Shown: positions 1 to 64,000 of the stretch, piece after piece
How the letters are laid out: each line of letters begins with the position of its first letter
How positions within the stretch are numbered: position 1 is the stretch's first letter
Assembly: GCA_964523565.1 (NCBI GenBank)
Contig: CAZGAK010000003.1
Coordinates: 11,700 to 75,699 of the forward strand
Origin: an uncultured Syntrophaceae bacterium
GTDB lineage: Bacteria > Desulfobacterota > Syntrophia > Syntrophales > UBA6807
DNA length: 64,000 nucleotides
Direction of reading: 5' to 3'
The notes under the pieces: model-generated
Seen by the model: only the letters and a program-made list of their open reading frames with translations
The model's database searches: none
What the model was told of the DNA's origin: nothing
Position numbers and translations under genes: made by a program

Positions 1-184
1 GGGCGACACAGGCAACAAATCCGTACACAGCGTAAAATTCCGGCCATTCTTCCCATCCGAAATGAGCGTGTTTGTGAACAAAAAAGTCGCCGATAAGAAG
101 AAATACAAGAAATCCATAAAAGATTCTCAGGAGTCTCTTTACGTTCTTCGGTTTGTCGAACAGGTATTCTTTCTCTTTATTCAT
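1..184 (-). CDS. hypothetical small membrane protein (3' end runs off the window edge)
   Basis: Minus-strand ATG at 182-184 reads MNKEKEYLFDKPKNVKRLLRIFYGFLVFLLIGDFFVHKHAHFGWEEWPEFYAVYGF..., which is hydrophobic. No family recognised. Confidence 0.3.
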   Translation of the reverse strand, partial: MNKEKEYLFDKPKNVKRLLRIFYGFLVFLLIGDFFVHKHAHFGWEEWPEFYAVYGFVACVA

Positions 185-224
185 GATTTTCCCATTGCCT
201 ATTGTTTTTATAAGAAATTAAAAA

Positions 225-347
225 TCAGATTGTATTAAATAAAATGGTAGCCAGATACAAAATGCCTATTGTAATAGCGATAAAGAAAGCCTTCCTATAC
301 CCCGGTACAGGCTCATGGGAGAGTTCCATTTTTTCTTCTTCTTCCAT
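225..347 (-). CDS. hypothetical small membrane protein
   Basis: Lies in ORF 225..437. The internal ATG at 347 is preceded by GAGGA. Product MEEEEKMELSHEPVPGYRKAFFIAITIGILYLATILFNTI has one TM helix. Confidence 0.3.
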   Translation of the reverse strand: MEEEEKMELSHEPVPGYRKAFFIAITIGILYLATILFNTI

Positions 348-476
348 TCTTTTCCTCGTTATCGTGCTGGATAACTTTCTGATTGAGTTGAGTGGTTCGG
401 TTACAGCCAAAATTCGCCTAACGGCGATATAATTCATGAAACTTATAATGTCAAAGGAAAAATTTGTATGAAACCT

Positions 477-1595
477 CTATATAAGGGACAAGCTGTCAGC
501 TACAGCCAAGCCGTATCGTGAAGGATATAAATAGCCATTTTCGATGTCAACAAGACCTTCATCCATTAGTTTGCCAATAATTTCTTTCTTTTCGATTAAC
601 AGGTCATAATTATATTTCCTTCTGAAATCACGAAGATTAATTCCTTTTTTCGTACGCAGACCGAGGCAAAGGGCCTCCAGGCGTAATTGATCTTCCGTCA
701 AGCATTCTGCTTCTTCAAGGGGAGGTTCTCCTTTTTCTGTATCTTGAATGTATTTAAGAAGAGTTCTATGGTTCCACCAGCGCTTATTATTTTCAAATGA
801 ATGGGCCGAGGGTCCGAGGCCGAGACAGGGTACATGTTCCCAGTATTTCTGGTTATGCCTTGATGCGAGCATAATGTTTCTGGCGAAATTTGATACCTCA
901 TAGTGGGTGTATCCTGCATCTTCCAGCTTTTCTGAAGTTTTTATAAAAAAATTATACTGAAGCTCTTCATCTGGTAAAGTTGTCCTGCCTTTCTGGCAAC
1001 TCGTGGCGAGAGGTGTCCCCGGTTCAACGGTTAACTGGTAACAGGAAAGATGCTCGGGGTTGAAACTCAATGCCTGATCCAGGGTTTTCATCCAACCGTT
1101 CATGTTCTGTTCCGGGACGTCATAGATTAAATCAAGGCCTATATTGTCAAAGCCCGCACTGCGGGAATTTTCTATGGCATGCACGGCATCTTCTTTCGAG
1201 TGTCTTCTTCCGAGGAAAGAAAGAATGCTGTTGTCAAAAGACTGAACACCTATATTGAGACGATTAATCCCCATCTCAAGGAGGGATTCAAGATAAGTCG
1301 GGTTCAGATCTCCCGGATTTGCCTCCATGGTAATTTCACTATCCGGTGAAAGGGTAAAACTTTCTCTAACCCGTTTTAAAAGCTCCTTGATCTGTCCTGT
1401 CTGGAGAAGTGATGGTGTACCTCCACCGATATAAAGCGTATCAAACATTTCAAACCGATCACGGTACATCCCCATCTCTTTAAAAAGTGATTCAAGAAAA
1501 CCGGAGACAAGATCAAGGGAGGTTACAGAATAGAAATTACAGTAATTACACTTTGAAATGCAGAAAGGTATGTGTATGTAAAGTCCGGGATTCAT
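477..1595 (-). CDS. hemW: radical SAM heme chaperone HemW / coproporphyrinogen III oxidase-like protein
   Basis: Radical-SAM CxxxCxxC motif (IPFCISKCNYCNF) and a GGGTPS motif; length fits HemW/HemN-like proteins. ATG at 1595 is preferred over the TTG at 1604. Confidence 0.85.
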   Translation of the reverse strand: MNPGLYIHIPFCISKCNYCNFYSVTSLDLVSGFLESLFKEMGMYRDRFEMFDTLYIGGGTPSLLQTGQIKELLKRVRESFTLSPDSEITMEANPGDLNPTYLESLLEMGINRLNIGVQSFDNSILSFLGRRHSKEDAVHAIENSRSAGFDNIGLDLIYDVPEQNMNGWMKTLDQALSFNPEHLSCYQLTVEPGTPLATSCQKGRTTLPDEELQYNFFIKTSEKLEDAGYTHYEVSNFARNIMLASRHNQKYWEHVPCLGLGPSAHSFENNKRWWNHRTLLKYIQDTEKGEPPLEEAECLTEDQLRLEALCLGLRTKKGINLRDFRRKYNYDLLIEKKEIIGKLMDEGLVDIENGYLYPSRYGLAVADSLSLI

Positions 1596-1689
1596 AAGGT
1601 TCAAGGTTCAAGGATCAAGGTAAAAGGTTCAAGGAACAAGGCAAAAAGGTTCAAGGAACAAGGCAAAAAGGTTCAAGGATGTTGTTTTT
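1596..1689. repeat. degenerate CAAGG-type short tandem array (GGTTCAAGG / AACAAGG units)
   Basis: Read directly: aaggttcaaggttcaaggatcaaggtaaaaggttcaaggaacaaggcaaaaaggttcaaggaacaaggcaaaaaggttcaagg. It fills the whole lepA-hemW spacer. Confidence 0.8.
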
Positions 1690-3486
1690 TTAAGTTTGAT
1701 CAGATTTCAGTATGGCGATGAAGGCACTCTGGGGAATGGCTACCGATCCGACCATTTTCATTCGTTTCTTTCCCTTTTTCTGTTTTTCCAGGAGTTTTCG
1801 CTTCCGTGTTATGTCGCCGCCATAACACTTTGCCGTAACATCTTTCCGGAAAGGGCTGATAGTGGTTCTCGATATGATCTGACCGCCAATGGCGCCCTGA
1901 ATGGCTATCTTAAACATTTGCCTTGGTATTTCTTCTTTTAGCTTTTCGCATGCATGAAGACCTCGTGCGCGGGCCCGGTCCCGGTGCACCATTTGTGCCA
2001 ATGCATCCACCTTGTCGCCATTGACCAGGATGTCGAGGAGGACAAGGTTGCTTTCTCTGTAGTCGATTATGTCATAATCAAAGGAACCGTATCCCTGGGT
2101 AATGGTTTTTAAGCTATCATAAAAATCGTAGATGATTTCTGCAAGAGGCATTTCAAAGGTCAATTCTACACGGCCCGGACTCGGGTAGTTGAGTGCCGAG
2201 TTGTCACCCCTCTTTTCCCTGCAAAGTTTCATGACCGACCCCAGGTATCTTTCGGGAAACATCATGGTAGCACGTATATAAGGTTCCTCCGATTTGTCTA
2301 TAGTCATGGGATCGGGGTAGAAAGAAGGATTATCAATATATACGACTTCTCCGCTGTTCAGCGTAAAACGGTACCTGACACTGGGAACGGATAAAATAAT
2401 TGAGAGATCGTATTCTCTTTCCAGCCTTTCCTGTACGATGTCGAGATGTAGCAGACCAAGAAACCCGCAACGGAACCCCTGGCCTAAGGCTACGGAAGAG
2501 TCTTTCTGATAGGTGAAGGATGCATCGTTGAGCTCGTATTTTTCCAGGGCAACAGTTAGATCTTCGTAATCGTCTGAAGCGATTGGATAAATTGATGCAA
2601 ATACGACCGGCTTTGCCTCTTTAAAGCCGGGTAACGGTTTATTGCACGGCCTGTTGTCGAGTGTAACTGTATCACCGATATTTACATCTGAAACTGTCTT
2701 CAAGCCGGCAATGATGTAACCCACATCACCTGCGGAAAGCTTATCTTTTTTTTGACGTGAAATTAGAAAGCTGCCCACTTCTTCGACCTTGTAGGTTGTC
2801 TCGTTATGCATGAAACGGATAATATCACCGCTTTTTATGGTACCGTCAAAGACGCGGCAGTTGATTATCGTTCCACGAAAAGGGTCGTACTTGGCATCAA
2901 AGATAAGCGCTGCCAGTGGTGATTCTGAACTTCCTTTCGGGGGAGGGATCTTCTGAACAATTGCTTCCAGTATCTCTTCTATCCCGGTCCCTAACTTGGC
3001 CGAACAGGTAAGGGTAGTGTATGGATCCAATCCTAATTCAGAGTCGATCTGTTCCATGACCGATTCTATGTTTGCTGAGGGGAGGTCAATCTTATTAATG
3101 ATGGGGATTATTTCCAGATCGTGTTCCATGGCCATGTACAGGTTTGCCACCGTTTGCGCCTGTACCCCCTGTGCGGCATCAACAAGAAGAAGAACGCCTT
3201 CACAGGATGCAAGGGAGCGGGAAACCTCGTAAGAAAAATCAACATGACCTGGCGTATCGATAAGATTGAGGAAATATACTTTACCATCTTTCGCCCGGTA
3301 GGGGAGGGTGATTGCCTGGCTTTTTATGGTGATTCCCCGTTCACGCTCGATATCCATATCATCCAGGATCTGGTTTTTAAAATTTCGCTCATCGATTACT
3401 CCGGCGTACTGAATCATACGGTCGGCAAGGGTCGATTTTCCATGATCGATATGGGCGATTATGCTGAAATTGCGTATATTTTTCAT
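1690..3486 (-). CDS. lepA: translation elongation factor 4 (LepA)
   Basis: MKNIRNFSIIAHIDHGKSTLADR G1 motif, DTPGHVDF, NKIDL, and a LepA-type C terminus. ATG at 3486 sits inside ORF 1690..3510. Confidence 0.95.
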   Translation of the reverse strand: MKNIRNFSIIAHIDHGKSTLADRMIQYAGVIDERNFKNQILDDMDIERERGITIKSQAITLPYRAKDGKVYFLNLIDTPGHVDFSYEVSRSLASCEGVLLLVDAAQGVQAQTVANLYMAMEHDLEIIPIINKIDLPSANIESVMEQIDSELGLDPYTTLTCSAKLGTGIEEILEAIVQKIPPPKGSSESPLAALIFDAKYDPFRGTIINCRVFDGTIKSGDIIRFMHNETTYKVEEVGSFLISRQKKDKLSAGDVGYIIAGLKTVSDVNIGDTVTLDNRPCNKPLPGFKEAKPVVFASIYPIASDDYEDLTVALEKYELNDASFTYQKDSSVALGQGFRCGFLGLLHLDIVQERLEREYDLSIILSVPSVRYRFTLNSGEVVYIDNPSFYPDPMTIDKSEEPYIRATMMFPERYLGSVMKLCREKRGDNSALNYPSPGRVELTFEMPLAEIIYDFYDSLKTITQGYGSFDYDIIDYRESNLVLLDILVNGDKVDALAQMVHRDRARARGLHACEKLKEEIPRQMFKIAIQGAIGGQIISRTTISPFRKDVTAKCYGGDITRKRKLLEKQKKGKKRMKMVGSVAIPQSAFIAILKSDQT

Positions 3487-3567
3487 AATTGATCTTTTAT
3501 GCACAAACAATCCCGCAGATTGACGCAGAGACTGCGGAAAAGGGCCATTTCTGGATGGAAACTAGAT

Positions 3568-3602
3568 AAAAAAGCCTTCCCATATAGAAGGAAGGCTTTT
3601 TA
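3568..3602 (-). terminator. rho-independent terminator-like hairpin downstream of adk
   Basis: aaaaaagccttcc-catatagaa-ggaaggcttttt: GC-containing stem flanked by A/T runs on both sides. Confidence 0.55.
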
Positions 3603-3624
3603 CCAGATTTTTTGTCAGTTTCCT

Positions 3625-4296
3625 CTATCCTAATTTTTCCAGAAGGTCGTCAGATACTTCTTTAACACCCGGCAGCCCATCTACTCCAATGACCGTAACT
3701 CTTTCCTTGAAGTAATTTACACCGGCCACTGTTCCTGTTTCGGTGTCATAGTAAATACTATGTCTCTTGTCGATGGCAGCCTCATCCTGATCGTCGGCTC
3801 TGGCAGTTAATTCACCACCGCAGACTCTGCATACAAGCTTATCATCTTTTTCAGCCGGTTTAATGGCATCTATGAAAATATTGTTGGGATGATTGTTATC
3901 ATTGACGCACAGCCGCCTTCCCATGATCCTGTTTTTGGAAGTCTGCCTGTCAAGGAGGATTTCGATTACGTAATCTAAATTCATGTTTTCATCCTGCAGT
4001 GCCTTGTACATCGCTTCCGCCTGGGCCAGATTCCTCGGGAACCCGTCTAAAAGCCATCCAGCCTTGCAGTCATCTTCCTTCAGCCTGTTTAAGATCATGG
4101 GGATAGTAATCTCATCGGGGACCAGCTCTCCCTTGTCGATATAACCCTTTGCCCTCTGGCCTAATTCTGTACCCTTGGAGATATTCTCTCTGAAGATCAC
4201 GCCGGTTTCAATATGAGGTACTCCGAATTTCTTTTGAACAATTGCTCCCTGTGTTCCTTTACCACTTCCATTTGGTCCGAAAATTAAAATGTTCAT
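3625..4296 (-). CDS. adk: adenylate kinase
   Basis: MNILIFGPNGSGKGTQG P-loop; lid with CRVCGG zinc-type motif. GGAG RBS precedes the ATG at 4296 (ORF track start 4332 is an extension). Confidence 0.92.
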   Translation of the reverse strand: MNILIFGPNGSGKGTQGAIVQKKFGVPHIETGVIFRENISKGTELGQRAKGYIDKGELVPDEITIPMILNRLKEDDCKAGWLLDGFPRNLAQAEAMYKALQDENMNLDYVIEILLDRQTSKNRIMGRRLCVNDNNHPNNIFIDAIKPAEKDDKLVCRVCGGELTARADDQDEAAIDKRHSIYYDTETGTVAGVNYFKERVTVIGVDGLPGVKEVSDDLLEKLG

Positions 4297-4376
4297 ACTG
4301 TTAAACTCCTTTCTAAAAGGTTTTTCCACCAAAAAGCAGCACCCTTATAGGAAATTATCGTGCTTTTGGCAAGGAT

Positions 4377-5270
4377 TTATTTCCCTTCGGCTACCGCTTT
4401 TACTTTTGCCGTCAGATTGAGGAGAAAGGATCTCTTGTCCTGAAGAACAGCCTGGGTGTCTTCATAATCTTCCTTGAAAATTGCATTCACAACGGCCTCT
4501 CGATCACCATTGAACTGATCCAGAAAGACATCGATTCTTTTCTTGAATACCTTTGCGCTCTCCAGTGATTTTTGAATATGGCCTTTGGCATCGTCGCCGG
4601 TCAAAATGTGAACATGGGGCAACAGCAGGATATCTACGTCCAGACTGGTAAGCTTTTCGAGAGAATTTATATAATCATTATAACTGGATGAGAATTCCGA
4701 CTGGATGTCGTAATTGCCGTTATAAACCCCTGTGGCTTCACCGGGGATCAGGGCTTTTATTTTCGGAATGTAGTATGAGACAGAATCTCTTGTGTGTCCC
4801 GGGGTTTTGATGACCTGAATGTTCCAGCCGTCACCCAGATTGTATTCATCATCTTCTTCAAAGGTGATATCAATCTCAATGGAGTCGAAGGAAATATCCT
4901 CATTGCCGGTTTGTTTTCTGAATTTCTCTTCGTAATCACCACTAAGGCTCTGCATGAGTTTTATCGCTTTGGGCTTTTTTAGAGTTTCCGCTGCAAGCTT
5001 GCTCGCCGCGATCTTTAATCCTTTGATGTTTCTTTTTAAAAAAGGAACAGAGCCGCAATGATCATAGTGAGAGTGGGTGAGAAAAATGTAGCCGAGCCTG
5101 TTTGCATCTCCTAAATATTCGTTTAAGTCTTCGAGATATCGGGGACCAGCAATGGTCAGCCCTGAATCAAAGAGAGCCGGGGGATCACTCATTATAAGAA
5201 ATGAGGGAATAAAGTGATATCCTATTGAATAAAGCCCATCGCAGACCTTTCCTGTCTTTTCCAGTATCAT
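4377..5270 (-). CDS. MBL-fold metallo-hydrolase
   Basis: THSHYDHCG (HxHxDH) metallo-beta-lactamase motif; 297 aa. Confidence 0.8.
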   Translation of the reverse strand: MILEKTGKVCDGLYSIGYHFIPSFLIMSDPPALFDSGLTIAGPRYLEDLNEYLGDANRLGYIFLTHSHYDHCGSVPFLKRNIKGLKIAASKLAAETLKKPKAIKLMQSLSGDYEEKFRKQTGNEDISFDSIEIDITFEEDDEYNLGDGWNIQVIKTPGHTRDSVSYYIPKIKALIPGEATGVYNGNYDIQSEFSSSYNDYINSLEKLTSLDVDILLLPHVHILTGDDAKGHIQKSLESAKVFKKRIDVFLDQFNGDREAVVNAIFKEDYEDTQAVLQDKRSFLLNLTAKVKAVAEGK

Positions 5271-5282
5271 AGATTCTAAACT

Positions 5283-5618
5283 CTATTTTTTGTCTAATGA
5301 AGCAAAATCTTCTCTTTTCGGGTAAAACACGTCAATAACTTTACAATCCGTCAGTATTTTGCCGGAGTGCTTGGCATTAGGAGGAATAACAACAACCGAA
5401 ACAGATTCCAGGATTTCAGTTTCATCCTCTATTGAAAATTGAATAGTTCCTTCCATTACATTCAAAATCTGTTCATGAGGGTGAGCATGTTCGGGCAGAA
5501 GGGTGCCCGCCTTGAATGACCAGAAAGACAAAGTCATATTTTCAGAATGAACAAATTTGACTTCACCGCCGGGAATCAACTCCCTTGCTTCGATTTCATT
5601 CAATTTGAATACTTCCAT
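5283..5618 (-). CDS. cupin domain protein
   Basis: MEVFKLNEIEARELIPGG...HAHPHEQILNVMEGT is a cupin motif. The upstream 70 codons of ORF 5283..5828 translate a repeat array and are rejected. Confidence 0.75.
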   Translation of the reverse strand: MEVFKLNEIEARELIPGGEVKFVHSENMTLSFWSFKAGTLLPEHAHPHEQILNVMEGTIQFSIEDETEILESVSVVVIPPNAKHSGKILTDCKVIDVFYPKREDFASLDKK

Positions 5619-5708
5619 AAAATACCCTTTCTGAGTGGTAACCTTTTTTGGCACCCTTTGGCTTTTAAAGGATAGAATGGTCAATGTCAAGTACTCATCC
5701 GCCAAGTG

Positions 5709-5790
5709 AGGAACAAGGTTCAAGGAACAAGGAGAAAGGAACAAGGAAAAAGGAACAAGGAAAAAGGGGAAAGGGGAGTGGCATGGATCC
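5709..5790. repeat. CAAGG-type array ending in GTGGCATGGATCC
   Basis: gaggaacaaggttcaaggaacaaggagaaaggaacaagg...ggggagtggcatggatcc. The same array-plus-GTGGCATGGATCC architecture recurs at 46227-46298. Confidence 0.75.
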
Positions 5791-6100
5791 AGCCAATTGC
5801 AGGATTTGTCCGTGGTCGGATACGTCAAACGGTAACCTTTTTAAATTGAAATTTTGCTTGACCTCAGCGCTTTTCTCCGCCAATATACGAGTATAAAAAG
5901 CCAAAAGAGAGAATGCTGTCAACAGCTTCTCTCATCCTGTTTATTCATCCCGGAATAATTGTACGCCATCCATACAGGAGGGTGTTGCTATAAATCATAA
6001 GCTTTGCAAAATTGCGGTATCAGTTATTAGTCCCTTAATTATAAAGTTTTTGCAAAAATGGCAAAAGAATTTCTTTATGGCTGATAAGTCCTTGCAAAAC

Positions 6101-6287
6101 TTAAATCCGAATATCGAATTTCGAAACTCGAAACAATATCGAATGACAAAAATACAAATATCTAAACAGGAAAGAGTTAGACTTTTGGCAATAGAGTTAA
6201 TGCCACTTCTGTGGCGTTGATGTTTTGAACGTTTGAATATTAGAAATTCGGATTTGTTTCGTATTTCGTGCTTCGAATTTCGGATTT
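6101..6287. mobile_element. MITE-like element, family B (terminal inverted AAATCCGAATATCGAA / TTCGAATTTCGGATTT)
   Basis: The ends are inverted copies of each other. The same ends occur at 50449-50608 around a different core. No ORF. Confidence 0.6.
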
Positions 6288-6360
6288 GCGGCTTTACCGC
6301 TTTATGTTAGCAACTGCTACGGAAACATTTGCAGAATATGGGTTTAAGAGAGATGAGACA

Positions 6361-7668
6361 ATGAAATCTGAGATGATCAATGGTCGGAAGGTAGTTCTTG
6401 TTGACGGATGTCGAATTCCATTTATAAGGGCAGGTACTGAATATAAAGACCTTACCTCTTATGATCTGGGAAGGCTGGTTATTAAAGCACTTTTAACAAG
6501 GACTAAGATTGAACCGGACAAGATAGACCAGGTGATTATGGGGAACGTAATTACCAACCTGGCAACGACTAACGTTGCCCGCGATTCCGCTCTTGGAGCG
6601 GGTCTCCCTGTTTCTATTCCTGCTTTTACTGTAACCCTTGCCTGTGTTTCTTCCAATTTAGCGATTACAACAGGTGCGGATTTAATCAGAACCGGCCAGG
6701 CCGATGTTGTTATTGCGGGAGGAACGGAAAGTATGTCCGACATTCCCATCGGCTATAGAAAACGATTCAGAAATAAATTAATAGAAGCACAGAAATACAA
6801 AGGCGTGCGCGATTATGTGAAATTCCCACGGGGACTTTCCCCAAGGGATCTGTTGCCGGAAATTCCTTCTATTGCTGAATATGCGACAGGCAGGATAATG
6901 GGTGAAGATTGTGACAGACTCGCGGCTCGTCTGAAGATAAGCAGGGAAGAACAGGATGAATATGCTGTCCGTTCCCATGTTGCCGCGGCCAGGGCTACTG
7001 CAAAAGGCTACTTTGCCGGTGAAGTAGAGCCGGTCCGGGTCCCTCCGGATTTTAAACCGGTTATTGAAGATAACGGTATCAGAGGTGATACCTCTCCGGC
7101 GAAGATGAAAAGTCTCAAGCCGGTCTTTGAAAAAAAGTACGGCACAATCACGGCAGGTAATTCTTCATTTTTAACGGACGGGGCTTCTGCCGTAATGCTC
7201 ATGTCCGAAGAAGCGGCGAGCTCACTCGGATATGCACCGAAGGCATCAATCCGCTCTTATACTTTTACAGCACAGGATCCGATGGAGGAACTGCTGCTGG
7301 GTCCCGCTTATGCTACACCGAAGGTCCTTGATTTGGCAGGATTGGGACTCTCAGACATAGATGTTTTTGAATTTCATGAGGCTTTTGCGGGACAGGTACT
7401 GGCCAATTTAAAATGTCTTGATTCCGCACAATTTGCTTTGGAAAAATTGGGTCGGTCCGAAAAGGTTGGAAAGATCCCGATGGAAAAATTAAATATTCTG
7501 GGAGGTTCCCTTTCACTTGGCCACCCATTCGCCGCTACGGGTGGCCGATTGGTTATAACGGCAGCTAACCGGCTTATTCGGGAAGATGGCACCTTTGCGC
7601 TCATTGCCTCATGTGCCGGTGGTGCAATTGGAAACGCCATTATATTGGAAAGAGAGAACAACATATGA
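6361..7668 (+). CDS. acetyl-CoA C-acyltransferase (3-ketoacyl-CoA thiolase, FadA/FadI-like)
   Basis: Thiolase signatures (VTLACVSS active-site Cys region; GGSLSLGHPFAATGGR). ATG at 6361; the earlier ORF-track start lies inside the MITE. Confidence 0.9.
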   Translation: MKSEMINGRKVVLVDGCRIPFIRAGTEYKDLTSYDLGRLVIKALLTRTKIEPDKIDQVIMGNVITNLATTNVARDSALGAGLPVSIPAFTVTLACVSSNLAITTGADLIRTGQADVVIAGGTESMSDIPIGYRKRFRNKLIEAQKYKGVRDYVKFPRGLSPRDLLPEIPSIAEYATGRIMGEDCDRLAARLKISREEQDEYAVRSHVAAARATAKGYFAGEVEPVRVPPDFKPVIEDNGIRGDTSPAKMKSLKPVFEKKYGTITAGNSSFLTDGASAVMLMSEEAASSLGYAPKASIRSYTFTAQDPMEELLLGPAYATPKVLDLAGLGLSDIDVFEFHEAFAGQVLANLKCLDSAQFALEKLGRSEKVGKIPMEKLNILGGSLSLGHPFAATGGRLVITAANRLIREDGTFALIASCAGGAIGNAIILERENNI

Positions 7669-9794
7669 CCTATGCAAAGATCGAAAAACAGGATGGGGTA
7701 GCCATTGTATGGCTTAATCAATCCGGTGAAAAGGTAAATAAGATTTCACTGGATCTCCTGGACATATTTGAAGATTTTATGGAACAGATTGAAAAAGATG
7801 ATGAAATAAAAGGTGTTGTTCTCATCAGCGGAAAAGAAGATAATTTCATTGCCGGTGCCGATCTTGATGAATTTGTCTATATGCCTGAGCGGGAAAAGGC
7901 GGAAACACTGAGCCGCAGGGGACATGTCCTTTTGAACCGTATAGCCGATTTCCCAAAACCCGTTGTAGCTGCTATGCATGGGGCAACCCTGGGGGGTGGC
8001 CTCGAGGTGGCTCTTGCCTGTACATACCGGATTGCCACAGATGATCCCAAAACGTTTTTTGCCCTTCCTGAAGTTAAACTGGGGCTTCTCCCCGCCGGGG
8101 AGGGTACTCAGCGACTTCCTCGCCTTATTGGATTGCAGGCCGCTCTGGACATGATGTTGACGGGTAAAAATATTTATCCTCGTCAGGCCAGAAAAATGGG
8201 GCTTGTGGATGATCTGATCAATCCTTACGGTCTTCTCAACGCGGCCAAGTCGGCAGCCATTGATCTGGCAAGTCGTCCCGTAAGGCGCAAGAAAAAGCAA
8301 TCTGTCTTATCAAGAGCTCTGGACAGCACGCCCTTCAGCCGTAAGCTGATCTATAAAAAAGCAAAAGAAATGGTTCAAAAAAAGACCCGAGGAAATTATC
8401 CGGCGCCTTTCAAGATTATAGAGTGTGTTGAAACGGGCATGGAAAAGGGAATGAAAGCGGGTCTTCAAGCGGAAGAAGTGTATTTTGGGGAACTCGTTAT
8501 GACTCCTCAGGCTAATGAGCTGATCAGGATCTTTTTCAATATGACGGCACTGAAAAAAAATCCCCTGGAAGAATTTGCAAGGCCGGTTAACAAAATCGGC
8601 ATACTGGGAGCGGGTCTTATGGGATCAGGCATTGCAAATCTGAGTGCAAGCAAGGGCATGGAGGTGGTGCTTAAAGATGTAGATTTCGAAGCTCTTGGTA
8701 AGGGAGAAAAGTCAATCTGGGAGGACTTAGACAGAAAGGTAAAAAAAGGAGGCCTCACAGCCTTTCAGAGGGATCTGACGTTCAATCGAATTAACGGCAC
8801 AATTACAAATCAGGGCCTTGAAAACGCAGACCTCATCATTGAAGCAGTATTTGAAGATCTCGACCTCAAGAAAAAGATCTTGAGAGAAACGGAAGCCGTC
8901 ATTAAAGAGGATGCAATTTTCGCTACCAACACGTCTTCTCTCCCGATCGCGAGTATTGCCGAAGCCTCGAAGCGTCCGGAGCAGGTCATAGGGATGCACT
9001 ATTTTTCTCCCGTTCCCCAAATGCCACTCCTTGAAATTGTCGTTACGGAAAAAACGGCCAACTGGGTTACGGCAACGGCTCTGGATACAGGCATTAAACA
9101 GGGAAAGACCGTCATCGTGGTTCATGATGGGCCTGGATTCTATACTACCCGTATACTTGCCCCCCTCATGAATGAATCTCTTGTTCTTCTTGAGGAAGGT
9201 GCAAATATCGAAGAAATAGATACTGCCATGCTGGAATTCGGATTTCCTGTCGGCCCTGTTACACTTCTGGATGAGGTGGGAATTGATGTTGGGGCTCACG
9301 TCTCAAGGATTCTTGGATCACTCTTTGCCGGAAGGGGTGCGAAGCCGAGCGAAACCATGGAAAAGCTCGTCCAGGCCGGCTATAAGGGCCGGAAGAACAA
9401 TCAGGGCTTTTATCTTTACGATTATTCGTCCCGGAAAAAGAAGAAAAAGAAGGAAATCAATGAAAAAATTTATTCATTCTTCGGCGGGAGCGAACGAAAG
9501 AAGTTCGACAGAGAAGAAATCCAGAACCGCCTCTGTCTCGTCATGATTAACGAGGCCGCCCACTGTCTCCAGGAGGGGATTTTAAGATCGCCCCGGGACG
9601 GAGATGTCGGTGCCGTCTTCGGGTTGGGATTTCCGCCCTTTCTGGGAGGGCCTTTCAGGTACATGGATAATCGTAAGATTCGCAATATCCTTTCACTGAT
9701 GGAAGATCTGGAAAACAAACATGGTTCCCGATTTACGCCTGCACAGATCCTTCGGGACTACGCATCCAGGGCGGAATTGTTTTATCATGAGTAG
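7665..9794 (+). CDS. fatty-acid oxidation multifunctional enzyme (enoyl-CoA hydratase + 3-hydroxyacyl-CoA dehydrogenase, FadJ/FadB-like)
   Basis: Crotonase domain (AAMHGATLGGGLEVALAC) followed by a 3HCDH Rossmann fold (IGILGAGLMGSGIA). The ATG overlaps the thiolase stop (ATATGA). Confidence 0.9.
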   Translation: MTYAKIEKQDGVAIVWLNQSGEKVNKISLDLLDIFEDFMEQIEKDDEIKGVVLISGKEDNFIAGADLDEFVYMPEREKAETLSRRGHVLLNRIADFPKPVVAAMHGATLGGGLEVALACTYRIATDDPKTFFALPEVKLGLLPAGEGTQRLPRLIGLQAALDMMLTGKNIYPRQARKMGLVDDLINPYGLLNAAKSAAIDLASRPVRRKKKQSVLSRALDSTPFSRKLIYKKAKEMVQKKTRGNYPAPFKIIECVETGMEKGMKAGLQAEEVYFGELVMTPQANELIRIFFNMTALKKNPLEEFARPVNKIGILGAGLMGSGIANLSASKGMEVVLKDVDFEALGKGEKSIWEDLDRKVKKGGLTAFQRDLTFNRINGTITNQGLENADLIIEAVFEDLDLKKKILRETEAVIKEDAIFATNTSSLPIASIAEASKRPEQVIGMHYFSPVPQMPLLEIVVTEKTANWVTATALDTGIKQGKTVIVVHDGPGFYTTRILAPLMNESLVLLEEGANIEEIDTAMLEFGFPVGPVTLLDEVGIDVGAHVSRILGSLFAGRGAKPSETMEKLVQAGYKGRKNNQGFYLYDYSSRKKKKKKEINEKIYSFFGGSERKKFDREEIQNRLCLVMINEAAHCLQEGILRSPRDGDVGAVFGLGFPPFLGGPFRYMDNRKIRNILSLMEDLENKHGSRFTPAQILRDYASRAELFYHE

Positions 9795-9809
9795 TAAGGG
9801 TGTTTATGG

Positions 9810-11603
9810 ATGGTGCCAAAAAATTTCAATCAGGTTCTCCTGAATAATTTTTCCGGGTATGCAGATTTACCGGCAATGATGTTCAAGGAAGAGGGTAGTT
9901 GCCAAACCATAACATACCAAACTCTCGAAGGCACCTGTTTGCGCGTTGCCGCAGGTCTCATGGAGATGGGTCTCCATCGCGGTGACCGTATAGCCGTCTT
10001 TTCAAGGAATGGTCCGAGATGGGCTCATGCGGATCTCGGCTCCATCCTGGCAGGTGCCGTAACATCCGCCATCTATGCTTCAGCTGTTCCTGACGAAGTC
10101 GAATTCATAATTCAGGACCTGGAAGCAAAGTTTATCTTTGCCGAAGGCCCTTCTCAGGTGGAGAAACTCCTTAAGATGCGGCAGAATATTCTCAGTGTCA
10201 AAAAAGTCATTGTTTTTGATGAAACCTTAGAGCACGATGACCCCTGGATTGTTCCATTTTCCTCACTTCTTACAACAGGGGAACCCTCATCAGAATCTAT
10301 CACAAAGATTCGGAAGATCGCCGAAGCGACAGAGGGCAAAGATAACATGTGTATTATTTATACGAGCGGTACAACGGGAAAGCCGAAGGGAGTTGTGCTG
10401 ACTCACAACAACTACGTCAATACCATCGAGATCATTCTTGAACATGTTTTCGACACGGATAAATTAAAAAGAAATCTTAGTTTTCTTCCCCTTGCCCATG
10501 CCTTTGAACGCTTTGCCGGTCATTATCTGATCCTGTATATGGGAATGTGCATTGCCTATGCCGAGAGCCTTGAAACGATCATGGAAAACTTCAAAGAGAT
10601 GAAACCGAATTTATTCGTTGCCGTACCCCGGTTCTTTGAATATGTCCATGGGCGGATTATTGAGGGTGTTCAATCCGCATCTCCTGTGAGAAGGAAGATG
10701 TTTCATTGGGCCCTGAGCGTCGGACAGGAAGTGAGCCGGCACAAAACAGAGGGCCGGCCTCTTAATCCGGGTCTTCAGATAAGGTATAAACTCGCTGATT
10801 TCCTTGTCTTCAGAAAAGTAAGGGATGCCTTTGGCGGAGAGGTAGAATTTTTTGTTTCCGGCGGCGCGCCACTCAGTAAAGAACTGGCTGAGTTTTTCCA
10901 TGCCATGGGTATTCTCCTTCTTGATGGATGGGGAGCGACTGAGGCAACAACGCCTTCTACGTTAAACACACCGAACGAGTATCGCTTCGGTACTGTTGGA
11001 AAACCACTGCCGCGGGTGCAGGTAAGGGTAGGGCCGGAAGGCGAGCTGGAGGTAAAAGGGCCCAATGTATTCAAGGAATACTGGAAAAATCCCGAAGAGA
11101 CAAAGGATACCTTTACTCCTGACGGGTTTTACAGGACGGGTGATATCGGTGTCATAGATGAGGATGGCTGGGTTTCAATTGTAGATCGAAAGAAACAGCT
11201 TATTATTACCTCAGGGGGGAAAAACATCGCGCCGGCGCCTATTGAAATCCTCCTTTCAAGTGGCCGGTATATTGAAATGGCCTATGTGCACGGGGACAGT
11301 CGTCATTACCTTACGGCACTCTTTGTATTGAACCGGCATGCCGTTCAGGGAACAGCCCAAAAACACGGCGTTGAAAACCTTTCCTGGGCGGATCTCATCA
11401 ACCACCCCCTTATAATTGAGGAGGTTCAAAAAGAAGTGGATCATGCCAATGAACAGCTTGGGCGACATATGCAGGTAAAAAAATTTCGTATTCTTCCCGA
11501 ACCCTTCTCTATCGAAGGGGGAGAAATGACCCATACGATGAAACTGAAGAGAAAGATTATAGAAGAGAAAAACAGGGATCTTCTGGACAGTATGTATGAG
11601 TAA
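9810..11603 (+). CDS. long-chain acyl-CoA ligase (AMP-forming)
   Basis: AMP-binding motif IIYTSGTTGKPKGV plus YRTGDIG. Confidence 0.9.
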   Translation: MVPKNFNQVLLNNFSGYADLPAMMFKEEGSCQTITYQTLEGTCLRVAAGLMEMGLHRGDRIAVFSRNGPRWAHADLGSILAGAVTSAIYASAVPDEVEFIIQDLEAKFIFAEGPSQVEKLLKMRQNILSVKKVIVFDETLEHDDPWIVPFSSLLTTGEPSSESITKIRKIAEATEGKDNMCIIYTSGTTGKPKGVVLTHNNYVNTIEIILEHVFDTDKLKRNLSFLPLAHAFERFAGHYLILYMGMCIAYAESLETIMENFKEMKPNLFVAVPRFFEYVHGRIIEGVQSASPVRRKMFHWALSVGQEVSRHKTEGRPLNPGLQIRYKLADFLVFRKVRDAFGGEVEFFVSGGAPLSKELAEFFHAMGILLLDGWGATEATTPSTLNTPNEYRFGTVGKPLPRVQVRVGPEGELEVKGPNVFKEYWKNPEETKDTFTPDGFYRTGDIGVIDEDGWVSIVDRKKQLIITSGGKNIAPAPIEILLSSGRYIEMAYVHGDSRHYLTALFVLNRHAVQGTAQKHGVENLSWADLINHPLIIEEVQKEVDHANEQLGRHMQVKKFRILPEPFSIEGGEMTHTMKLKRKIIEEKNRDLLDSMYE

Positions 11604-11631
11604 GTCGGATATCGGATAACCGAGGAGGCCT

Positions 11632-13200
11632 ATGAAATCACTTTATTTCACCACTGAGCATGAAGCATTCAGGAATACGGCACGTCTTTTTATGGAAAAG
11701 GAAGTCGTTCCTTTCGCAGATGACTGGGAAAGGGAGCGTTGCATTCCGAGATCTATCTGGAAAAGGATGGGTGAGCTTGGATTTTTGGGAATTGATTACC
11801 CCGAAGAATATGGTGGAACGGATGCGGACTTTTTTTATTCCGTCGTATTTATGGAAGAACTGACACGCAGCACGATGGCCGGATTTGCCGCTGCGGTGAG
11901 CGTTCATCAGTATATGGCCGCCGAATATATACACAAGTTTGCGACAAGCGATTTGAAACATCGATACCTCGTTCCTGCTATAGCGGGTGAAAAAATCGGA
12001 GCACTTGCCGTTACGGAACCTGATGCCGGATCCGACGTTGCATCCATTCGGACGAGGGCTGTGCGGGAAGGTGAATACTATACTATCAACGGGGCAAAAA
12101 CCTTCATAACCAACGGTTATTATGGAGATTTTATCATTATTGCGGCAAAAACCGAACCGGATGCAGGATTCGGAGGAATCAGTCTCATCCTTGTGGACAG
12201 GGATACACAGGGCCTGGAGGCCAGAAAGCTTGAGAAAATCGGATGGCACTGTTCTGATACCGCCGAACTTCACTTTGATGATATGAAGGTGCCCGTTGCG
12301 AATCTTATTGGTAAGGAAAATGAAGGATTTTATTATATTATGGAGTGTTTTCAGCTCGAACGTCTGGTAAGCGCCATTATAGCGATAGCCGGTGCCAGAC
12401 TTGGCCTGGAATATACCCTGGGGTACATTGCCGAGAGGAAAGCCTTCGGAAGACCGATTGCGAGGTTTCAGTCCATCAGACATGCCGTGGTAGACATGAA
12501 GACCGAAATTGAAGCGGCGCAACAACTGACCTATCATACAGCGTGGCGTTATGGGCAGGGAGAATATGTTGTCATGGAATGTTCGATGGCCAAACTGCTG
12601 ACCACGGAGCTTGCTAAAAAGGTAGCAGATAACTGCCTGCAATTCTTTGGCGGCTACGGATATATGGATGAGTATCCCATATCCCGGATGTTCCGTGATG
12701 CCAGGGCCGGTACGATAGTCGGAGGTACCTCTGAAATCATGCGGGAAATCATCGCCAGGCTAATGATTGATCAGGTTAGTTATGATTCCCATCGGGATGA
12801 AAGGGAAAAGAAGGCAGTACCCGCAAAAGAAACTGTAAAAGACGAGAGCAAGGAAGATCCTGGTACTTTACCTGAAACGGCCGCAGATATTATACAGACC
12901 TTGCCGGTGCGGTTTCGTGCCGAAAAGGCGGGAAGCTGGGAAACGATATTCCATTTCGATATTTCAGGTGCCGAGGGTGGGCAATATACGGTTTATATAC
13001 AAAATGGTGCCTGTACTGTAGAGCCTGGTCTGAAAGGTGATGCAAAATGTGTCGTAAAAACGTCGGACAAGACTTACCGGGACATTGAACTGGGCAAAGC
13101 CAATCCCGAAGCAGCCTTTATGATGCGCAAGATCAAGGTCAGCAACATTACCGAAATGATTCAATTTACAAAGATGTTTCGAAGACTTCCGAAGGAGTAA
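11632..13200 (+). CDS. acyl-CoA dehydrogenase with C-terminal SCP2 sterol-carrier domain
   Basis: ACAD N, middle and C domains (ALAVTEPDAGSD; QFFGGYGYMDEYP). An acidic linker is followed by an SCP2-like tail (FHFDISGAEGGQYTVYIQNG...PEAAFMMRKIKVSN). Confidence 0.88.
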   Translation: MKSLYFTTEHEAFRNTARLFMEKEVVPFADDWERERCIPRSIWKRMGELGFLGIDYPEEYGGTDADFFYSVVFMEELTRSTMAGFAAAVSVHQYMAAEYIHKFATSDLKHRYLVPAIAGEKIGALAVTEPDAGSDVASIRTRAVREGEYYTINGAKTFITNGYYGDFIIIAAKTEPDAGFGGISLILVDRDTQGLEARKLEKIGWHCSDTAELHFDDMKVPVANLIGKENEGFYYIMECFQLERLVSAIIAIAGARLGLEYTLGYIAERKAFGRPIARFQSIRHAVVDMKTEIEAAQQLTYHTAWRYGQGEYVVMECSMAKLLTTELAKKVADNCLQFFGGYGYMDEYPISRMFRDARAGTIVGGTSEIMREIIARLMIDQVSYDSHRDEREKKAVPAKETVKDESKEDPGTLPETAADIIQTLPVRFRAEKAGSWETIFHFDISGAEGGQYTVYIQNGACTVEPGLKGDAKCVVKTSDKTYRDIELGKANPEAAFMMRKIKVSNITEMIQFTKMFRRLPKE

Positions 13201-13260
13201 ACAAAAACATCACTTTCCGTTAAAGAAAATCTAATATCATACGATAGATTAGTAAATCTC

Positions 13261-13305
13261 CCCGTTTCCCCCTTACCCCTCCCTCTCCCGCCATGGGAGA
13301 GGGTA
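13261..13305. repeat. GEG-type palindromic repeat (CCCTCTCCC-N-GGGAGAGGG core)
   Basis: ccttacccctccctctcccgccatgggagaggg. Related cores occur at 20783, 39782, 42709 and 49057. Confidence 0.7.
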
Positions 13306-13319
13306 TACTGAGGAAGCTA

Positions 13320-13973
13320 ATGACGAATATCCTGATTATAAGTGTTGCGGCGGTTCTGCTGGCGGTACTCCTTTTTTATGAAAAAAAGGGGGATCGAAAG
13401 GGCATACTACCTTCCAAGGCGGTTCTCTCTTCGCTGTTTGTCATAGCTGCCATGGTTCAACCCCATCCAATACCTGCGTATTACCACTTTATTCTGCCGG
13501 GATTGCTACTTTGCCTGTGTGGAGATATTTTCCTGGCCTTACCCAGGGATAAGATGTTCCTTTTCGGCCTGGTTGCTTTTTTGACAGGACACATCTTTTA
13601 CATTTTCGGTTTCTTTTCCCTGATAAAGACAGGTCAGTTGGCATGGATCGGGTTTTTAATTATCTTTGCTATCAGCGCGGGAGTTTATTTCCGCCTCATG
13701 CCCTACCTGGGTTCCATGAAAGTGCCGGTTATATTGTACATCATAATTATCAGCATCATGCTTGCGGCTGCATGGTCCGTTATGGGCAACTCCGGTCTAA
13801 CCAGATCGGGACGGATTATGATTTTCGCAGGCGCCTTCAGCTTTTACTTTTCCGATATGTTTGTAGCCAGGGATCGTTTTTTTAAAAAGGAATTTTTCAA
13901 CCGACTTATCGGTTTGCCTCTGTATTACACTGGACAATTTTTGCTGGCCCTGTCGGTAGGGTTCTTGAATTAA
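13320..13973 (+). CDS. YhhN-family (lysoplasmalogenase-like) membrane protein
   Basis: Polytopic membrane protein with the YFSDMFVARDRF motif typical of YhhN/TMEM86. ATG at 13320 is chosen because 13293 lies in the GEG repeat. Confidence 0.7.
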   Translation: MTNILIISVAAVLLAVLLFYEKKGDRKGILPSKAVLSSLFVIAAMVQPHPIPAYYHFILPGLLLCLCGDIFLALPRDKMFLFGLVAFLTGHIFYIFGFFSLIKTGQLAWIGFLIIFAISAGVYFRLMPYLGSMKVPVILYIIIISIMLAAAWSVMGNSGLTRSGRIMIFAGAFSFYFSDMFVARDRFFKKEFFNRLIGLPLYYTGQFLLALSVGFLN

Positions 13974-14118
13974 TTGAAGATTCAGTAAGTGCTGGACAGT
14001 ATTTCAGGATAATGATAATATCCGAACACTTATTATTTGAGATCAAGGTGTTGGTTACAGGTGAATCCCTTTTCGTTCAAATATATAGATTTATCGTGAT
14101 AGCAAGAAAGGATTTGCA

Positions 14119-15303
14119 ATGAAAGACGAAGAAAAAACAATAGAACAAATCATCGCTGATTTGGAAAGCATGGAAAAAGAGGCCGCCGCAAGGAAATTAA
14201 AAGAACAGGGCGATGACGTTGAGAAAGATATCACTTTCGAAGAAGGTGAATTTAAAGAACCCGCTGAAGAACCGATCGAGGAGCTGACACTTGAGGAGCC
14301 TCGGGAAGTTCCCTTCGACGAAGCTCAGGAAGTTTCACTGGAAGAACCGCTGGAAGAAAGGCTTGCGGAAGCGCCACCCGAGGATTTGCCACGAGAAGAA
14401 CCATTCTCCGAGCTCCCTCCGGTTCAAACGATATCGTCAATGCAACAGGATCTGCCACCTGGGGGGGCTCCACCGGAAGAACCGGGTGATGAGCCGCCCG
14501 ATGAACCGCCCGCGCCACCTCCGGAGAAAAGGTCGCTACCTGTTTCGCGAACAACAGTGATTCTTTTGTTATTTCTGATATCTCTTGGTTTATATGCTTA
14601 TTTCGTTTATCCGACGATGTACGAGAACCGCACAATGAGATCCGAGGATAAGACATACCCTGTGAAAATTAACAGGCTGACAAAGAGCATGCAATACTAT
14701 GAAATGGGTAAATGGTATAACGGGCCAATCCCCAAAACCTCTACTTACAGGGCTCGTTTAACAATTCCTTCAAAAGCTCGTGTAGCCCCCGCTGAGGAAA
14801 AGCCTCTAAAAGCTGCTGAAGAAGCACCCGTAAAGGCTATTGAAAAAGCGCCTGCAGAAGAGCCTGCAAAAGCTGCTGAAGAAACACCTGTGAAAACTCC
14901 TGAGACTGCTCCGCTTCCATCGGTTGAGCCTTCCCCTGAGAAAAAGATAGAGAAGGCCATTGAAAAGGCAGAAAAGAAAGCGGAAGAACCAGAGGAAGTT
15001 GCTATTGTCAAAGTGGAGCTTCCATCCAGGGAAGAAATTGTAAAACCGGCCAGGGAATATGTTTACGCGATTCAGATCAGTTCCATGCGCTTTAAGGAAT
15101 TTGCAGAGGAATCCCTGGAAAACCTCGAAAGGAAAGGGCTGGATGCACATATGCGTGTCATTGAAACTAAAAAGCATGGATTATGGTATACGATCTACAT
15201 TGGGCATTTTGCCGACAGAGAAGAGGCTGTCACATATATGAAAGAAAAGAAAATAACTGATTCTTATTCTGGCAGTTGTGTCCGTAAGATGTCTAACCGT
15301 TAA
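14119..15303 (+). CDS. SPOR domain-containing protein with acidic/proline-rich and AEExPxKA-repeat regions
   Basis: One TM helix; low-complexity PAEE/KAAEE repeats; C-terminal SPOR-like fold (YAIQISSMRFKEFAE...LWYTIYIGHFADREEA). Confidence 0.75.
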   Translation: MKDEEKTIEQIIADLESMEKEAAARKLKEQGDDVEKDITFEEGEFKEPAEEPIEELTLEEPREVPFDEAQEVSLEEPLEERLAEAPPEDLPREEPFSELPPVQTISSMQQDLPPGGAPPEEPGDEPPDEPPAPPPEKRSLPVSRTTVILLLFLISLGLYAYFVYPTMYENRTMRSEDKTYPVKINRLTKSMQYYEMGKWYNGPIPKTSTYRARLTIPSKARVAPAEEKPLKAAEEAPVKAIEKAPAEEPAKAAEETPVKTPETAPLPSVEPSPEKKIEKAIEKAEKKAEEPEEVAIVKVELPSREEIVKPAREYVYAIQISSMRFKEFAEESLENLERKGLDAHMRVIETKKHGLWYTIYIGHFADREEAVTYMKEKKITDSYSGSCVRKMSNR

Positions 15304-15383
15304 CCCGATCGAACCAATTTTAGAATGCTTTAGTAATAAGTACCAGGAAAAGCAGTTATACAAACATCTCAATCTATACGGGC

Positions 15384-15525
15384 GAGACCTTTGCAGAATG
15401 TTCAATTTTGTTCAAGTTCAAGGAAGGCGAAAATTTTAACCGCAGGAATATATTGGATATTTCGAGGATTAAAATTTGAGCCTGACGAAGAAATTGGGCA
15501 AAAGGGGGCGTTATGCAAAGGTCTC
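15384..15525 (+). mobile_element. MITE-like element, family A, full copy (142 bp, TIR GAGACCTTTGCA...TGCAAAGGTCTC)
   Basis: Perfect 12-bp terminal inverted repeats. A full copy sits at 51499-51640 in opposite orientation, with half copies at 34869-34939 and 43706-43766. Confidence 0.8.
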
Positions 15526-15560
15526 GGGCTTTACCAAAAGCCCTGCCAGGAGGGACGGGC

Positions 15561-16487
15561 ATGAAAAAAAGAATGGTATCCGTTTCTGCCCTGTTGGTAT
15601 GTTTAATTTTCCTGCATATGGTGGTCTGCGCAAATGGCATAGCCGGCGATGCGAATAATTATCTGAGAGTTATTTCTGACAGAACGGTAAAGGGCTTCAT
15701 ACATCCGGAATCGGTGGCGTTTGACCCCCTTGAGCGTGTTCTTTACGTCAGCCAGTTCGGCTCCGTCCTTAAACCAACGCTGAAGGACGGTAAAGGTAAA
15801 ATCAGCAAGGTATCTTTAGCGGGGGAAATCCTGGAAGAAAAATATTTGCCCTCTGCAGGAGAGGTTCTAAACAAACCCAAGGGCGTCTGGATAGAGGGCA
15901 ACAGACTCTGGGTTACTGATATTGATGCGGTCTGGGTCTTTGATCTGCGGACCCGTCAAGGCCGAAAGGTAATGTTGCCCGATGCAAGATTTGCCAATGA
16001 TCCGACGGTCGTTGATAATATGCTCCTTGTCAGTGATAGCCAGGGAGGCAAAATTTATGGCGTGGAACCTGCTGACTTCCTGAACGAGAAAGGTGAACCG
16101 GACATTGTTGTTTTTGTCGAAGGCCAATCATTTTCCCCCAACGGGCTCTACCCGTCTCATGACGGTTCACTGCTGACAGCAGGTCACAGTATGAAAGGTC
16201 AAAACCGCAGCATCTGCTCCGTAAATGACGAAGGAAAACTTAAGACTCTGTCAATAGAACCGGGACGGCTCGATGGCATTGCACAGCTCAAGGACGGTAG
16301 CCTTTTAATAACGGACTGGAATTCCGGAGCTCTTCTCAGATGGGACACCAGGACAGGAATAAAGACCCTTGCGACGGGGTTTGCGGGGCCTGCCGATTTC
16401 TGCATTGTTCCTGAGAATGAAGAACTTCTGGTGGTTGTTCCTGATCTGGTCAAGAGTGAATTACGTATGATACGTCTTTCCCGGTGA
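15561..16487 (+). CDS. secreted beta-propeller-like protein (SMP-30/NHL-like; function unknown)
   Basis: MKKRMVSVSALLVCLIFLHMVVCANG signal peptide; beta-rich repeats. The ORF-track start 15513 lies inside MITE-A. Confidence 0.6.
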   Translation: MKKRMVSVSALLVCLIFLHMVVCANGIAGDANNYLRVISDRTVKGFIHPESVAFDPLERVLYVSQFGSVLKPTLKDGKGKISKVSLAGEILEEKYLPSAGEVLNKPKGVWIEGNRLWVTDIDAVWVFDLRTRQGRKVMLPDARFANDPTVVDNMLLVSDSQGGKIYGVEPADFLNEKGEPDIVVFVEGQSFSPNGLYPSHDGSLLTAGHSMKGQNRSICSVNDEGKLKTLSIEPGRLDGIAQLKDGSLLITDWNSGALLRWDTRTGIKTLATGFAGPADFCIVPENEELLVVVPDLVKSELRMIRLSR

Positions 16488-16565
16488 CGCGGAACTTCTG
16501 ATTTTTCCCCTCAATGGATCATAAATCATCGTGCAGGGGCATTTTTCTACCGGAAAGGAGATGCT

Positions 16566-17405
16566 GTGAGCATAATGGGATCGAACATATGGTCCTTTCT
16601 CTGGTCCTTTGTTCGTATTGCCATCGTCATCTATCTCGTACTGGTAATTCTCATGGTGGTCTTCCAGTCCCGATTCATCTATTTCCCCGAACGCAGGATT
16701 TATGAAACACCTCGAATAATAGGGCTCCCATTTGAAGACGTATCGTTTGAAGCTTCCGATGGAGTCAAGCTTTCCGGCTGGTTTATCCCTGCCGAGAAGC
16801 CGGCAGGTGTCATTCTCTTTTGCCACGGGAATGCAGGAAACATCTCCCATCGCCTGGATTCCATTCAAATATTCCATAGCCTCGGGCTAAGCACTTTTAT
16901 TTTTGACTACCGTGGTTTCGGCCAGAGCGACGGGAAAGTTACAGAAAAAGGTACATATCTCGATGCCGAGGCCGCGTGGAACTACCTCGTGGGGAAAAAG
17001 CAGGCAGCACCGTCTGAGATCATTATTTTCGGCAGGTCTCTTGGGGGTGCCGTAGCTTCATGGCTCGCAAAGGAACATACACCGAAAGGACTGATAATAG
17101 AATCTACATTTAGCTCGGTTCAGGATATCGCCGCCGATCTGTATCCGTATCTTCCCGTCAAACTGCTGGCGCGCTTTCATTACAATGCCGTGGATTATAT
17201 TCGCCGGGTAAAATGCCCGTTAATGGTCATTCACAGCCGCAATGACGACATCATACCGTTCAAACATGGACGTCGCCTCTTCGAAGCGGCACATGAACCA
17301 AAGGAATTCCTCGAAATTACAGGCTCTCACAACGAAGGATTTTTGACATCTGGAGGATTCTATGTAGATGGTCTTAATTCCTTCATTTCAAAACTGAGAA
17401 AATGA
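16566..17405 (+). CDS. alpha/beta hydrolase (BEM46/ABHD13-like)
   Basis: N-terminal TM helix; HGNAGN and nucleophile elbow GRSLGG; catalytic Asp/His region. Confidence 0.8.
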   Translation: MSIMGSNIWSFLWSFVRIAIVIYLVLVILMVVFQSRFIYFPERRIYETPRIIGLPFEDVSFEASDGVKLSGWFIPAEKPAGVILFCHGNAGNISHRLDSIQIFHSLGLSTFIFDYRGFGQSDGKVTEKGTYLDAEAAWNYLVGKKQAAPSEIIIFGRSLGGAVASWLAKEHTPKGLIIESTFSSVQDIAADLYPYLPVKLLARFHYNAVDYIRRVKCPLMVIHSRNDDIIPFKHGRRLFEAAHEPKEFLEITGSHNEGFLTSGGFYVDGLNSFISKLRK

Positions 17406-17424
17406 AAAGGAGATTAATATAAAC

Positions 17425-18129
17425 ATGCAAACCATTAATCCGGATGAGTATCAGTATATCGTTATTTTCACAGGAGCGGGAATGTCTGCCGAAAGTGGGG
17501 TTCCCACATACCGGGGCAGGGGAGGCGTATGGAGCGAATACAGGTGGGAAGAATGTGCCTGTCAGGAAGCTTTCGATCGTGACCCTCAAAAGGTGCTGGA
17601 ATTTCATGAACTGCGTCGCCAGGCCGTTCTTGAATGCCAGCCCCACGACGGTCATTTCGCTATAGCCCAGTTGGAAAAAAGGCATCCAAAAGTCGTCATC
17701 GTAACGCAGAATATCGACGGCATGCACCAGCGGGCAGGCAGTGAAAACGTCGTGGAACTGCACGGCAACCTCTGGCGTCTCAGATGTCCCATGCACGGCA
17801 TTACTGAGGATATTGGCGAAAAATATAAAAGCTACAAGTGCGAACATTGCGGCAACTGGCTTCGGCCCGATATAGTATGGTTTCGCGACATGCTGGACGA
17901 ATATAACATGAGTCAGGCCATCTTCGCCCTCCGGAAATGCGATCTGTTCATCAGTATAGGTACCTCCGGTGTCGTCTATCCGGCGGCAGGTTTTCCGAAG
18001 ATCGCAAAAGAATTCGGTGCGAAATGTATCGAGATAAACCCGGAACAGACAGAGATGTCCTTCATGTATGACATAAGCATTCAATCAACAGCGGGCAAAG
18101 CACTGCCCCGCCTCTTTCACCTTACGTAA
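17425..18129 (+). CDS. cobB: NAD-dependent protein deacylase (Sir2 family)
   Basis: FTGAGMSAESGVPTYRG and QNIDGMHQRAG motifs plus a Cx2C...Cx2C zinc module. Confidence 0.9.
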   Translation: MQTINPDEYQYIVIFTGAGMSAESGVPTYRGRGGVWSEYRWEECACQEAFDRDPQKVLEFHELRRQAVLECQPHDGHFAIAQLEKRHPKVVIVTQNIDGMHQRAGSENVVELHGNLWRLRCPMHGITEDIGEKYKSYKCEHCGNWLRPDIVWFRDMLDEYNMSQAIFALRKCDLFISIGTSGVVYPAAGFPKIAKEFGAKCIEINPEQTEMSFMYDISIQSTAGKALPRLFHLT

Positions 18130-18151
18130 AAGCTAAACAAAAAATATCATC

Positions 18152-19015
18152 ATGACTGAATTATCTGAAACCACAGGAAGTTTTGACACCCCAAAAATCT
18201 TCTACCGCAAATATCAGGCCGCCCCTGAACGGGCCCGAATTGTAATCACCCATGGCCTTGGTGAACATTCCGGCCGTTATGGCAATGTTGTCAGAAGTCT
18301 TCTCCCGAAGGGCATAACCATCTGGGCGCTGGATCATCGCGGTCACGGACAAAGCGAGGGGCCCAGAGGGCATATATTGAGCTTTGGCGAGTACATTGAC
18401 GAGCTTTATACACTGGTTCAAATGTCCAGGGAAGGCCTTCCTGAAGGCATGAAATGTTTCCTCCTGGGGCATAGCATGGGCGGGCTCATTGCCCTCAATT
18501 TCGCACTTCGCTATCCTGACATGATCGGCGGCGTGATTGTTTCTTCACCATCTCTGGGGTTAAAGGCGAAGGTGCCTGTTATCAAGGGCGCCCTGGGGAT
18601 GATTATGTCCTCCATCTGGCCCGGCTTGACTCTTGGCAATGAACTGGACGCATCAAAAATCAGCCATGACGAAGAAGTAGTCCGTGCCTATCTGAATGAT
18701 CCGCTTGTCCACGACCGGATAAGTGCCCGCTGGTTCACCGAGTTCTTATCGACCATGTCGGCAGTGAATAGTCTGGCCTCGGAAATGGAAGTCCCCATAC
18801 TTATGCAGGTGGCCGGCGATGACTATCTGGTCGACGCGAATACCTCAAAAGCTTTTTTCGAAAAATTGATCCTGAAAGATAAGGCCCTCTATATCTACGA
18901 TGGTCTATATCATGAAATCTACAATGAAAGGGAAGAGCAAAGATCCAGGGTACTGACCGACCTTGAAAACTGGCTGGAGAACCACATCAATTCAAAACTC
19001 AGCATTCAAAATTAA
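18152..19015 (+). CDS. alpha/beta hydrolase (monoacylglycerol lipase / lysophospholipase-like)
   Basis: HGLGEHSGRY and the GHSMGG nucleophile elbow. Confidence 0.8.
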   Translation: MTELSETTGSFDTPKIFYRKYQAAPERARIVITHGLGEHSGRYGNVVRSLLPKGITIWALDHRGHGQSEGPRGHILSFGEYIDELYTLVQMSREGLPEGMKCFLLGHSMGGLIALNFALRYPDMIGGVIVSSPSLGLKAKVPVIKGALGMIMSSIWPGLTLGNELDASKISHDEEVVRAYLNDPLVHDRISARWFTEFLSTMSAVNSLASEMEVPILMQVAGDDYLVDANTSKAFFEKLILKDKALYIYDGLYHEIYNEREEQRSRVLTDLENWLENHINSKLSIQN

Positions 19016-19028
19016 AAATTTTATTTTT

Positions 19029-19110
19029 CACCTTGTTCCTTTCTCCTTTGTCATTCCCGACCCGATCGGGAATCCATCTCTAAATCTGTAGGGCAAGGCT
19101 TTAGCCTTGC
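19029..19110. repeat. repeat cluster: reverse CAAGG array, REP-like palindrome (TCATTCCCGA-CC-CGATCGGGAATCC) and a second hairpin
   Basis: caccttgttcctttctcctttg, then tcattcccgacccgatcgggaatcc, then gcaaggc-ttta-gccttgc. The REP recurs at 35483-35510. Confidence 0.7.
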
Positions 19111-19361
19111 GCAGACTGCTATCATGTTACTTCCAAATTGAGGTGAAATAAAAACGGCAACCTGCACATTCAGGTCGAATATACACAAATTTTCATAATC
19201 TTTGAATCCTTGATCAAACAGCCAGTTTCCCTTGACATTATAAGGTTTTCTGCTAAGTATGTTAAAGCTTTAACAAAAGAATAAAGGATGCCATGTATTA
19301 AACAACAAATGATCTTTTCTTCATAAATACGTGAAGGTTCTAAAGATGGCAGATAATCACA

Positions 19362-19396
19362 AAAACCCCGTATCTCTTAAACAGAGGCGGGGTTTT
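19362..19396. terminator. hairpin flanked by A and T runs (bidirectional terminator-like)
   Basis: aaaaccccg...cggggttttatttt, located at the left edge of the R-M island. Confidence 0.35.
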
Positions 19397-19483
19397 ATTT
19401 TCTTCTCATAATGAAGTCGATTATGGCGGAAGTATTCTTCATCTTGTTCAATAATATAAGAAATTAAAAGAGAAGAGGGAAAA

Positions 19484-21061
19484 GTGGCAAAAAATAACAA
19501 CGGTGCGAATCTTGGGTTTGAAAACCAGTTATGGGCGGCGGCGGATAAGCTCCGGGGACATATGGATGCCTCGGAGTACAAACATGTTGTCCTTGGATTG
19601 ATCTTTTTGAAATATATCTCCGATACCTTCCAGGCCAAATATAAGAAACTGGAGGAGACCAGAGAGACGGAATACACCGACCCGGAAGACCGTGATGAAT
19701 ATGCCGCCGCCAATGTCTTCTGGGTGCCCAAAGAAGCCCGCTGGGAAGCCCTTAGGGTGGGGGCGAAGCAGCCTGCCATCGGCAAGCTCGTCGATGACGC
19801 TATGGTTGCCATCGAAAAGGAAAATCCCTTCCTCAAAAACGTTTTGCCCAAGGACTATGCACGTCCCGCCCTTGACAAATATCGTCTGGGCGAGCTTATC
19901 GACATCGTAAGCACAATAGGCCTCGGCGACGACGCGTCCCGCTCACAAGACATCCTGGGCCGTGTTTACGAATACTTTCTCGGAAAATTTGCCACCGCCG
20001 AAGGTAAAGGGGGCGGTGAATTTTATACGCCCCAATGCGTCGTCAAACTCCTTGTTCAAATGATCGAACCCTATAAAGGTCGTATTTATGATCCCTGCTG
20101 CGGTTCGGGAGGCATGTTCGTACAGAGTGAACGGTTTGTCAAAGAGCACGGCGGCAGGCGCGGCGATATCTCCATCTACGGGCAGGAGTCGAACGCAACA
20201 ACCTGGAAGCTTGCCAAAATGAACCTGGCCATCCGCGGCATCGATCCCAATCTTGGCTTACAACAGGCGGACAGTTTCAGCAACGATCTGCACAAAGATC
20301 TCAGGGCCGACTTTCTCCTTGCCAATCCCCCCTTCAATATGAGCGACTGGGGCGGCGAGCGGCTCAAGGACGATGTTCGCTGGAAATTCGGAGTGCCGCC
20401 GGTAAACAACGCAAACTACGCATGGATTCAGCATTTCATCCACCACCTCTCTCCGACGGGGATTTCCGGGTTTGTCATGGCCAACGGTTCCATGTCCACC
20501 AATACGGCAAGCGAAGGCGAAATCCGAAAAAGCATCATCGAGGGGGACTTCGTGGATTGTATGATCGCCCTTCCGGGGCAGCTTTTTTATACGACCCAGA
20601 TTCCCGTCTGTCTCTGGTTTGTCTCCCGGAACAAGAAAAACGGCAGATTCCGCAACCGATGCGGTCAGACCCTCTTTATCGATGCCCGAAAGATGGGAAC
20701 TCTTATAGACCGGGTTCACCGTGAACTTTCCGATGACGAGATCAACCGGATCGCCGGAACCTACCATGCCTGGCGAGGTGAACCGATAACCCCCTCTACC
20801 CCTGTGGGAGAGGGTGGGGGTGAGGGGTACAAAGATATCCCCGGGTTCTGCAAGTCGATCGAAACGAAAGAAATTAGAGACCACGGCTATGTTCTTACCC
20901 CTGGCCGCTATGTCGGCGCGGAAGAGGTGGCGGATGACGGCGAACCGCTCGAAGAAAAAATGACCCGACTCACGATACAATTAAAAGAACAGTTCTCTGA
21001 GTCATGCCGGCTGGAAGCAATAATTGCAAAAAACTTGAAAGGTCTTGGTTATGAAATTTGA
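19484..21061 (+). CDS. hsdM: type I restriction-modification system methyltransferase subunit M
   Basis: HsdM_N ([10 protein letters not shown]), SAM motif [10 protein letters not shown], catalytic LANPPFN. GTG start. Confidence 0.95.
20783..20829 (+). repeat. GEG-type palindromic repeat embedded in-frame in hsdM
   Basis: ccgataaccccctctacccctgtgggagagggtgggggtgagggg is translated as [15 protein letters not shown], between AWRGE and [10 protein letters not shown]. Confidence 0.6.
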
Positions 21062-22136
21062 TCCGAAAAAGCCATGTAACGATCTTCCGTTGCTTCCGCC
21101 AAAGGCGGATATTGAGACAAAAGAGGTGCTCAAGAAAGCAATTACGGCAACGCGTGCACTGGCGGAACTCAAGGGGCTTGGCGAGACGATTCCCAACCAA
21201 GCCATTCTTGTAAATTCCCTCACTCTTCAAGAGGCCAAAGTAAGTTCAGAGATTGAAAATGTCATTACGACTAATGATGCACTTTTTAGGGCATTTACCG
21301 CCAGTACCACCAATATTGATTCCGCTACCAAAGAGGTTTTGAGATATCGGGAGGCGTTGTGGAAAGGATTTAACGCTCTTAAGGGGCGTCAGGTTCTGAC
21401 AACAAATCTTTTTGTGGATATTGTCAGGACAATCAAAAAAAATCAGGCCGGCATTCGAAATATCCCCGGAACAGCCGTCGCAAACGGTGTAACCGGCGAG
21501 GTGATTTTTACTCCGCCTGAAGGTGAATCGGTTATCCGAGACAAATTAAAGAATCTCGAAGACTTTATTCATGCTGAAGACTCCATAGATCCGCTAATCA
21601 AATTAGCTGTTATCCATTATCAGTTTGAATCAATTCACCCTTTTTTAGATGGCAATGGCAGGACAGGGAGAATTATCAACATTCTTTACCTTGTGTTCAG
21701 TGGCCTTCTGGAACTGCCGATTTTATATTTGAGCAAATATATCATTGAAAACAAGGGCGAGTACTACAAACTTTTGCGGCGGGTCACGGAACATGCCGAT
21801 TGGGAACCATGGATTCTTTATATGCTTAATGCTGTGGAGGACACGGCTCTGTTTACTAGAGAGAGGATTTTTGCGATCCGGGATCTGATGGAAAAAACAC
21901 GCCTTGTCGCCAAGGAAAAGTTGCCTGGTCGTGTTTATTCCAAGGAACTCATCGAGCTTCTGTTCCAGCAGCCATACTGTAAAATTGCGTTTCTTGTGGA
22001 TAAGGGAATCGCTTCACGTAATATTGCCAGCAATTACCTCAATGAACTAACCAAGATCAGCATTTTAAAAAAGGAAAAAATCGGAAATGAATTTGTGTTC
22101 CTTAATATACCGTTGTATGAACTGCTTACAAAATAA
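21051..22136 (+). CDS. Fic family protein (Fic_N + Fic core + C-terminal wHTH-like tail)
   Basis: Fic motif [12 protein letters not shown]; N-terminal inhibitory-type motif SSEIEN ([ST]xxxE[GN]). ATG at 21051 overlaps the last 11 nt of hsdM. Confidence 0.9.
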
Positions 22137-22248
22137 TAAGGGATACACCGGATCAGTGCATACCACGGAAGAGAGCACTAATATAGTTATAATCAGTGCA
22201 TACCGAAAAGTCATGCACTGATTTAGTGCATTGATGAACACGTTATAG

Positions 22249-22275
22249 AAACATGTCCATGGCATGGACATGTTT
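22249..22275. other. 27-bp perfect palindrome (13-bp arms, 1-nt centre)
   Basis: aaacatgtccatg-g-catggacatgttt, checked by hand reverse-complementing. Confidence 0.85.
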
Positions 22276-22319
22276 GATTGTGCGAGCTTCAATAAACGGC
22301 AATGATTCATGGCGGAGCT

Positions 22320-22376
22320 GATCAGCTCGAAGCCACCATCAAGAAGAACTTAGAGGTTCTGGATTATGGTGAGTGA
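22320..22376 (+). pseudogene. remnant of the 3' end of a second hsdM (about 18 codons), stop overlapping the hsdS start
   Basis: Translates DQLEATIKKNLEVLDYGE*, compared with the resident hsdM tail [18 protein letters not shown]. An upstream TAA closes the frame at about 22296. Confidence 0.6.
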
Positions 22377-23553
22377 TTGGACATCTACAACTGTTGGCTC
22401 CTTCTGCCCATTTGCATACGGGAAAGGACTGCCTGAGAAGAAACGCAACATGAATGGAAATATCAAGGTCTATGGTTCCAATGGTCCAGTGGGAGTGCAC
22501 GATCAGCCATTGGTAGACGAGTCTGGGATTGTCGTTGGCCGAAAAGGCACCGTCGGAGCCGTTCATTTTGCCCCTGAGCCATTTTGGCCAATTGATACCA
22601 CTTTTTATATAGTCGGTAAAGCTGACAGAGATCTTAGCTTCACGTATTACTTGCTCAAGTCAATTGGATTAGAACACATGAACGCAGATAGTGCTGTCCC
22701 CGGTCTGAATCGCGATGCAGCACATGCACGACCAATACTTGTTCCAGAACACCCTGAACAACGCGCTATAGCCCATATCCTCGGATCGCTGGACGACAAA
22801 ATCGAACTGAACCGCAAGATGAATGAAACACTGGAGGCAATGGCCCGCACCATCTTCAAGAGCTGGTTTATCGATTTCGATCCCGTCCGCGCCAAAGCCG
22901 AAGGCCGCGACCCCGGTCTTCCCAAAGAAATCGCCAACATCTTCCCCGACAGCTTCGAGGATTCGGAACTTGGAGAGATTCCGAAAGGATGGGAAGTCGG
23001 AGCCATTGCAGATTTGGCGAATGTGACAAGTGGAAAAAGACCGCAGAAAAGGTCAAAAGAGAAAACGGGAGAATTTACCATACCTTTGTATGGCGGCGGC
23101 GGCATTATGGCTTATGTCTCAACACCGATGATTTCAGAACCATTTTTACTGACAGGACGTGTTGGAACCCTGGGAAAAATATTTCGCATTACAGAAGAAT
23201 GTTGGCCGTCAGATAATACGCTTTTATTGTTTCCTTTGTGTAATTCCTATTTGGAATATCTTTATTTTATCCTCCATAGAATCGATTTTGATTCATTAAA
23301 CAGAGGTTCGACACAGCCGCTCGTAACCCAGACAGACATTAAGAATCAAAGAGTAGTTATTCCAAATGAGAATATTTTAAGATTTTATTGGCAACAAGTG
23401 CATCCAATGTTCGAGCGAATTGATAAGAATGATAAAGAGACCGCCACCCTTGCCTCTCTTCGCGACACACTACTCCCCAAACTCATTTCGGGCGAACTGC
23501 GAGTTCCGGATACGGAAAAATTCGTAGAGGAGGGGCTGGCCCATGACCAATAA
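22366..23553 (+). CDS. hsdS: type I restriction-modification system specificity subunit S
   Basis: Two target-recognition domains separated by the conserved central helix (LPEQRAIAHILGSLDDKIELNRKMNETLEAMARTIF), plus the C-terminal conserved helix (LASLRDTLLPKLISGELRV). Confidence 0.92.
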   Translation: MVSDWTSTTVGSFCPFAYGKGLPEKKRNMNGNIKVYGSNGPVGVHDQPLVDESGIVVGRKGTVGAVHFAPEPFWPIDTTFYIVGKADRDLSFTYYLLKSIGLEHMNADSAVPGLNRDAAHARPILVPEHPEQRAIAHILGSLDDKIELNRKMNETLEAMARTIFKSWFIDFDPVRAKAEGRDPGLPKEIANIFPDSFEDSELGEIPKGWEVGAIADLANVTSGKRPQKRSKEKTGEFTIPLYGGGGIMAYVSTPMISEPFLLTGRVGTLGKIFRITEECWPSDNTLLLFPLCNSYLEYLYFILHRIDFDSLNRGSTQPLVTQTDIKNQRVVIPNENILRFYWQQVHPMFERIDKNDKETATLASLRDTLLPKLISGELRVPDTEKFVEEGLAHDQ

Positions 23554-26500
23554 TAGCAAACAACTCAGCAATCCTTTTTCGACCGGTGGCGGTGGTGGAC
23601 AATTCGAGGCACATGTGCAGGCGTCTTTTGTCGTGCTCATGCTTACTGGCGGGTTTGTACCTTGTATGCCTTGCTGGCCTATCAGCAAGATAAAGCTACA
23701 AGGGAAATTTGCCGGATATGATACCGATGATCTTGTCGTTTTTGTCGAGAAGCCAGGTAGTAACCAGAAGCGGAAGATTCTTGGTCAGATCAAGCATTCC
23801 ATCAGCATCACTGAAAATGACAAAGTTTTCGGCGAGGTCATTCAGGCCGCATGGAACGACTTTAACAATACCAGTCTGTTTTCCAGAGGCAAAGATGCCA
23901 TTGCCCTTATCACCGGCCCATTGAGCGCAACGGATGTCAACGATGTGCGTACCATTCTTGAATGGGCAAGGTACTCGGAAAACGCTGACGAATTTATCAA
24001 AAAAGTAGAACTGACTCATTTCAGCAGCCAGAGAAAACAAAACAAGTTACAAACCTTCAAAACAAATCTGAAAAATGCTAATGGTGGCAATCCTGTTTCA
24101 GACGAAATTCTTTTTGAATTCCTGAAACATTTTCACCTTCTTGGCTATGACTTAGATATCAAGGCCGGAGTCACTTTATCGCTACTTCATTCTCTGATTG
24201 GTCAATATTCACAGGAGAATGCACAGTCGTTGTGGTCTCGACTTGTCGATGAGGTGCAATCTGCCAACAAGAACGCGGGCACCATTTCACCAGAAAGCCT
24301 TCCCGATGATTTACATACCGCCTTCAAGCAACGGGTCTATGAGGTCATCCCTCACGAGTTTTCATCTGGTCAGTTGCCGTCAGCCAAGCCAAATTGGAAT
24401 CAGTACCCATACGCTTCTGATCTGGTGATTGCCAATCTTCTTGGCGCATGGAATGAGAAAAACGCAGCCGATCTTGAAGTCGTTTGTCAACTCGCCAATG
24501 AGGAGTTTGGTTCTTGGATTCCCAAAATCAGGGAGATACTACAACAACCAGAAAGTCCAGTTTCCCTGAAAAACGGTAGGTGGCGTGTTACTGACCGGAA
24601 AAGCTTATGGCAGGCTTTAGGTACAAGGCTCTTTGATGATAATTTGGACAACTTGAAGCAGTGTGTTGTCACCGTCTTGTCAGAGCGCGATCCCCAGTTT
24701 GAATTATCTCCCGAAGAACGCTATGCCGCTATCATTCATGGGAAGGCATTGAAGCATTCACCAGAACTTCGGAAGGGTCTGGCTGAAAGTCTGACACTTC
24801 TTGGTACCCAACCCGACGATTTGAATAACTGCTCACAAAATAAGCCAGAAACTATTGCCGTTCTTGCTATTCGAGAAATCTTTGAGAATGCGGATTGGGT
24901 ATTGTGGGGCAGCTTGAATAATCTGCTCTCGGTTTTGGCTGAATCATCCCCTGATGAGTTTTTGAACGCGGTTGAAAATGCGTTGCAGCAAACTCCCTGC
25001 CCGTTTGACGAGCTATTCTCACAAGAAGGCGATGGCATCACCGGCAGAAATTACCTTACCGGCTTGCTTTGGGCGTTGGAAACTCTCGCATGGGATGAGA
25101 AATTCTTGGTTAGAGTGTGTGTGATTCTTGGTGATCTATCCACCCTTGACCCTGGTGGCAACTGGGCCAACCGTCCGACCAATTCCCTCACGACGATTTT
25201 GCTTCCGTGGCTTCCTCAAACCACGGCGTCTATCAATAAGCGCAAGGTTGCGCTGCAAACTCTTCAAAAGGAGGTTCCGGCAGTTGCATGGAAGCTCTTG
25301 CTCAGCCTACTGCCAAACCAGCACCAGATGTCAATGGGTGCTCATAAGCCTTCATGGCGTAATACCATTCCCGATGATTGGGTAAAGGGCGTGACTCAAA
25401 AGGAGTATTGGGAGCAGGTTACCTTTTACGCTGAACTGGCGGCTTCGATGGCAAGCCATGACATGGAAAAGCTGCATAAGCTTGTTGGTCATCTCGACAA
25501 CTTGCCTCAGCCTTCTTTCGACAAAGTTCTGGAACACCTGTCATCGGAAGCTGTATGCAGCAAACCAGAAGATGAACGTCTGGCACTTTGGACTGGACTG
25601 ACTAAGTTTGCCTTAAAGCACAGACGCTTTTCCGATGCAAAATGGGCACTGAGTTCTGACATCATTTCAAAAATCGAGAATGTTGCCGCAAAACTTGCCC
25701 CTACCAATCCATTAAACCTTCATCGCAGGTTGTTTAGCGGTCGTGACTTCGATCTCTACGAAGAAAAAGGAAACTGGGAAGAACAGCGGCGGAAGCTCGA
25801 TGAACGCCGTCAGCAGGCAATAAAAGATATCTTGGCCTATGGCGGAACGGATGCGGTAACCTGGTTTGCCGAATCTGTTAAGTTGCCTTTTCATGTCGGT
25901 CATTCCCTTGGTGTAATCGCCGAGCCAGAAATTGATAAAAGGATACTTCCAGCACTGCTGGAAACAGATAATAAGAAACTCGCACAATTCACAAGCGGCT
26001 ATATTTGGAGTCGCCGAAATAGCAATGGTTGGGCATGGGTCGATGGACTGGATAGATCGGGTTGGTCAGTCTCACAGATCGGCCAGTTTTTAAGCTATCT
26101 GCCCTTTACAGAGGAGGCTTGGTTTCGTGCGGGAGCGTGGCTTGGAGGGTCTGAAAATGAATATTGGAGTAGAACAAGTGCGAATCCTTATCAGCCAGAT
26201 GGCAACCTTGAGGATGCCATTGATAAACTGCTGGAAAATGAAAGGCCCAATGTTGCGATCAGCTGCCTGAATAGAATGCTCTATAACAAACAGCCGTTGG
26301 ATAAGTCGCAAAGCGTGAAGGCTCTTCTTTCTGCGGTATCTTCCAAAGAACCTTCATACGCGATGGACACATATGACATTGTTGAAATAATAAAGGCCTT
26401 ACAAGATGATCCTGACACTGATCCCGAAGATCTTTTCCGGGTTGAGTGGGCATACCTGCCCTTACTGGATCGATATCATGGCGCTTCGCCGGAGTTGTTG

Positions 26501-27118
26501 GAAAATCGACTCGCTTCTGACACAGCATTTTTCTGTGAGGTTATACGTCTTGTTTATCGTTCAAAAAAGAAGGGCAAATCCGAGAAAGAGCCAAACGAGC
26601 AGGAAAAATCCATTGCTACAAATGCGTGGAGACTCCTTCATGAATGGCGCACCCCACCAGGCATGCAGCCTGATGGCATTTTTTCGGGGGAGAAATTTAC
26701 ACAGTGGTTTGAACATACCAAGAAGGCGTGTGCTGAATCCGGGCATCTTGAAGTAGCCTTGACACATGTAGGACAAGTTCTAATTTATTGTCCACCTGAT
26801 CTGCAAGGATTATGGATAGATCAAACCGTTGCCAATGCACTCAATGCAAAGGATGCCGAGGAAATGCGAAACGGTTTCCGTACTGCAATTTTCAATTCTC
26901 GTGGGGTTCACTGGGTCGACCCAACTGGAAAACCAGAACGAGAGCTTGCCGAACAGTATAGACAAAAAGCCAATGAGGTTGAGAACGCTGGATATCAGCG
27001 TTTCGCAGTCACGCTTAGGAGCTTGTCAGAATCTTACAACCATGATGCGGATCGAATTATCGCCGAACATAAGGAGGAAGACAACGCCAGCAATAACGAG
27101 GAGAGGTCCAATGAATGA
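23543..27118 (+). CDS. 1191-aa uncharacterised protein; N-terminal Mrr/Cap4-like nuclease-type motif pattern and a long helical C-terminal region
   Basis: Uninterrupted 3.6-kb ORF. The ATG overlaps the hsdS stop by 11 nt, and the TGA overlaps the ATG of the hsdR stub. Motifs G15GGGGQFE, D60-T-D-D-LVVFVEK70 and Q82-I-K84-H. No Walker A found by eye. Confidence 0.8.
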   Translation: MTNNSKQLSNPFSTGGGGGQFEAHVQASFVVLMLTGGFVPCMPCWPISKIKLQGKFAGYDTDDLVVFVEKPGSNQKRKILGQIKHSISITENDKVFGEVIQAAWNDFNNTSLFSRGKDAIALITGPLSATDVNDVRTILEWARYSENADEFIKKVELTHFSSQRKQNKLQTFKTNLKNANGGNPVSDEILFEFLKHFHLLGYDLDIKAGVTLSLLHSLIGQYSQENAQSLWSRLVDEVQSANKNAGTISPESLPDDLHTAFKQRVYEVIPHEFSSGQLPSAKPNWNQYPYASDLVIANLLGAWNEKNAADLEVVCQLANEEFGSWIPKIREILQQPESPVSLKNGRWRVTDRKSLWQALGTRLFDDNLDNLKQCVVTVLSERDPQFELSPEERYAAIIHGKALKHSPELRKGLAESLTLLGTQPDDLNNCSQNKPETIAVLAIREIFENADWVLWGSLNNLLSVLAESSPDEFLNAVENALQQTPCPFDELFSQEGDGITGRNYLTGLLWALETLAWDEKFLVRVCVILGDLSTLDPGGNWANRPTNSLTTILLPWLPQTTASINKRKVALQTLQKEVPAVAWKLLLSLLPNQHQMSMGAHKPSWRNTIPDDWVKGVTQKEYWEQVTFYAELAASMASHDMEKLHKLVGHLDNLPQPSFDKVLEHLSSEAVCSKPEDERLALWTGLTKFALKHRRFSDAKWALSSDIISKIENVAAKLAPTNPLNLHRRLFSGRDFDLYEEKGNWEEQRRKLDERRQQAIKDILAYGGTDAVTWFAESVKLPFHVGHSLGVIAEPEIDKRILPALLETDNKKLAQFTSGYIWSRRNSNGWAWVDGLDRSGWSVSQIGQFLSYLPFTEEAWFRAGAWLGGSENEYWSRTSANPYQPDGNLEDAIDKLLENERPNVAISCLNRMLYNKQPLDKSQSVKALLSAVSSKEPSYAMDTYDIVEIIKALQDDPDTDPEDLFRVEWAYLPLLDRYHGASPELLENRLASDTAFFCEVIRLVYRSKKKGKSEKEPNEQEKSIATNAWRLLHEWRTPPGMQPDGIFSGEKFTQWFEHTKKACAESGHLEVALTHVGQVLIYCPPDLQGLWIDQTVANALNAKDAEEMRNGFRTAIFNSRGVHWVDPTGKPERELAEQYRQKANEVENAGYQRFAVTLRSLSESYNHDADRIIAEHKEEDNASNNEERSNE

Positions 27119-27299
27119 TAACGTCTCCAGCATCACCGAAAATACCCTCGAACAAACCACCCTTGATTGGGTCGAATCCTTGGGTTGGCAGACCGCTTTC
27201 GGTCCCGACATCAGTCCGAACCTGCTGGTACCGGACATGGCACGGCAGACGGGTTCCCACGGGGCAGGTAAACACGCAGACAGGGAGGCTGGCGTATGA
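27111..27299 (+). pseudogene. hsdR 5' stub (first ~40 codons homologous to the HsdR N terminus, then unrelated sequence and a stop)
   Basis: MNDNVSSITENTLEQTTLDWVESLGWQTAFGPDISPN... compared with the MSKTSENTLEQTTLDWFESLGWQTAFGPNISPD of hsdR at 28305. About 86% nt identity over 84 nt by hand alignment. Confidence 0.8.
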
Positions 27300-28312
27300 A
27301 CAGCGAAATTATATTCTACAGCACGCCGGATGGTGATAAGAAGATCGAGGTATTATTTCAGGATGAGAATTTTTGGTTGACGCAGAAGGATATTGCCCGG
27401 CTGTTCGGCGTTGAAGTACCCGCCATCAGCAAACATTTGGGGAACATCTACGAGACAGGAGAACTGGACAGGAAGTCAACTCTTTCCATTTTGGAAACAG
27501 TTCGCCAAGAGAGCAGTCGCAGCGTAAAGCGGAAGCTGGAATATTACAACCTCGACGCCATTATTGCTACGGGCTATCGGGTCAACAGCTATCAGGCCAC
27601 CCAGTTTCGCATCTGGGCGACCAAAACCTTGAAAGAGTTTATCATCAAGGGTTTTGTGCTGGATGATGAACGGCTCAAGCAGGGAAAGTGCTTTGGTAAG
27701 GATTATTTCGATGAACTCCTTGAACGTATCCGGGAGATTCGAGCCAGTGAACGACGTTTCTATCAAAAGATCACCGACATTTACGCGCTTGCGGCCGATT
27801 ACGACGAAGATGCGCCCATCACCAAGGATTTTTTTGCCACAGTGCAGAACAAGCTCCATTGGGCCATTACCGGCAAGACCGCCGCTGAAATCATCTATGC
27901 CTCGGCCGATGCAGGGAAAATACACATGGGTTTGACCAGTTGGAAACAGGCGCCTGACGGCAAGATAATGAAATCGGATGTTTCCGTCGCTAAAAACTAT
28001 TTAAACGAGGCGCACATCAAAGAATTGAACCGCATTGTTTCCGCCTATCTTGACCTTGCGGAAAATCGGGCTGAACGGCAAATGTTGATGAAAATGGAAG
28101 ATTGGATCCAGTTCCTTCACAAATTTCTGGAACTTTCCAACTATCCCATTCTTCAAGATAAGGGCAAAGCGAGCGCGATAGAGGCCAAACTCAAAGCCGA
28201 ACAGGAATATGACACCTATCGCAAGCGACAGGACCGGGAGTTCATTTCAGACTTTGACAGGGAAGTCAAACGGATTCAGGGCAAGCACAAGCAAGAGGGT
28301 GACGATGAGTAA
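27296..28312 (+). CDS. rhuM: RhuM-family protein
   Basis: N terminus IIFYSTPDGDKKIEVLFQDENFWLTQKDIARLFGV and YYNLDAIIATGYRVNSYQATQFRIWATK are typical of RhuM. The ATG overlaps the stub stop (ATGA) and the stop overlaps the hsdR ATG. Confidence 0.88.
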   Translation: MNSEIIFYSTPDGDKKIEVLFQDENFWLTQKDIARLFGVEVPAISKHLGNIYETGELDRKSTLSILETVRQESSRSVKRKLEYYNLDAIIATGYRVNSYQATQFRIWATKTLKEFIIKGFVLDDERLKQGKCFGKDYFDELLERIREIRASERRFYQKITDIYALAADYDEDAPITKDFFATVQNKLHWAITGKTAAEIIYASADAGKIHMGLTSWKQAPDGKIMKSDVSVAKNYLNEAHIKELNRIVSAYLDLAENRAERQMLMKMEDWIQFLHKFLELSNYPILQDKGKASAIEAKLKAEQEYDTYRKRQDREFISDFDREVKRIQGKHKQEGDDE

Positions 28313-31300
28313 AACTTCCGAAAACACCCTTGAACAAACCACCCTCGACTGGTTTGAATCCCTTGGATGGCAAACCGCTTTCGGTCCCAACATCAGTCCG
28401 GACGGCCTTTCCTGTGAGCGGAAGGATTATGATCATGTCGTACTGGAAGACCGACTGCGAACCACACTCCATGATATTAATCCGAATATACCGTACAGTG
28501 CGCTTGATGATGCCCTTCGTAAAATCACACGCACCGAAAGTCCCAGCCTGATTGAAAACAACCGGCGGTTTCACCGGTTTCTGACCGACGGGGTGGACGT
28601 TTCCTATATGGACGATGGCCGCGAGGTCTTCGATAAAGTATGGCTTCTCGATTTAGCGGATCTGGAAAATAACGACTGGCTTGTGGTCAACCAGTTTACC
28701 GTGGTTGAGAATCGAATAAACCGCAGGCCCGATCTGGTGGTCTTTGTTAATGGGCTACCCCTGGCGGTGGTGGAATTGAAAAATCCCGCCGACGAAAAGG
28801 CGACAATCCGGCAGGCCTTTAACCAGTTCCAGACGTATAAGCAGGATATACCCACACTTTTTGCGTACAACGAACTCTTAATCGTCTCCGACGGTCTTGA
28901 GGCGCGGTGCGGCTCCATTACCAGCGGCTGGGACCGCTTCATGCCCTGGCGCACCGTTGACGGTACGGAAGTTGTTCCGAAGGGCTTGGTAGAACTGGAA
29001 GTGCTTATCAAGGGAATTTTTGACAAGCGTCGTCTCCTTGACCTGCTCCTCAACTTTATCGTCTTTGAAGACGATGGGAGTGTTATCGTTAAAAAAGTTG
29101 CCGCCTATCACCAATATCATGCCGTCAACAAGGCCGTGGAATGCACCTTGTCGGCCTGTGGTATTACAGCCAAATCAGGACAATTATATGCCGATTTTCC
29201 CGTCCACGATGAATTGAATCCTTTTGAGATATAGGAAGCTGCCGCGCCGGGCTGGACGACATCAACTCACTTCGGCGGCCGCCGCATCGGTGTCATATGG
29301 CATACTCAGGGAAGCGGCAAAAGTCTTTCCATGGCCTTTCTTGCCGGCAAAGTCATCCGTCATCCGGCAATGAAAAACCCGACCATCGTCGTCATCACCG
29401 ACCGCAACGATCTGGACGAGCAGCTCTTCGGGACCTTTTCCCGGTGCAGGGATCTCATGCGTCAGACACCAGTACAGGCTGAATCCAGACCCCATCTTCG
29501 GACACTTTTGAACATTCCCGCCGGAGGTGTTGTGTTCACCACGATTCAGAAGTTCATGCCCGAAGAGAAAGGGGATCGGTATCCGAAGTTATCCGATCGA
29601 GAGAATATCGTGGTAATTGCCGATGAAGCCCACCGCAGCCAGTATGACTTTATCGACGGATATGCCCGCCACATGCACGACGCCTTGCCCAAGGCATCAT
29701 TCATCGGCTTTACCGCCACGCCGATTGAACGGGATGACCGGAGCACGCCTGCGGTTTTCGGTGATTACATAGATACCTACGATATGCTTCGGTCCATTGA
29801 AGACAAGGCAACTGTGCCCATCTATTACGAAGGAAGGCTTGCAAAAACAGAACTCGATAAGGATGAGTGGCCTGCAATCGATCCGGAATTTGAAGAAATT
29901 ACCGAGGGAGAAGAAGAAACGGCAAAACAGCGTCTGCGCACCAAGTGGGCTGCCCTTGAGGCAATGGTGGGAACGGAAAAACGGATTGCCCTTGTGGCGG
30001 AAGACCTCGTGAGACATGCCGAGGAGCGGCAGAGCGTCATGAAGGGAAAGGTGCTCATCGTATGCATGAGCCGCCGCATCTGTGTAGATATGTATAACGC
30101 GATTGTAAAGTTACGACCTGAATGGCACGGTGGTGACGACGATAAAGGAATTGTCAAAATTGTCATGTCGGGCGCGGCATCGGATAAGCTCGAATGGCAA
30201 CCTCATATTCGCAATAAGGCCCGGCGTGAAACATTGGCCAAGCGGTTTAAAAATGCTGAAGACCATCTTGCTGTGGTTATTGTCCGCGACATGTGGCTTA
30301 CGGGATTTGACTGTCCGTCCATGCATACCATGTATGTGGATAAGCCGATGCGGGGGCATGGATTAATGCAGGCAATCGCGCGGGTCAATCGTGTTTTTAA
30401 AGATAAACCGGGCGGGTTGGTGGTCGACTATATCGGACTTGCCTATCAACTGAAGCGTGCATTGGCCGATTATACTGAAGCTGGCGGTCGTGGAAAAGCG
30501 ACATTTGATCAGGAAGAGGCCGTCGCTGTGATGCTTGAGAAATATGATATTGTGGTCACGATGTACCATGGTTTTGACTATATATCGCTCATTAATGCAA
30601 CACCGGCGGAACGGCTTTCCGGCATTGCTGCGGCCATGGAACATATTTTTCAAATCGAAGAAGGCAAGACGCGCTATCTCGAATCGGTGACGGCGTTATC
30701 GAAGGCCTTTGCACTTGCTGTTCCCCATGAAAAGGCTCTTAAAATCCGGGATGAGGTTGGATTTTTTCAGGAAGTGCGAAGCGCCTTGGCAAAAGCAACC
30801 GTCGAGGGTGAAGGTAAAACGCAGGAAGAAATGGATACGGCAATCCAACAGTTAGTGTCACGGGCTGTCATTTCCGATGAAGTTGTCGATATCTTTGCAT
30901 CGGTGGGACTGAAAAAGCCTGACATTTCTATTCTATCTGATGAATTTCTTGAAGAAGTCAGACAACTGCCTCATAAAAATCTGGCCGTGGAAGTGTTGAG
31001 GAAACTTCTCAATGACGAAATTAAAGCCCGGTCAAGGAAGAACGTTGTTCAAGCACGTTCATTTTCCGAGATGCTTGAGGAAGCGATTATTAAGTATCAG
31101 AATAGGGCCATAGAGGCGGCGCAGGTCATCGAAGAATTAATAACCCTTGCCAGAGAGATGCGCAAGGCGCAAAAACGCGGCGAAGAACTTAACCTCAATG
31201 AAGACGAAATCGCCTTTTACGATGCACTGGGCGTCAATGACAGCGCAGTAAAGATATTAGGTGATGATATCCTAAAGACGATTGCCCACGAATTAGTGAC

Positions 31301-31481
31301 GGCCGTTCGCAGAAATGTCTCCGTTGACTGGACAGTACGAGAAAATGCGAGGGCACAGATTCGGGTAATCGTCAGACGCATTTTGAGAAAATACGGCTAT
31401 CCGCCCGATAAGCAGGAAAAGGCAACACAGACTGTATTGGAGCAGGCAGAAGTTTTGTGCAAGGAATGGGTGACCACATAA
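28305..31481 (+). pseudogene. hsdR: type I restriction endonuclease subunit R, interrupted by a single in-frame TAG at 29232-29234
   Basis: HsdR_N nuclease motif (PDLVVFVNGLPLAVVELKNP). The same frame continues after the TAG into [22 protein letters not shown] (Walker A), [10 protein letters not shown] (DEAH) and a DUF3387-like tail ([22 protein letters not shown]). ORFs 28209..29234 and 29331..31481 share one frame. Confidence 0.9.
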
Positions 31482-31820
31482 TGAAGAGGCAAATATCCGT
31501 TCAAATTACGATGGAGTTATCAATGTCCGACAGAGATGCGTTGGTATTCAGGCAATAAATTAAAGTGATGAGAACAGGATAAGAAATAGAAGGGAGGTTA
31601 TGATGACAAAAAATAATACAAAGAATTTGAAAGACAAGACTAAAAAGGCCCTTCACAGATTGAGAACAACTAATCATATTGAAATGTCTAATAGATGATT
31701 TTGTGCAGCCACATTACTGGGATTCTATTGATTATATGCGTCATAGATATGGGGGGATTTAGGATTGATAGATTGCAGTAAAACGTCTGTATTGACTTTT
31801 TGAAAATATCGATAGGGGAA

Positions 31821-32441
31821 ATGATATCTGTGGGACGTCCGAGCCTATGTGATCCTCATAATATTAAGCTTCGTAACATAATAGACATGGGATTAACCTT
31901 CTCTGCCATGATACGACTATTTAAAAAAGAAACAAAAGGAAAGCTTCATGAAAGAATCATGGAGGACGCGAAGAAGATCTTCGATGCGAAATCAATAGAG
32001 GACTTCAATAGCATTCATTCCATTTTTTGTAAGTGGGGTGTTGAGAATGTTCTACTAGCCGAAAGAAAGAAGAATGAAAAAGTTATAAAGAAAGAAGGCC
32101 CTGCAAGCTATGGTCAAATTGCCAAGACATTTGATGTAGTCATGAAAGTTGTTATTTATTATTCACGATTGCCAGATTTTGAGACTTCAGAAAAAATATT
32201 GCCATGGTTGAATCCTGCAGTTGACACTCAAATGATGAAAATGCTTAAGAAGCATTATAAAAAACAAAATCCTCTGTTGATAAAGAACATTTCTCCTTGG
32301 CCCATAACTGTGGAAGAAGTATGCGAAGTAAAGTATCAGCAAATTCAGGATCTTGTTCGCAAATTCATTAACGATGAGCATAATGGGGATATCATACCAG
32401 TCCAATTTGATGATATTTATTGGAATCAGTTGAATCGTTAA
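31821..32441 (+). CDS. hypothetical protein (206 aa, Lys-rich, AT-rich codons)
   Basis: ORF 31800..32441; ATG at 31821 follows AGGGGAA. No family recognised. Confidence 0.5.
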   Translation: MISVGRPSLCDPHNIKLRNIIDMGLTFSAMIRLFKKETKGKLHERIMEDAKKIFDAKSIEDFNSIHSIFCKWGVENVLLAERKKNEKVIKKEGPASYGQIAKTFDVVMKVVIYYSRLPDFETSEKILPWLNPAVDTQMMKMLKKHYKKQNPLLIKNISPWPITVEEVCEVKYQQIQDLVRKFINDEHNGDIIPVQFDDIYWNQLNR

Positions 32442-32495
32442 ATCAGTCTTATATTTACTGCCCCAGGTCTTTTGAACAGTTCATAAAACCGGATC

Positions 32496-32726
32496 ATGAA
32501 GACCTGCAAAAGATGTTTCAGGGAATTTGATAAAGAAGATGTCCTGGATGTCAGCCCTGCAATGGAGTTGGCGGATTATTTGGATTCCCGTTTCCACGGG
32601 AATGACAAAGAGGATCGCGGGAATGACAGAGGGGAAACGGATATTGGTATTGAGGATATCAATGTCCTGTGTCCTCTATGCAGGGAGGAGGTTGGAGTAA
32701 TGAACCTGCTGGGGTTTGGGGAGTAG
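32496..32726 (+). CDS. hypothetical small CxxC...CxxC protein carrying a REP-derived middle segment
   Basis: CKRC at the N terminus and CPLC near the C terminus. The central DSRFHGNDKEDRGNDRG is a translation of the REP palindrome. Confidence 0.3.
   Translation: MKTCKRCFREFDKEDVLDVSPAMELADYLDSRFHGNDKEDRGNDRGETDIGIEDINVLCPLCREEVGVMNLLGFGE
32582..32629. repeat. REP-like palindrome (GGATTCCCG-N-CGGGAATGACA) plus a partial second copy
   Basis: ggattcccgtttccacgggaatgaca...atcgcgggaatgacag. Compare 35527-35555 (ggattcccgctttcgcgggaatgaca). Confidence 0.7.
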
Positions 32727-32755
32727 GGTAGGGAAGATTGCCACGTCGCCCGCCT

Positions 32756-32842
32756 GTGCTAAAAAGGGAACGTTTCTCTTTTTAGCACGGACAAACAAGT
32801 TTGTCCATGGCACCCGCCGTTCTGGTAAGGAAACGGCGGGTG
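32756..32842 (+). other. three consecutive perfect inverted repeats (11-, 8- and 11-bp arms): structured RNA or operator candidate
   Basis: gtgctaaaaag/ctttttagcac, ggacaaac/gtttgtcc and cacccgccgtt/aacggcgggtg, all verified by hand. TATAAT at 32844-32849 follows directly. Confidence 0.6.
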
Positions 32843-33205
32843 GTATAATTATGGCAAAAGAGAAAATTACAAGAAGGCAAAAAGACGTATCCCGGCTGCT
32901 GAGAGAGAAGAAGCTTGAAGAAAAAGCAGCACATCAACTCTTTAGCTGTTTGAAAAAGTGATAATTGTTGTGAAAATTCCCCTTTATGAAAGTTCGGCTA
33001 ATAATTTCCTCGCTCCGCTACGCAAAATGTCTGTAATGGGATCATCAACAAAAGTCTCTGGCTTTTTCAGTTCAATTACGCTATCTGTATGTGTATCATT
33101 TCTTTTTGATGTTTAAAAGTGCCCGGGGATTTATTCGCATGGCCCCGGAAGGATACACCACCTAATATCTCAAACACAACTTTTGGTTATATCTCCAGAG
33201 AACAT

Positions 33206-33466
33206 ATGAAAACTGTCAAATACAACAAATACTTGCAGGAAACATCAAAGAATTACAGGTATATAAGGTTCGGCAAACTTGATCATACAGAAGAAAAGAA
33301 AAGGGAGGACATAGACTATACCCTGAAAGATGCCCTGACAATTATAAAACCCTATGTCAAGGTCAGGCTGAACGAACAGTTCAAGGTCGTCATACCGATC
33401 GCGCTATACCTCCTGTTGTTTCAGCTCGTTGTAATGAAGCAGACTGTTACGGGAGGACAGGAGTGA
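33206..33466 (+). pseudogene. possible truncated DUF1538-like membrane protein (N-terminal part only)
   Basis: VIPIALYLLLFQLVVMKQ resembles, from memory, the N-terminal motif of DUF1538 proteins. The ORF stops after the first TM helix and overlaps the GTG of the next gene. Confidence 0.35.
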
Positions 33467-34476
33467 GCGACGATTTGAATTTCAAGAGGAAGTTCCTCGT
33501 ATCTTTTTGTTTGGCCTTTGCGGTGCTGAGTATTGGCTCTGTTGGGTTCTGGCTCGTGGGTGGTGGGAAATATACCCTGTTTGACTGCGTATATATGACC
33601 GTTATCACTGTCTCCACCGTGGGCTACGGAGAGGTGATTGATCTTACGGATAATCCCGGAGGCAGGGCGTTCGCCATGTTCATGATCTTCGCTGGCATGG
33701 GTATAATCGTCTACTTTGTCTCAAACGTCACGGCCTTCTTTGTTGACGTGGATTTGAAGGAGAAGTTCTGGAGGAAGAGAATGAAGAAGCTGATACAGGA
33801 GATGAAGGATCACTATATAGTCTGCGGCACAGGCACCACGGGTATGCACGTGGTGGAGGAGTTCCATCGTACGGGGCGGCCAGTTGTGGCAGTGGATATA
33901 GATGCACAGAAGATGGATATGCTTAGGGAGCGTTATGAGAATGTGGGCCTTATCGTGGGCGATGCCTCCGAGAACGACATTCTGGCAGAGGCCGGCATTG
34001 AGCAGGCCAGCGGTGTGGTCGTTGCCACGACCAGCGACAAGGACAATCTCCTTATCACCGTGTCGGCTCGCCAGTTGAACCCCTCAGTGCGTATCGTTGC
34101 TCGCTGTAGCGACATTAAGTATATGGAGAAGCTCCGTCGCTCTGGTGCTGATACGGTGGTTTCGTCCAACTTTATAGGTGGTATGCGCCTGGCCTCTGAG
34201 ATGGTACGTCCCAAGGTCACTACCTTTCTTGACCGTATGCTCCGTGACCAGGATAAAACGCTTCGTGTCGAGGAGATATCGCTGCCGGAGGGATCTCCGC
34301 TTACGGGGCTGACATTGTCCGCCTTCCGAAAGCATGTTCTGGTGGTGGCTGTATACGCCATAGATGAGCAGTACGTGTTTAACCCACAAGATGATTATGT
34401 CGTGAAGGCTGGAGATACCGTGATTTTTATAGGCTCGCCTGAGGACAGGCAGCGGCTTTTGAGTTCTATGAATTGA
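33463..34476 (+). CDS. two-TM potassium channel with RCK (TrkA-N/TrkA-C) domains
   Basis: Selectivity filter TVSTVGYGE, Rossmann motif IVCGTGTTGMHV, and a TrkA-C-like tail. Confidence 0.88.
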   Translation: MSDDLNFKRKFLVSFCLAFAVLSIGSVGFWLVGGGKYTLFDCVYMTVITVSTVGYGEVIDLTDNPGGRAFAMFMIFAGMGIIVYFVSNVTAFFVDVDLKEKFWRKRMKKLIQEMKDHYIVCGTGTTGMHVVEEFHRTGRPVVAVDIDAQKMDMLRERYENVGLIVGDASENDILAEAGIEQASGVVVATTSDKDNLLITVSARQLNPSVRIVARCSDIKYMEKLRRSGADTVVSSNFIGGMRLASEMVRPKVTTFLDRMLRDQDKTLRVEEISLPEGSPLTGLTLSAFRKHVLVVAVYAIDEQYVFNPQDDYVVKAGDTVIFIGSPEDRQRLLSSMN

Positions 34477-34638
34477 TAGAAATCGCCTTGGCGTCGCGAT
34501 CGAATCGGAAAAAGAAGTCATAAACATCATGGTTTCCTCCGAGATGACAGACATGGTGTTCGAGGCATTATATCTGGCAGGAAAACTCGATACTCCCGGC
34601 ATGGGAATAATATTCGTCGTGCTGGTCCTCCCGGTCTC

Positions 34639-34868
34639 ATGATCAGCAGAAGTACGGATGGAGAGTTCATTGCCGGAATAGCAAACAGGACGGGGTGGTA
34701 CACCATGCGCGGCTCTTCATCAAAAGGTGGTCGCTCGGCGCTAAGCGGAATGATTCTCAAGTTAAAGGAAACGGGACTTGCAGCGCATATCGTAGACGGT
34801 CCGAGAGGGCCCGCGGGGGTTGTAAAACCCGGGGCGGTTCGTCTGGCATCCGCCGCGAATACGGCCAC
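34639..34868 (+). pseudogene. DUF374-like (lysophospholipid acyltransferase-like) gene fragment, 3' end replaced by a MITE-A half copy
   Basis: ISRSTDGEFIAGIANRTGWYTMRGSSSKGGRSAL...HIVDGPRGPAGVVKPGAVRLA fits my memory of DUF374. The upstream frame lacks a credible N terminus and the C terminus reads into the MITE. Confidence 0.45.
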
Positions 34869-34939
34869 GGATATTTCGAGGATTAAAATTTGAGCCTGAC
34901 GCAGAAATTGGGCAAAAGGGGACGTTATGCAAAGGTCTC
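34869..34939 (+). mobile_element. MITE-A half copy (right half only)
   Basis: ggatatttcgaggattaaaatttgagcctgacgcagaaattgggcaaaaggggacgttatgcaaaggtctc aligns to 15455-15525. Confidence 0.8.
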
Positions 34940-35039
34940 AAAGAATGCATTGCATTTGAATCGGTATGGGTTCGGTGTAGCCGAGAGCCTCGATACCGGA
35001 TTCGATATGTGGGTGCAGATTAAACGATTTGAAATTCAT
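34938..35039 (-). pseudogene. DEAD-box RNA helicase N-terminal stub (33 codons) ending at the MITE-A terminus
   Basis: MNFKSFNLHPHIESGIEALGYTEPIPIQMQCIL* carries the Q-motif region (GYxxPTPIQ). The stop is created at the MITE boundary. Confidence 0.55.
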
Positions 35040-35056
35040 TAATTGTTTCTTGCTGT

Positions 35057-35221
35057 TCAACTGTTTGATGCCCCTTCTGTTTGATCCGATACCCGGGTCT
35101 CGTCGGATTCCTCTGTTTTATTCTTCTTGCTCTGTCGTCTCTCCATTTTTTCCATTGCTTTTCGCTTGCGCTCGAGTTCTTTTTGCCGCTTCATAAACGT
35201 ATTTTGGCTTTTCTTTGCCAT
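35057..35221 (-). CDS. small basic hypothetical protein (54 aa)
   Basis: GGAGGA lies 5 nt upstream of the ATG at 35221. Product: MAKKSQNTFMKRQKELERKRKAMEKMERRQSKKNKTEESDETRVSDQTEGASNS. Below the ORF-track length cut-off. Confidence 0.45.
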   Translation of the reverse strand: MAKKSQNTFMKRQKELERKRKAMEKMERRQSKKNKTEESDETRVSDQTEGASNS

Positions 35222-35452
35222 ATTCCTCCTGTTTTCATCCGGACTGGCCCTAAAAAAATCCCCGGAAGCCTTTCACGGGCTCTGGGGACATGGACCAAAA
35301 CCAATTTTATAAGTGCTGAGAATATAAGCTTGTCCGGCGATTATGTCAAGGATTAATCAGGTCGGGTATTTTGAATGAATAAAAAGGGTAGAATTTGAAG
35401 GCCCAATCTTTTTCTTTAACCGTATTCATTTATTCATAACAAAATTGACAAG

Positions 35453-35593
35453 TTCGTAAAAAGTCGGAGTTTTTGCCGTTTTATCATTCCCGACCTGATC
35501 GGGAATCTATAACTGCTTGTAATTACTGGATTCCCGCTTTCGCGGGAATGACATATTAGCGAGTTTTTGACTTTTTACGAAACCATCAAAATT
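35453..35593. repeat. composite repeat cluster: TTCGTAAAAAGTC arm, two REP palindromes, GACTTTTTACGAA..CATCAAAATT arm
   Basis: ttcgtaaaaagtcgg...tcattcccgacctgatcgggaatc...ggattcccgctttcgcgggaatgaca...tttttgactttttacgaaaccatcaaaatt. Confidence 0.75.
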
Positions 35594-35726
35594 AATTTGA
35601 AAGAAACGGGAAACCGCTATATCGGTATTCTTGAACGAAAAACAGTCAAATGACATATTCAGCTGTTGAATCTTGCGATAGGACCGTTTCTTAATGACGT
35701 CTCATTTACCAGCGGTGATTGCAAAA

Positions 35727-35942
35727 TTATCGTCTTCCGTGTACCGCAGCATCGGCAATTTGACCTGATCTTTTTTTCGCGTCTGAGTCGATGTGACATT
35801 TTTTATATTTCTTGCCGCTGCCACACCAGCAGAGATCATTTCTGCCGAGTTTGAAATCTTCGCGGGAATTCCGGGGGGAATTCCGGGGGGGAATTCCGGG
35901 GGAATTCCGGGGGGGAATTCCGGGGGAATTCCGGGGACGCAA
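35727..35942 (-). pseudogene. SEC-C motif ORF fragment (no ATG start; N terminus is a translated tandem repeat)
   Basis: [16 protein letters not shown] is a SEC-C metal-binding motif. The ORF begins at TTG inside the GGAATTCC(G)n array. Confidence 0.3.
35864..35936. repeat. tandem array of six AATTCC cores separated by G runs of 6, 7, 5, 7 and 5 (24-bp higher-order unit)
   Basis: gggaattccggggggaattccgggggggaattccgggggaattccgggggggaattccgggggaattccgggg, counted base by base. Confidence 0.9.
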
Positions 35943-36004
35943 TACTTAAATAATGTGAGTGAATATTTCAAGCAACAAGGAATGCTGATATTGAAGGAAT
36001 GGTA

Positions 36005-36146
36005 ATGAAGAAAAAGGAATTACAAGAACTTATCAAACAAGGCGAGGGTTATTTTGTTGAGTTCAAAAAGCAGGTGGGGGAAAGTCTCGACAGAGAAATG
36101 GTGGTGTTGAAGTCTATGATGACCGCGTTGAAATAACAAATCCGGC
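36005..36146 (+). pseudogene. internally deleted AlbA_2/HATPase_c_4-type ATP-binding regulator remnant
   Basis: MKKKELQELIKQGEGYFVEFKKQ is an AlbA_2-type N terminus. It joins out of frame to GGVEVYDDRVEITNPA, a HATPase_c_4-type C-terminal motif. Confidence 0.45.
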
Positions 36147-36229
36147 ACAATGGGTCATTTTTCGGTTGCCATTTCCATCAAATCTTTATTCTTTTGTCCG
36201 AAACGCCTATATTTGAATCAGAATATTTC

Positions 36230-37048
36230 TTAATAAGGCAACTCGATAATGACACCGACACCACCTTCGATAAAATTTTTTCCCCAGGCATCTCGAAATA
36301 GATCTCGAGCCTGTGCTCCGGTGCAGTGACTGGGTGCAACCTTTCGAACACCCAATTCCTGAAGACGGGAAACAATATGCTTAATCTCACCGGGAGACAT
36401 CGAGGAGAGGTGAAATCCGCCTATAATCATGTAAACATCGTCTTTATGTTGTTCTTTTGCCGCTTTTACAATATTGACAATGCCGGGATGAGCACAGCCC
36501 GTGATGATTGCCATACCCTTCGATGTCTTCACTATCAAGGTCTGTTCCTGAATCCCGAGTCCCATCTCTCCGGTTGTGTACACGTCTTTACACAGCTGTC
36601 TCGCTTTACTCACCTCCTCGATAGTCACACCCTTCCTCTTGGTAGCATGTTTAAAATGCGAGGGGAAAGATGCCGGTACATAAACCACCACATCATTTTT
36701 ATGTTTTAAAAACTCGGTCAGCCCCCCGGCGTGATCACTGTGAATATGCGATAGAACAACGACATCGATACTTTCGGGATCGACGTTCATGCGCTTCATG
36801 TTGTGGAGTAAAATGCTTCCATCTTCTCCGGTATCAAACAACAGGGTTTTTTCATTACCCTTGACGAGACAGGCAAACCCCCAATCGGTTATGCAATCGG
36901 TCCTCCCGGAGACATTGTTATAAAGAACAGTAATCGTGGTAGACTGAGCACCGGCTTCAACGAGTCCCGATGGCATTATAACGCATACCACAAGGACCAA
37001 TATAATAAAAAGCGCAGAGGTCCGGTCTTGCTTTTTGCCATTCCGCAT
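36230..37048 (-). CDS. secreted MBL-fold metallo-hydrolase
   Basis: Signal peptide plus the VLSHIHSDHAGG motif. Confidence 0.8.
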   Translation of the reverse strand: MRNGKKQDRTSALFIILVLVVCVIMPSGLVEAGAQSTTITVLYNNVSGRTDCITDWGFACLVKGNEKTLLFDTGEDGSILLHNMKRMNVDPESIDVVVLSHIHSDHAGGLTEFLKHKNDVVVYVPASFPSHFKHATKRKGVTIEEVSKARQLCKDVYTTGEMGLGIQEQTLIVKTSKGMAIITGCAHPGIVNIVKAAKEQHKDDVYMIIGGFHLSSMSPGEIKHIVSRLQELGVRKVAPSHCTGAQARDLFRDAWGKNFIEGGVGVIIELPY

Positions 37049-37146
37049 ACTGGAAACTATCCTGTTACCTCCCCGCCGATTCTCAGCTAATCACCCGATC
37101 AGCATGAAGATTGAAAGAAGGGGTTTTTTTTATTGAAAAGCTGAAA

Positions 37147-37629
37147 TTATTTGAATCTGTTGTCTGCTTTTGTCTTATAAACATTGTTCACATTCTCTGA
37201 GAGCCATCCGATTTTATCAACGTGCCGGTGATCAAATTGCGGAACATAGGGTTTTATGTCCAGCAGGGGCGTTCCGTCGACGATGTCGACATCTTCGATA
37301 TACAGAGTTGCTTCCTCGACTCTGGTGAGGCAAACAATAGAAAGCCCGATAGAATTCGGCCGTCGTGGTGCCCGCGTGGAAAAGATCCCCCGTGGCGTAT
37401 CATCCAGAAAGGGTTTAACTTGCAGTAAAGGACCATTTGAGAGGTGAAAATGATACAGTAATATGATATGTGAAAAACCCTCGATATCTTTCAGGCCGTC
37501 TTTGTATTGCGGTTTCACCTCAGCCGTTCCGGCAATACCGTAAGACGCTGTTGGTTGAATCGGTATCCCTTCCATGTCCTTGAAAGGGGAATGAATAATG
37601 CCGATGGGTTTGTATATTATTTCTTTCAT
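37147..37629 (-). CDS. trmO: tRNA (t6A37-N6)-methyltransferase TrmO (TsaA/YaeB family)
   Basis: KPIGIIHSPF...GIPIQP...RPNSIGLSIV are family signatures; 160 aa. Confidence 0.8.
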   Translation of the reverse strand: MKEIIYKPIGIIHSPFKDMEGIPIQPTASYGIAGTAEVKPQYKDGLKDIEGFSHIILLYHFHLSNGPLLQVKPFLDDTPRGIFSTRAPRRPNSIGLSIVCLTRVEEATLYIEDVDIVDGTPLLDIKPYVPQFDHRHVDKIGWLSENVNNVYKTKADNRFK

Positions 37630-37695
37630 TTGTACTACCTTGTCATCGTTTTTCAGGAAATGTTGTGAAATTCAGTATGAGAAATAGGGTTTGTT

Positions 37696-38469
37696 TTATT
37701 CTATATCTAATAATTTTGCTTCCAGTTCTCTCATCGCTGGTATATGCGGTGGGTTATACAAAAGATAATTCTGAACGGGATAACGTATTCCCGTTTTCTG
37801 TGTTGCTTCAAGTCCTTCTGTGAGATCATTTACATACTTTGCCGGCAGGGAAAGGCACATTTCAGTGTCTCCCGTCGCAGCCAGCATACGTTCCCCGCGG
37901 CCGGGATTGGTAAAAGCAGGTTCCTGATTCCAGTATGGCAAGGCGGCGTGGAGACAGGAAAGCCCAATATGAGATCGCGATGTGATCGGTTTTCCATGGT
38001 TGTAAAACAGACCAGCCGCTAAACGGAACATTTGTGCAGGCATACCATAGATCATAACGAGATCCGGGGGCATGGGAGCTTTGTTAAGCGGGAACATCAC
38101 AATACCCTTCACTTCTCCGGGAGTCCGGTATTCTACGTTTTCGGCCATTGATAAAGCCTGATCCTCTGTTTTCGTATACCCCATGCTCATGAAGAATCGA
38201 GACATATCCTTTATGTCCGGGATTCTTTTGAAACCAAATGCGGCCAGGCATGGTGTGCAGTTAATATCTTCTCCCATTGCGCCCACGACCCATCCCCATT
38301 TCCTTGCAATCGTGGTCCACTGGCATAACGACACCTTGATCTTGAACTTTGCGGGCCTCACAGCTTTTTCGGGAAATGGGTCGCCTTTTTTGATAATCTT
38401 GACACCTATCGGAAACGATTGAGGCATTATTGTCTTTAAAATCGTGTCATAGCATTTTTGATAATCCAT
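37696..38469 (-). CDS. DUF169 domain-containing protein
   Basis: 257 aa. The pattern FPIGVKIIKK...VSLCQW...CLAAFG fits my memory of DUF169 (COG2043). Confidence 0.55.
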   Translation of the reverse strand: MDYQKCYDTILKTIMPQSFPIGVKIIKKGDPFPEKAVRPAKFKIKVSLCQWTTIARKWGWVVGAMGEDINCTPCLAAFGFKRIPDIKDMSRFFMSMGYTKTEDQALSMAENVEYRTPGEVKGIVMFPLNKAPMPPDLVMIYGMPAQMFRLAAGLFYNHGKPITSRSHIGLSCLHAALPYWNQEPAFTNPGRGERMLAATGDTEMCLSLPAKYVNDLTEGLEATQKTGIRYPVQNYLLYNPPHIPAMRELEAKLLDIE

Positions 38470-38936
38470 CCTTTATCTCCTCTCTTTTTCTTTTATCTGT
38501 TAAATAGAGATCTTTTCCCCTTTTCAAAACTATTACAGCATACTCAATATTTGTCAACAGCTGACTTCACAAGTTAGAGTATTGCAAGGTGGGGTGAGTG
38601 GGGGGTGAATGGGGAGCAAATTCGGCGCAGCCCGTTAGGCGGTTTGGAAAAATATTGACTGATCAAATCAATATCTGTACCGTATGCCTGTACGTGAAAT
38701 TTGGTGGAGGATATATGTCAATTCAGACAACATATCAAAAATCCGGGTTGACATGTTAATATTATGGGGGGGTAAAGATCGCGTAATGCATGTGTCATGT
38801 ACAAAATTTATAATTTCTGGATAAGATTTAGATCAGGAAATGACGAAAAGGGGCTGATATCGGTGTTGAAGATATCAATGGCCTTTACCGGCAATGTAAC
38901 AGAGAAGGTAACAGAGTTAAAAAAGGAGGAAAACTC

Positions 38937-39776
38937 ATGGCGCTGAATATGGATGCGATTGGAAAGAAGATTGGCCCAATTACCAGGGAGTACACATGGA
39001 GAGATGTTATCCTCTATGCCCTTGCTGTTGGTTCCGGTTCTTCCGAGCTTGAATACTGTTATGAAAAAAACCTGAAGATCATACCAACTTTTTCACTGGC
39101 AACAACCTTCGATTTTTTCTGGCACATTGCAAAAGAGTCAAATATAAATGTGGCCGGTATTCTTCATGGAGAGCAGGAATTGATCTTTCATGCTGTCATC
39201 CCCTCTGAAGGAACACTGATTACCGAAGGGGCGATAACCCATTACTATGACAAGGGCAAGGACAAGGGTGCCCTTGTAATTGCAGAATGTGATACCTTCC
39301 ATTCAAATGGCGCAAAGCTGTTCACCAGCATCTGTAATATTTTCGCTCGTTTTGATGGCGGATTCGGAAGCGGGGAGGCACCTAAAAATGTTGTCACTTT
39401 TCCGGAGAGTGAACCCGATTTTGTCGTGGATGCACGACCTTCCTCTGACCAAAACCTTTTGTATCGGCTTACCGGTGATTTTTTCAAACTGCACGTAGAT
39501 CCAGAATTTGCCAGAAATTCCGGTTTTGAAAAGCCCATCATGCATGGGGCCTGTGTCATGGGATATGGCTGTCGTGCCCTGATTCAAAAACTTGTACCGG
39601 GAAAATCGGAGTATGTACGGCGACTTGCCTGCCGCTTTTCTCGCCCCCTGTATCCCGGCGTTCCGATAAAGACGCTGATCTGGAAGACGGAAACGGGAAA
39701 GGCCCTTTGGAGGGTGGTGAACGCCGAGAGCGGAGAAACAGTGCTTGATAATGGAATCATTGAATTTGTGGAATAG
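38937..39776 (+). CDS. MaoC-like (R)-specific enoyl-CoA hydratase, double hot-dog
   Basis: Non-catalytic N-terminal hot-dog plus a C-terminal MaoC motif (LHVDPEFARNSGFEKPIMHGACVMGY). Confidence 0.82.
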   Translation: MALNMDAIGKKIGPITREYTWRDVILYALAVGSGSSELEYCYEKNLKIIPTFSLATTFDFFWHIAKESNINVAGILHGEQELIFHAVIPSEGTLITEGAITHYYDKGKDKGALVIAECDTFHSNGAKLFTSICNIFARFDGGFGSGEAPKNVVTFPESEPDFVVDARPSSDQNLLYRLTGDFFKLHVDPEFARNSGFEKPIMHGACVMGYGCRALIQKLVPGKSEYVRRLACRFSRPLYPGVPIKTLIWKTETGKALWRVVNAESGETVLDNGIIEFVE

Positions 39777-39781
39777 ACATG

Positions 39782-39852
39782 CACCCCAACCCCATCCCAT
39801 CAAGGGAGAGGGGCATTTTTGACTTTTTACGAAAACGTCTATTTTGAATTGA
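39782..39852. repeat. GEG core plus GACTTTTTACGAA arm (composite palindromic repeat, partial)
   Basis: caccccaaccccatcccatcaagggagaggggcatttttgactttttacgaaaacgtctattttgaa. Confidence 0.7.
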
Positions 39853-39924
39853 AGATCTGAAAGATACATTTGAATGGCGGTTAAGGTCGGTCTTCCAGTT
39901 TCCTGATCAAGGAGGAAAGCTTTT

Positions 39925-40620
39925 ATGAAACCCCCGAGGGTTAGCAGACGTCTGAAGCATTACCTCAAAGAAAACGTTTTCGAATCCACCCACGATTTGG
40001 TACCCCGCCTGTATGACTTCGCCCTTGTTTTAATCCAGAGCAATACAAATGGGAAAGGATTGATAATAAATTTTGGTTGTGGACCGTTTCCTGTCGAGTT
40101 GAATGCCCGTCTAATTCATTCAAATGAAGGATTTTCAACGAGGTTTTTGAATATTGACATTTCCAGGAAAGCTTGTACCCGTCACAAGAAGGCCATGGAT
40201 GAAATGGTCGAAAAACACAAGAATCAGTTTTTAAATGATCTCTATTTGAACGTGGATATTGAACGAGTTAAGGTTCAGGCGATTAGAAAAGCACTGAACG
40301 GAACAGAACCGCAAGGTGGTCTGGCTGTTTCTTTCCTGGAGTATTATTCTCCAAAGCGTGCGGTTAGGTTCATCACAAAAATGTTGAAGCACTGTGATTC
40401 TCTTGTTTGCAGTGTTCGAATAGATCCTGAATTCGAAAAGGTTTTCGATACGGAAAACCGTCTGAATCTGTATTTCTTCAAAGATTTGAGTGAACTTAAA
40501 ACCAATCTGGTTCACGAAGATTGGGAGATCAAAAAAATAATCGGTGTGCCTCGTTTTAATGATGGCGAGCGTGGTATTTTCCTGATATTGATCAAGCGCA
40601 ATCAGGGCTTTTCAAAATAA
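39925..40620 (+). CDS. hypothetical protein, possibly a class I SAM-methyltransferase-like fold
   Basis: LIINFGCGPFP resembles SAM motif I. The coding sequence looks AT-rich by eye. Weak call. Confidence 0.45.
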   Translation: MKPPRVSRRLKHYLKENVFESTHDLVPRLYDFALVLIQSNTNGKGLIINFGCGPFPVELNARLIHSNEGFSTRFLNIDISRKACTRHKKAMDEMVEKHKNQFLNDLYLNVDIERVKVQAIRKALNGTEPQGGLAVSFLEYYSPKRAVRFITKMLKHCDSLVCSVRIDPEFEKVFDTENRLNLYFFKDLSELKTNLVHEDWEIKKIIGVPRFNDGERGIFLILIKRNQGFSK

Positions 40621-40816
40621 AGCGATGAGGCGATGCGTGGGATCGTCGATGCATGGTGACAGGTCAGCATTCCTGACAGGCTTCCATTTGTTTATTCTAT
40701 CTTTGAACTTCCATGGTGATTGAAAGGTCTTGATATTTGATTATTTATCTTTGAAAATTGACAAAGGATTGTGTAACCTTTTATTAGAAGATATTTACAG
40801 GGAGGCGTGTGATTAA

Positions 40817-41122
40817 ATGTTTACTGCTACTGATGCAATCAGTAATGAAGATTTGAAGATTGAGGATGTTCCGCTACCGGATGCAGAATGGGAGGATATT
40901 CAGCAATTCGCTCTCACATTCAATGCATATAAGTACTGGGGTTCAAAAGAGAAATATACTGATATAGCCAATAATCGTCGACATGATACCCTTGCTGAGC
41001 TAAGGACATGTCTTGATTTCGAACAGCGCCGTTGGTGGCGTTTTGATGAACAGATAGACGAAGTTTCCATGGTTTACATGCGCGAATTAATCGAGAAGAT
41101 TCGTCAGGAATTGGTAAAATGA
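40817..41122 (+). CDS. hypothetical protein (101 aa)
   Basis: GGAGG precedes the ATG. Acidic, Trp-rich (EWEDIQQFALTFNAYKYWG...FEQRRWWRF). No family recognised. Confidence 0.5.
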   Translation: MFTATDAISNEDLKIEDVPLPDAEWEDIQQFALTFNAYKYWGSKEKYTDIANNRRHDTLAELRTCLDFEQRRWWRFDEQIDEVSMVYMRELIEKIRQELVK

Positions 41123-41130
41123 GGTGCAGC

Positions 41131-42162
41131 CTATAAGACCTCAGCCAGGGCTGCCAGTGTTGTGTCGATATCCTCAGAAGTAATGCCGTAGTGAGTAACC
41201 ACGCGAAAACAGGTTTGCGCTCTGTGCATCACTTTGATTCCTTTTTGTTCAAGCCGGAGCAAGAACTCGTCCACGGTCAGTCGGCTGCTTTCGAGATTGA
41301 AGTAAACGATGTTTGTCTTTACTCGATCGATATCAATGGATAATCCGTTAATCCGGGCAATGCCACTGGCCAGTCGATATGCATTTCTGTGATCTTCTTC
41401 AATGCGATCCACCATCTGTTCAAGAGCTACAATGCCCGCTGCAGAAATGATCCCGCACTGGCGCATACCACCCCCTAATATCTTGCGCATCCGTCGTGCT
41501 TCTGAGATAAACTCGCCGGAGCCACAGATTATTGAACCTACCGGTGTTGAAAGTCCCTTGGAAAGACAAAAGGTCAGAGAATCAACGTTACAGGTTAAAT
41601 CCTTTACATCAACCCCGAGGGCAACAGCTGCATTGAATATCCGGGCGCCGTCCATGTGAACCATGAGACCGTAACTTTTGGCCAGTCTTGACACTGAATC
41701 GGTGTACTCCGGTGTGAGGGGAGATCCGTTGCAGGTGTTATGGGTGTTTTCAAGGCAGATCAAACGGGTACGTGGAAAATGTATATTGTCAGCACGGATG
41801 GCTGCTTCTATATCCTCCACAGGCATTGTACCGTCAGGCTGATTTGTAACGGTGTGCGGATGTATTCCGCCCAGGGCTGACATGCCACCTGCTTCATAAA
41901 CAAAGGTATGTGAAAGATTGCCCAGGATTACTTCATCACCTCGACTGCAGTGAGTGAGCAGACACACCAGGTTGCCCATCGTGCCGCTGGGAACTAACAG
42001 GGCCGCTTCTTTTCCCATGCGATCGGCAGCCATTTGCTCAAGGCGGTTTGTCGTTGGGTCCTCGCCATATACGTCATCTCCCAGATCGGCGCTATATATG
42101 GCTTCTCGCATCGCTGGTGATGGCAGAGTTACGGTGTCACTGCGCAAATCAATAATTTTCAT
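41131..42162 (-). CDS. ltaE: low-specificity L-threonine aldolase
   Basis: IDLRSDTVTLPSPAMREA N terminus and a PLP-lysine region (FCLSKGL). Confidence 0.88.
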   Translation of the reverse strand: MKIIDLRSDTVTLPSPAMREAIYSADLGDDVYGEDPTTNRLEQMAADRMGKEAALLVPSGTMGNLVCLLTHCSRGDEVILGNLSHTFVYEAGGMSALGGIHPHTVTNQPDGTMPVEDIEAAIRADNIHFPRTRLICLENTHNTCNGSPLTPEYTDSVSRLAKSYGLMVHMDGARIFNAAVALGVDVKDLTCNVDSLTFCLSKGLSTPVGSIICGSGEFISEARRMRKILGGGMRQCGIISAAGIVALEQMVDRIEEDHRNAYRLASGIARINGLSIDIDRVKTNIVYFNLESSRLTVDEFLLRLEQKGIKVMHRAQTCFRVVTHYGITSEDIDTTLAALAEVL

Positions 42163-42177
42163 TGGCTTCCTTACAAC

Positions 42178-42675
42178 TCAATCGATCTTCTTGAACATGC
42201 TTCCCTTTGTATTACAGACAGGACAACTTCCAGGGGGCTCTTTCTCAGCCGTGTATCCGCAGACCGGGCAGATAAAATAGGGAAATTCTTCCTGTATTGA
42301 TTCGAGGTTATCAAACATATCCTGATATAGCCGGGCATGGATCTTCTCCACCTCGAAGGCATATTGAAAGGATCGTTCTGCCTCTTTGTTTCCTTCCGAT
42401 TTTGCCGACTCGATCATTCCCGGATACATACTTTCAAATTCATATGTTTCACCGGAAATAGCCTCAACAAGATTCTCCTTCGTACTATGTATGCCGTTCA
42501 GTGCCCTCAAATGATTATGGGCATGTACTGTTTCGGCTTCTGCTGCTGCCCTGAAGAGTCGTGCAGCCTGGGTATAACCTTCTTTCTTTGCCTTTTCGGA
42601 AAATGCTAAATATTTTCGGTTGGCCTGTGATTCCCCGGCAAATGCTTCTTTCAAAAAATCTTCTGTTTTTGACAT
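42178..42675 (-). CDS. rbr: rubrerythrin
   Basis: Ferritin-like diiron ExxH motifs plus a C-terminal rubredoxin CPVCG...CPVC. Confidence 0.92.
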   Translation of the reverse strand: MSKTEDFLKEAFAGESQANRKYLAFSEKAKKEGYTQAARLFRAAAEAETVHAHNHLRALNGIHSTKENLVEAISGETYEFESMYPGMIESAKSEGNKEAERSFQYAFEVEKIHARLYQDMFDNLESIQEEFPYFICPVCGYTAEKEPPGSCPVCNTKGSMFKKID

Positions 42676-42708
42676 GATCTACCTCCTTTTTTTCTTTAAC
42701 CTACAAAT

Positions 42709-42758
42709 TTGATGAACTCGCAAAAAGTCAGATTTTCCCTCCCCTGGCGAGAGGGGAT
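42709..42758. repeat. composite GEG/TTTACGAA repeat, reverse orientation
   Basis: ttgatgaactcgcaaaaagtcagattttccctcccctggcgagaggggat. Confidence 0.65.
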
Positions 42759-42789
42759 ATCTGTACTATAAGTATTTCTGTTTATCTTT

Positions 42790-43623
42790 TCAAGATGAAG
42801 ATCTGATATCAGAGATAAAATCTTTCATTTTCTGGAGCAGTGGTTTTTTGAAGCGAACTTTCAGGTAAAGGTCGCCCGGCGTTCCCCCACCTTTTCCGTC
42901 TTCACCCATTTCTGAGAGCCTGATTTTCTGCCCGTCTCTCACTCCCGGGGGGATTTTGACGACAAGTTTCTTTGACTTTTCCCTCAGATAGTATGGATAC
43001 GATCCTCCCTGTCTGGCCTGTTCCGGGTTCAGGCGAATAACGTCGTTGATGTTTCTTCCGTCTTCAGGTAATTCAATACCACTAATCTTTTTAAGAATAT
43101 ATCGGGGTAATTTGCCCAGTTTTTCCAAACCGGGAAATTGCGTTGTATTGTGACTGTTACGTCCGGAAGGGAAGGTAAAAACAAACCCTCTGCCTGTAAG
43201 GCCATCTTTATTAAATTCAAAATTCTGGTGTCCCTGGCCGTAAAATTCTTTAAATATTTCGTCAAAACCCCGTAATCCGAATGACCTGGCCATTTCTTCA
43301 AAAATACGATTGATGTCTGAACCACTGAAAATATCCTGTTCAGAATATGTTTGCCTGAACTGACTGTAGGCAGATGATCCGAATCGCTGCCTCATCAAAT
43401 CATATTCCTGTCTTTTCTGAGGGTCTGAAAGGACGGCATACGCTTCATTAACGGCCTTCATTTTTTCGCCGGATTCCGGGTCTCCATGGTTTCGATCAGG
43501 ATGGTACTGTAAAGCCAGTTTCCGATACGCGTCCTTGATTTGTTTCGAGGTTGCGTCCTGTTCTACGCCTAAAATCTGGTAGTACTCTTGTTGTTCCAAT
43601 CTGGTTTGTCTTCCTTTTTTCAA
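42790..43623 (-). CDS. J-domain protein (DnaJ/CbpA-like, no zinc-finger domain)
   Basis: YYQILGV...[13 protein letters not shown] includes the HPD motif. C-terminal DnaJ_C-like region (GDLYLKVRF). Confidence 0.85.
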
Positions 43624-43705
43624 TACGGGACTAATATAATCATTATATGCCGAACATCAAGGAAAATAATTCGCGGAGCATCGCCACGCAATCGTTGAAG
43701 AGATT

Positions 43706-43766
43706 GAGACCTTTGCAAAACGCCCCCTTTCGCCCAATTTCGGCGTCAGGCTCAAACTTTAATCCT
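43706..43766 (-). mobile_element. MITE-A half copy
   Basis: gagacctttgcaaaacgccccctttcgcccaatttcggcgtcaggctcaaactttaatcc aligns to 51499-51560. Confidence 0.75.
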
Positions 43767-43864
43767 TTTTCCTCCTTCCTTATTACAAGGGATCCACCCT
43801 ATAAGGATCGACAGTGACAGGATTCGGATAATATTTTAACTTACATGCATATACATATATACAC

Positions 43865-43893
43865 TTGACATAGGTAATATATCCTCATATACT
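43865..43893 (+). promoter_or_regulatory. sigma70-type promoter candidate for phd-vapC
   Basis: TTGACA (43865-43870), a 17-nt spacer, then TATACT (43888-43893). AAGGAGG RBS precedes the ATG at 43930. Confidence 0.5.
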
Positions 43894-43929
43894 GGTTGTA
43901 ATAAACCAGAATAAAAGGAGGATTTTCTC

Positions 43930-44202
43930 ATGAAGACGGTAAATGCGCTTAAGATTAGAAACAACCTGGGAGAGGTTTTGGATATGCTTACGAGAACTTC
44001 CGAACCTATTTTTGTAAGCAAGGGGAGGGAAATCAAAGCCGTGCTCATTACCCCGGAACAATTCAAAAAAAGGTTTTTGGACTATCAGGCGGAGGAACGG
44101 AGAAACCAACTGCTTGAAATCATCGAAGGCATGAAGGCCGACAGTCTTGAGGCAAAAGACAGCGTTCAGGTGCTTCGGGAATTGCGGGGTTATGGAAAAT
44201 GA
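43930..44202 (+). CDS. type II antitoxin, Phd/YefM family
   Basis: MKTVNALKIRNNLGEVLD is a Phd/YefM-type N terminus; 90 aa. The stop overlaps the toxin ATG (ATGA). Confidence 0.8.
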   Translation: MKTVNALKIRNNLGEVLDMLTRTSEPIFVSKGREIKAVLITPEQFKKRFLDYQAEERRNQLLEIIEGMKADSLEAKDSVQVLRELRGYGK

Positions 44203-44627
44203 TCTGGATTGTCGATGCTTCCGTAGCTGTTCGCTGGTTTCTGGAGAATGAAAGTCACCCTCATGCCGATGCCGTTCTTCGGAACCTGATTGATAATCCT
44301 GAATATTTTGCCGTTCCGGAATTATTTTGTTTTGAGGTATATGCGGTATTGTGCCGCGTTCATCCGAAGGGCCACGACGTTTTCCTCAAGGCGATGCTTC
44401 CAATTATAAATGGAGGCATTTTCAGGCAGCCCATGACTGAAAACCTGGCCATTCATGCGACCCGTTTTGTAAAAAAAGGGTTGACGGGATACGATGCCTG
44501 TTATGCTTCTCTGGCGAGGGAAATGAAGGGGACATGGCTTACCTTTGACGAAAAGGCACATAAATGTCTGACTAAGGAGCGAATTTCACATCTTCTGACG
44601 AAGGGTATGCCGAAAAACTGGTCATAA
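44199..44627 (+). CDS. vapC: type II toxin, PIN-domain ribonuclease VapC
   Basis: IVDASVAVRWF carries the first PIN acidic residue; later E/D positions are present; 142 aa. Confidence 0.85.
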   Translation: MIWIVDASVAVRWFLENESHPHADAVLRNLIDNPEYFAVPELFCFEVYAVLCRVHPKGHDVFLKAMLPIINGGIFRQPMTENLAIHATRFVKKGLTGYDACYASLAREMKGTWLTFDEKAHKCLTKERISHLLTKGMPKNWS

Positions 44628-44741
44628 ACGGCAATGTTGCAATGGTTGAGCAAATCGGAACAGACCTGACATACGAAGGGGAAAATCAGGGGTATCTTCC
44701 GGCAAAGAAAATGATTGCCCTGCCTGGGGGATTTGAAAAGA

Positions 44742-46094
44742 TTAATTCCTGCTGGCGATCAGCTTTTTCGCTTCAAGTTCGGCGAAACCGCGATCGAGAT
44801 CTGTTTTGGCGGTCATAAAGCGTTGCAGTTCCTCTCCCGCGAGTACTCGACCGGGAGGACATTTCACGCTGGCCGGGTTTATCTTTTGTCCTCGATGATG
44901 CACTTCGTAGTGAAGGTGTGGCCCTGTTGCAAGACCGGTGCAGCCCACGTAGCCGATGATCTCACCCTGCTTGATTCGTTTGCCTGTGCGTATACCCCGT
45001 GCAAAGCTGTTCAGGTGAGCATAGGCTGTGGCATATTGATTAGCATGACGGATGCGGATGTACTTGCCATAATCTCCTTTGCGTCCGGTACAGGCCACCA
45101 CGCCGCTGCCCGATGCTATAATGGGGGTGCCGGTAGGGGCGGCAAAATCTACGCCGAGATGCACTCTGCTGAAACCGAGTATGGGATGTTTGCGCTTTCC
45201 GTAACCGGAAGTCAATCGCGCACCGTTAATGGGTGTCCTGAGCAATGTTTTTCGTACCGTCTGACCTTTTTCATTATAGTAATCGATCTTGCCTTCTATG
45301 GATGTATGCCGGTAGATACGCAAAGTTGTGTTCCCCAGGGTGAGGGCGGCATGAAGTACCGGACCCTCTCGGACGACCTTTCCGTTTTTGTTCAGGTGAC
45401 GCTCGAACAAAACCTCAAAGCTGTCTCCGGTTCGGATGTCACGCTGAAAATCCACGTCAAAAGAAAAGTGGTAAATGAATTGCATTAATACAGGAATGGG
45501 CAGCCCCTCCTGGATAGCCGATTCATAAAGGCTGGAACGGATAACACCGGATGAGCAAGATCGCCTGGTTTCAAGTTCTATCTTCACTTGATCAACGACA
45601 AAATCGCCATCGTTATTGCGTTTGGCCATGATGTCGAGATCGGAATCTGCCCTTATGCTGAAACCATGAAACAGAGAGCTCTCCTCATCTCCCGGAGGAT
45701 AATTGTAGAATACAGTGACTTCCTGGCCTGGCCTTAAGTCACGGGGATCGTAAACTTTACGGAGGGCGGAAATTGCCGCGTGAGCCTCACCGCGATCTAT
45801 TCCCTCCCGCTTGAGCATGTTCAATAATGTGTCTCCCCTTGTTACCGCAAGGGAGTGCTCCACTGTGGCAAATTCGGGGATTTGATCGGTGTCTGTAATT
45901 TCCGGGGTCTGACCGGTATCTTCAGCGATCTGACTTGTGTCAGCTCGATCGGTTAGAAGTAACAGCGTTTTGTGGGCAACGACTCCCATGAAGGAAAAAG
46001 CAAAAAACCCCAGAACCAGAGTAACAGTTGTAAACCAGAGTAAACGCTTTTTCACAAAACCGCGATTATTCGAACTGAAAAAGTCCTTCCTCAC
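44742..46094 (-). CDS. M23 family metallopeptidase with an N-terminal membrane anchor
   Basis: HLGVDFAAPTGTPI and GPHLHYEV (HxxxD / HxH) motifs. Confidence 0.88.
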   Translation of the reverse strand: MRKDFFSSNNRGFVKKRLLWFTTVTLVLGFFAFSFMGVVAHKTLLLLTDRADTSQIAEDTGQTPEITDTDQIPEFATVEHSLAVTRGDTLLNMLKREGIDRGEAHAAISALRKVYDPRDLRPGQEVTVFYNYPPGDEESSLFHGFSIRADSDLDIMAKRNNDGDFVVDQVKIELETRRSCSSGVIRSSLYESAIQEGLPIPVLMQFIYHFSFDVDFQRDIRTGDSFEVLFERHLNKNGKVVREGPVLHAALTLGNTTLRIYRHTSIEGKIDYYNEKGQTVRKTLLRTPINGARLTSGYGKRKHPILGFSRVHLGVDFAAPTGTPIIASGSGVVACTGRKGDYGKYIRIRHANQYATAYAHLNSFARGIRTGKRIKQGEIIGYVGCTGLATGPHLHYEVHHRGQKINPASVKCPPGRVLAGEELQRFMTAKTDLDRGFAELEAKKLIASRN

Positions 46095-46226
46095 AAGTTT
46101 CCACCATATTCATGAAAAGATTTTGTGTCATATATCATTAAGTTTCGTCGAAAACAAGATTATCTTTAATTATATCGCATATTTTTACTTTTCCCGTGAG
46201 AAAAATGATGAAGAATCCCTGATTCT

Positions 46227-46298
46227 AAGGAGCAAGGTAAAAGAAGGAGCAAGGTAAAAGGTAAAAGGTGGGTGGCATGGATCCGCCTCAGGCGGATT
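46227..46298. repeat. CAAGG-type array ending in GTGGCATGGATCC plus a CCGCCTCAGGCGG palindrome
   Basis: aaggagcaaggtaaaagaaggagcaaggtaaaaggtaaaaggtgggtggcatggatccgcctcaggcgg. Confidence 0.75.
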
Positions 46299-46334
46299 AC
46301 TTTGCCATCGAATCAGGTGTATCGTAAAATACAG

Positions 46335-47402
46335 TTAGAAGGTAAATGAGAAGCTTATCGAACCGAATGTGTGCTCGTTTCCCTGGCCTCTAAACTCCTT
46401 TGTCCGGAAGACCTGGGCGTAGGATAGCTTGAAACGGTAGTAAATAAGACAGACACCTGCGGCAATATCTGCCACAAAATGTTTCTTGTCGATGCTGTGA
46501 CTGTCAGTGAACGTATTCCCGTCCAGAAAGATATCCCTCAGAACGGCTCGGCCGTCTGCTGAAGCAAAGAAATGGAGGCTGAAGCCTCGAGTCCCGAAGA
46601 AGCGGGGATCCTGTTCATCTACAGGGGCATTCGTGTCGCCGGCAGGTCTTATTAAAGAGACACCAAAGTCCCGGGGGATATTCCAGCCGAAGCGGGCTTC
46701 GATTCCTGTATTGGCATAGGTAGATATATTACCCACTGAACCGCCCAGGTGTGTGATGGTATCAAAACCAAGACCCTGCCTGGCTTCTATAAGACGCCAT
46801 TTGCGCTCGTAGATAATGTTCAGACCCGGTTCGTTCTTTAGCTGATTATCCCATCCTTTCGGTTCGTCTAATCTCCGTGTACTGTGGACAAATTTCTGTG
46901 TCTGTTCCGCGTATGATTCGGGTCCTACGATACCCATCTGGAATTCTATGGAATCCAGTCGCCGGTCGTCCTTGCTGTGGAAAGAAATACCAAAATAGGT
47001 CCATCCCGCATACGGACGATCATCTTCAATCAGATCCTCACGAGAAGTGTCCTTTGGAGTATACATGTTCTGGCCGATAGACAGAGCGATATTGCGCTGC
47101 AGGCCAGGTTTGTTGATAAACGGGAGACGGCGAATCAGCGGCAGGCTCCAGTCAGGCAACTTGTTGCTTTCTTTATAGCTGGTCAGATCAGGAGAAATCC
47201 AGGATAATTTTGTGCCGTTTGTATAGTGTTTGTCTGTGTGCGTAAAGAGATCGTTTTCAAAGTAAACACTGAATGTCCAGGCCTTTTGCGCTTCGGGAGT
47301 TTCCTGGCCCTTTGCTTCAAAAACAAAAGTAATACTGATCATGATAATCAATATCAGGCATTTCGTGAAAAAAGTGTTTATATTTATCATCAGTTGAAAC
47401 AT
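46335..47402 (-). CDS. LpxR-family (DUF2219) lipid A deacylase-like outer-membrane protein
   Basis: Signal peptide; FENDLFTHTDKHYTNG motif; beta-barrel-like alternation; terminal aromatic residue. Confidence 0.6.
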   Translation of the reverse strand: MFQLMININTFFTKCLILIIMISITFVFEAKGQETPEAQKAWTFSVYFENDLFTHTDKHYTNGTKLSWISPDLTSYKESNKLPDWSLPLIRRLPFINKPGLQRNIALSIGQNMYTPKDTSREDLIEDDRPYAGWTYFGISFHSKDDRRLDSIEFQMGIVGPESYAEQTQKFVHSTRRLDEPKGWDNQLKNEPGLNIIYERKWRLIEARQGLGFDTITHLGGSVGNISTYANTGIEARFGWNIPRDFGVSLIRPAGDTNAPVDEQDPRFFGTRGFSLHFFASADGRAVLRDIFLDGNTFTDSHSIDKKHFVADIAAGVCLIYYRFKLSYAQVFRTKEFRGQGNEHTFGSISFSFTF

Positions 47403-47445
47403 TTGGATTCAATAAGTGCCATGCGTCCCGGGGCATAAATTTACA

Positions 47446-48831
47446 TTAAATACCGGACAGGTATTCTGAATATCGGGCCAGGCTTGTCAAAGCTTTTACT
47501 GCCTGGTTGATTGAGTGAAAGGCAACGAGTTGTCTCTTGCCCAATTCTTCGACGGCTTCTTCATTTTCGTAACCTCCCGAACAGAGAATAACAGGTTTGT
47601 GGTATTTCTCTAACAGGTTCTCCATAACGGGGAGAATTTCTTCTACCGGTGTCATTTCCTTGCCGGCAACCCACATTACCAATATCATGTCTATGGCGGA
47701 GCAAGCCGCCAGCACCTCAAGACAGCCGCGCAATTCAAAAGAGGCGCCTGTATCTACAGGATTGTTGCGGCTCCACCACCAGGGTAAAAACTTATCTAAT
47801 TCTCCTAAAGTTTCCTCAGGAAGCTTGACAACCTCTAATCCCGCCTTGACACAGGCATCAGTGGCCACGACTCCCCATCCCCCTCCGACGGCAAGAATGC
47901 CCACTCTCTTGCCTTTAGGCAACGGTTGGCGTAAGAAGGAGGCGCCAATGCTGTAAATTTCTTCTATATCATCCACCCTGATTATGCCTGACTCCTGACA
48001 TGCTCTCTGGTAAAGGGATTCCTGTCCTTCGTAGGAAGCTGCAGTATGATAATGGGCGGCCTTCGCTCCTTCCTCGCTGACTCCTGACATTAACATGATA
48101 ATGGGCTTCTCCCGGCTTACTCTCTTTGTAATTTTCAGGAATCTTTCACCATCCTTTATGCCTTCTGTATAGCCCAGAATCACTTCTGTTTTGTCATCTT
48201 CGCCGTAATATTCAATATAGTCTTCAATATGTAAATCGGCTTCGTTGCCGTTGGAAACAAAGCGGCTGAAGCCAATTTTACGCTTGATGCATATTCCTGC
48301 CACAGTCGTTCCCACGCTCCCGCTACGTGATGTTATTGATATAGATCCCTGATGAGCCAGTCCAAGTCGCTTGGACATTAACACGCAGAGACTTGATGGT
48401 GAACTGGCTATGCCGTTGCTGTTGGGTCCTGCTAATACCATATTCCCATTTCTTGCTATCTCCACTATTTCCTGCTCTATTTTTTCTTCCTCTTTTCGAG
48501 CAAGTTCGGCAAATCCGGCGGTTATGACCAGGCAGGCCTTAGCTCTCTTTCTGACGCACTCCCTCACTACGTCGGGCACCGTAGCCTGAGGCGTAACAAT
48601 AACAGCCAGGTCGGGGGATTCAGGGATAGCAGAAACATTTGGGAAGGGTTTTAATCCCAGTATGCTTTCTCTTTCGGTGGGATTTACGGCATAAATCCTT
48701 CCTTTGTATCCGTTGTGAAGAAGCTGAGATAAAATAAGATTACCCCATTTCTTTCGATTGGATGTAGCGCCGATAAAGGCAATACTTTGCGGCTCAAATA
48801 GCGGTCTGATCTTGTTAAATGTCTTGTTCAT
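47446..48831 (-). CDS. CoA-binding protein, ADP-forming acyl-CoA synthetase alpha-subunit-like
   Basis: CoA-binding Rossmann fold (IAFIGATSN) and a succinyl-CoA-ligase-like flavodoxin domain. ATG at 48831; the upstream extension is rejected. Confidence 0.7.
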   Translation of the reverse strand: MNKTFNKIRPLFEPQSIAFIGATSNRKKWGNLILSQLLHNGYKGRIYAVNPTERESILGLKPFPNVSAIPESPDLAVIVTPQATVPDVVRECVRKRAKACLVITAGFAELARKEEEKIEQEIVEIARNGNMVLAGPNSNGIASSPSSLCVLMSKRLGLAHQGSISITSRSGSVGTTVAGICIKRKIGFSRFVSNGNEADLHIEDYIEYYGEDDKTEVILGYTEGIKDGERFLKITKRVSREKPIIMLMSGVSEEGAKAAHYHTAASYEGQESLYQRACQESGIIRVDDIEEIYSIGASFLRQPLPKGKRVGILAVGGGWGVVATDACVKAGLEVVKLPEETLGELDKFLPWWWSRNNPVDTGASFELRGCLEVLAACSAIDMILVMWVAGKEMTPVEEILPVMENLLEKYHKPVILCSGGYENEEAVEELGKRQLVAFHSINQAVKALTSLARYSEYLSGI

Positions 48832-49056
48832 TTGAGCAGTTCCCCCTAAGGTGGCAAAGCCGCAAGGACTGAGCAATGAGCAATGAGGACTGAAGACTAA
48901 AGGTTTTTCCTTCAGCCTTTCGCCTTTCAATATCTGCGCAAAAAACGCAGTTGTTGTGAACAAAGACTCTAAACTATCAACCTCATGGTTTCTTACACAC
49001 AAGGTTGAAAAAAGTCCATAGGAATTAACGGAAATATTTAGTACGATAAAATCTCG

Positions 49057-49148
49057 ATGGGCTCACAAAAAGTCGAATTTCCCCCTCACCCTAACCCTCT
49101 CCCATCAAGGGAGAGGGAACATTTTCGACTTTTTACGAAGGCATCAAC
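49057..49148. repeat. full composite palindromic repeat (AAAAAGTCGAA arm, GEG core, TTCGACTTTTTACGAA arm)
   Basis: ctcacaaaaagtcgaatttccccctcaccctaaccctctcccatcaagggagagggaacattttcgactttttacgaaggcatcaac. Confidence 0.75.
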
Positions 49149-49244
49149 CATTATGAATTATTTTTAAAATTTGCCCTTTTAGTTTCGATTTGTTAAAAAT
49201 CATATTTCTTACAGCACTTAAATCTGCCTGGAGAGGAGAAGGTT

Positions 49245-50426
49245 ATGGCAATTTCCAAGAAAATCGAAGGTTTTATATCCCAGTCTTCCTGGATCAGAAA
49301 GATGTTTGAAGACGGCATAAGATTAAAAAAGGAATACGGTGCGGAAAATGTGTTTGACTTTAGTCTCGGAAATCCCAATGTGGAGCCACCGGCGAAATTC
49401 AAGGAATTGTTGGTAGAAGTTGCCAGAGAAGATATTCCGCGGATACATGGATACATGCCGAATGCCGGCTTTCAGGATACAAGATCAGCCGTAGCTGCGC
49501 AACTCAGCAGGGAACACTCCACCAGCGTTTCATGGGAGCATATAATCATGACATGCGGGGCAGGGGGGGCACTGAATGTGGCTTTAAAAACCCTTCTTGA
49601 TCCGGAAGATGAAGTTATTATTCCAACCCCGTTTTTTGTTGAATATAGATTTTATGTGGATAATCATGGTGGTGTTTCAAAACTCGTTGATACGAATGAC
49701 GATTTTTCCCTCAATCTTCAGGCAATCGAAAATGCCATCACAGGAAAGACGAAAGTCATTCTGATCAATTCACCAAATAATCCGACAGGCAAGGTGTATG
49801 ATGAAGAAACGATAAGAGGCCTTGGGGCTCTGCTTGAAAAAAAAGAAAAAGAACTGGGACGAGAAATATACCTGCTGTCCGACGAACCATACAGGGAAAT
49901 CGTCTATGATGGTGTGAAAGTACCCAGCATTTTACGGGCATATAAAAACAGTATCATCGCCACATCTTATTCCAAGAGTATATCCCTCGCCGGTGAAAGG
50001 ATAGGATATCTTGCTCTGAATCCCGTTATGTCCGGTCTTGAAGTATTAACCGGCGGCATGATCCTCTGCAACAGGATAATCGGATTCGTCAATGCCCCGG
50101 CTTTCATGCAGAGGATTATAGGAAAGATGCAGGGCACGACGGTTGCCGTTGAAGAATATAAAAGAAAACGGGATCTGCTCTGTGATGGCCTCTCTTCCCT
50201 GGGTTACCAATTTGAAAAGCCCGAGGGTGCCTTTTATCTTTTCCCACGATTACCGATGGAAGACGATGTAGAATTTGTAAGGGTTTTACAGGAGAAAAAA
50301 GTCCTCACCGTTCCGGGAAGCGGTTTCGGGAAGTCAGGACACATCCGGATTTCCTATTGCGTTGATGATTCCACGATAATCAATTCAATGAAGGGATTCG
50401 AAGAGGCAATAAAGAAGTATTTATAA
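49245..50426 (+). CDS. pyridoxal phosphate-dependent aminotransferase (class I/II, AspC/AlaT-like)
   Basis: NSPNNPTG and SYSKSISLAGERIGY (PLP lysine) motifs. Confidence 0.88.
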   Translation: MAISKKIEGFISQSSWIRKMFEDGIRLKKEYGAENVFDFSLGNPNVEPPAKFKELLVEVAREDIPRIHGYMPNAGFQDTRSAVAAQLSREHSTSVSWEHIIMTCGAGGALNVALKTLLDPEDEVIIPTPFFVEYRFYVDNHGGVSKLVDTNDDFSLNLQAIENAITGKTKVILINSPNNPTGKVYDEETIRGLGALLEKKEKELGREIYLLSDEPYREIVYDGVKVPSILRAYKNSIIATSYSKSISLAGERIGYLALNPVMSGLEVLTGGMILCNRIIGFVNAPAFMQRIIGKMQGTTVAVEEYKRKRDLLCDGLSSLGYQFEKPEGAFYLFPRLPMEDDVEFVRVLQEKKVLTVPGSGFGKSGHIRISYCVDDSTIINSMKGFEEAIKKYL

Positions 50427-50448
50427 ACAATATTGAGACACTAAAGGA

Positions 50449-50608
50449 TTAAATCCGAATATCGAAATTCGAAATACGAAACAAATCCGAATATCGTTCG
50501 ACTGAGCGCTCACGTCGAAGTCAAATAACAAATTTTCGAAACGGTTTTGGACATTCGAATTTAAGGTTTTGATATTGTTTCGAATTTCGTACTTTGGATT
50601 TCGAATTT
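50449..50608. mobile_element. MITE-like element, family B, second copy
   Basis: ttaaatccgaatatcgaaattcgaaatacgaaaca...tgtttcgaatttcgtactttggatttcgaattt. Ends match 6101-6287. Confidence 0.6.
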
Positions 50609-50616
50609 ATTTTCTG

Positions 50617-51480
50617 CTAGATCTTCATGAGTGTGATCGAGATAACGGTTAGCACAATTCCGGCGATCCGCAGGAAGTTCAATCTTTCTCTGTAGATCAA
50701 ACCGGAAAGAACGATTGCAATAATAAAATACATTCCTGTTATTGAAATGATGACCGACAGGGGTCCCACGGAAAGTGCCTTCAAAAGGGCATAAAAGCCG
50801 ATAAAGTTCACAAGTCCCATGCCAAGACCGATGATTAATGCATCCCTGTGATTCAGATTTACATTTTTTTGTTGAAGCCTTTTTTGTAATCCCAGAGAGA
50901 AGAGTGTACTCAATGCATAGGATATGGCAATGAATCCCAGGAGATTTGTGTGGATAGCTGCAAATTTGCTGGAAATTGCCGCAACTGCACCTGAAAAAAG
51001 GGCAACAAAAATCAATGCAAAACCGACTTTAATATTTTTATCGGGCATTTCTTCAACAGCATTGTTGCTGTATCTTGTTAAAATCAAAATAACGGAAATA
51101 GCCATTATTATACCTGCAATCTGGTAAGCGGATAAACTGTCATTGAAATACAGGATTGAGAAGATGACAACTATGCCTGTATTGAGCCGGATGATCGGAT
51201 ATGCGATTGTAATTGATATATGCTTTAAGGCTTCTATCGTTGTGATTGTGCCTGCCAGGAAAGATACGCTGTTGATAAGTGAAATAAAGAGCAAGAAAGA
51301 AAGGTTTGATACAGTTTCATGAAGTGTAAAAAACAAAATCGTGCTCAGGATGGTAACTGTTCCCATAAATGAAAAAGTGGTCCAGGCGGTGTTGCACTTC
51401 TTTTCGGCGGAGACTTTGTATAAAAATCTTTGAATGCCGAAAGAGAGAAGGGCAATTATTGTAAAAAGATACCAGTCCAT
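50617..51480 (-). CDS. EamA/DMT-family transporter
   Basis: Ten predicted TM helices in two EamA-like halves. ATG at 51480; the ORF-track extension to 51633 translates MITE-A. Confidence 0.75.
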   Translation of the reverse strand: MDWYLFTIIALLSFGIQRFLYKVSAEKKCNTAWTTFSFMGTVTILSTILFFTLHETVSNLSFLLFISLINSVSFLAGTITTIEALKHISITIAYPIIRLNTGIVVIFSILYFNDSLSAYQIAGIIMAISVILILTRYSNNAVEEMPDKNIKVGFALIFVALFSGAVAAISSKFAAIHTNLLGFIAISYALSTLFSLGLQKRLQQKNVNLNHRDALIIGLGMGLVNFIGFYALLKALSVGPLSVIISITGMYFIIAIVLSGLIYRERLNFLRIAGIVLTVISITLMKI

Positions 51481-51498
51481 AGTTGAAGTAATTTCTAA

Positions 51499-51640
51499 GA
51501 GACCTTTGCATAACGTCCCCTTTTGCCCAATTTCTGCGTCAGGCTCAAATTTTAATCCTCGAAATATCCGATATATTCCTGTGGTTAAAATTTTCGCCTT
51601 CCGTGAACTTGAGCAAAATTGAACATTCTGCAAAGGTCTC
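51499..51640 (-). mobile_element. MITE-A, full copy (142 bp)
   Basis: gagacctttgca...tgcaaaggtctc. Collinear with the reverse complement of 15384-15525. Confidence 0.8.
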
Positions 51641-51676
51641 TCTACGTTGAATTGAACCGAATTTCATGACAGACCC

Positions 51677-51949
51677 TTAATATCTGACGGTAAAATCGGT
51701 AAATTTTCCAATCAAGGGCTCCTCAATAATTTCAATGTCTGTGACTGAGGCAAGGGGAGGCCCTTTCTTGCACCATCCTATCATTTGATAGATGTTATCT
51801 TCTTTTCCTTCAAAGACTGCTTCAACCCTGCCGTCTCGAAGGTTTCTGACCCAGCCTTTCAGATTCAAATCTCTGGCGTAATACCAGGTTTCTGCTCTGA
51901 AGCAGACCCCGTGAACCCTGCCGGAAATGAAAATATGTATTCTTTTCAT
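51677..51949 (-). CDS. acyP: acylphosphatase
   Basis: ISGRVHGVCFR and GWVRNLRDGRVE motifs; 90 aa. Confidence 0.9.
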   Translation of the reverse strand: MKRIHIFISGRVHGVCFRAETWYYARDLNLKGWVRNLRDGRVEAVFEGKEDNIYQMIGWCKKGPPLASVTDIEIIEEPLIGKFTDFTVRY

Positions 51950-51969
51950 AAAGAGTCAGTTACCCCGCA

Positions 51970-54269
<2,300 letters not shown>

Positions 54270-54440
54270 TGTTAAACTCCTTTTACGTTCTCCTGGTTCC
54301 TCTTATATTATGACCGAAAGGACACATTTATACTATCTTCACATATATGAAATGTCAAACCAAAAGCAAGGATGCTCTTTCCTAAAATAATTCTTGTGTT
54401 TTTAATATAGATATAATAAAAATTTCCGAGGTGTTTTGTA

Positions 54441-54923
54441 ATGAAGATAGGAGTAATTTCAGATACTCACCTCAAGGGTCATGACATATGGCTTGAGAGG
54501 GTTGTTGAAAAGTATTTTTCAGATGTGGAACTGATCCTCCATGCGGGAGATATTGTTGAGCTCAGTGTCCTTGATATTTTCAGAGGAAAAGAAGTTTACG
54601 CCGTCTGCGGTAATATGGATTTAGCTTCAGCAAGGAGATCATTTCCAGAGAAGTTAACCCTTGAAGTCGAGGGACATAAAATAGGTCTTATTCATGGATG
54701 GGGAATGCCTTATGGTATGGAAGATAAGCTCATCAAGGAATTTGAAGGTATAGAATGTCTCGTATACGGACATACCCACCAGGCTGCTAATAAAATGAAG
54801 GATAACGTACTTTTTTTCAATCCCGGGTCGCCTACGGACCGGGTATTTGTACGACGAAATACGTTAGGTATAATAGAAATTGGCGAGACAATAACGGGAA
54901 AAATAATAGAAATCGAAAATTGA
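54441..54923 (+). CDS. YfcE/MJ0936-family metallophosphoesterase
   Basis: MKIGVISDTHL, GDIV and GHTH motifs. Confidence 0.85.
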   Translation: MKIGVISDTHLKGHDIWLERVVEKYFSDVELILHAGDIVELSVLDIFRGKEVYAVCGNMDLASARRSFPEKLTLEVEGHKIGLIHGWGMPYGMEDKLIKEFEGIECLVYGHTHQAANKMKDNVLFFNPGSPTDRVFVRRNTLGIIEIGETITGKIIEIEN

Positions 54924-54947
54924 CTTTTTACAAAGCCATCAAAATTA
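54920..54947. repeat. half copy of the GACTTTTTAC..CATCAAAATT repeat arm
   Basis: ttgactttttacaaagccatcaaaatta, starting at the yfcE-like stop codon. Confidence 0.6.
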
Positions 54948-54957
54948 GAGATAATGT

Positions 54958-55440
54958 ATGGATCATATTAAATCCCCCGGAAGAATGGAGTATTTAAGGA
55001 GCAAAAAGCCGGAGGGGTGCATTTTTTGTAAAGAGTCAATCAGGGAAGAGGGGCTTGTACTCTTTGAAGGTAAATCGTGCTATGTCATCATGAACAAATA
55101 TCCCTATAATTCCGGACATTTAATGATAGTACCTTTCAGACATATATCTGAAATAGAAGATATGTCCATGGAAGAAAAGATAGAAATGATAGAGCTTACA
55201 GATATGTCTGTAAGAATCATGAAAGAAGTGATGAGTCCCGAAGGTTTTAACATTGGAATGAATGTGGGCAGGGCCGGGGGTGCGGGAGTGCTGGGTCATC
55301 TGCATTTTCATATAGTACCGCGATGGCAGGGGGATACCAATTTCGCCACTGTTTTAGGTGATGTCAGGGTACTTCCGGAAGATGTAGAAAAAACTCGAGA
55401 TAATTTATTACCTTTTTTTCAAAAAAACAAGGAGGTCTAG
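54958..55440 (+). CDS. HIT family protein
   Basis: Histidine triad HLHFHIVPR. Confidence 0.85.
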   Translation: MDHIKSPGRMEYLRSKKPEGCIFCKESIREEGLVLFEGKSCYVIMNKYPYNSGHLMIVPFRHISEIEDMSMEEKIEMIELTDMSVRIMKEVMSPEGFNIGMNVGRAGGAGVLGHLHFHIVPRWQGDTNFATVLGDVRVLPEDVEKTRDNLLPFFQKNKEV

Positions 55441-55441
55441 G

Positions 55442-55753
55442 ATGAAACTTCTCTACACCATTATTGGTATGTTGGTTGTACTGTTCATTATTACTTTTTC
55501 GCTGACGAATACAGGTCCTGTTCAACTTAAATATTACGATATTATAGATATCAGTGTGCCCGGTTATATGCTTATTTTTATATCATTTGGTGTAGGGCTG
55601 TTATTCGCGGGTTTTTTGGACATAGGGGAACGATACAGGCTGTCAAGAAAAGTCTCCAAATTGAATAAAAGAATAAAAGTGTTAGAAAAAAGTGGGAAGG
55701 AGACAGAAGTACTACTACCGAAGGAAGAGGAAACGCCAACAACGTATATATAA
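55442..55753 (+). CDS. LapA-family (DUF1049) inner-membrane protein
   Basis: Two TM helices followed by a basic coiled-coil tail; 103 aa. Confidence 0.6.
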   Translation: MKLLYTIIGMLVVLFIITFSLTNTGPVQLKYYDIIDISVPGYMLIFISFGVGLLFAGFLDIGERYRLSRKVSKLNKRIKVLEKSGKETEVLLPKEEETPTTYI

Positions 55754-55785
55754 AAAATATTCCCCATTTTAAATCATTTATTGAT

Positions 55786-56262
55786 ATGGGACAAATTAAA
55801 TTCTTGACAGACAGGAATCTGGGGAAACTGACGAAGTGGCTTCGTATAATCGGTTATGATACCGTTTACTATGCGGGAAACATTGACAGAAGTTTTTTGA
55901 AAAGGGGTGCGAAAGAGAGAAGGGTTGTCCTGACAAGAAGAAGGGATATGGCCGGGAGAAGTTTCCTGGGCCGGATGTTCATTGTCTGTTCCGATAGAGT
56001 CTCAGATCAGTTGAGTGAAATTATTAAAGAGTTTTCCCTTGAGCTTAATCCTGAAAAGTTTCTTACCATCTGCCTTACATGTAATGAAAAGTTGGAAGAT
56101 ATCCCGAAGAGGGATGTTGAAAGTCGTGTGCCCCCATATGTCTTTCAGACTCAGAAAAACTTTCGAATATGTCCACAGTGCGAAAAGATATTCTGGCCCG
56201 GCACTCATAAAGATAATGTGTTGCTGTACCTTAAACGGCACAATCTGATTCATCACCCTTGA
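55786..56262 (+). CDS. Mut7-C RNase domain protein (DUF82) with a C-terminal zinc ribbon
   Basis: FLTDRNLGKLTKWLRIIGYD N terminus and CLTCN...CPQCEKIFWPGTH. Confidence 0.8.
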   Translation: MGQIKFLTDRNLGKLTKWLRIIGYDTVYYAGNIDRSFLKRGAKERRVVLTRRRDMAGRSFLGRMFIVCSDRVSDQLSEIIKEFSLELNPEKFLTICLTCNEKLEDIPKRDVESRVPPYVFQTQKNFRICPQCEKIFWPGTHKDNVLLYLKRHNLIHHP

Positions 56263-56719
56263 TTTTCTCGATTGTGTGTTTCAATGCGGGCAGGATAACA
56301 GATAAATTTTCTTTTACAGCTCCTGGGCTTCCGGGAAGATTAACTATTAACGATTGTTTTCTTATCCCGACGACAGCACGTGATATCATGCCGTAGGGTG
56401 TCTTTGACGTGCTTTCCCTCCGCATGGCCTCTGCCATACCGGGAACTTCCTTTTCTATTACCTTCAATGTGGCATCAGGAGTAACATCACGCGGACTTAC
56501 ACCGGTGCCTCCTGTTGTTATAACGAGGTCGATTTTTTTCTTATCAACCAATTCTATCAGCTTCCGGAATATAATATCTGTTTCATCAGGAATGATTTCA
56601 TATTCAATAACCGTAGCGGGAATATCCTTTATCAGCCGGATTATTTCTTTACCGCTGATATCCTCTCTTTCCCCGCGCGCCCCTTTGTCGCTGATCGTTA
56701 TAACCCCTGCGGTTATCAA
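56231..56719 (-). CDS. MogA/MoaB-family molybdenum cofactor biosynthesis protein
   Basis: TTGGTGVSPRDVTPDAT motif; 162 aa. Confidence 0.85.
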   Translation of the reverse strand: MITAGVITISDKGARGEREDISGKEIIRLIKDIPATVIEYEIIPDETDIIFRKLIELVDKKKIDLVITTGGTGVSPRDVTPDATLKVIEKEVPGMAEAMRRESTSKTPYGMISRAVVGIRKQSLIVNLPGSPGAVKENLSVILPALKHTIEKIKGDESDCAV

Positions 56720-56726
56720 AATCTGA

Positions 56727-58805
56727 TTATTCCTCTTCCTTTTTCGATTCGGCGATGATCTTCTCCGCGATTTGAGCAGGGACTTCTTCGTAGTGAGAAT
56801 GCTCGAATGAGAATGTGCCTCTACCGCTTGTAATCGATCTCAGTTCAGGTGCATATGTCAGGATTTCTGCTAATGGGACCTGCCCCTTTATAAGCTGGTT
56901 GGATCCTTTGGTGTCCATGCCCAGAACCCTCCCGCGCCTGCTGTTCAAATCTCCAATTACATCCCCCATATACTCATCAGGAATTTCTATATCGAGATTA
57001 ACAATAGGTTCCAGAAGGGTTGGCTGGCATTGCAGAACCCCTTTTTTAAATCCCATCGATCCGGCTATCTTAAAAGCCATTTCAGACGAATCCACTGTGT
57101 GGAAAGAACCATCATAGAGAGAAACTTTGACGTCTACGACCGGATAACCTGCCACAACTCCTTCGGTCATAGCCTCCACAATACCTTTTTCTACTGCAGG
57201 TATATACTGTTTAGGGATAACGCCGCCTACAATCTTGTTCGCGAATTCGAAACCTTCTCCCTTGGGAAGAGGCTCTATCTCAATCCACGTGTCCCCAAAC
57301 TGACCTCTTCCACCGGACTGCTTTTTGTATTTTCCCTGAACCTGTGTTTTCCCCTTAATCGTTTCTTTATAGGGAACTTTGGGCGTACGCAACTCGACCT
57401 CTACACCAAACTTCCGCTTCATCTTTTCAATCGTCACTTCTATGTGGACCTGTCCCATACCGGAGAGTATCATTTCTTTTGTCTGCTCATCTCTGCGAAC
57501 AGAAAGTGTTGGATCTTCTTCAACAAGCCTGTTAAGGGAAGTGACAATTTTTTCTTCGTCACCTTTTGACTTTGGATTTATTGCAAAAGACATGAGACCG
57601 GGAACAAGGGAAACCTCTTCAAATATAATCTGCGATTTCTCATCGCAGATTGTGTTGCCGGTAGCCGTCTCTTTTAATTTCGCTACAGCCGCTATATCAC
57701 CGGGAACAAGTGATTCTGCCGGTTTTTGGCTTTTACCTTCAAGATAAAAAATATTCCCAAATTTCTCACTGACTTTTCTTGATGTGTTATAAAAACTGGA
57801 ATCCGAGTTTGCAGTTCCTGAAAACACTCTGAATAAAGTGAGTTTGCCGGCATAGGGATCTGCTATCGTTTTAAAAACCATAGCTGAAAATGGAGAAGTT
57901 GTGTCAGGGGTTCTCTCTTCAACTTCATCAGAATCCGGTTTCTTACCTTTGACGGATCCTGTATCCACGGGTGAGGGAAGGTAACCGACAATCATGTCCA
58001 TGAGTGGGATGATTCCTATATTCTTAATAGCTGAACCACATGTCAACGGGATCAGTTCACCCGAGACTACCCCTTTTCTCAATCCATTTTTCAGATCATC
58101 GACACTCAGTTCACCTTCTTCCAGGTATTTATTCATCAATTCTTCATCACATTCAGCAATATCTTCAACCAGTGTTTCTCTGTATGTCTCTGCTTCATCC
58201 AGCATGTCGGATGGAATATCTTCTCTTTTAAATTTGCCTTTTGGATCATCAAAGATAAAGGCCTTCATATTGATGAGATCGACCAATCCTTTAAATTCCT
58301 CTTCTGCGCCTATGGGCAGATAACATGGTGTGACCTTTCTTCCCAAACGTTCCTTTATGTTATTTAAAACTTTAAAGAAATCGGCACGTTCTCTGTCCAT
58401 CTTATTGATGTAAACTATCCGGGGAAGGGACAGCTCGTCAGAAAATTCCCATACCTTTTCTGTCTGGAATTCCACACCCCCTACGGCATCAATTACAACG
58501 ACGGCACCGTCAGCAACACGCAGGCAATTTCTGGTGTCCATAAAAAAGTTTGCATCGCCGGGTGTATCGAGAATATTAACTTTATGTTTATCCCAGTCAA
58601 AAAAGCCTGTCGCAGCGCTGATTGATATGTGCCTTTTCTGCTCTTCCGGTTCGAAATCCAGATTGGATGTTCCATCATCAACTCTTCCAAATCTGTCCGA
58701 CTTGCCACTGACAAAAAGGAAGGATTCGCCGAGGGAAGTTTTTCCCGTTCCTCCATGACCTATGATTGCAACGTTTCTCAAAGAAGTAGATTCATACTTT
58801 GCCAT
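56727..58805 (-). CDS. elongation factor G paralogue (EF-G2-like)
   Basis: GTPase G1 motif IIGHGGTGKTS (not the canonical AHIDAGKTT), DTPG and NKMD motifs; EF-G domains II-V. Not in a str-operon context. Confidence 0.88.
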   Translation of the reverse strand: MAKYESTSLRNVAIIGHGGTGKTSLGESFLFVSGKSDRFGRVDDGTSNLDFEPEEQKRHISISAATGFFDWDKHKVNILDTPGDANFFMDTRNCLRVADGAVVVIDAVGGVEFQTEKVWEFSDELSLPRIVYINKMDRERADFFKVLNNIKERLGRKVTPCYLPIGAEEEFKGLVDLINMKAFIFDDPKGKFKREDIPSDMLDEAETYRETLVEDIAECDEELMNKYLEEGELSVDDLKNGLRKGVVSGELIPLTCGSAIKNIGIIPLMDMIVGYLPSPVDTGSVKGKKPDSDEVEERTPDTTSPFSAMVFKTIADPYAGKLTLFRVFSGTANSDSSFYNTSRKVSEKFGNIFYLEGKSQKPAESLVPGDIAAVAKLKETATGNTICDEKSQIIFEEVSLVPGLMSFAINPKSKGDEEKIVTSLNRLVEEDPTLSVRRDEQTKEMILSGMGQVHIEVTIEKMKRKFGVEVELRTPKVPYKETIKGKTQVQGKYKKQSGGRGQFGDTWIEIEPLPKGEGFEFANKIVGGVIPKQYIPAVEKGIVEAMTEGVVAGYPVVDVKVSLYDGSFHTVDSSEMAFKIAGSMGFKKGVLQCQPTLLEPIVNLDIEIPDEYMGDVIGDLNSRRGRVLGMDTKGSNQLIKGQVPLAEILTYAPELRSITSGRGTFSFEHSHYEEVPAQIAEKIIAESKKEEE

Positions 58806-58982
58806 TTGAACTCCTTTCTTAAAGACAAAGAAAATACGCAGAATTTAATTTGTCTAGCCTATTCCAACTTCCCAAGTCAAGACAAATTATGATCTCAGGT
58901 ATTTAATTGACGTTTAATGCTAAACGTGGTATGTAAAGTGATTCAAGTAATTATAATTAGTATGCGAGGTGAGGGTAGTACC

Positions 58983-59465
58983 ATGTTTAAAATTGGTGAC
59001 TTGGCTGTCTATCCGGCACATGGTGTTGGGATCATTGAAGCCATAGAAAGTAAGGAAATTATGGGATGTAAGCAGCCATTTTACGTAATCAAGATTTTGG
59101 GTAATAACATGACAATCATGATTCCACAGAATGGCGCTAAATCTGTTGGTTTGAGAGGCTTAATTTCAAAGGAAGAAATTCCCCGGGTTTATGATATACT
59201 GAAAGAGCGGGATGTTATACTTGACCGGCAAACATGGAATAAAAGGTACAAGGAATACTGGGAAAAAATTAAAACTGGATCAGCTTATGAAATAGCCAAG
59301 GTTTTACGGGATCTCCTGAGGTTAAAAGTTGACAAGGATTTATCTTTCGGCGAAAGAAAAATGATGGATACTGCGAAGAATCTTTTGATAAAAGAAATAT
59401 CCATAGCCAGTGATCTTGAAGAAACAAAAATAGAAAAAGATCTTAATGCTATATTTTCCGTATAA
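58983..59465 (+). CDS. carD: CarD-family transcriptional regulator
   Basis: FKIGDLAVYPAHGVGIIEAIE is a CarD/TRCF RID-like N terminus. ATG at 58983. Confidence 0.85.
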   Translation: MFKIGDLAVYPAHGVGIIEAIESKEIMGCKQPFYVIKILGNNMTIMIPQNGAKSVGLRGLISKEEIPRVYDILKERDVILDRQTWNKRYKEYWEKIKTGSAYEIAKVLRDLLRLKVDKDLSFGERKMMDTAKNLLIKEISIASDLEETKIEKDLNAIFSV

Positions 59466-59592
59466 GAGAGTTAAATTTTTTAGTTAATTTCTTATTTTTT
59501 ACTCATATAGTATTTTTTAATTTATAAAAAAGCTCTTTGAAAAATTAATAAGTAACAGAATTAGAGAGTATTATTACAGGAAAGGAGAAAAA

Positions 59593-60627
59593 ATGTTTCA
59601 AGTAATTATGAGGCTCTTTCTGATTGTTGCTTGTTCGATAAGTGGTTATTTTATTATACAATATAATTATCCATCTTTATCAATAATCGGTTTAATATCA
59701 GGATTAATAATAGCATTATTAGTCATTCAAATCGAACAAGCCATAAGGAAGCTGTCTCTACGGGTTATCTTTGGCGGTGTGATCGGTACCATCGTCGGCC
59801 TCTTGATTGCCATCCTCTTTGCCTATGGTCTCAGGTTTATTCCGGCCATGGAGAAACAGGACATTGTTCCATTGGAAATAGTATACTTTGTGCTTACCAT
59901 AAGCCTTGGATATCTGGGCCTCGTTCTCGGATCGAAAAAAAGTGAAGAATTTCAACTTCCTGGGTCTTCCCAATCAAAAGGTTCCTTAAGGGGAGTTTCA
60001 GATCATAAAATTCTGGATACAAGCGTTATTATTGACGGAAGAATAATGGATGTTTGCGATACCGGTTTTGTGGAAGGTAGTTTGGTCGTTCCTCGATTTG
60101 TACTGGATGAGTTACAACTTATTGCGGATTCATCAGACTCAATGAAACGTTCCCGTGGTCGAAGAGGATTGGATATTCTTAACAAGATGCAAAAAAGTGG
60201 TAGCGTACAAATCAATATCGTAGATCAGGATTTTCCAAAGCTAAAGGGTGTTGATGCCAAACTTGTTGCCTTGGCAAAGAAGAGAAATTGTAAACTTGTT
60301 ACGAATGATTTTAATCTGAACAAGGTTGCCGAGCTGCAGGGTGTAAAAATTTTAAATGTAAATGAACTCGCAAATGCATTAAAACCTGTGGTGTTGCCGG
60401 GTGAGGCTATAACGGTTAAGGTCATTAAAGAGGGCAAGGAACCGGGTCAAGGCGTGGCATATCTTGAAGATGGAACGATGGTGGTTATTGATCATGCTGA
60501 TAAATCTTTAGGCCAGACAGTTCAGGTGGTTGTAACCAGCGTACTTCAGACGACAGCGGGGAGAATGATATTTTCTAATATGAAAGAAGTTGTGGTTGAG
60601 CAGAGGCGTGCAGGTCAGAACTCGTAG
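59593..60627 (+). CDS. PIN/TRAM domain membrane protein (YacL-like)
   Basis: N-terminal TM helices, a PIN domain ([11 protein letters not shown]) and a C-terminal TRAM-like domain. Confidence 0.8.
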
Positions 60628-60641
60628 GTCAGTTTAAGCTG

Positions 60642-60675
60642 AAGGCCCGGAAAGTATTCCGGGCCTTTTATGTTT
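60642..60675 (+). terminator. rho-independent terminator
   Basis: aaggcccggaa-agta-ttccgggcctt followed by ttatgttt. Confidence 0.7.
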
Positions 60676-60683
60676 GAAGTGGA

Positions 60684-61409
60684 GTGAATGTGAAGGTTGT
60701 TGCAATTATTGTAGCTGGAGGTTCGGGAAAGAGGATGGGGAACAGTCGTTCCAAGCAGTATCTCTTACTGGGTGGTGTGCCCATTCTTGTCCACACATTA
60801 CGAACTTTTGAAAGGGCCTCGGTTATTGATCATATCGTGCTCGTTGTTCCGGAAAATGATATTGATTACACGAGGCATTCAATCGTTGAACAATACCAGA
60901 TTTCAAAAGTAAAATATGTAGTTGCCGGTGGCAGTAAAAGACAGGATTCTGTCAGAAACGGCCTTGATATTGTAAGTGATGAAAACGAAATAATAGTTAT
61001 TCATGACGGAGTACGGCCCTTTATTCCAGAGGAACTCATAAATGTTTCTGTTCAGAAGGCATTCGAAGAAGGTGCGGTAACGGTTGGTGTGGCAGTAAAA
61101 GACACGGTGAAATCTGTTGACAGGGATGGATTGATCAAAGAAACCCTTAAGAGAGATATTCTGTGGCTTACTCAAACACCTCAGGCCTTTAGGAGAGAAA
61201 TTATCAAAAGAGCGTATCAGAGAGCTCATGAAGATAATATTTACTGCACCGATGATGCTTCGCTTGTTGAACGGATTAATATAAAGGTAAGGATGATTAA
61301 CGGTTCTTATGATAACATCAAGATTACAACTCCCGAAGACCTTGAATTGGGCGAGTATTTATTGAGAAAAAGTGCCGGGACGCCAGGACACAAAGAAGAA
61401 ACAGATTAA
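60684..61409 (+). CDS. ispD: 2-C-methyl-D-erythritol 4-phosphate cytidylyltransferase
   Basis: AIIVAGGSGKRMG motif; GTG start; sits beside ispF. Confidence 0.9.
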   Translation: MNVKVVAIIVAGGSGKRMGNSRSKQYLLLGGVPILVHTLRTFERASVIDHIVLVVPENDIDYTRHSIVEQYQISKVKYVVAGGSKRQDSVRNGLDIVSDENEIIVIHDGVRPFIPEELINVSVQKAFEEGAVTVGVAVKDTVKSVDRDGLIKETLKRDILWLTQTPQAFRREIIKRAYQRAHEDNIYCTDDASLVERINIKVRMINGSYDNIKITTPEDLELGEYLLRKSAGTPGHKEETD

Positions 61410-61465
61410 TATTTCAAAAGCTTTGTGCCATAATGTTTTAATGGCCGACTCAAAGAGGAAAAAAG

Positions 61466-61945
61466 ATGAAAATTGGTGTCGGATATGACAGCCACAGGCT
61501 GGTCAAAGGAAGAAGTCTCATCCTGGGAGGTGTGGAAATACCCCATGAAAAAGGACTTCTTGGGCATTCCGATGCGGATGTTCTTTTACATGCCATATGC
61601 GATGCCATTCTCGGTGCCTTGGGGATGGGTGATATAGGGAAACATTTTCCAGACACCGATCCTTCCTATAAAGACATGTCAAGTCTTAATCTTCTCTTTA
61701 AGGTTAAGGATTTGGCGATCCGGGAGGATTATAAAATAAACAACATAGATTCTACAATAATTCTGGAAAATCCCAGGTTAAAAGAGCACATATATGAAAT
61801 GGTACAAAATATCTCAGAAGTTTTAGATATAAACGCGGATAAGGTGAACATTAAAGCAACGACTAATGAGGGGATGGGCTTTACAGGTCGTGGTGAGGGC
61901 ATCGCCGCCTTTGCCGTCGTATCGATAAAAAAAGAGGCCATGTAA
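61466..61945 (+). CDS. ispF: 2-C-methyl-D-erythritol 2,4-cyclodiphosphate synthase
   Basis: IGVGYDSHRL and GHSDADVLLHA motifs. Confidence 0.93.
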   Translation: MKIGVGYDSHRLVKGRSLILGGVEIPHEKGLLGHSDADVLLHAICDAILGALGMGDIGKHFPDTDPSYKDMSSLNLLFKVKDLAIREDYKINNIDSTIILENPRLKEHIYEMVQNISEVLDINADKVNIKATTNEGMGFTGRGEGIAAFAVVSIKKEAM

Positions 61946-61948
61946 CAG

Positions 61949-63406
61949 ATGTCAAAAAAACCAAGAGTAAGATTCGCTCCTTCTCCCACGGGTGAACTCC
62001 ATGTGGGAAATGCCAGGACTGCTCTTTTTAACTGGCTGTTTTCTCGACATTATGGTGGGGAATTTATCCTTCGGATTGAAGATACTGACAGGGAGAGGAC
62101 TTCAAAGGATTTTGAAGACGGAATTCTGAAAGAACTTCAGTGGCTTCATATTGATTGGGACGAAGGACCTGGAAAAGATGGGGCCTTCGGTCCGTATCAT
62201 CAGTTCGAGCGGCTTGATATCTATAAAAAATATCTCGATAAACTGATTAAAGAGGATAAAGTATATCCGTGCTATTGCACTGAAGAAGAGCTGAAGGAAG
62301 AGAGGGCAAGGCTCATTTCAATGAGGCAGAGGCCCAGATATATGGGAAAATGCAGAAATCTTACCGCCGACCAAAGGGCAGAATTTGAAAATAAAGGGAG
62401 AAATCCTGCCTTCCGCTTTAAGGTCGAAAAAGGAATCGTAGAGTTCAAAGACCAGATCCGCGGGGCCATGAGATTTGATTGTGATTCCATTGGAGATTTT
62501 ATTATTATGCGTTCCAACGGGATTCCCGCATACAATTTTGCAGTTGTTATCGATGATCATTACATGGAAATAAGCCATGTCATAAGAGGAGAAGATCATC
62601 TCTCCAATACGGCATTGCAAATGCTTCTCTATAGGGCATTGGGATTTGAACCCCCGTTCTTTGCGCACCATTCTCTGATTCTGGGAAAGGATCGGACAAA
62701 ATTGAGCAAAAGACACGGCTCTGTTTCTGTGAGGGAATTCAGGGAAAAGGGAATTCTGCCGGAGGTATTCCTGAATTATCTTTCCCTTCTTGGAAGCTCT
62801 TTTGGCGGGGGAAAAGAAGTCTGTTCGATTAAAGAAATAATCGAAGTATTTTCCTTGCAAAGAGCGGGTAAAAGCGGTGCAATTTTTGATGAAAGTAAAT
62901 TGAAGTGGTTAAATGGTATTTATATTAGAAATTACAACCTGGAAAAACTAACAAGACAACTGATTCCTTTTATTAATAATGCCGGATATAATTGTTCTTC
63001 TCTCGATGAGATGTGGCTTTTTTCAGTCGTAGAGGCTATCAGGGATAACCTGACCGCTCTCTCCGACATTGGGGAATGTATTGATATGTTTTTTGATGCA
63101 AAGTATGAACTGTCTCCTGATGCCCAGTCTCTTTTGAAAGAAAAGGAAGCTCTTGGGGTTGTCAGGCTGGTTCGTGATTCACTGGCCCATATAAACAGCC
63201 ACAGCAATGATGTATATAGTTTAGTTATCAATACCGTACGCGAGAATACAGACCTGAAAGGGCGGAAATTATTTATGCCCATAAGAGCTGCTGTAACAGG
63301 GAAACTTGCTGGCCCGGAGCTTGAAAAAATATTTGCTATTCTGGGGAGAGATTCAATTCTCAAGCGAGTGGAAAGGGCTATGGAAATTGTAGGGATTAAG
63401 GATTAA
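61949..63406 (+). CDS. gltX: glutamate--tRNA ligase
   Basis: RFAPSPTGELHVGNAR (HIGH-type) and KLSKRHG (KMSKS-type) motifs. Confidence 0.95.
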   Translation: MSKKPRVRFAPSPTGELHVGNARTALFNWLFSRHYGGEFILRIEDTDRERTSKDFEDGILKELQWLHIDWDEGPGKDGAFGPYHQFERLDIYKKYLDKLIKEDKVYPCYCTEEELKEERARLISMRQRPRYMGKCRNLTADQRAEFENKGRNPAFRFKVEKGIVEFKDQIRGAMRFDCDSIGDFIIMRSNGIPAYNFAVVIDDHYMEISHVIRGEDHLSNTALQMLLYRALGFEPPFFAHHSLILGKDRTKLSKRHGSVSVREFREKGILPEVFLNYLSLLGSSFGGGKEVCSIKEIIEVFSLQRAGKSGAIFDESKLKWLNGIYIRNYNLEKLTRQLIPFINNAGYNCSSLDEMWLFSVVEAIRDNLTALSDIGECIDMFFDAKYELSPDAQSLLKEKEALGVVRLVRDSLAHINSHSNDVYSLVINTVRENTDLKGRKLFMPIRAAVTGKLAGPELEKIFAILGRDSILKRVERAMEIVGIKD

Positions 63407-63425
63407 TCCTCTTTGGCAATAATAG

Positions 63426-63467
63426 GGCCAGTTTTCGATCATGTCGAATACTGGCCCTTCATTTTTG
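63426..63467. terminator. hairpin plus T-run between the convergent gltX and carboxyltransferase genes
   Basis: gggccagt-N17-actggccc followed by ttcattttt. Confidence 0.45.
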
Positions 63468-63501
63468 AACTTGAAACTTGAAACCTGAAACTCGAAACTT
63501 A
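63468..63501. repeat. short CTTGAAA/CTCGAAA tandem array
   Basis: gaacttgaaacttgaaacctgaaactcgaaactt. Confidence 0.7.
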
Positions 63502-63503
63502 AT

Positions 63504-64000
63504 TTACAGCGGAATGTTGTTGTGTTTTTTGGGAGGCCTTACCTCCGATTTATCCTTGAGGGCATCCAGAAGAGTGGCTACCCGTTTTCTTGTCTCTCTC
63601 GGTGCGATGACCTCTTCAATTATTCCCATGCGTGCTGCGAAATAGGGATTATTGAACTGCTCTTCATAGGCAGCAACTAATTCTTTCCTTTTGGCTGCGG
63701 GATCTTCAGCGGCTGCGATTTCACGACGGTAGATGATGTTGCAGGCCCCTTCTGCGCCCATAACTGCGATTTCGGCTGTCGGCCACGCCATCACATAGTC
63801 AGCACCCAGCTGCTTACTGCACATGCCAATATAAGCTCCACCATAATCTTTACGGGTTACAACTGTAATCTTTGGCACAGTAGCTTCGGCATATACATGA
63901 AGAAGCTTGGCTCCGTGGCTGATAATCCCGGCCCACTCCTGGGTAGTCCCCGGCATGTATCCAGGAACATCGGCAAAGGTTAAAAGGGGAATATTAAATG
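63504..64000 (-). CDS. acyl-CoA carboxylase carboxyltransferase (beta) subunit, C-terminal part (5' end beyond the window)
   Basis: The reading frame is open to the window edge (...PLLTFADVPGYMPGTTQEWAGIISHGAKLL...VTRKDYGGAY), as in propionyl-CoA carboxylase beta / methylmalonyl-CoA carboxyltransferase. Confidence 0.85.
   Translation of the reverse strand, partial: FNIPLLTFADVPGYMPGTTQEWAGIISHGAKLLHVYAEATVPKITVVTRKDYGGAYIGMCSKQLGADYVMAWPTAEIAVMGAEGACNIIYRREIAAAEDPAAKRKELVAAYEEQFNNPYFAARMGIIEEVIAPRETRKRVATLLDALKDKSEVRPPKKHNNIPL

What the first reader, a model, noticed from the sequence alone, without database searches (positions are those of the whole stretch)
27111..27299. Duplicated, diverged hsdR 5' end: a 62-codon stub precedes rhuM and the full hsdR head follows it
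27138-27221 aligns to 28320-28403 with 12 mismatches in 84 nt by hand alignment. Eight of these fall in codons that remain synonymous. Both copies encode ENTLEQTTLDW(V/F)ESLGWQTAFGP(D/N)ISP. After 27222 the stub diverges (LLVPDMARQTGSHGAGKHADREAGV*), and its stop overlaps the rhuM ATG. The mostly synonymous pattern indicates two hsdR alleles that diverged under selection and were later joined. It does not look like a recent duplication. The stub keeps its own ATG, coupled to ORF1191, so a 62-aa HsdR-N-terminal peptide could still be made.
Basis: seen in the sequence. Interest (0 to 1): 0.55.

Follow-up and report, generated by a model that had tools for sequence, protein, structure and literature searches.

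The report
Recombination scar inside restriction-modification operon
The 62-codon ORF is a leftover seam: the first 37 codons of an older restriction-subunit gene (hsdR) are joined, through a small decayed palindrome, to the last codons of a specificity gene (hsdS). It marks where a second defence gene (rhuM) with its own hsdR was stacked onto a Type I restriction-modification operon; similar seams recur in other environmental genomes, so it is an informative footprint rather than a new system.

Summary
27136-27221 and 28318-28403 are 86% identical (12 mismatches in 84 nt, 8 of them in synonymous codons; BLASTN E 2e-24). The same junction occurs in at least 23 independently assembled contigs.

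The stub is a composite relic:
- Codons 1-37 are the 5' end of the hsdR that natively follows ORF1191. The intact arrangement survives in a Syntrophaceae MAG.
- 27222-27253 is a decayed 33-nt palindrome. It is found in-frame in some intact hsdR alleles.
- The last ~18 nt are the final codons and stop of an hsdS that once preceded rhuM. Relatives keep the full hsdS tail '(GELR)VPDAEKFVEEAG*'.

Homologous stubs lie behind at least six different upstream contexts and in front of two candidate defence cassettes (rhuM = PDC-S05; DUF3800 pair = PDC-M04). Independent hsdR-5'::hsdS-3' fusions at other junction points also exist.

Best reading: a scar left when two embedded cassettes were stacked by non-allelic recombination. 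The scar stays open and probably passes ribosomes from ORF1191 to rhuM. The peptide itself looks unconstrained.

The downstream hsdR is not intact. It has a fixed in-frame TAG at 29232-29234.

Interest is moderate.

The parts
19484..21061 (+). hsdM (Type I methyltransferase subunit), first gene of the operon
   Evidence: Pfam N6_Mtase 2e-107 and HsdM_N
21051..22136 (+). SoFic-type Fic protein embedded between hsdM and hsdS. The sister haplotype L002 has a DUF1016 gene here instead
   Evidence: Pfam Fic_N/Fic/SoFic-like_C; PADLOC SoFic 4e-115; gene tables
22366..23553 (+). hsdS. Its C-terminus reads ...LLPKLISGELRVPDTEKFVEEGLAHDQ*. A haplotype recombination point lies at ~23428, inside its conserved 3' region
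   Evidence: Pfam Methylase_S; C-termini; window vs L002/L025 BLAST
23543..27118 (+). ORF1191, an uncharacterised embedded gene (cassette 1). Its stop overlaps the stub ATG
   Evidence: No Pfam, PADLOC or NCBIfam hit; homologues sit inside Type I loci of several phyla
27100..27106 (+). Shine-Dalgarno GGAGAGG of the former hsdR_A start, now serving the stub
   Evidence: Read from sequence; the same context precedes the intact hsdR in L025
27111..27299 (+). The 62-codon stub ORF (hsdR-5' :: palindrome remnant :: hsdS-3' remnant)
27111..27221 (+). hsdR-derived part, codons 1-37. MNDNVSSIT is the start typical of ORF1191-linked hsdR. 27136-27221 is the copy matching 28318-28403
   Evidence: the same N-terminus is seen in L011, L014, P0162 and P0171
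27222..27253 (+). Decayed copy of a ~33-nt palindrome (PE1; intact form CTGCCTGCGCCG...CGGCAGGCAGG). It is a recurrent break point
   Evidence: Unique in the window; intact in L011, L022, L016, L034, L035; folds; alignments
27254..27272 (+). Short linker of unclear origin. It takes the place of the hsdS codons VPDAEKFVE that relatives keep
   Evidence: Alignment A5
27273..27299 (+). Right arm of a second small palindrome (CACGCAGACAGG), then the last codons and stop of a former hsdS. These include the rhuM Shine-Dalgarno GGGAGG (27283-27288)
   Evidence: Aligns with true hsdS 3' ends and with the L013/L020/L032 tails
27296..28312 (+). rhuM (cassette 2), a candidate defence gene. Its stop overlaps the hsdR ATG
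   Evidence: Pfam Virulence_RhuM 3e-112; PADLOC PDC-S05 6e-154
28318..28403 (+). Second copy of the repeat, inside the head of hsdR_B
28305..31481 (+). hsdR_B, full length in extent but interrupted by TAG at 29232-29234, so a pseudogene
   Evidence: the same split is seen in independent contigs; TAG is an ordinary stop codon in this window

Best explanation
The stub is a recombination scar at the seam between two gene cassettes embedded in a Type I restriction-modification operon.

**Origin.** One parental operon was ...hsdS-ORF1191-hsdR_A. The other was ...hsdS_B-rhuM-hsdR_B. A non-allelic (illegitimate or microhomology-level) join connected hsdR_A just after codon 37 to the last ~13 codons of hsdS_B. 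The hsdR_A allele carried a 33-nt in-frame palindrome at that point. Everything between the two break points was lost.

The result is ORF1191 - [hsdR_A codons 1-37 :: palindrome :: hsdS_B tail] - rhuM - hsdR_B.

**Spread.** Once formed, the seam moved and was reshuffled by ordinary homologous recombination. The recombination used the conserved hsdR 5' end on one side and the hsdS 3' end or the cassette on the other. This explains why different genes flank it in different genomes.

**In the window lineage.** The palindrome and the hsdS piece have decayed further.

**Function.** The scar has kept the hsdR_A ribosome-binding site and start, which overlap the ORF1191 stop. It has also kept the hsdS_B stop, which overlaps the rhuM start. 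It is therefore most likely translated as a pass-through ORF that keeps rhuM translationally coupled to ORF1191. The 62-aa product itself has no function.

**Status of the steps.**
- Shown: composite origin, recurrence, mosaicism.
- Inferred: mechanism of the first join, and coupling.
For: 1. **Native partner.** In L025 (Syntrophaceae MAG), ORF1191 (96% aa identity) is followed directly by an uninterrupted 1,065-codon hsdR through the same ATGAATGA overlap. L014, P0162 and P0171 show the same MNDNVSSIT start continuing as true hsdR.

2. **Mosaic boundary.** Window and L025 differ at about 1 in 25 nt up to 27078. Identity is ~82% over 27078-27160 and unrelated after 27164. L002 and L025 are 98.4% identical over 9.9 kb, ending at window position ~27208. 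hsdR_B vs hsdR_A is only 79%.

3. **The tail is an hsdS 3' end.** True HsdS proteins in these loci end ...LLPKLISGELRVPDAEKFVEE(V/A)GL*. Homologous stub tails read:
   - ...GVPDAEKFILEAGI* (L011, L022)
   - ...IPDAEKFVE-[27-nt palindrome]-DASV* (L013, L020)
   - GELRVPNAEKFVE in the hsdS frame (L032)

   The window's last 18 nt align with the hsdS stop region.

4. **The palindrome pre-exists in hsdR.** A clean 33-nt in-frame insertion after ...ISPD is followed by native GPACER in L016, L034, L035, P0018 and P0186.

5. **Recurrence.**
   - The gene upstream of the stub is ORF1191, AAA_13, DUF1828/9, a 221-aa ORF, a 556-aa ORF or a 441-aa ORF.
   - The gene downstream is rhuM or a DUF3800 + 146-aa pair (PDC-M04A/B).

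6. **Independent fusions at other points.** These lie at NPNIPPD::(P)DAEKF via the shared CCGGATGC, at ISPE::KLSKLISG, at RLRQAL::LPTLISGEL and at AERD::TVLPKLVSG.

7. **Relic status.** There is no Pfam hit. The catalytic D...ExK lies at about residues 143-160. Conserved residues are degraded in stubs:
   - F>V and P>Q/L
   - GP>GS in 4 of 14 stubs against ~0-1 of 32 heads
   - a 6-codon deletion in L035

   Tail codon changes are 20 non-synonymous to 9 synonymous.

8. **Coupling.** The Shine-Dalgarno and overlaps are present. No promoter-like or terminator-like site lies on the + strand between ORF1191 and rhuM. Tail lengths of 74, 71 and 98 nt are all 2 mod 3. In 9 of 10 stub loci with DNA in hand, the ORF runs to a stop that overlaps or abuts the next gene's start.
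Against: - The exact history cannot be reconstructed. The stub's first codons resemble L011/L014 more than L025, so several recombination events are superimposed.
- In the window itself, the hsdS origin of the tail rests mainly on transitivity through relatives. Only the last ~18 nt and a GGCAG..GTTCC stretch align directly, and 27254-27272 is unexplained.
- No locus with this hsdS type directly followed by rhuM was retrieved. The Aeromonas plasmid example has hsdS-rhuM-hsdR, but of another family and with a 167-nt gap.
- The in-frame excess could partly reflect protein-based searching. One relative (L032) is out of frame.
- rhuM has its own Shine-Dalgarno, so coupling may be dispensable.
- The origin of the palindrome is unresolved.
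Confidence: 0.78

Rival explanations
1. The stub-plus-tail is a selected 'adapter' rather than a passive scar. It would be a portable pair of homology arms (hsdR 5' end, hsdS 3' end), possibly with the palindrome as a preferred break or recombination site. This would let embedded defence cassettes be stacked and exchanged between Type I operons, like an integron without a dedicated integrase.
For: - The same break point (after ...ATCAGYCCGGAC) with the same palindrome is seen in at least 8 distinct loci.
- Genes differ on both sides of a conserved seam.
- L015 shows rhuM followed by a second stub that is broken at the same point.
- Haplotypes within one population recombine at the hsdS 3' conserved region.
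- Further hsdR-stub classes are numerous. One example is the ~118-aa class ending ...VDVEVISEDEYGxVRHxEEAGx*.
Against: - No integrase or transposase lies within about 10 kb in the window (gene table).
- The palindrome occurs nowhere else in the window or in about 400 kb of related loci.
- Several junction classes sit at different positions with simple microhomology, as expected of sporadic illegitimate events.
- The predicted reciprocal mosaic of a single-crossover (Campbell-type) integration is not seen. The whole hsdR_B differs from hsdR_A.
- Stub sequences decay.
Confidence: 0.15
2. The 62-aa product is a functional small protein. Examples would be an HsdR N-terminal mimic that modulates assembly or restriction, or a regulator of rhuM.
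For: - The ORF is intact, has a good Shine-Dalgarno, and is identical across the population.
- Homologous ORFs stay open in most relatives.
Against: - The tail evolves at roughly the neutral non-synonymous to synonymous ratio, 20:9.
- Residues that are near-invariant in working HsdR heads are replaced in stubs.
- Tails differ in length and content between relatives.
- The fragment holds only the first helix and strand of the nuclease domain, with no catalytic residue.
- No family in Pfam or PADLOC matches it.
- The cognate hsdR in this genome is itself dead.
Confidence: 0.05
3. An in-situ duplication created the two copies. This could be a target-site-like duplication made by insertion of a mobile rhuM element, or a tandem duplication, followed by divergence.
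For: - Direct repeats flank tail + rhuM.
- In L035, stub and head are almost identical over codons 45-66.
Against: - The copies differ by 14%, mostly at synonymous sites. Meanwhile the adjacent ORF1191 is 96-98% identical to a relative that lacks rhuM.
- The stub start (MNDNVSSIT) and the head start (MSKTSENT) are different alleles, each tied to its own upstream gene in other loci.
- The sequence between the repeats starts with an hsdS 3' end. That is inherited context, not an element terminus.
- rhuM encodes no recombinase.
Confidence: 0.03
4. The duplication is an assembly artefact that joins reads from two strains.
For: The data are metagenomic, and two haplotypes of the locus coexist (L001 vs L002).
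Against: - The same junction is recovered on at least 23 contigs from different assemblers and samples, up to 106 kb long.
- Both haplotypes share it at 99.4% identity.
- Diverged homologues of the same seam exist in unrelated samples.
Confidence: 0.01

Closest known systems
Defence genes embedded inside Type I R-M operons. Examples: 'guilt-by-embedding' PDC families (Payne et al. 2024, bioRxiv 10.1101/2024.01.29.577857); TgvAB in Vibrio cholerae VPI-2 (PMC11411939); PrrC
   Same: The operon has accessory genes between hsdM, hsdS and hsdR. The window's rhuM and Fic, and the relatives' DUF3800 pair, match PADLOC models PDC-S05, SoFic and PDC-M04. rhuM directly upstream of hsdR is also seen in an Aeromonas plasmid.
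   Different: The text searches run on those two papers (for PMC11411939; for the preprint) returned no discussion of how cassettes get in or of leftover gene ends. In the preprint the terms remnant, recombination, truncated and hotspot do not occur at all. The feature here is the seam itself, an hsdR-5'::hsdS-3' fusion ORF between two stacked cassettes.
Gene-end duplications left by integrative elements (attL/attR within tRNA or protein genes) and integron cassette arrays (attI/attC)
   Same: A short duplicated gene end flanks the inserted DNA, and the target gene is restored downstream. Cassettes of different content sit behind a conserved junction. A small imperfect palindrome lies at the junction.
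   Different: - There is no integrase, and no R/L core sites were identified.
- The copies are diverged alleles, not a fresh duplication.
- Several junction positions exist.
- The palindrome lies on one side of the cassette only.
Palindrome- or quasipalindrome-associated deletion and template switching (established knowledge of SbcCD-sensitive palindromes and quasipalindrome mutagenesis in E. coli; recalled, not tested here)
   Same: The main junction class sits exactly at a 33-nt perfect or near-perfect palindrome. Other classes sit at 8-nt microhomologies.
   Different: No experiment or polarity test was possible. The idea that the palindrome arose as a local inverted triplication of the native GGCCCTGCCTGCG is only a resemblance.
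Recombination within conserved regions of hsd genes (hsdS target-recognition-domain swapping; allelic hsd families in the E. coli immigration control region, PMC12707154)
   Same: Exchange points fall in conserved segments. Examples are the hsdS 3' region at window ~23428 and the hsdR 5' region at ~27080-27165.
   Different: Here the join is non-allelic (hsdR 5' to hsdS 3'). It adds a gene instead of swapping one.
Translationally coupled overlapping genes (ATGA-type stop/start overlaps)
   Same: Overlaps link ORF1191 to the stub, the stub to rhuM, and rhuM to hsdR.
   Different: The middle ORF is a non-functional chimera whose only plausible role is to carry ribosomes. This is not tested.

Membership tests
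HsdR (Type I restriction subunit; Pfam HSDR_N PF04313 + SWI2/SNF2 + T1RH-like_C) | N-terminal PD-(D/E)xK nuclease domain with catalytic D...ExK | tested here: not met
   The stub has no Pfam hit. It covers only residues 1-37. The motif DLVVFVNGLPLAVVELK lies at about 143-160 of the full protein.
HsdR (Type I restriction subunit; Pfam HSDR_N PF04313 + SWI2/SNF2 + T1RH-like_C) | Sequence homology to the hsdR 5' end | tested here: met
   86% DNA identity to the hsdR head in the window, E 2e-24. The stub is colinear with the start of the intact hsdR in L025. It is therefore a fragment of an hsdR gene, not a member that can function.
HsdS 3' end remnant | Homology to the conserved C-terminal codons ...GELRVPDAEKFVEEAGL* and to the stop overlapping the next gene | tested here: inconclusive
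   Clear in relatives (L032 82% over 39 nt; L011, L022, L013, L020). In the window only the last ~18 nt and a short GGCAG..GTTCC stretch align.
Integron cassette / attC site | IntI tyrosine recombinase nearby | tested here: not met
   No Phage_integrase or other recombinase domain is listed among the called genes within about 10 kb either side.
Integron cassette / attC site | Imperfect palindrome with conserved R''/L''-L'/R' boxes downstream of each cassette ORF | tested here: not met
   The palindrome lies upstream of the cassette, inside an ORF. It has arms CCTGCCTGC/GCAGGCAGG, and no second copy follows rhuM in the window.
REP / RAYT (REP-associated tyrosine transposase) elements | Short palindrome dispersed in many copies in the genome | tested here: not met
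   There is no other copy in the 64-kb window or in 30+ related loci.
REP / RAYT (REP-associated tyrosine transposase) elements | Associated Y1 transposase gene | tested here: not met
   None in the window. A partial RAYT-like gene sits inside rhuM of L032 (PF01797 25 bits; NF047646 51 bits, below the cut-off of 80). Its flanking hairpins have a different sequence.
Campbell-type insertion (duplicated homology flanking an insert) | Reciprocal hybrid structure of the two repeat copies, with recipient sequence resuming after the second copy | tested here: not met
   hsdR_B is 79% identical to the L025 hsdR along its whole length, while ORF1191 is 96-98% identical.
Translationally coupled pass-through ORF | Start overlapping the upstream stop, stop overlapping the downstream start, with a Shine-Dalgarno present | tested here: met
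   ATGAATGA at 27111-27118, GTATGA at 27294-27299, GGAGAGG at 27100-27106. The same layout is seen in 9 of 10 related stub loci.
Translationally coupled pass-through ORF | Translation of the ORF and dependence of downstream expression on it | not testable with these tools
   This needs Ribo-seq, proteomics or reporter constructs.

The most novel reading that the evidence does not exclude
hsdR-5'::hsdS-3' mini-ORFs could be the working joints of a recombinase-free cassette system.

- Every cassette embedded in this family of Type I operons is bounded by the same two conserved gene ends.
- Non-allelic joins between those ends stack cassettes.
- The resulting in-frame joints are then selected for two reasons. 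They supply homology arms for further exchange between genomes, and they keep each added defence gene translationally coupled to the operon.
- The palindrome at codon 37 would be the preferred break site.
Probability: 0.17. Interest if true: 0.65.

Novelty: new variant of a known kind. Interest (0 to 1): 0.4.

Why it matters
Embedded defence genes inside restriction-modification operons were recognised only recently. How they get there has not been addressed in the papers I could read.

This seam is a physical record of one route. A non-allelic join between the 5' end of hsdR and the 3' end of hsdS puts two cassettes in series. Ordinary recombination in the conserved gene ends then mixes partners across genomes, and even within one lake population.

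Such scars could be used as markers in two ways:
- to find cassette boundaries, and so new candidate defence genes such as ORF1191;
- to date and orient exchanges.

For annotation, the finding warns that short 'hypothetical proteins' with an HsdR-like N-terminus are gene remnants. It also shows that the hsdR of this locus is inactive, so the system probably only methylates.

Tried and rejected
- **GIY-YIG homing element at the break.** This was suggested by 'RPGLFFTCAILCNDESGY' after the stub in L015. The resemblance is weak, the ORF is degraded, and it is seen once only. Dropped.
- **Palindrome as a dispersed REP/MITE moved by a RAYT.** No other copy occurs in the window or loci. The RAYT-like gene in L032 has different hairpins.
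- **Integron-like site-specific system.** There is no recombinase, the palindrome is on one side only, and several junction classes exist.
- **Tail as frame-shifted hsdR.** The alignment after 27221 is at chance level.
- **Junction-pattern scan of 185,579 reference genomes.** 0 hits. The same scan of JGI metagenome contigs gave only 2. Frequency in genomes could therefore not be estimated.
- **tblastn of the stub against PLSDB plasmids.** No match.
- **Rfam on the whole window.** Nothing.
- **Promoter and terminator scan.** Nothing between ORF1191 and rhuM on the + strand.
- **Search for hsdR 5' stubs in the ORF1191 loci that carry a different hsdR family (L023, L026-L029).** None found. Only weak hsdS-C-terminus-like remnants appear between cassettes in L027 and L029 (E 0.06-0.9).
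- **P0015, P0025, P0122.** These hits of the exhaustive search are spurious repeat proteins.
- **TAG in hsdR as a reassigned codon.** Rejected, because TAG ends 7 of 33 long ORFs in the window.
Full report
**1. Observation**

The operon on the + strand contains these genes:

| Gene | Coordinates |
|---|---|
| hsdM | 19484-21061 |
| SoFic-type Fic gene | 21051-22136 |
| hsdS | 22366-23553 |
| ORF1191 (1,191 codons, no family match) | 23543-27118 |
| 62-codon stub | 27111-27299 |
| rhuM | 27296-28312 |
| hsdR | 28305-31481 |

27138-27221 vs 28320-28403 has 12 mismatches in 84 nt. Eight lie in 7 synonymous codons and four in 3 non-synonymous codons.
- The pair is the longest direct repeat of the locus (86 nt, 86%). 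It scores E = 1.8e-24 against the whole window, and the next hit has E = 0.4.
- The stub ATG overlaps the ORF1191 stop (ATGAATGA) and is preceded by GGAGAGG. The stub stop overlaps the rhuM ATG.
- The identical ORF with the same neighbours is on at least 23 contigs from separate assemblies and samples. It is not an assembly artefact.

**2. The downstream hsdR is dead**

- Translation of 28305-31481 shows an in-frame TAG at 29232-29234 (...NPFEI*EAAAPGW...).
- The first start after it (29331) lies behind the GSGKS Walker A motif.
- The 309 + 716 aa split is present in all contigs that span it.
- The relative L025 reads through at this position (...MNPFALRESAAPRW...).
- TAG is an ordinary stop in this window, ending 7 of 33 long ORFs.

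**3. Where the hsdR-like part comes from**

- A scan of reference genomes with ORF1191 found L025, a Syntrophaceae MAG. There ORF1191 (96% aa) is followed directly, with the same overlap, by an uninterrupted hsdR beginning MNDKVSNITEITLEQTTLDWFQDLGY....
- A short contig (L014) and two further proteins (P0162, P0171) show MNDNVSSI(T/A)ES... continuing as real hsdR.
- Window and L025 are 96% identical at DNA level from 23428 to about 27078. Identity is about 82% over 27078-27160 and unrelated after 27164.
- The window's hsdR is only 79% identical to that of L025.
- A second haplotype from the same samples (L002) is 98.4% identical to L025 over 9.9 kb, up to the same point. It is 99.4% identical to the window from 23428 rightwards.
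- So ORF1191 once had its own hsdR (hsdR_A). Only the first 37 codons of that gene are left. rhuM-hsdR_B belongs to another lineage.

**4. What the 'diverged tail' is**

Protein searches with the stub, and then with a profile of stubs, returned other short ORFs that share the tail as well as the HsdR-like head. They came from a 5.8-billion word-indexed set and an exhaustive scan of 1.84 billion representatives.

Their DNA shows the same break right after ...ATCAGYCCGGAC (...ISPD). Three components follow the break.

- *First palindrome.* It is about 33 nt and reads CTGCCTGCGCCG-loop-CGGCAGGCAGG.
  - It is perfect in L011, L022 and L016.
  - It has decayed to CTGCTGGTACCGGACATGGCACGGCAGACGGG in the window (27222-27253).
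- *hsdS 3' end.* True HsdS proteins here end ...LLPKLISGELRVPDAEKFVEE(V/A)GL*. The tails read:
  - ...GVPDAEKFILEAGI* before a DUF3800 gene (L011, L022);
  - ...IPDAEKFVE-[palindrome]-D(A/E)xxV* before rhuM (L013, L020);
  - GELRVPNAEKFVE in the hsdS frame, 82% identical over 39 nt to a true hsdS end (L032).
- *Second palindrome.* In the rhuM-linked long tails, a 27-nt palindrome (CCTGCCTGTGCG-TTG-CACGCAGACAGG) sits in-frame before the last hsdS codons. The window keeps its right arm (27273-27284), followed by the last hsdS-type codons and stop, which contain the rhuM Shine-Dalgarno.

The segment 27254-27272 remains unexplained.

**5. The palindrome precedes the join**

- In L016, L034 and L035, and in proteins P0018 and P0186, the same 33 nt lie as a clean in-frame insertion between ...ISPD and the native GPACER... 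of hsdR sequences that continue normally.
- The palindrome occurs nowhere else in the window or in the related loci. It is therefore not a dispersed repeat.
- Its left arm resembles the native codons that follow it. This hints at a local template-switch origin, but that is only a resemblance.

**6. Recurrence and independent events**

| Position relative to the stub | Genes observed |
|---|---|
| Upstream | ORF1191 (window, L011); AAA_13 ATPase (L013, L031); DUF6978 + DUF1828/9 (L019-21); 221-aa ORF (L022); SIR2_2 + 556-aa ORF (L032); 441-aa ORF (L034); a promoter-like intergenic region (L035) |
| Downstream | rhuM (PADLOC PDC-S05); DUF3800 + 146-aa pair (PDC-M04A/B) |

Other junction positions exist:
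- hsdR ...NPNIPPD joined to hsdS (P)DAEKF... at the shared CCGGATGC (L031, L035);
- ...ISPE::KLSKLISGKLRIPDAE (P0176, P0150);
- ...RLRQAL::LPTLISGELRV (P0199);
- ...AERD::TVLPKLVSG (P0207).

So hsdR-5'::hsdS-3' fusions have arisen several times.

Within each locus, the stub and the following hsdR head are diverged: 60-82% identity.

**7. Interpretation**

- A cassette embedded between hsdS and hsdR is bounded by the hsdS 3' end on its left and the hsdR 5' end on its right.
- Allelic recombination between two such operons can only swap cassettes.
- Putting two cassettes in series needs a non-allelic join between the right boundary of one (hsdR 5') and the left boundary of the other (hsdS 3'). 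The stub is exactly that join.
- The main class formed at the palindrome. Others formed at short microhomologies.
- Afterwards, homologous recombination in the conserved ends mixed partners. Evidence: the mosaic pattern, and the haplotype break at 23428.
- A deletion between two adjacent Type I loci and an unequal exchange with incoming DNA give the same product. I cannot tell them apart.

**8. Does the stub do anything?**

- *As a protein, probably not.* It holds only the first helix and strand of the nuclease domain. The catalytic motif lies at about residues 143-160.
- It matches no family.
- Stubs lose residues that heads keep:
  - F>V, P>Q/L;
  - GP>GS in 4 of 14 stubs against about 0-1 of 32 heads;
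  - a 6-codon deletion in L035.
- Tails change 20 non-synonymous to 9 synonymous codons over three pairs. By contrast, stub vs head in the window shows 3 non-synonymous to 7 synonymous. That is the signature of divergence while both were still working genes.
- *As an ORF, possibly.* It keeps start and stop overlaps. No promoter-like or terminator-like site intervenes on the + strand. Tail lengths of 74, 71 and 98 nt all keep the frame. Nine of ten relatives with DNA in hand stay open up to the next gene's start.
- This fits a pass-through ORF that keeps rhuM coupled to ORF1191. However, the sample is related by descent and was found by protein search, and rhuM has its own Shine-Dalgarno.

**9. 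Comparison with what is known**

- Embedded defence genes in Type I operons are documented. Examples are Payne et al. 2024 (bioRxiv 10.1101/2024.01.29.577857) and TgvAB (PMC11411939).
- The order hsdS-rhuM-hsdR occurs in an Aeromonas plasmid.
- In Payne et al. the terms remnant, recombination, truncated and hotspot do not occur.
- I found no description of hsdR-5'::hsdS-3' joints, but the literature search was limited to three queries.
- Integron, REP/RAYT, Campbell-type and homing-endonuclease readings were each tested against their defining features and not met (see the membership table).

**10. Verdict**

- The feature is a recombination scar of composite origin, recurrent in environmental Type I loci, and probably translated only as a bridge.
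- It is of moderate interest as a footprint of how defence cassettes are stacked. It is not a new system.

Noticed in passing
window 29232-29234: There is an in-frame TAG in hsdR. The next start (29331) lies after the Walker A motif, so the restriction subunit is inactive. The mutation is fixed in all contigs of this population that span it. The system probably only methylates.
   Followed up: partly
window 23543-27118 (ORF1191); L023-L030: A 1,191-aa protein has no Pfam, PADLOC or NCBIfam match. Homologues with 59-96% identity over the best segment (the distant ones cover only the C-terminal ~900 residues) sit right after hsdS in Type I loci. The hosts are MAGs of Methanosarcinales, Opitutales, Latescibacterota, Dehalococcoidia and Syntrophaceae. 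It is a candidate new embedded defence gene.
   Followed up: partly
window 19230-23428 vs L002 2174-6320: Two haplotypes of the operon coexist in the same sample series: hsdM-SoFic-hsdS (window) and hsdM'-DUF1016-hsdS' (L002, 98.4% identical to MAG L025). They become 99.4% identical from 23428, inside the conserved 3' end of hsdS.
   Followed up: partly
proteins P0160, P0166, P0168, P0170, P0172, P0174, P0175, P0184, P0201, P0202: This is a further recurrent class of ~116-122-aa hsdR stubs. Native sequence runs up to ...LTDGVDV and is then fused to ...EV(I/V)SEDEYGxVRHxEEAGx*. Some are on long contigs (up to 160 kb). The origin of the tail and the neighbouring genes are unknown.
   Followed up: no
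L016 690-700 (- strand) and L017 ~540; proteins P0022, P0159: hsdR is broken again at about codon 110-120. The break follows ...VHDKVWL in L016 and L017, and ...SYMQAGREIH in P0022 and P0159 (which then read STEFHRI*). Unrelated sequence follows. This may be another recurrent disruption point.
   Followed up: no
L031 11345-11500: The hsdR after rhuM is interrupted at about codon 41 by a ~160-190-nt insert. The insert has terminal inverted repeats (TTACTGTCCACGACCGTGGAC...GTCCACGGTCGTGGACAGTAA) and a duplicated AAGGATTA. It looks like a MITE.
   Followed up: no
L032 10199-11053: The first ~85 codons of rhuM are fused to a partial REP-associated tyrosine transposase-like sequence (PF01797 25 bits; NF047646 51 bits, below cut-off). 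GC-rich hairpins are embedded in it (GGGGCGAAC...GTTCGCCCC, GGGCGCAC...GTGCGCCC).
   Followed up: partly
L020 4320-4580 (also L019, L021): rhuM is reduced to an 86-aa remnant. An internal deletion joins its N-terminal ~75 codons to its last few codons. The overlap with the hsdR start is kept.
   Followed up: no
L027 12780-12827; L029 12982-13026: Weak hsdS-C-terminus-like remnants (LIQ(T/A)RDL(I/L)L(T/P)RLISG, E 0.06-0.9) lie between embedded genes in loci with a different hsdR family. They may be analogous seams.
   Followed up: no
L024 ~11821-11922: An hsdR-like N-terminal stub (...ADVEDTALNWLEGLGWQVAHGLDFSPN...) follows a 320-aa ORF. No hsdR lies in the remaining 6.8 kb of the locus.
   Followed up: no
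hsdS last codons GAGGCAGGG vs hsdR codons ~39-41 CCTGCCTGC (general; e.g. L013 hsdS end, L034 hsdR): The hsdS 3' end and the hsdR 5' region carry short mutually complementary GC-rich motifs. Both small palindromes are built from this same motif. Whether this is chance or underlies the rearrangements is unknown.
   Followed up: no

Follow-up and report, generated by a model that had tools for sequence, protein, structure and literature searches.

Here we report that the hsdR gene of a Type I restriction-modification locus in an uncultured Syntrophales bacterium is very probably a recent nonsense pseudogene, a young amber allele fixed in one near-clonal population, and that the locus is most likely restriction-deficient and modification-proficient (r- m+). 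The interrupting stop codon is real, it is unique to one lineage and fixed in all assemblies sampled, and neither a recoding signal nor a re-initiation site is present at hsdR. The analysis covered a 64-kb stretch of DNA, referred to below as the window, together with related loci and proteins from metagenomic collections.

The original prediction described a single in-frame TAG within hsdR, and translation of positions 28209-31481 confirmed it: the TAG at 29232-29234 is the only internal stop, lies in frame with the whole gene, and divides it into 309 codons, the stop, and a further 748 codons (Table 1). The peptide quoted across the gap was also exact. The open reading frame start at 28209 is mechanical, and the biological start is the ATG at 28305 (MSKTSENTLEQ...), which overlaps the stop codon of the upstream rhuM gene.

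Table 1. Features of the Type I locus in the window
Feature	Position	Strand	Description	Evidence
hsdM	19484..21061	+	methyltransferase subunit, intact, 525 aa	Pfam N6_Mtase E=2.3e-107 (2-310 of 311), HsdM_N E=2.5e-26
fic (SoFic-type)	21045..22136	+	cargo between hsdM and hsdS	Pfam Fic_N, Fic, SoFic-like_C; PADLOC SoFic E=4.2e-115
hsdS	22366..23553	+	specificity subunit, two TRDs, intact, 395 aa	Pfam Methylase_S, two stretches, E=3e-31
ORF1191	23543..27118	+	uncharacterised conserved cargo	N-terminal alpha/beta domain, then alpha-solenoid
ORF62	27111..27299	+	dead remnant, first ~45 codons of an older, different hsdR allele	direct repeat, tblastn
rhuM-family gene	27296..28312	+	cargo	Pfam Virulence_RhuM E=3.4e-112; PADLOC PDC-S05 E=5.7e-154
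hsdR (complete frame)	ATG 28305 to TAA 31481	+	one internal stop, codon 310	
hsdR 5' part, codons 1-309	28305..29231	+	PD-(D/E)xK nuclease domain and first helix of helicase domain 1	
amber codon 310 (TAG)	29232..29234	+		frame translation; TAG in every locus retrieval
hsdR 3' part, codons 311-1058	29235..31481	+	SF2 motor and C-terminal helical domain	frame open

All other hsdR motifs are undamaged, leaving the TAG as the sole lesion. The 5' part matches Pfam HSDR_N (E=2.5e-52) and carries the predicted nuclease motif, D143...E157-L-K159 (28731-28733 and 28773-28781), upstream of the stop; D143, E157, L158 and K159 are invariant columns among 48 intact relatives, and all four are present in the query. 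Downstream of the stop lie the Walker A motif GSGKS (29310-29324) and the DEAH box (29622-29633), within a 3' part that matches SWI2_SNF2 (E=3.8e-77), ResIII (E=8.4e-21), a T1R_D3-like domain and T1RH-like_C (E=2.9e-138, profile positions 2-328 of 329), the methyltransferase-docking domain. The two fragments cleanly divide the NCBIfam hsdR model TIGR00348 between them, with profile positions 1-260 in the N fragment and 266-670 in the C fragment; the N fragment alone reaches 198.8 bits, against a whole-protein cut-off of 284.55. The nuclease domain, SF2 motor, C-terminal helical domain and association with hsdM and hsdS thus identify the gene as hsdR, and the one family feature it lacks, owing to the TAG at codon 310, is an unbroken frame that puts nuclease and motor on one polypeptide. 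The stop had been placed between the nuclease domain and Walker A, which is right as to order; more precisely, it falls past the boundary between the nuclease domain and helicase domain 1, in an insertion that varies among lineages and is flanked by the conserved AAYHQYHAVNKAVE segment and by the strand preceding the P-loop. Residues 264-328 of the query correspond to residues 273-302 of EcoR124I HsdR. For the closest intact relative, the AlphaFold model gives a weak hint of coil at residues 285-321, its mean pLDDT of 50.8 being too poor for more.

If the stop were a sequencing or assembly artefact, the true codon would be a sense codon. This possibility, for which no supporting evidence emerged, is effectively refuted, as the TAG was found in 21 of 21 locus retrievals, which represent 15 distinct contigs from 15 assemblies. 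These came from three pipelines (JGI, ENA k141 contigs and Logan) with different assemblers, and include recombinant variants; some of the contigs were retrieved through the neighbouring rhuM gene and the downstream channel gene, independently of the TAG. The counts rest on assembly consensus sequences, so that minor sense alleles could coexist within samples, and the samples probably derive from one project or site, so that "fixed" refers to one population only. A pattern of the exact flanks with a free codon (NNN), which does match the window and all TAG loci, gave no match in metagenome_contigs and genome_contigs, an uninformative result because these two collections lack this lineage. No intact allele with more than 92.5% amino-acid identity was present in a collection of 5.8 billion proteins or in the relevant 90% clusters.

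The comparison with relatives proposed in the original prediction showed sense codons in the relatives and TAG in the bacterium's own lineage. In 120 relatives the aligned column holds R (70), K (17), G (7), Q, T and H (5 each), and also S, E, N, Y, L and V; the closest intact relatives (87-93% identity) have R or G at codon 310, and the nearest one has AGG. The sense codons at this site indicate that the TAG is derived. Of the three alternatives originally offered, a recent nonsense pseudogene is supported, whereas a sequencing or strain variant is discarded as an error and holds only insofar as the whole sampled lineage carries the TAG.

That population is practically clonal. Flanking sequences show 0 differences over 9.7 kb in one retrieved locus (L096) and 0 over 14.6 kb downstream of position 24592 in another (L002), and variation inside hsdR is confined to dense tracts. 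The tracts are imports rather than new mutations, because 41 of the 102 variant bases equal the base of an intact allele, P0001. Among 519 highly conserved columns, the query deviates at 3 and intact homologs at a median of 4, which limits neutral drift to roughly <0.7% per site. The original observation of no other decay over 3.2 kb holds in that a second lesion is absent, but it poses no puzzle given flanks with 0 SNPs: hsdR shows no further decay because the population is practically clonal and the allele too young to have had time for it. A pristine gene with one stop in a clonal population is accordingly no evidence of recoding. Differences among the TAG alleles are mainly synonymous (S) rather than nonsynonymous (N): 11S/0N in L003, 10S/0N in L004, 4S/0N in L009, 1S/0N in L005 and 18S/8N in L008. 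We considered the corresponding dN/dS as a test of ongoing selection and dropped it, since the changes are clustered in tracts and 41 of 102 are P0001 bases; the differences are imports from alleles selected elsewhere, or assembly mixing. Synonymous-only differences between alleles have no value as a sign of selection when they lie in imported recombination tracts. In favour of the pseudogene reading, broken hsdR genes are common in this family, and the locus already contains ORF62, a relic of an earlier hsdR. Against it we counted the lack of a second lesion in hsdR, the position of the TAG at a site that seems to tolerate any residue, so that even weak read-through would suffice for a functional protein, and the persistence of the allele, never repaired, in recombinant or alternative contexts (L002, L007 and L008).

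A split but functional enzyme, in which the 309-aa nuclease fragment reassembles non-covalently with a separately initiated motor, is extremely unlikely. The break does fall in a long variable loop, predicted as coil in the low-confidence model. However, no ATG, GTG or TTG lies in frame between the TAG and Walker A; the sole in-frame start candidates before GSGKS are ATC at 29286 and ATA at 29295, both lacking a Shine-Dalgarno sequence, and the first in-frame ATG downstream (29331) falls after GSGKS, as originally noted, so that its use would remove the P-loop. The break also falls between the conserved AAYHQYHAVNKAVE helix and the remainder of helicase domain 1, not at a domain boundary. Finally, truncated or frameshifted hsdR genes of the same family are frequent on long contigs, and their break points are scattered between residues 238 and 569, which argues against a recurrent split. 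The search for homologs of the N fragment returned short proteins only, so that the scatter of break points is informative and the length frequencies are unusable.

The third alternative was that hsdR needs stop-codon suppression; nothing was found to support it, and several lines of evidence speak against it. Some Deltaproteobacteria use pyrrolysine, and the window displays only 64 kb of the genome; a pyrrolysine system or suppressor tRNA decoding the TAG would make hsdR a normal full-length gene. This is scarcely credible, as TAG works as a terminator in this genome: it ends 9 of the 47 other long ORFs in the window, among them adk, a HemN-like gene, a beta-eliminating lyase and an EamA transporter, in each case where the domains naturally end. 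No other stop-split gene exists in the window, where the only other same-frame TAG pair comprises two unrelated genes (a cupin and a metallo-beta-lactamase), and the window contains no tRNA genes. No stimulatory RNA structure was found 3' of the TAG (fold z=+0.86; 170 of 200 shuffles folded equally well or better). Diverged orthologs do not conserve the UAG, the 120 relatives having sense residues, and a full-text literature search gave no report of pyrrolysine use in Syntrophales; among the papers listed, a single one, on anaerobic digestion, mentions both subjects.

Leaky termination, in which near-cognate read-through supplies a little full-length active HsdR and restriction is throttled rather than abolished, is a better candidate than dedicated decoding but still improbable. 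The linker around the TAG is simply hypervariable (linker dN/dS 0.36), and any residue seems to be tolerated at codon 310, so that even weak read-through would yield functional HsdR; moreover, the remainder of the gene is pristine, and Type I enzymes work at low copy number. On the other hand, TAG-G also occurs at three true terminators, no stimulatory structure follows, the TAG is not conserved beyond one clonal lineage, and basal bacterial read-through is typically far below 1%. The pristine state is fully accounted for by the youth of the allele. An elaboration of this idea would make the amber codon a selected translational throttle, with rare read-through in the residue-tolerant linker giving trace HsdR and a near-r- state that allows exchange of hsdM-cargo-hsdS modules without self-restriction; we regard it as more doubtful still.

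Other routes around the stop were examined and rejected. TadA A-to-I editing (UAG to UGG) would require a UACG-type loop, and the site reads UAGG without a hairpin. Frameshifting by +1 or -1 is unneeded, since frame 0 is the conserved one on either side of the TAG, and a compensated frameshift near the TAG, which could have accounted for an unusual stretch of ten residues there, was dismissed because the alternative frames have no similarity to relatives. A phase-variable switch was also rejected, as the lesion carries neither a repeat nor an invertible element and all 21 retrievals have the TAG, with no ON allele; tandem repeats are absent at or near 29232, the single array being a weak one at 29352-29366, and no inverted repeats occur in 19000-32000.

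According to the preferred reading of a recent nonsense pseudogene, an amber mutation would have arisen at codon 310, in a variable linker on the protein surface that closely precedes the translocase P-loop. Translation would stop there and produce a 309-residue nuclease fragment without the ATP-driven motor, and the active motor part could not be made separately for want of a start codon before Walker A. HsdM and HsdS, both intact, would still methylate target sites as an M2S1 complex while restriction would be gone. As the two subunits are intact, the locus most likely methylates yet no longer restricts; this loss of restriction with retention of methylation is the most likely state by analogy with hsdR nonsense mutants that have been studied experimentally.

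The rest of the locus offers several observations in their own right. Whole hsdM-cargo-hsdS specificity modules have been exchanged between the type seen in the window and that of L002, and the central and C-terminal regions of HsdS are conserved and common to L002 HsdS. ORF1191 belongs to a large uncharacterised family, with at least 1982 homologs, that rides in Type I loci. It had been called nuclease-like, a description that no profile match supports and whose one basis is the N-terminal alpha/beta domain of a predicted model, with conserved E22...D63...Q82-x-K84. There was no match to ORF1191 in Pfam, PADLOC, NCBIfam or PDB sequences; it matches phrog_18693, where no function is assigned, and a fold search against the PDB with its AF2 model (mean pLDDT 82.9) gave only generic alpha-solenoid matches (TM 0.1-0.2).

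Upstream of rhuM lies the older hsdR remnant, ORF62, revealed by an 86-nt direct repeat (27136-27221 and 28318-28403, 86% identity). Its translation contains ITENTLEQTTLDWVESLGWQTAFGPDISP, is 77% identical by tblastn over HsdR residues 1-35, and aligns with a longer remnant in L007. The old remnant and the current hsdR bracket rhuM. Of greater value than the stop codon may be the module swapping, the bracketing of rhuM and the ORF1191 family.

In annotation, the locus is best given as a Type I system whose R subunit is a pseudogene (probably r- m+), and neither as two genes nor as a recoding candidate. Beyond correct annotation its significance is small, and the special interest originally attached to a restriction-dead, methylation-proficient locus was overrated, as r- m+ Type I loci are a common, well-documented and already known state (PMC3312211; bioRxiv 10.1101/2022.09.01.506293).

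The HsdR described here belongs to the TIGR00348 family with a HindI-like C-terminal domain (Pfam T1RH-like_C), its frame broken at codon 310, and shares 91-93% identity with intact metagenomic HsdR proteins. Among solved structures the nearest is that of EcoR124I HsdR (PDB 2w00, 4be7), with which the present HsdR has in common the domain order of nuclease, SF2 motor (GSGKS, DEAH) and helical C-terminal domain typical of TIGR00348; the similarity is remote (E about 1e-35, in three stretches), and the linker ahead of the P-loop strand is ~35 residues longer than in EcoR124I. The gene resembles cases of programmed UAG recoding in having an in-frame UAG although it is conserved and otherwise intact; it differs in that its UAG is unconserved in orthologs and lacks a 3' signal, in that UAG is a normal terminator in the same genome region, and in that a tRNA search of the 64-kb window found no decoding machinery. 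The nearer parallels are disrupted hsdR alleles beside intact hsdM and hsdS. In Staphylococcus aureus RN4220, a premature stop in sau1hsdR leaves a strain that modifies without restricting (PMC3312211), and in Xylella fastidiosa 3 of the 11 strains with XfaIII have a disrupted hsdR, which leaves methylation unaffected according to the authors (bioRxiv 10.1101/2022.09.01.506293). The same phenotype of modification without restriction is expected here. Unlike those strains, the present case comes from an uncultured environmental Syntrophales bacterium seen in metagenome assemblies only, and its allele is fixed across the sampled assemblies and is found together with exchanged M-S modules.

The Type I restriction-modification island lies on the forward strand in the gene order hsdM-fic-hsdS-ORF1191-ORF62-rhuM-hsdR, with gene assignments based on Pfam, PADLOC, and NCBIfam (see table). 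To judge from its sequence, the restriction subunit gene hsdR is a member of the HsdR family, and translation of its frame revealed a sole internal stop, TAG 29232-29234 at codon 310. The 309 codons of the 5' part encode a complete HSDR_N nuclease domain (Pfam, E=2.5e-52) including the nuclease motif D143...E157-L-K159, and the 748 codons of the 3' part match the SWI2_SNF2/ResIII, T1R_D3-like, and full T1RH-like_C (E=2.9e-138) Pfam domains, with GSGKS at 29310-29324 and DEAH at 29622-29633. The NCBIfam hsdR model TIGR00348 breaks exactly at the TAG (profile positions 1-260 versus 266-670). Thus, the original prediction of one in-frame TAG splitting hsdR between the nuclease domain and Walker A was correct except for the start coordinate, as the gene begins at ATG 28305, overlapping the stop of rhuM. 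Since HsdR family members require an uninterrupted frame, the gene is a pseudogene of this family.

Features of the restriction-modification island and positions of variant tracts
Feature	Position	Strand	Assigned by
hsdM	19484-21061	+	Pfam/PADLOC/NCBIfam
fic, SoFic-type	21045-22136	+	Pfam/PADLOC/NCBIfam
hsdS	22366-23553	+	Pfam/PADLOC/NCBIfam
ORF1191, uncharacterised, 1191 aa	23543-27118	+	
ORF62, 62 codons	27111-27299	+	
rhuM	27296-28312	+	Pfam/PADLOC/NCBIfam
hsdR	ATG 28305 to TAA 31481	+	Pfam/PADLOC/NCBIfam
Variant tracts	23434-24591, 25789-25957, 27946-27957, 29514-29528, 29684-29690, 30146-31457		

An alignment with 120 full-length relatives (74-93% identical, ~1056-1207 aa) places codon 310 in a hypervariable linker that separates the conserved AAYHQYHAVNKAVECTLSACG segment from the next strand; the aligned column contains R in 70 proteins, K in 17, G in 7, and Q, T, and H in 5 each, plus others. 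The window reads GAG ATA TAG GAA at this site, versus GAG GTA AGG GAT in the closest intact relative. A hidden frameshift was rejected because no alternative frame restores similarity, and the TAG is therefore a substitution. Query residues 82-264 and 328-504 align to residues 96-273 and 302-473 of the solved EcoR124I HsdR, so the TAG sits in a lineage-specific insertion where helicase domain 1 begins and not at a domain boundary. The AlphaFold model of the closest intact relative was too poor to inform on the stop site (pLDDT 50.8). Precomputed matches assign extra Pfam domains to some full-length relatives, namely PF04480 and PF18741 in P0072 and PF01541 in P0104.

Within the assembly collection, 25 blocks contain the exact 309-aa product; because this look-up depends on the TAG, the two neighbours, rhuM upstream and a 337-aa channel gene downstream, were looked up as well. 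All 21 retrievals reaching the site carry the TAG. They represent 15 distinct contigs in 15 assemblies from JGI (3300028156, 3300028168, 3300028193, 3300028272, 3300028276), ENA (ERZ27248897, ERZ27248922, ERZ27248936, ERZ27248937, ERZ27248939, ERZ27248954), and Logan (SRR8437218, SRR8437243, SRR8437272, SRR8437279), which excludes the sequencing or assembly artefact considered earlier. The proposed comparison with related populations yielded no sense allele among these retrievals, and no intact protein of >92.5% identity was found among the matches or in the relevant 90% clusters. The accession series suggest a single project, and therefore probably one population that was sampled many times.

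Apart from the TAG, hsdR is pristine, as originally noted: of 519 columns with at least 97% conservation across relatives, it deviates at 3, the median for intact homologs being 4. Comparison with the DNA of the closest intact relative gives an overall dN/dS of 0.14 (dS 0.28), with 0.14 in the N part, 0.10 in the C part, and 0.36 in the linker, so nearly all of this divergence arose under selection, and neutral drift is limited to roughly <0.7% per site. In practice, the population is clonal: among contigs from the same locus, L096 is identical to the window across 9.7 kb and L002 across 14.6 kb downstream of 24592, and the sole difference in L001 is one 300-bp tract within ORF1191. Because of this clonality, the lack of other decay needs no special explanation; this appearance is just what one expects of a nonsense mutation that is older than a very recent clonal expansion.

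The hsdR differences among the TAG alleles all lie in dense, mostly synonymous tracts. Of 102 variant bases, 41 are the same as in the intact P0001 allele. The tracts are therefore imports from elsewhere in this widespread family of alleles, or result from assembly mixing, and are not new mutations; they are uninformative on selection acting on the interrupted gene. Variant tracts in an otherwise SNP-free background also occur at the hsdS 3' end and in ORF1191 and rhuM, besides the hsdR C-part, a pattern that fits gene conversion from family members (possibly a same-genome paralogue) or chimeric metagenome assembly. Downstream of the channel gene, the otherwise clonal flank has an indel polymorphism, a 24-base stretch (35874-35897) that differs or is absent in contigs L102 and L104. 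Further along, a metallo-beta-lactamase-fold gene on the reverse strand (36230-37048) adjoins trmO in a chromosomal setting, and its product has a precomputed match to PF23023 (Anti-Pycsar_Apyc1).

The suggested need for stop-codon suppression was not upheld. The window has another 47 long ORFs, and TAG ends 9 of them, at natural domain ends (adenylate kinase, HemN-like radical-SAM protein, beta-eliminating lyase, EamA transporter), and the one other same-frame ORF pair parted by TAG consists of unrelated cupin and metallo-beta-lactamase genes. The TAG-G context is common to three genuine terminators, the 64-kb window has no tRNA, and a 105-nt stretch spanning and following the TAG folds no better than shuffles (z=+0.86). 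The host, an uncultured bacterium, belongs to the Syntrophales, its LepA being up to 85% identical to Syntrophaceae/Syntrophales MAGs. A full-text literature search found no report of pyrrolysine use in this order; among the papers listed, a single one, on anaerobic digestion, combined the two sets of terms. Low-level near-cognate read-through, which the residue-tolerant linker could accommodate, is improbable, and its stronger version, a selected throttle permitting exchange of M-S modules, even more so. A functional split enzyme failed the tests applied: between the TAG and Walker A, in-frame near-start codons are limited to ATC 29286 and ATA 29295, both lacking a Shine-Dalgarno sequence, and the first downstream ATG (29331) indeed lies after GSGKS. 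Phase variation failed likewise, as no repeat tract or inverted repeat was found at the lesion.

In the same family, truncated HsdR N-terminal products are often seen on long contigs, and they also occur in the isolate genome of Dethiosulfovibrio peptidovorans; their break points are scattered over residues 238-569, often with frameshifted tails, with no clustering at codon 310. An 86-nt direct repeat (27136-27221 versus 28318-28403, 86% identity) identifies ORF62 as what is left, from an earlier loss, of the first ~45 codons of another hsdR allele; two hsdR 5' ends thus bracket rhuM. A longer remnant of the same allele type (~117 codons) occupies the same place in contig L007 (87-476), and the arrangement suggests that the rhuM-hsdR module recombined into, or replaced, an older hsdR. 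In L007 (ENA ERZ27248897 k141_248386), the rhuM-hsdR(TAG) core is present at ~99.6% identity in other surroundings: the left flank and the downstream gene both differ, and the hsdR 3' end is diverged (720-aa C fragment); either the stop-bearing module moved to another locus or organism, or the contig is an assembly chimera. The full-length relative P0147 has ~147 additional residues past residue ~101, near the break of the L007 remnant. In the co-occurring strain L002, the whole hsdM-cargo-hsdS module is exchanged (L002:1-5250 versus window 19264-23600): HsdM is 89% identical at the amino acid level, the HsdS TRDs are unrelated or ~40% identical, SoFic has given way to YhcG/DUF1016, and another gene (Schlafen/AlbA_2) lies upstream, while the ORF1191 3' part, rhuM, hsdR(TAG), and downstream DNA are identical to the window. 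The locus is a shuffling defence island, and loss of the R subunit is one further event.

The cargo protein ORF1191 is a member of a large and uncharacterised family, whose proteins are ~1180 aa long. Its homologs number at least 1982 (63-86% identical) and come from Brocadiales, Nitrospira, Methylococcaceae, Desulfomonilaceae, and even Ca. Methanoperedens. Pfam, PADLOC, NCBIfam, and PDB sequences gave no match, and ORF1191 matches only phrog_18693, whose function is not known. In its AF2 model (pLDDT 82.9), an N-terminal alpha-beta-beta-beta-alpha-beta domain with conserved E22...D63...Q82-x-K84, possibly a PD-(D/E)xK-like nuclease, is followed by a ~900-residue alpha-solenoid lacking Walker A; a fold search returned generic solenoids and a weak Avs3 match only.

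With a single real TAG, fixed in all retrievals from a practically clonal population, one of the alternatives given earlier, hsdR as a recent nonsense pseudogene, holds: it is a recent, fixed amber pseudogene, an ordinary event of a kind already known. Translation would most likely halt at codon 310, releasing the nuclease fragment without its motor; the motor part with the P-loop would not be initiated, and M2S1 would be expected to keep methylating. In Staphylococcus aureus RN4220, the effect of a premature stop in hsdR is that DNA is modified but not restricted (PMC3312211). Of 11 natural Xylella strains with XfaIII, 3 have a disrupted hsdR, and the authors report methylation to be unaffected by the disruption (bioRxiv 10.1101/2022.09.01.506293). 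The likeness to these two systems with disrupted hsdR lies in the r- m+ state (no restriction, methylation kept), which is well documented there and predicted here.
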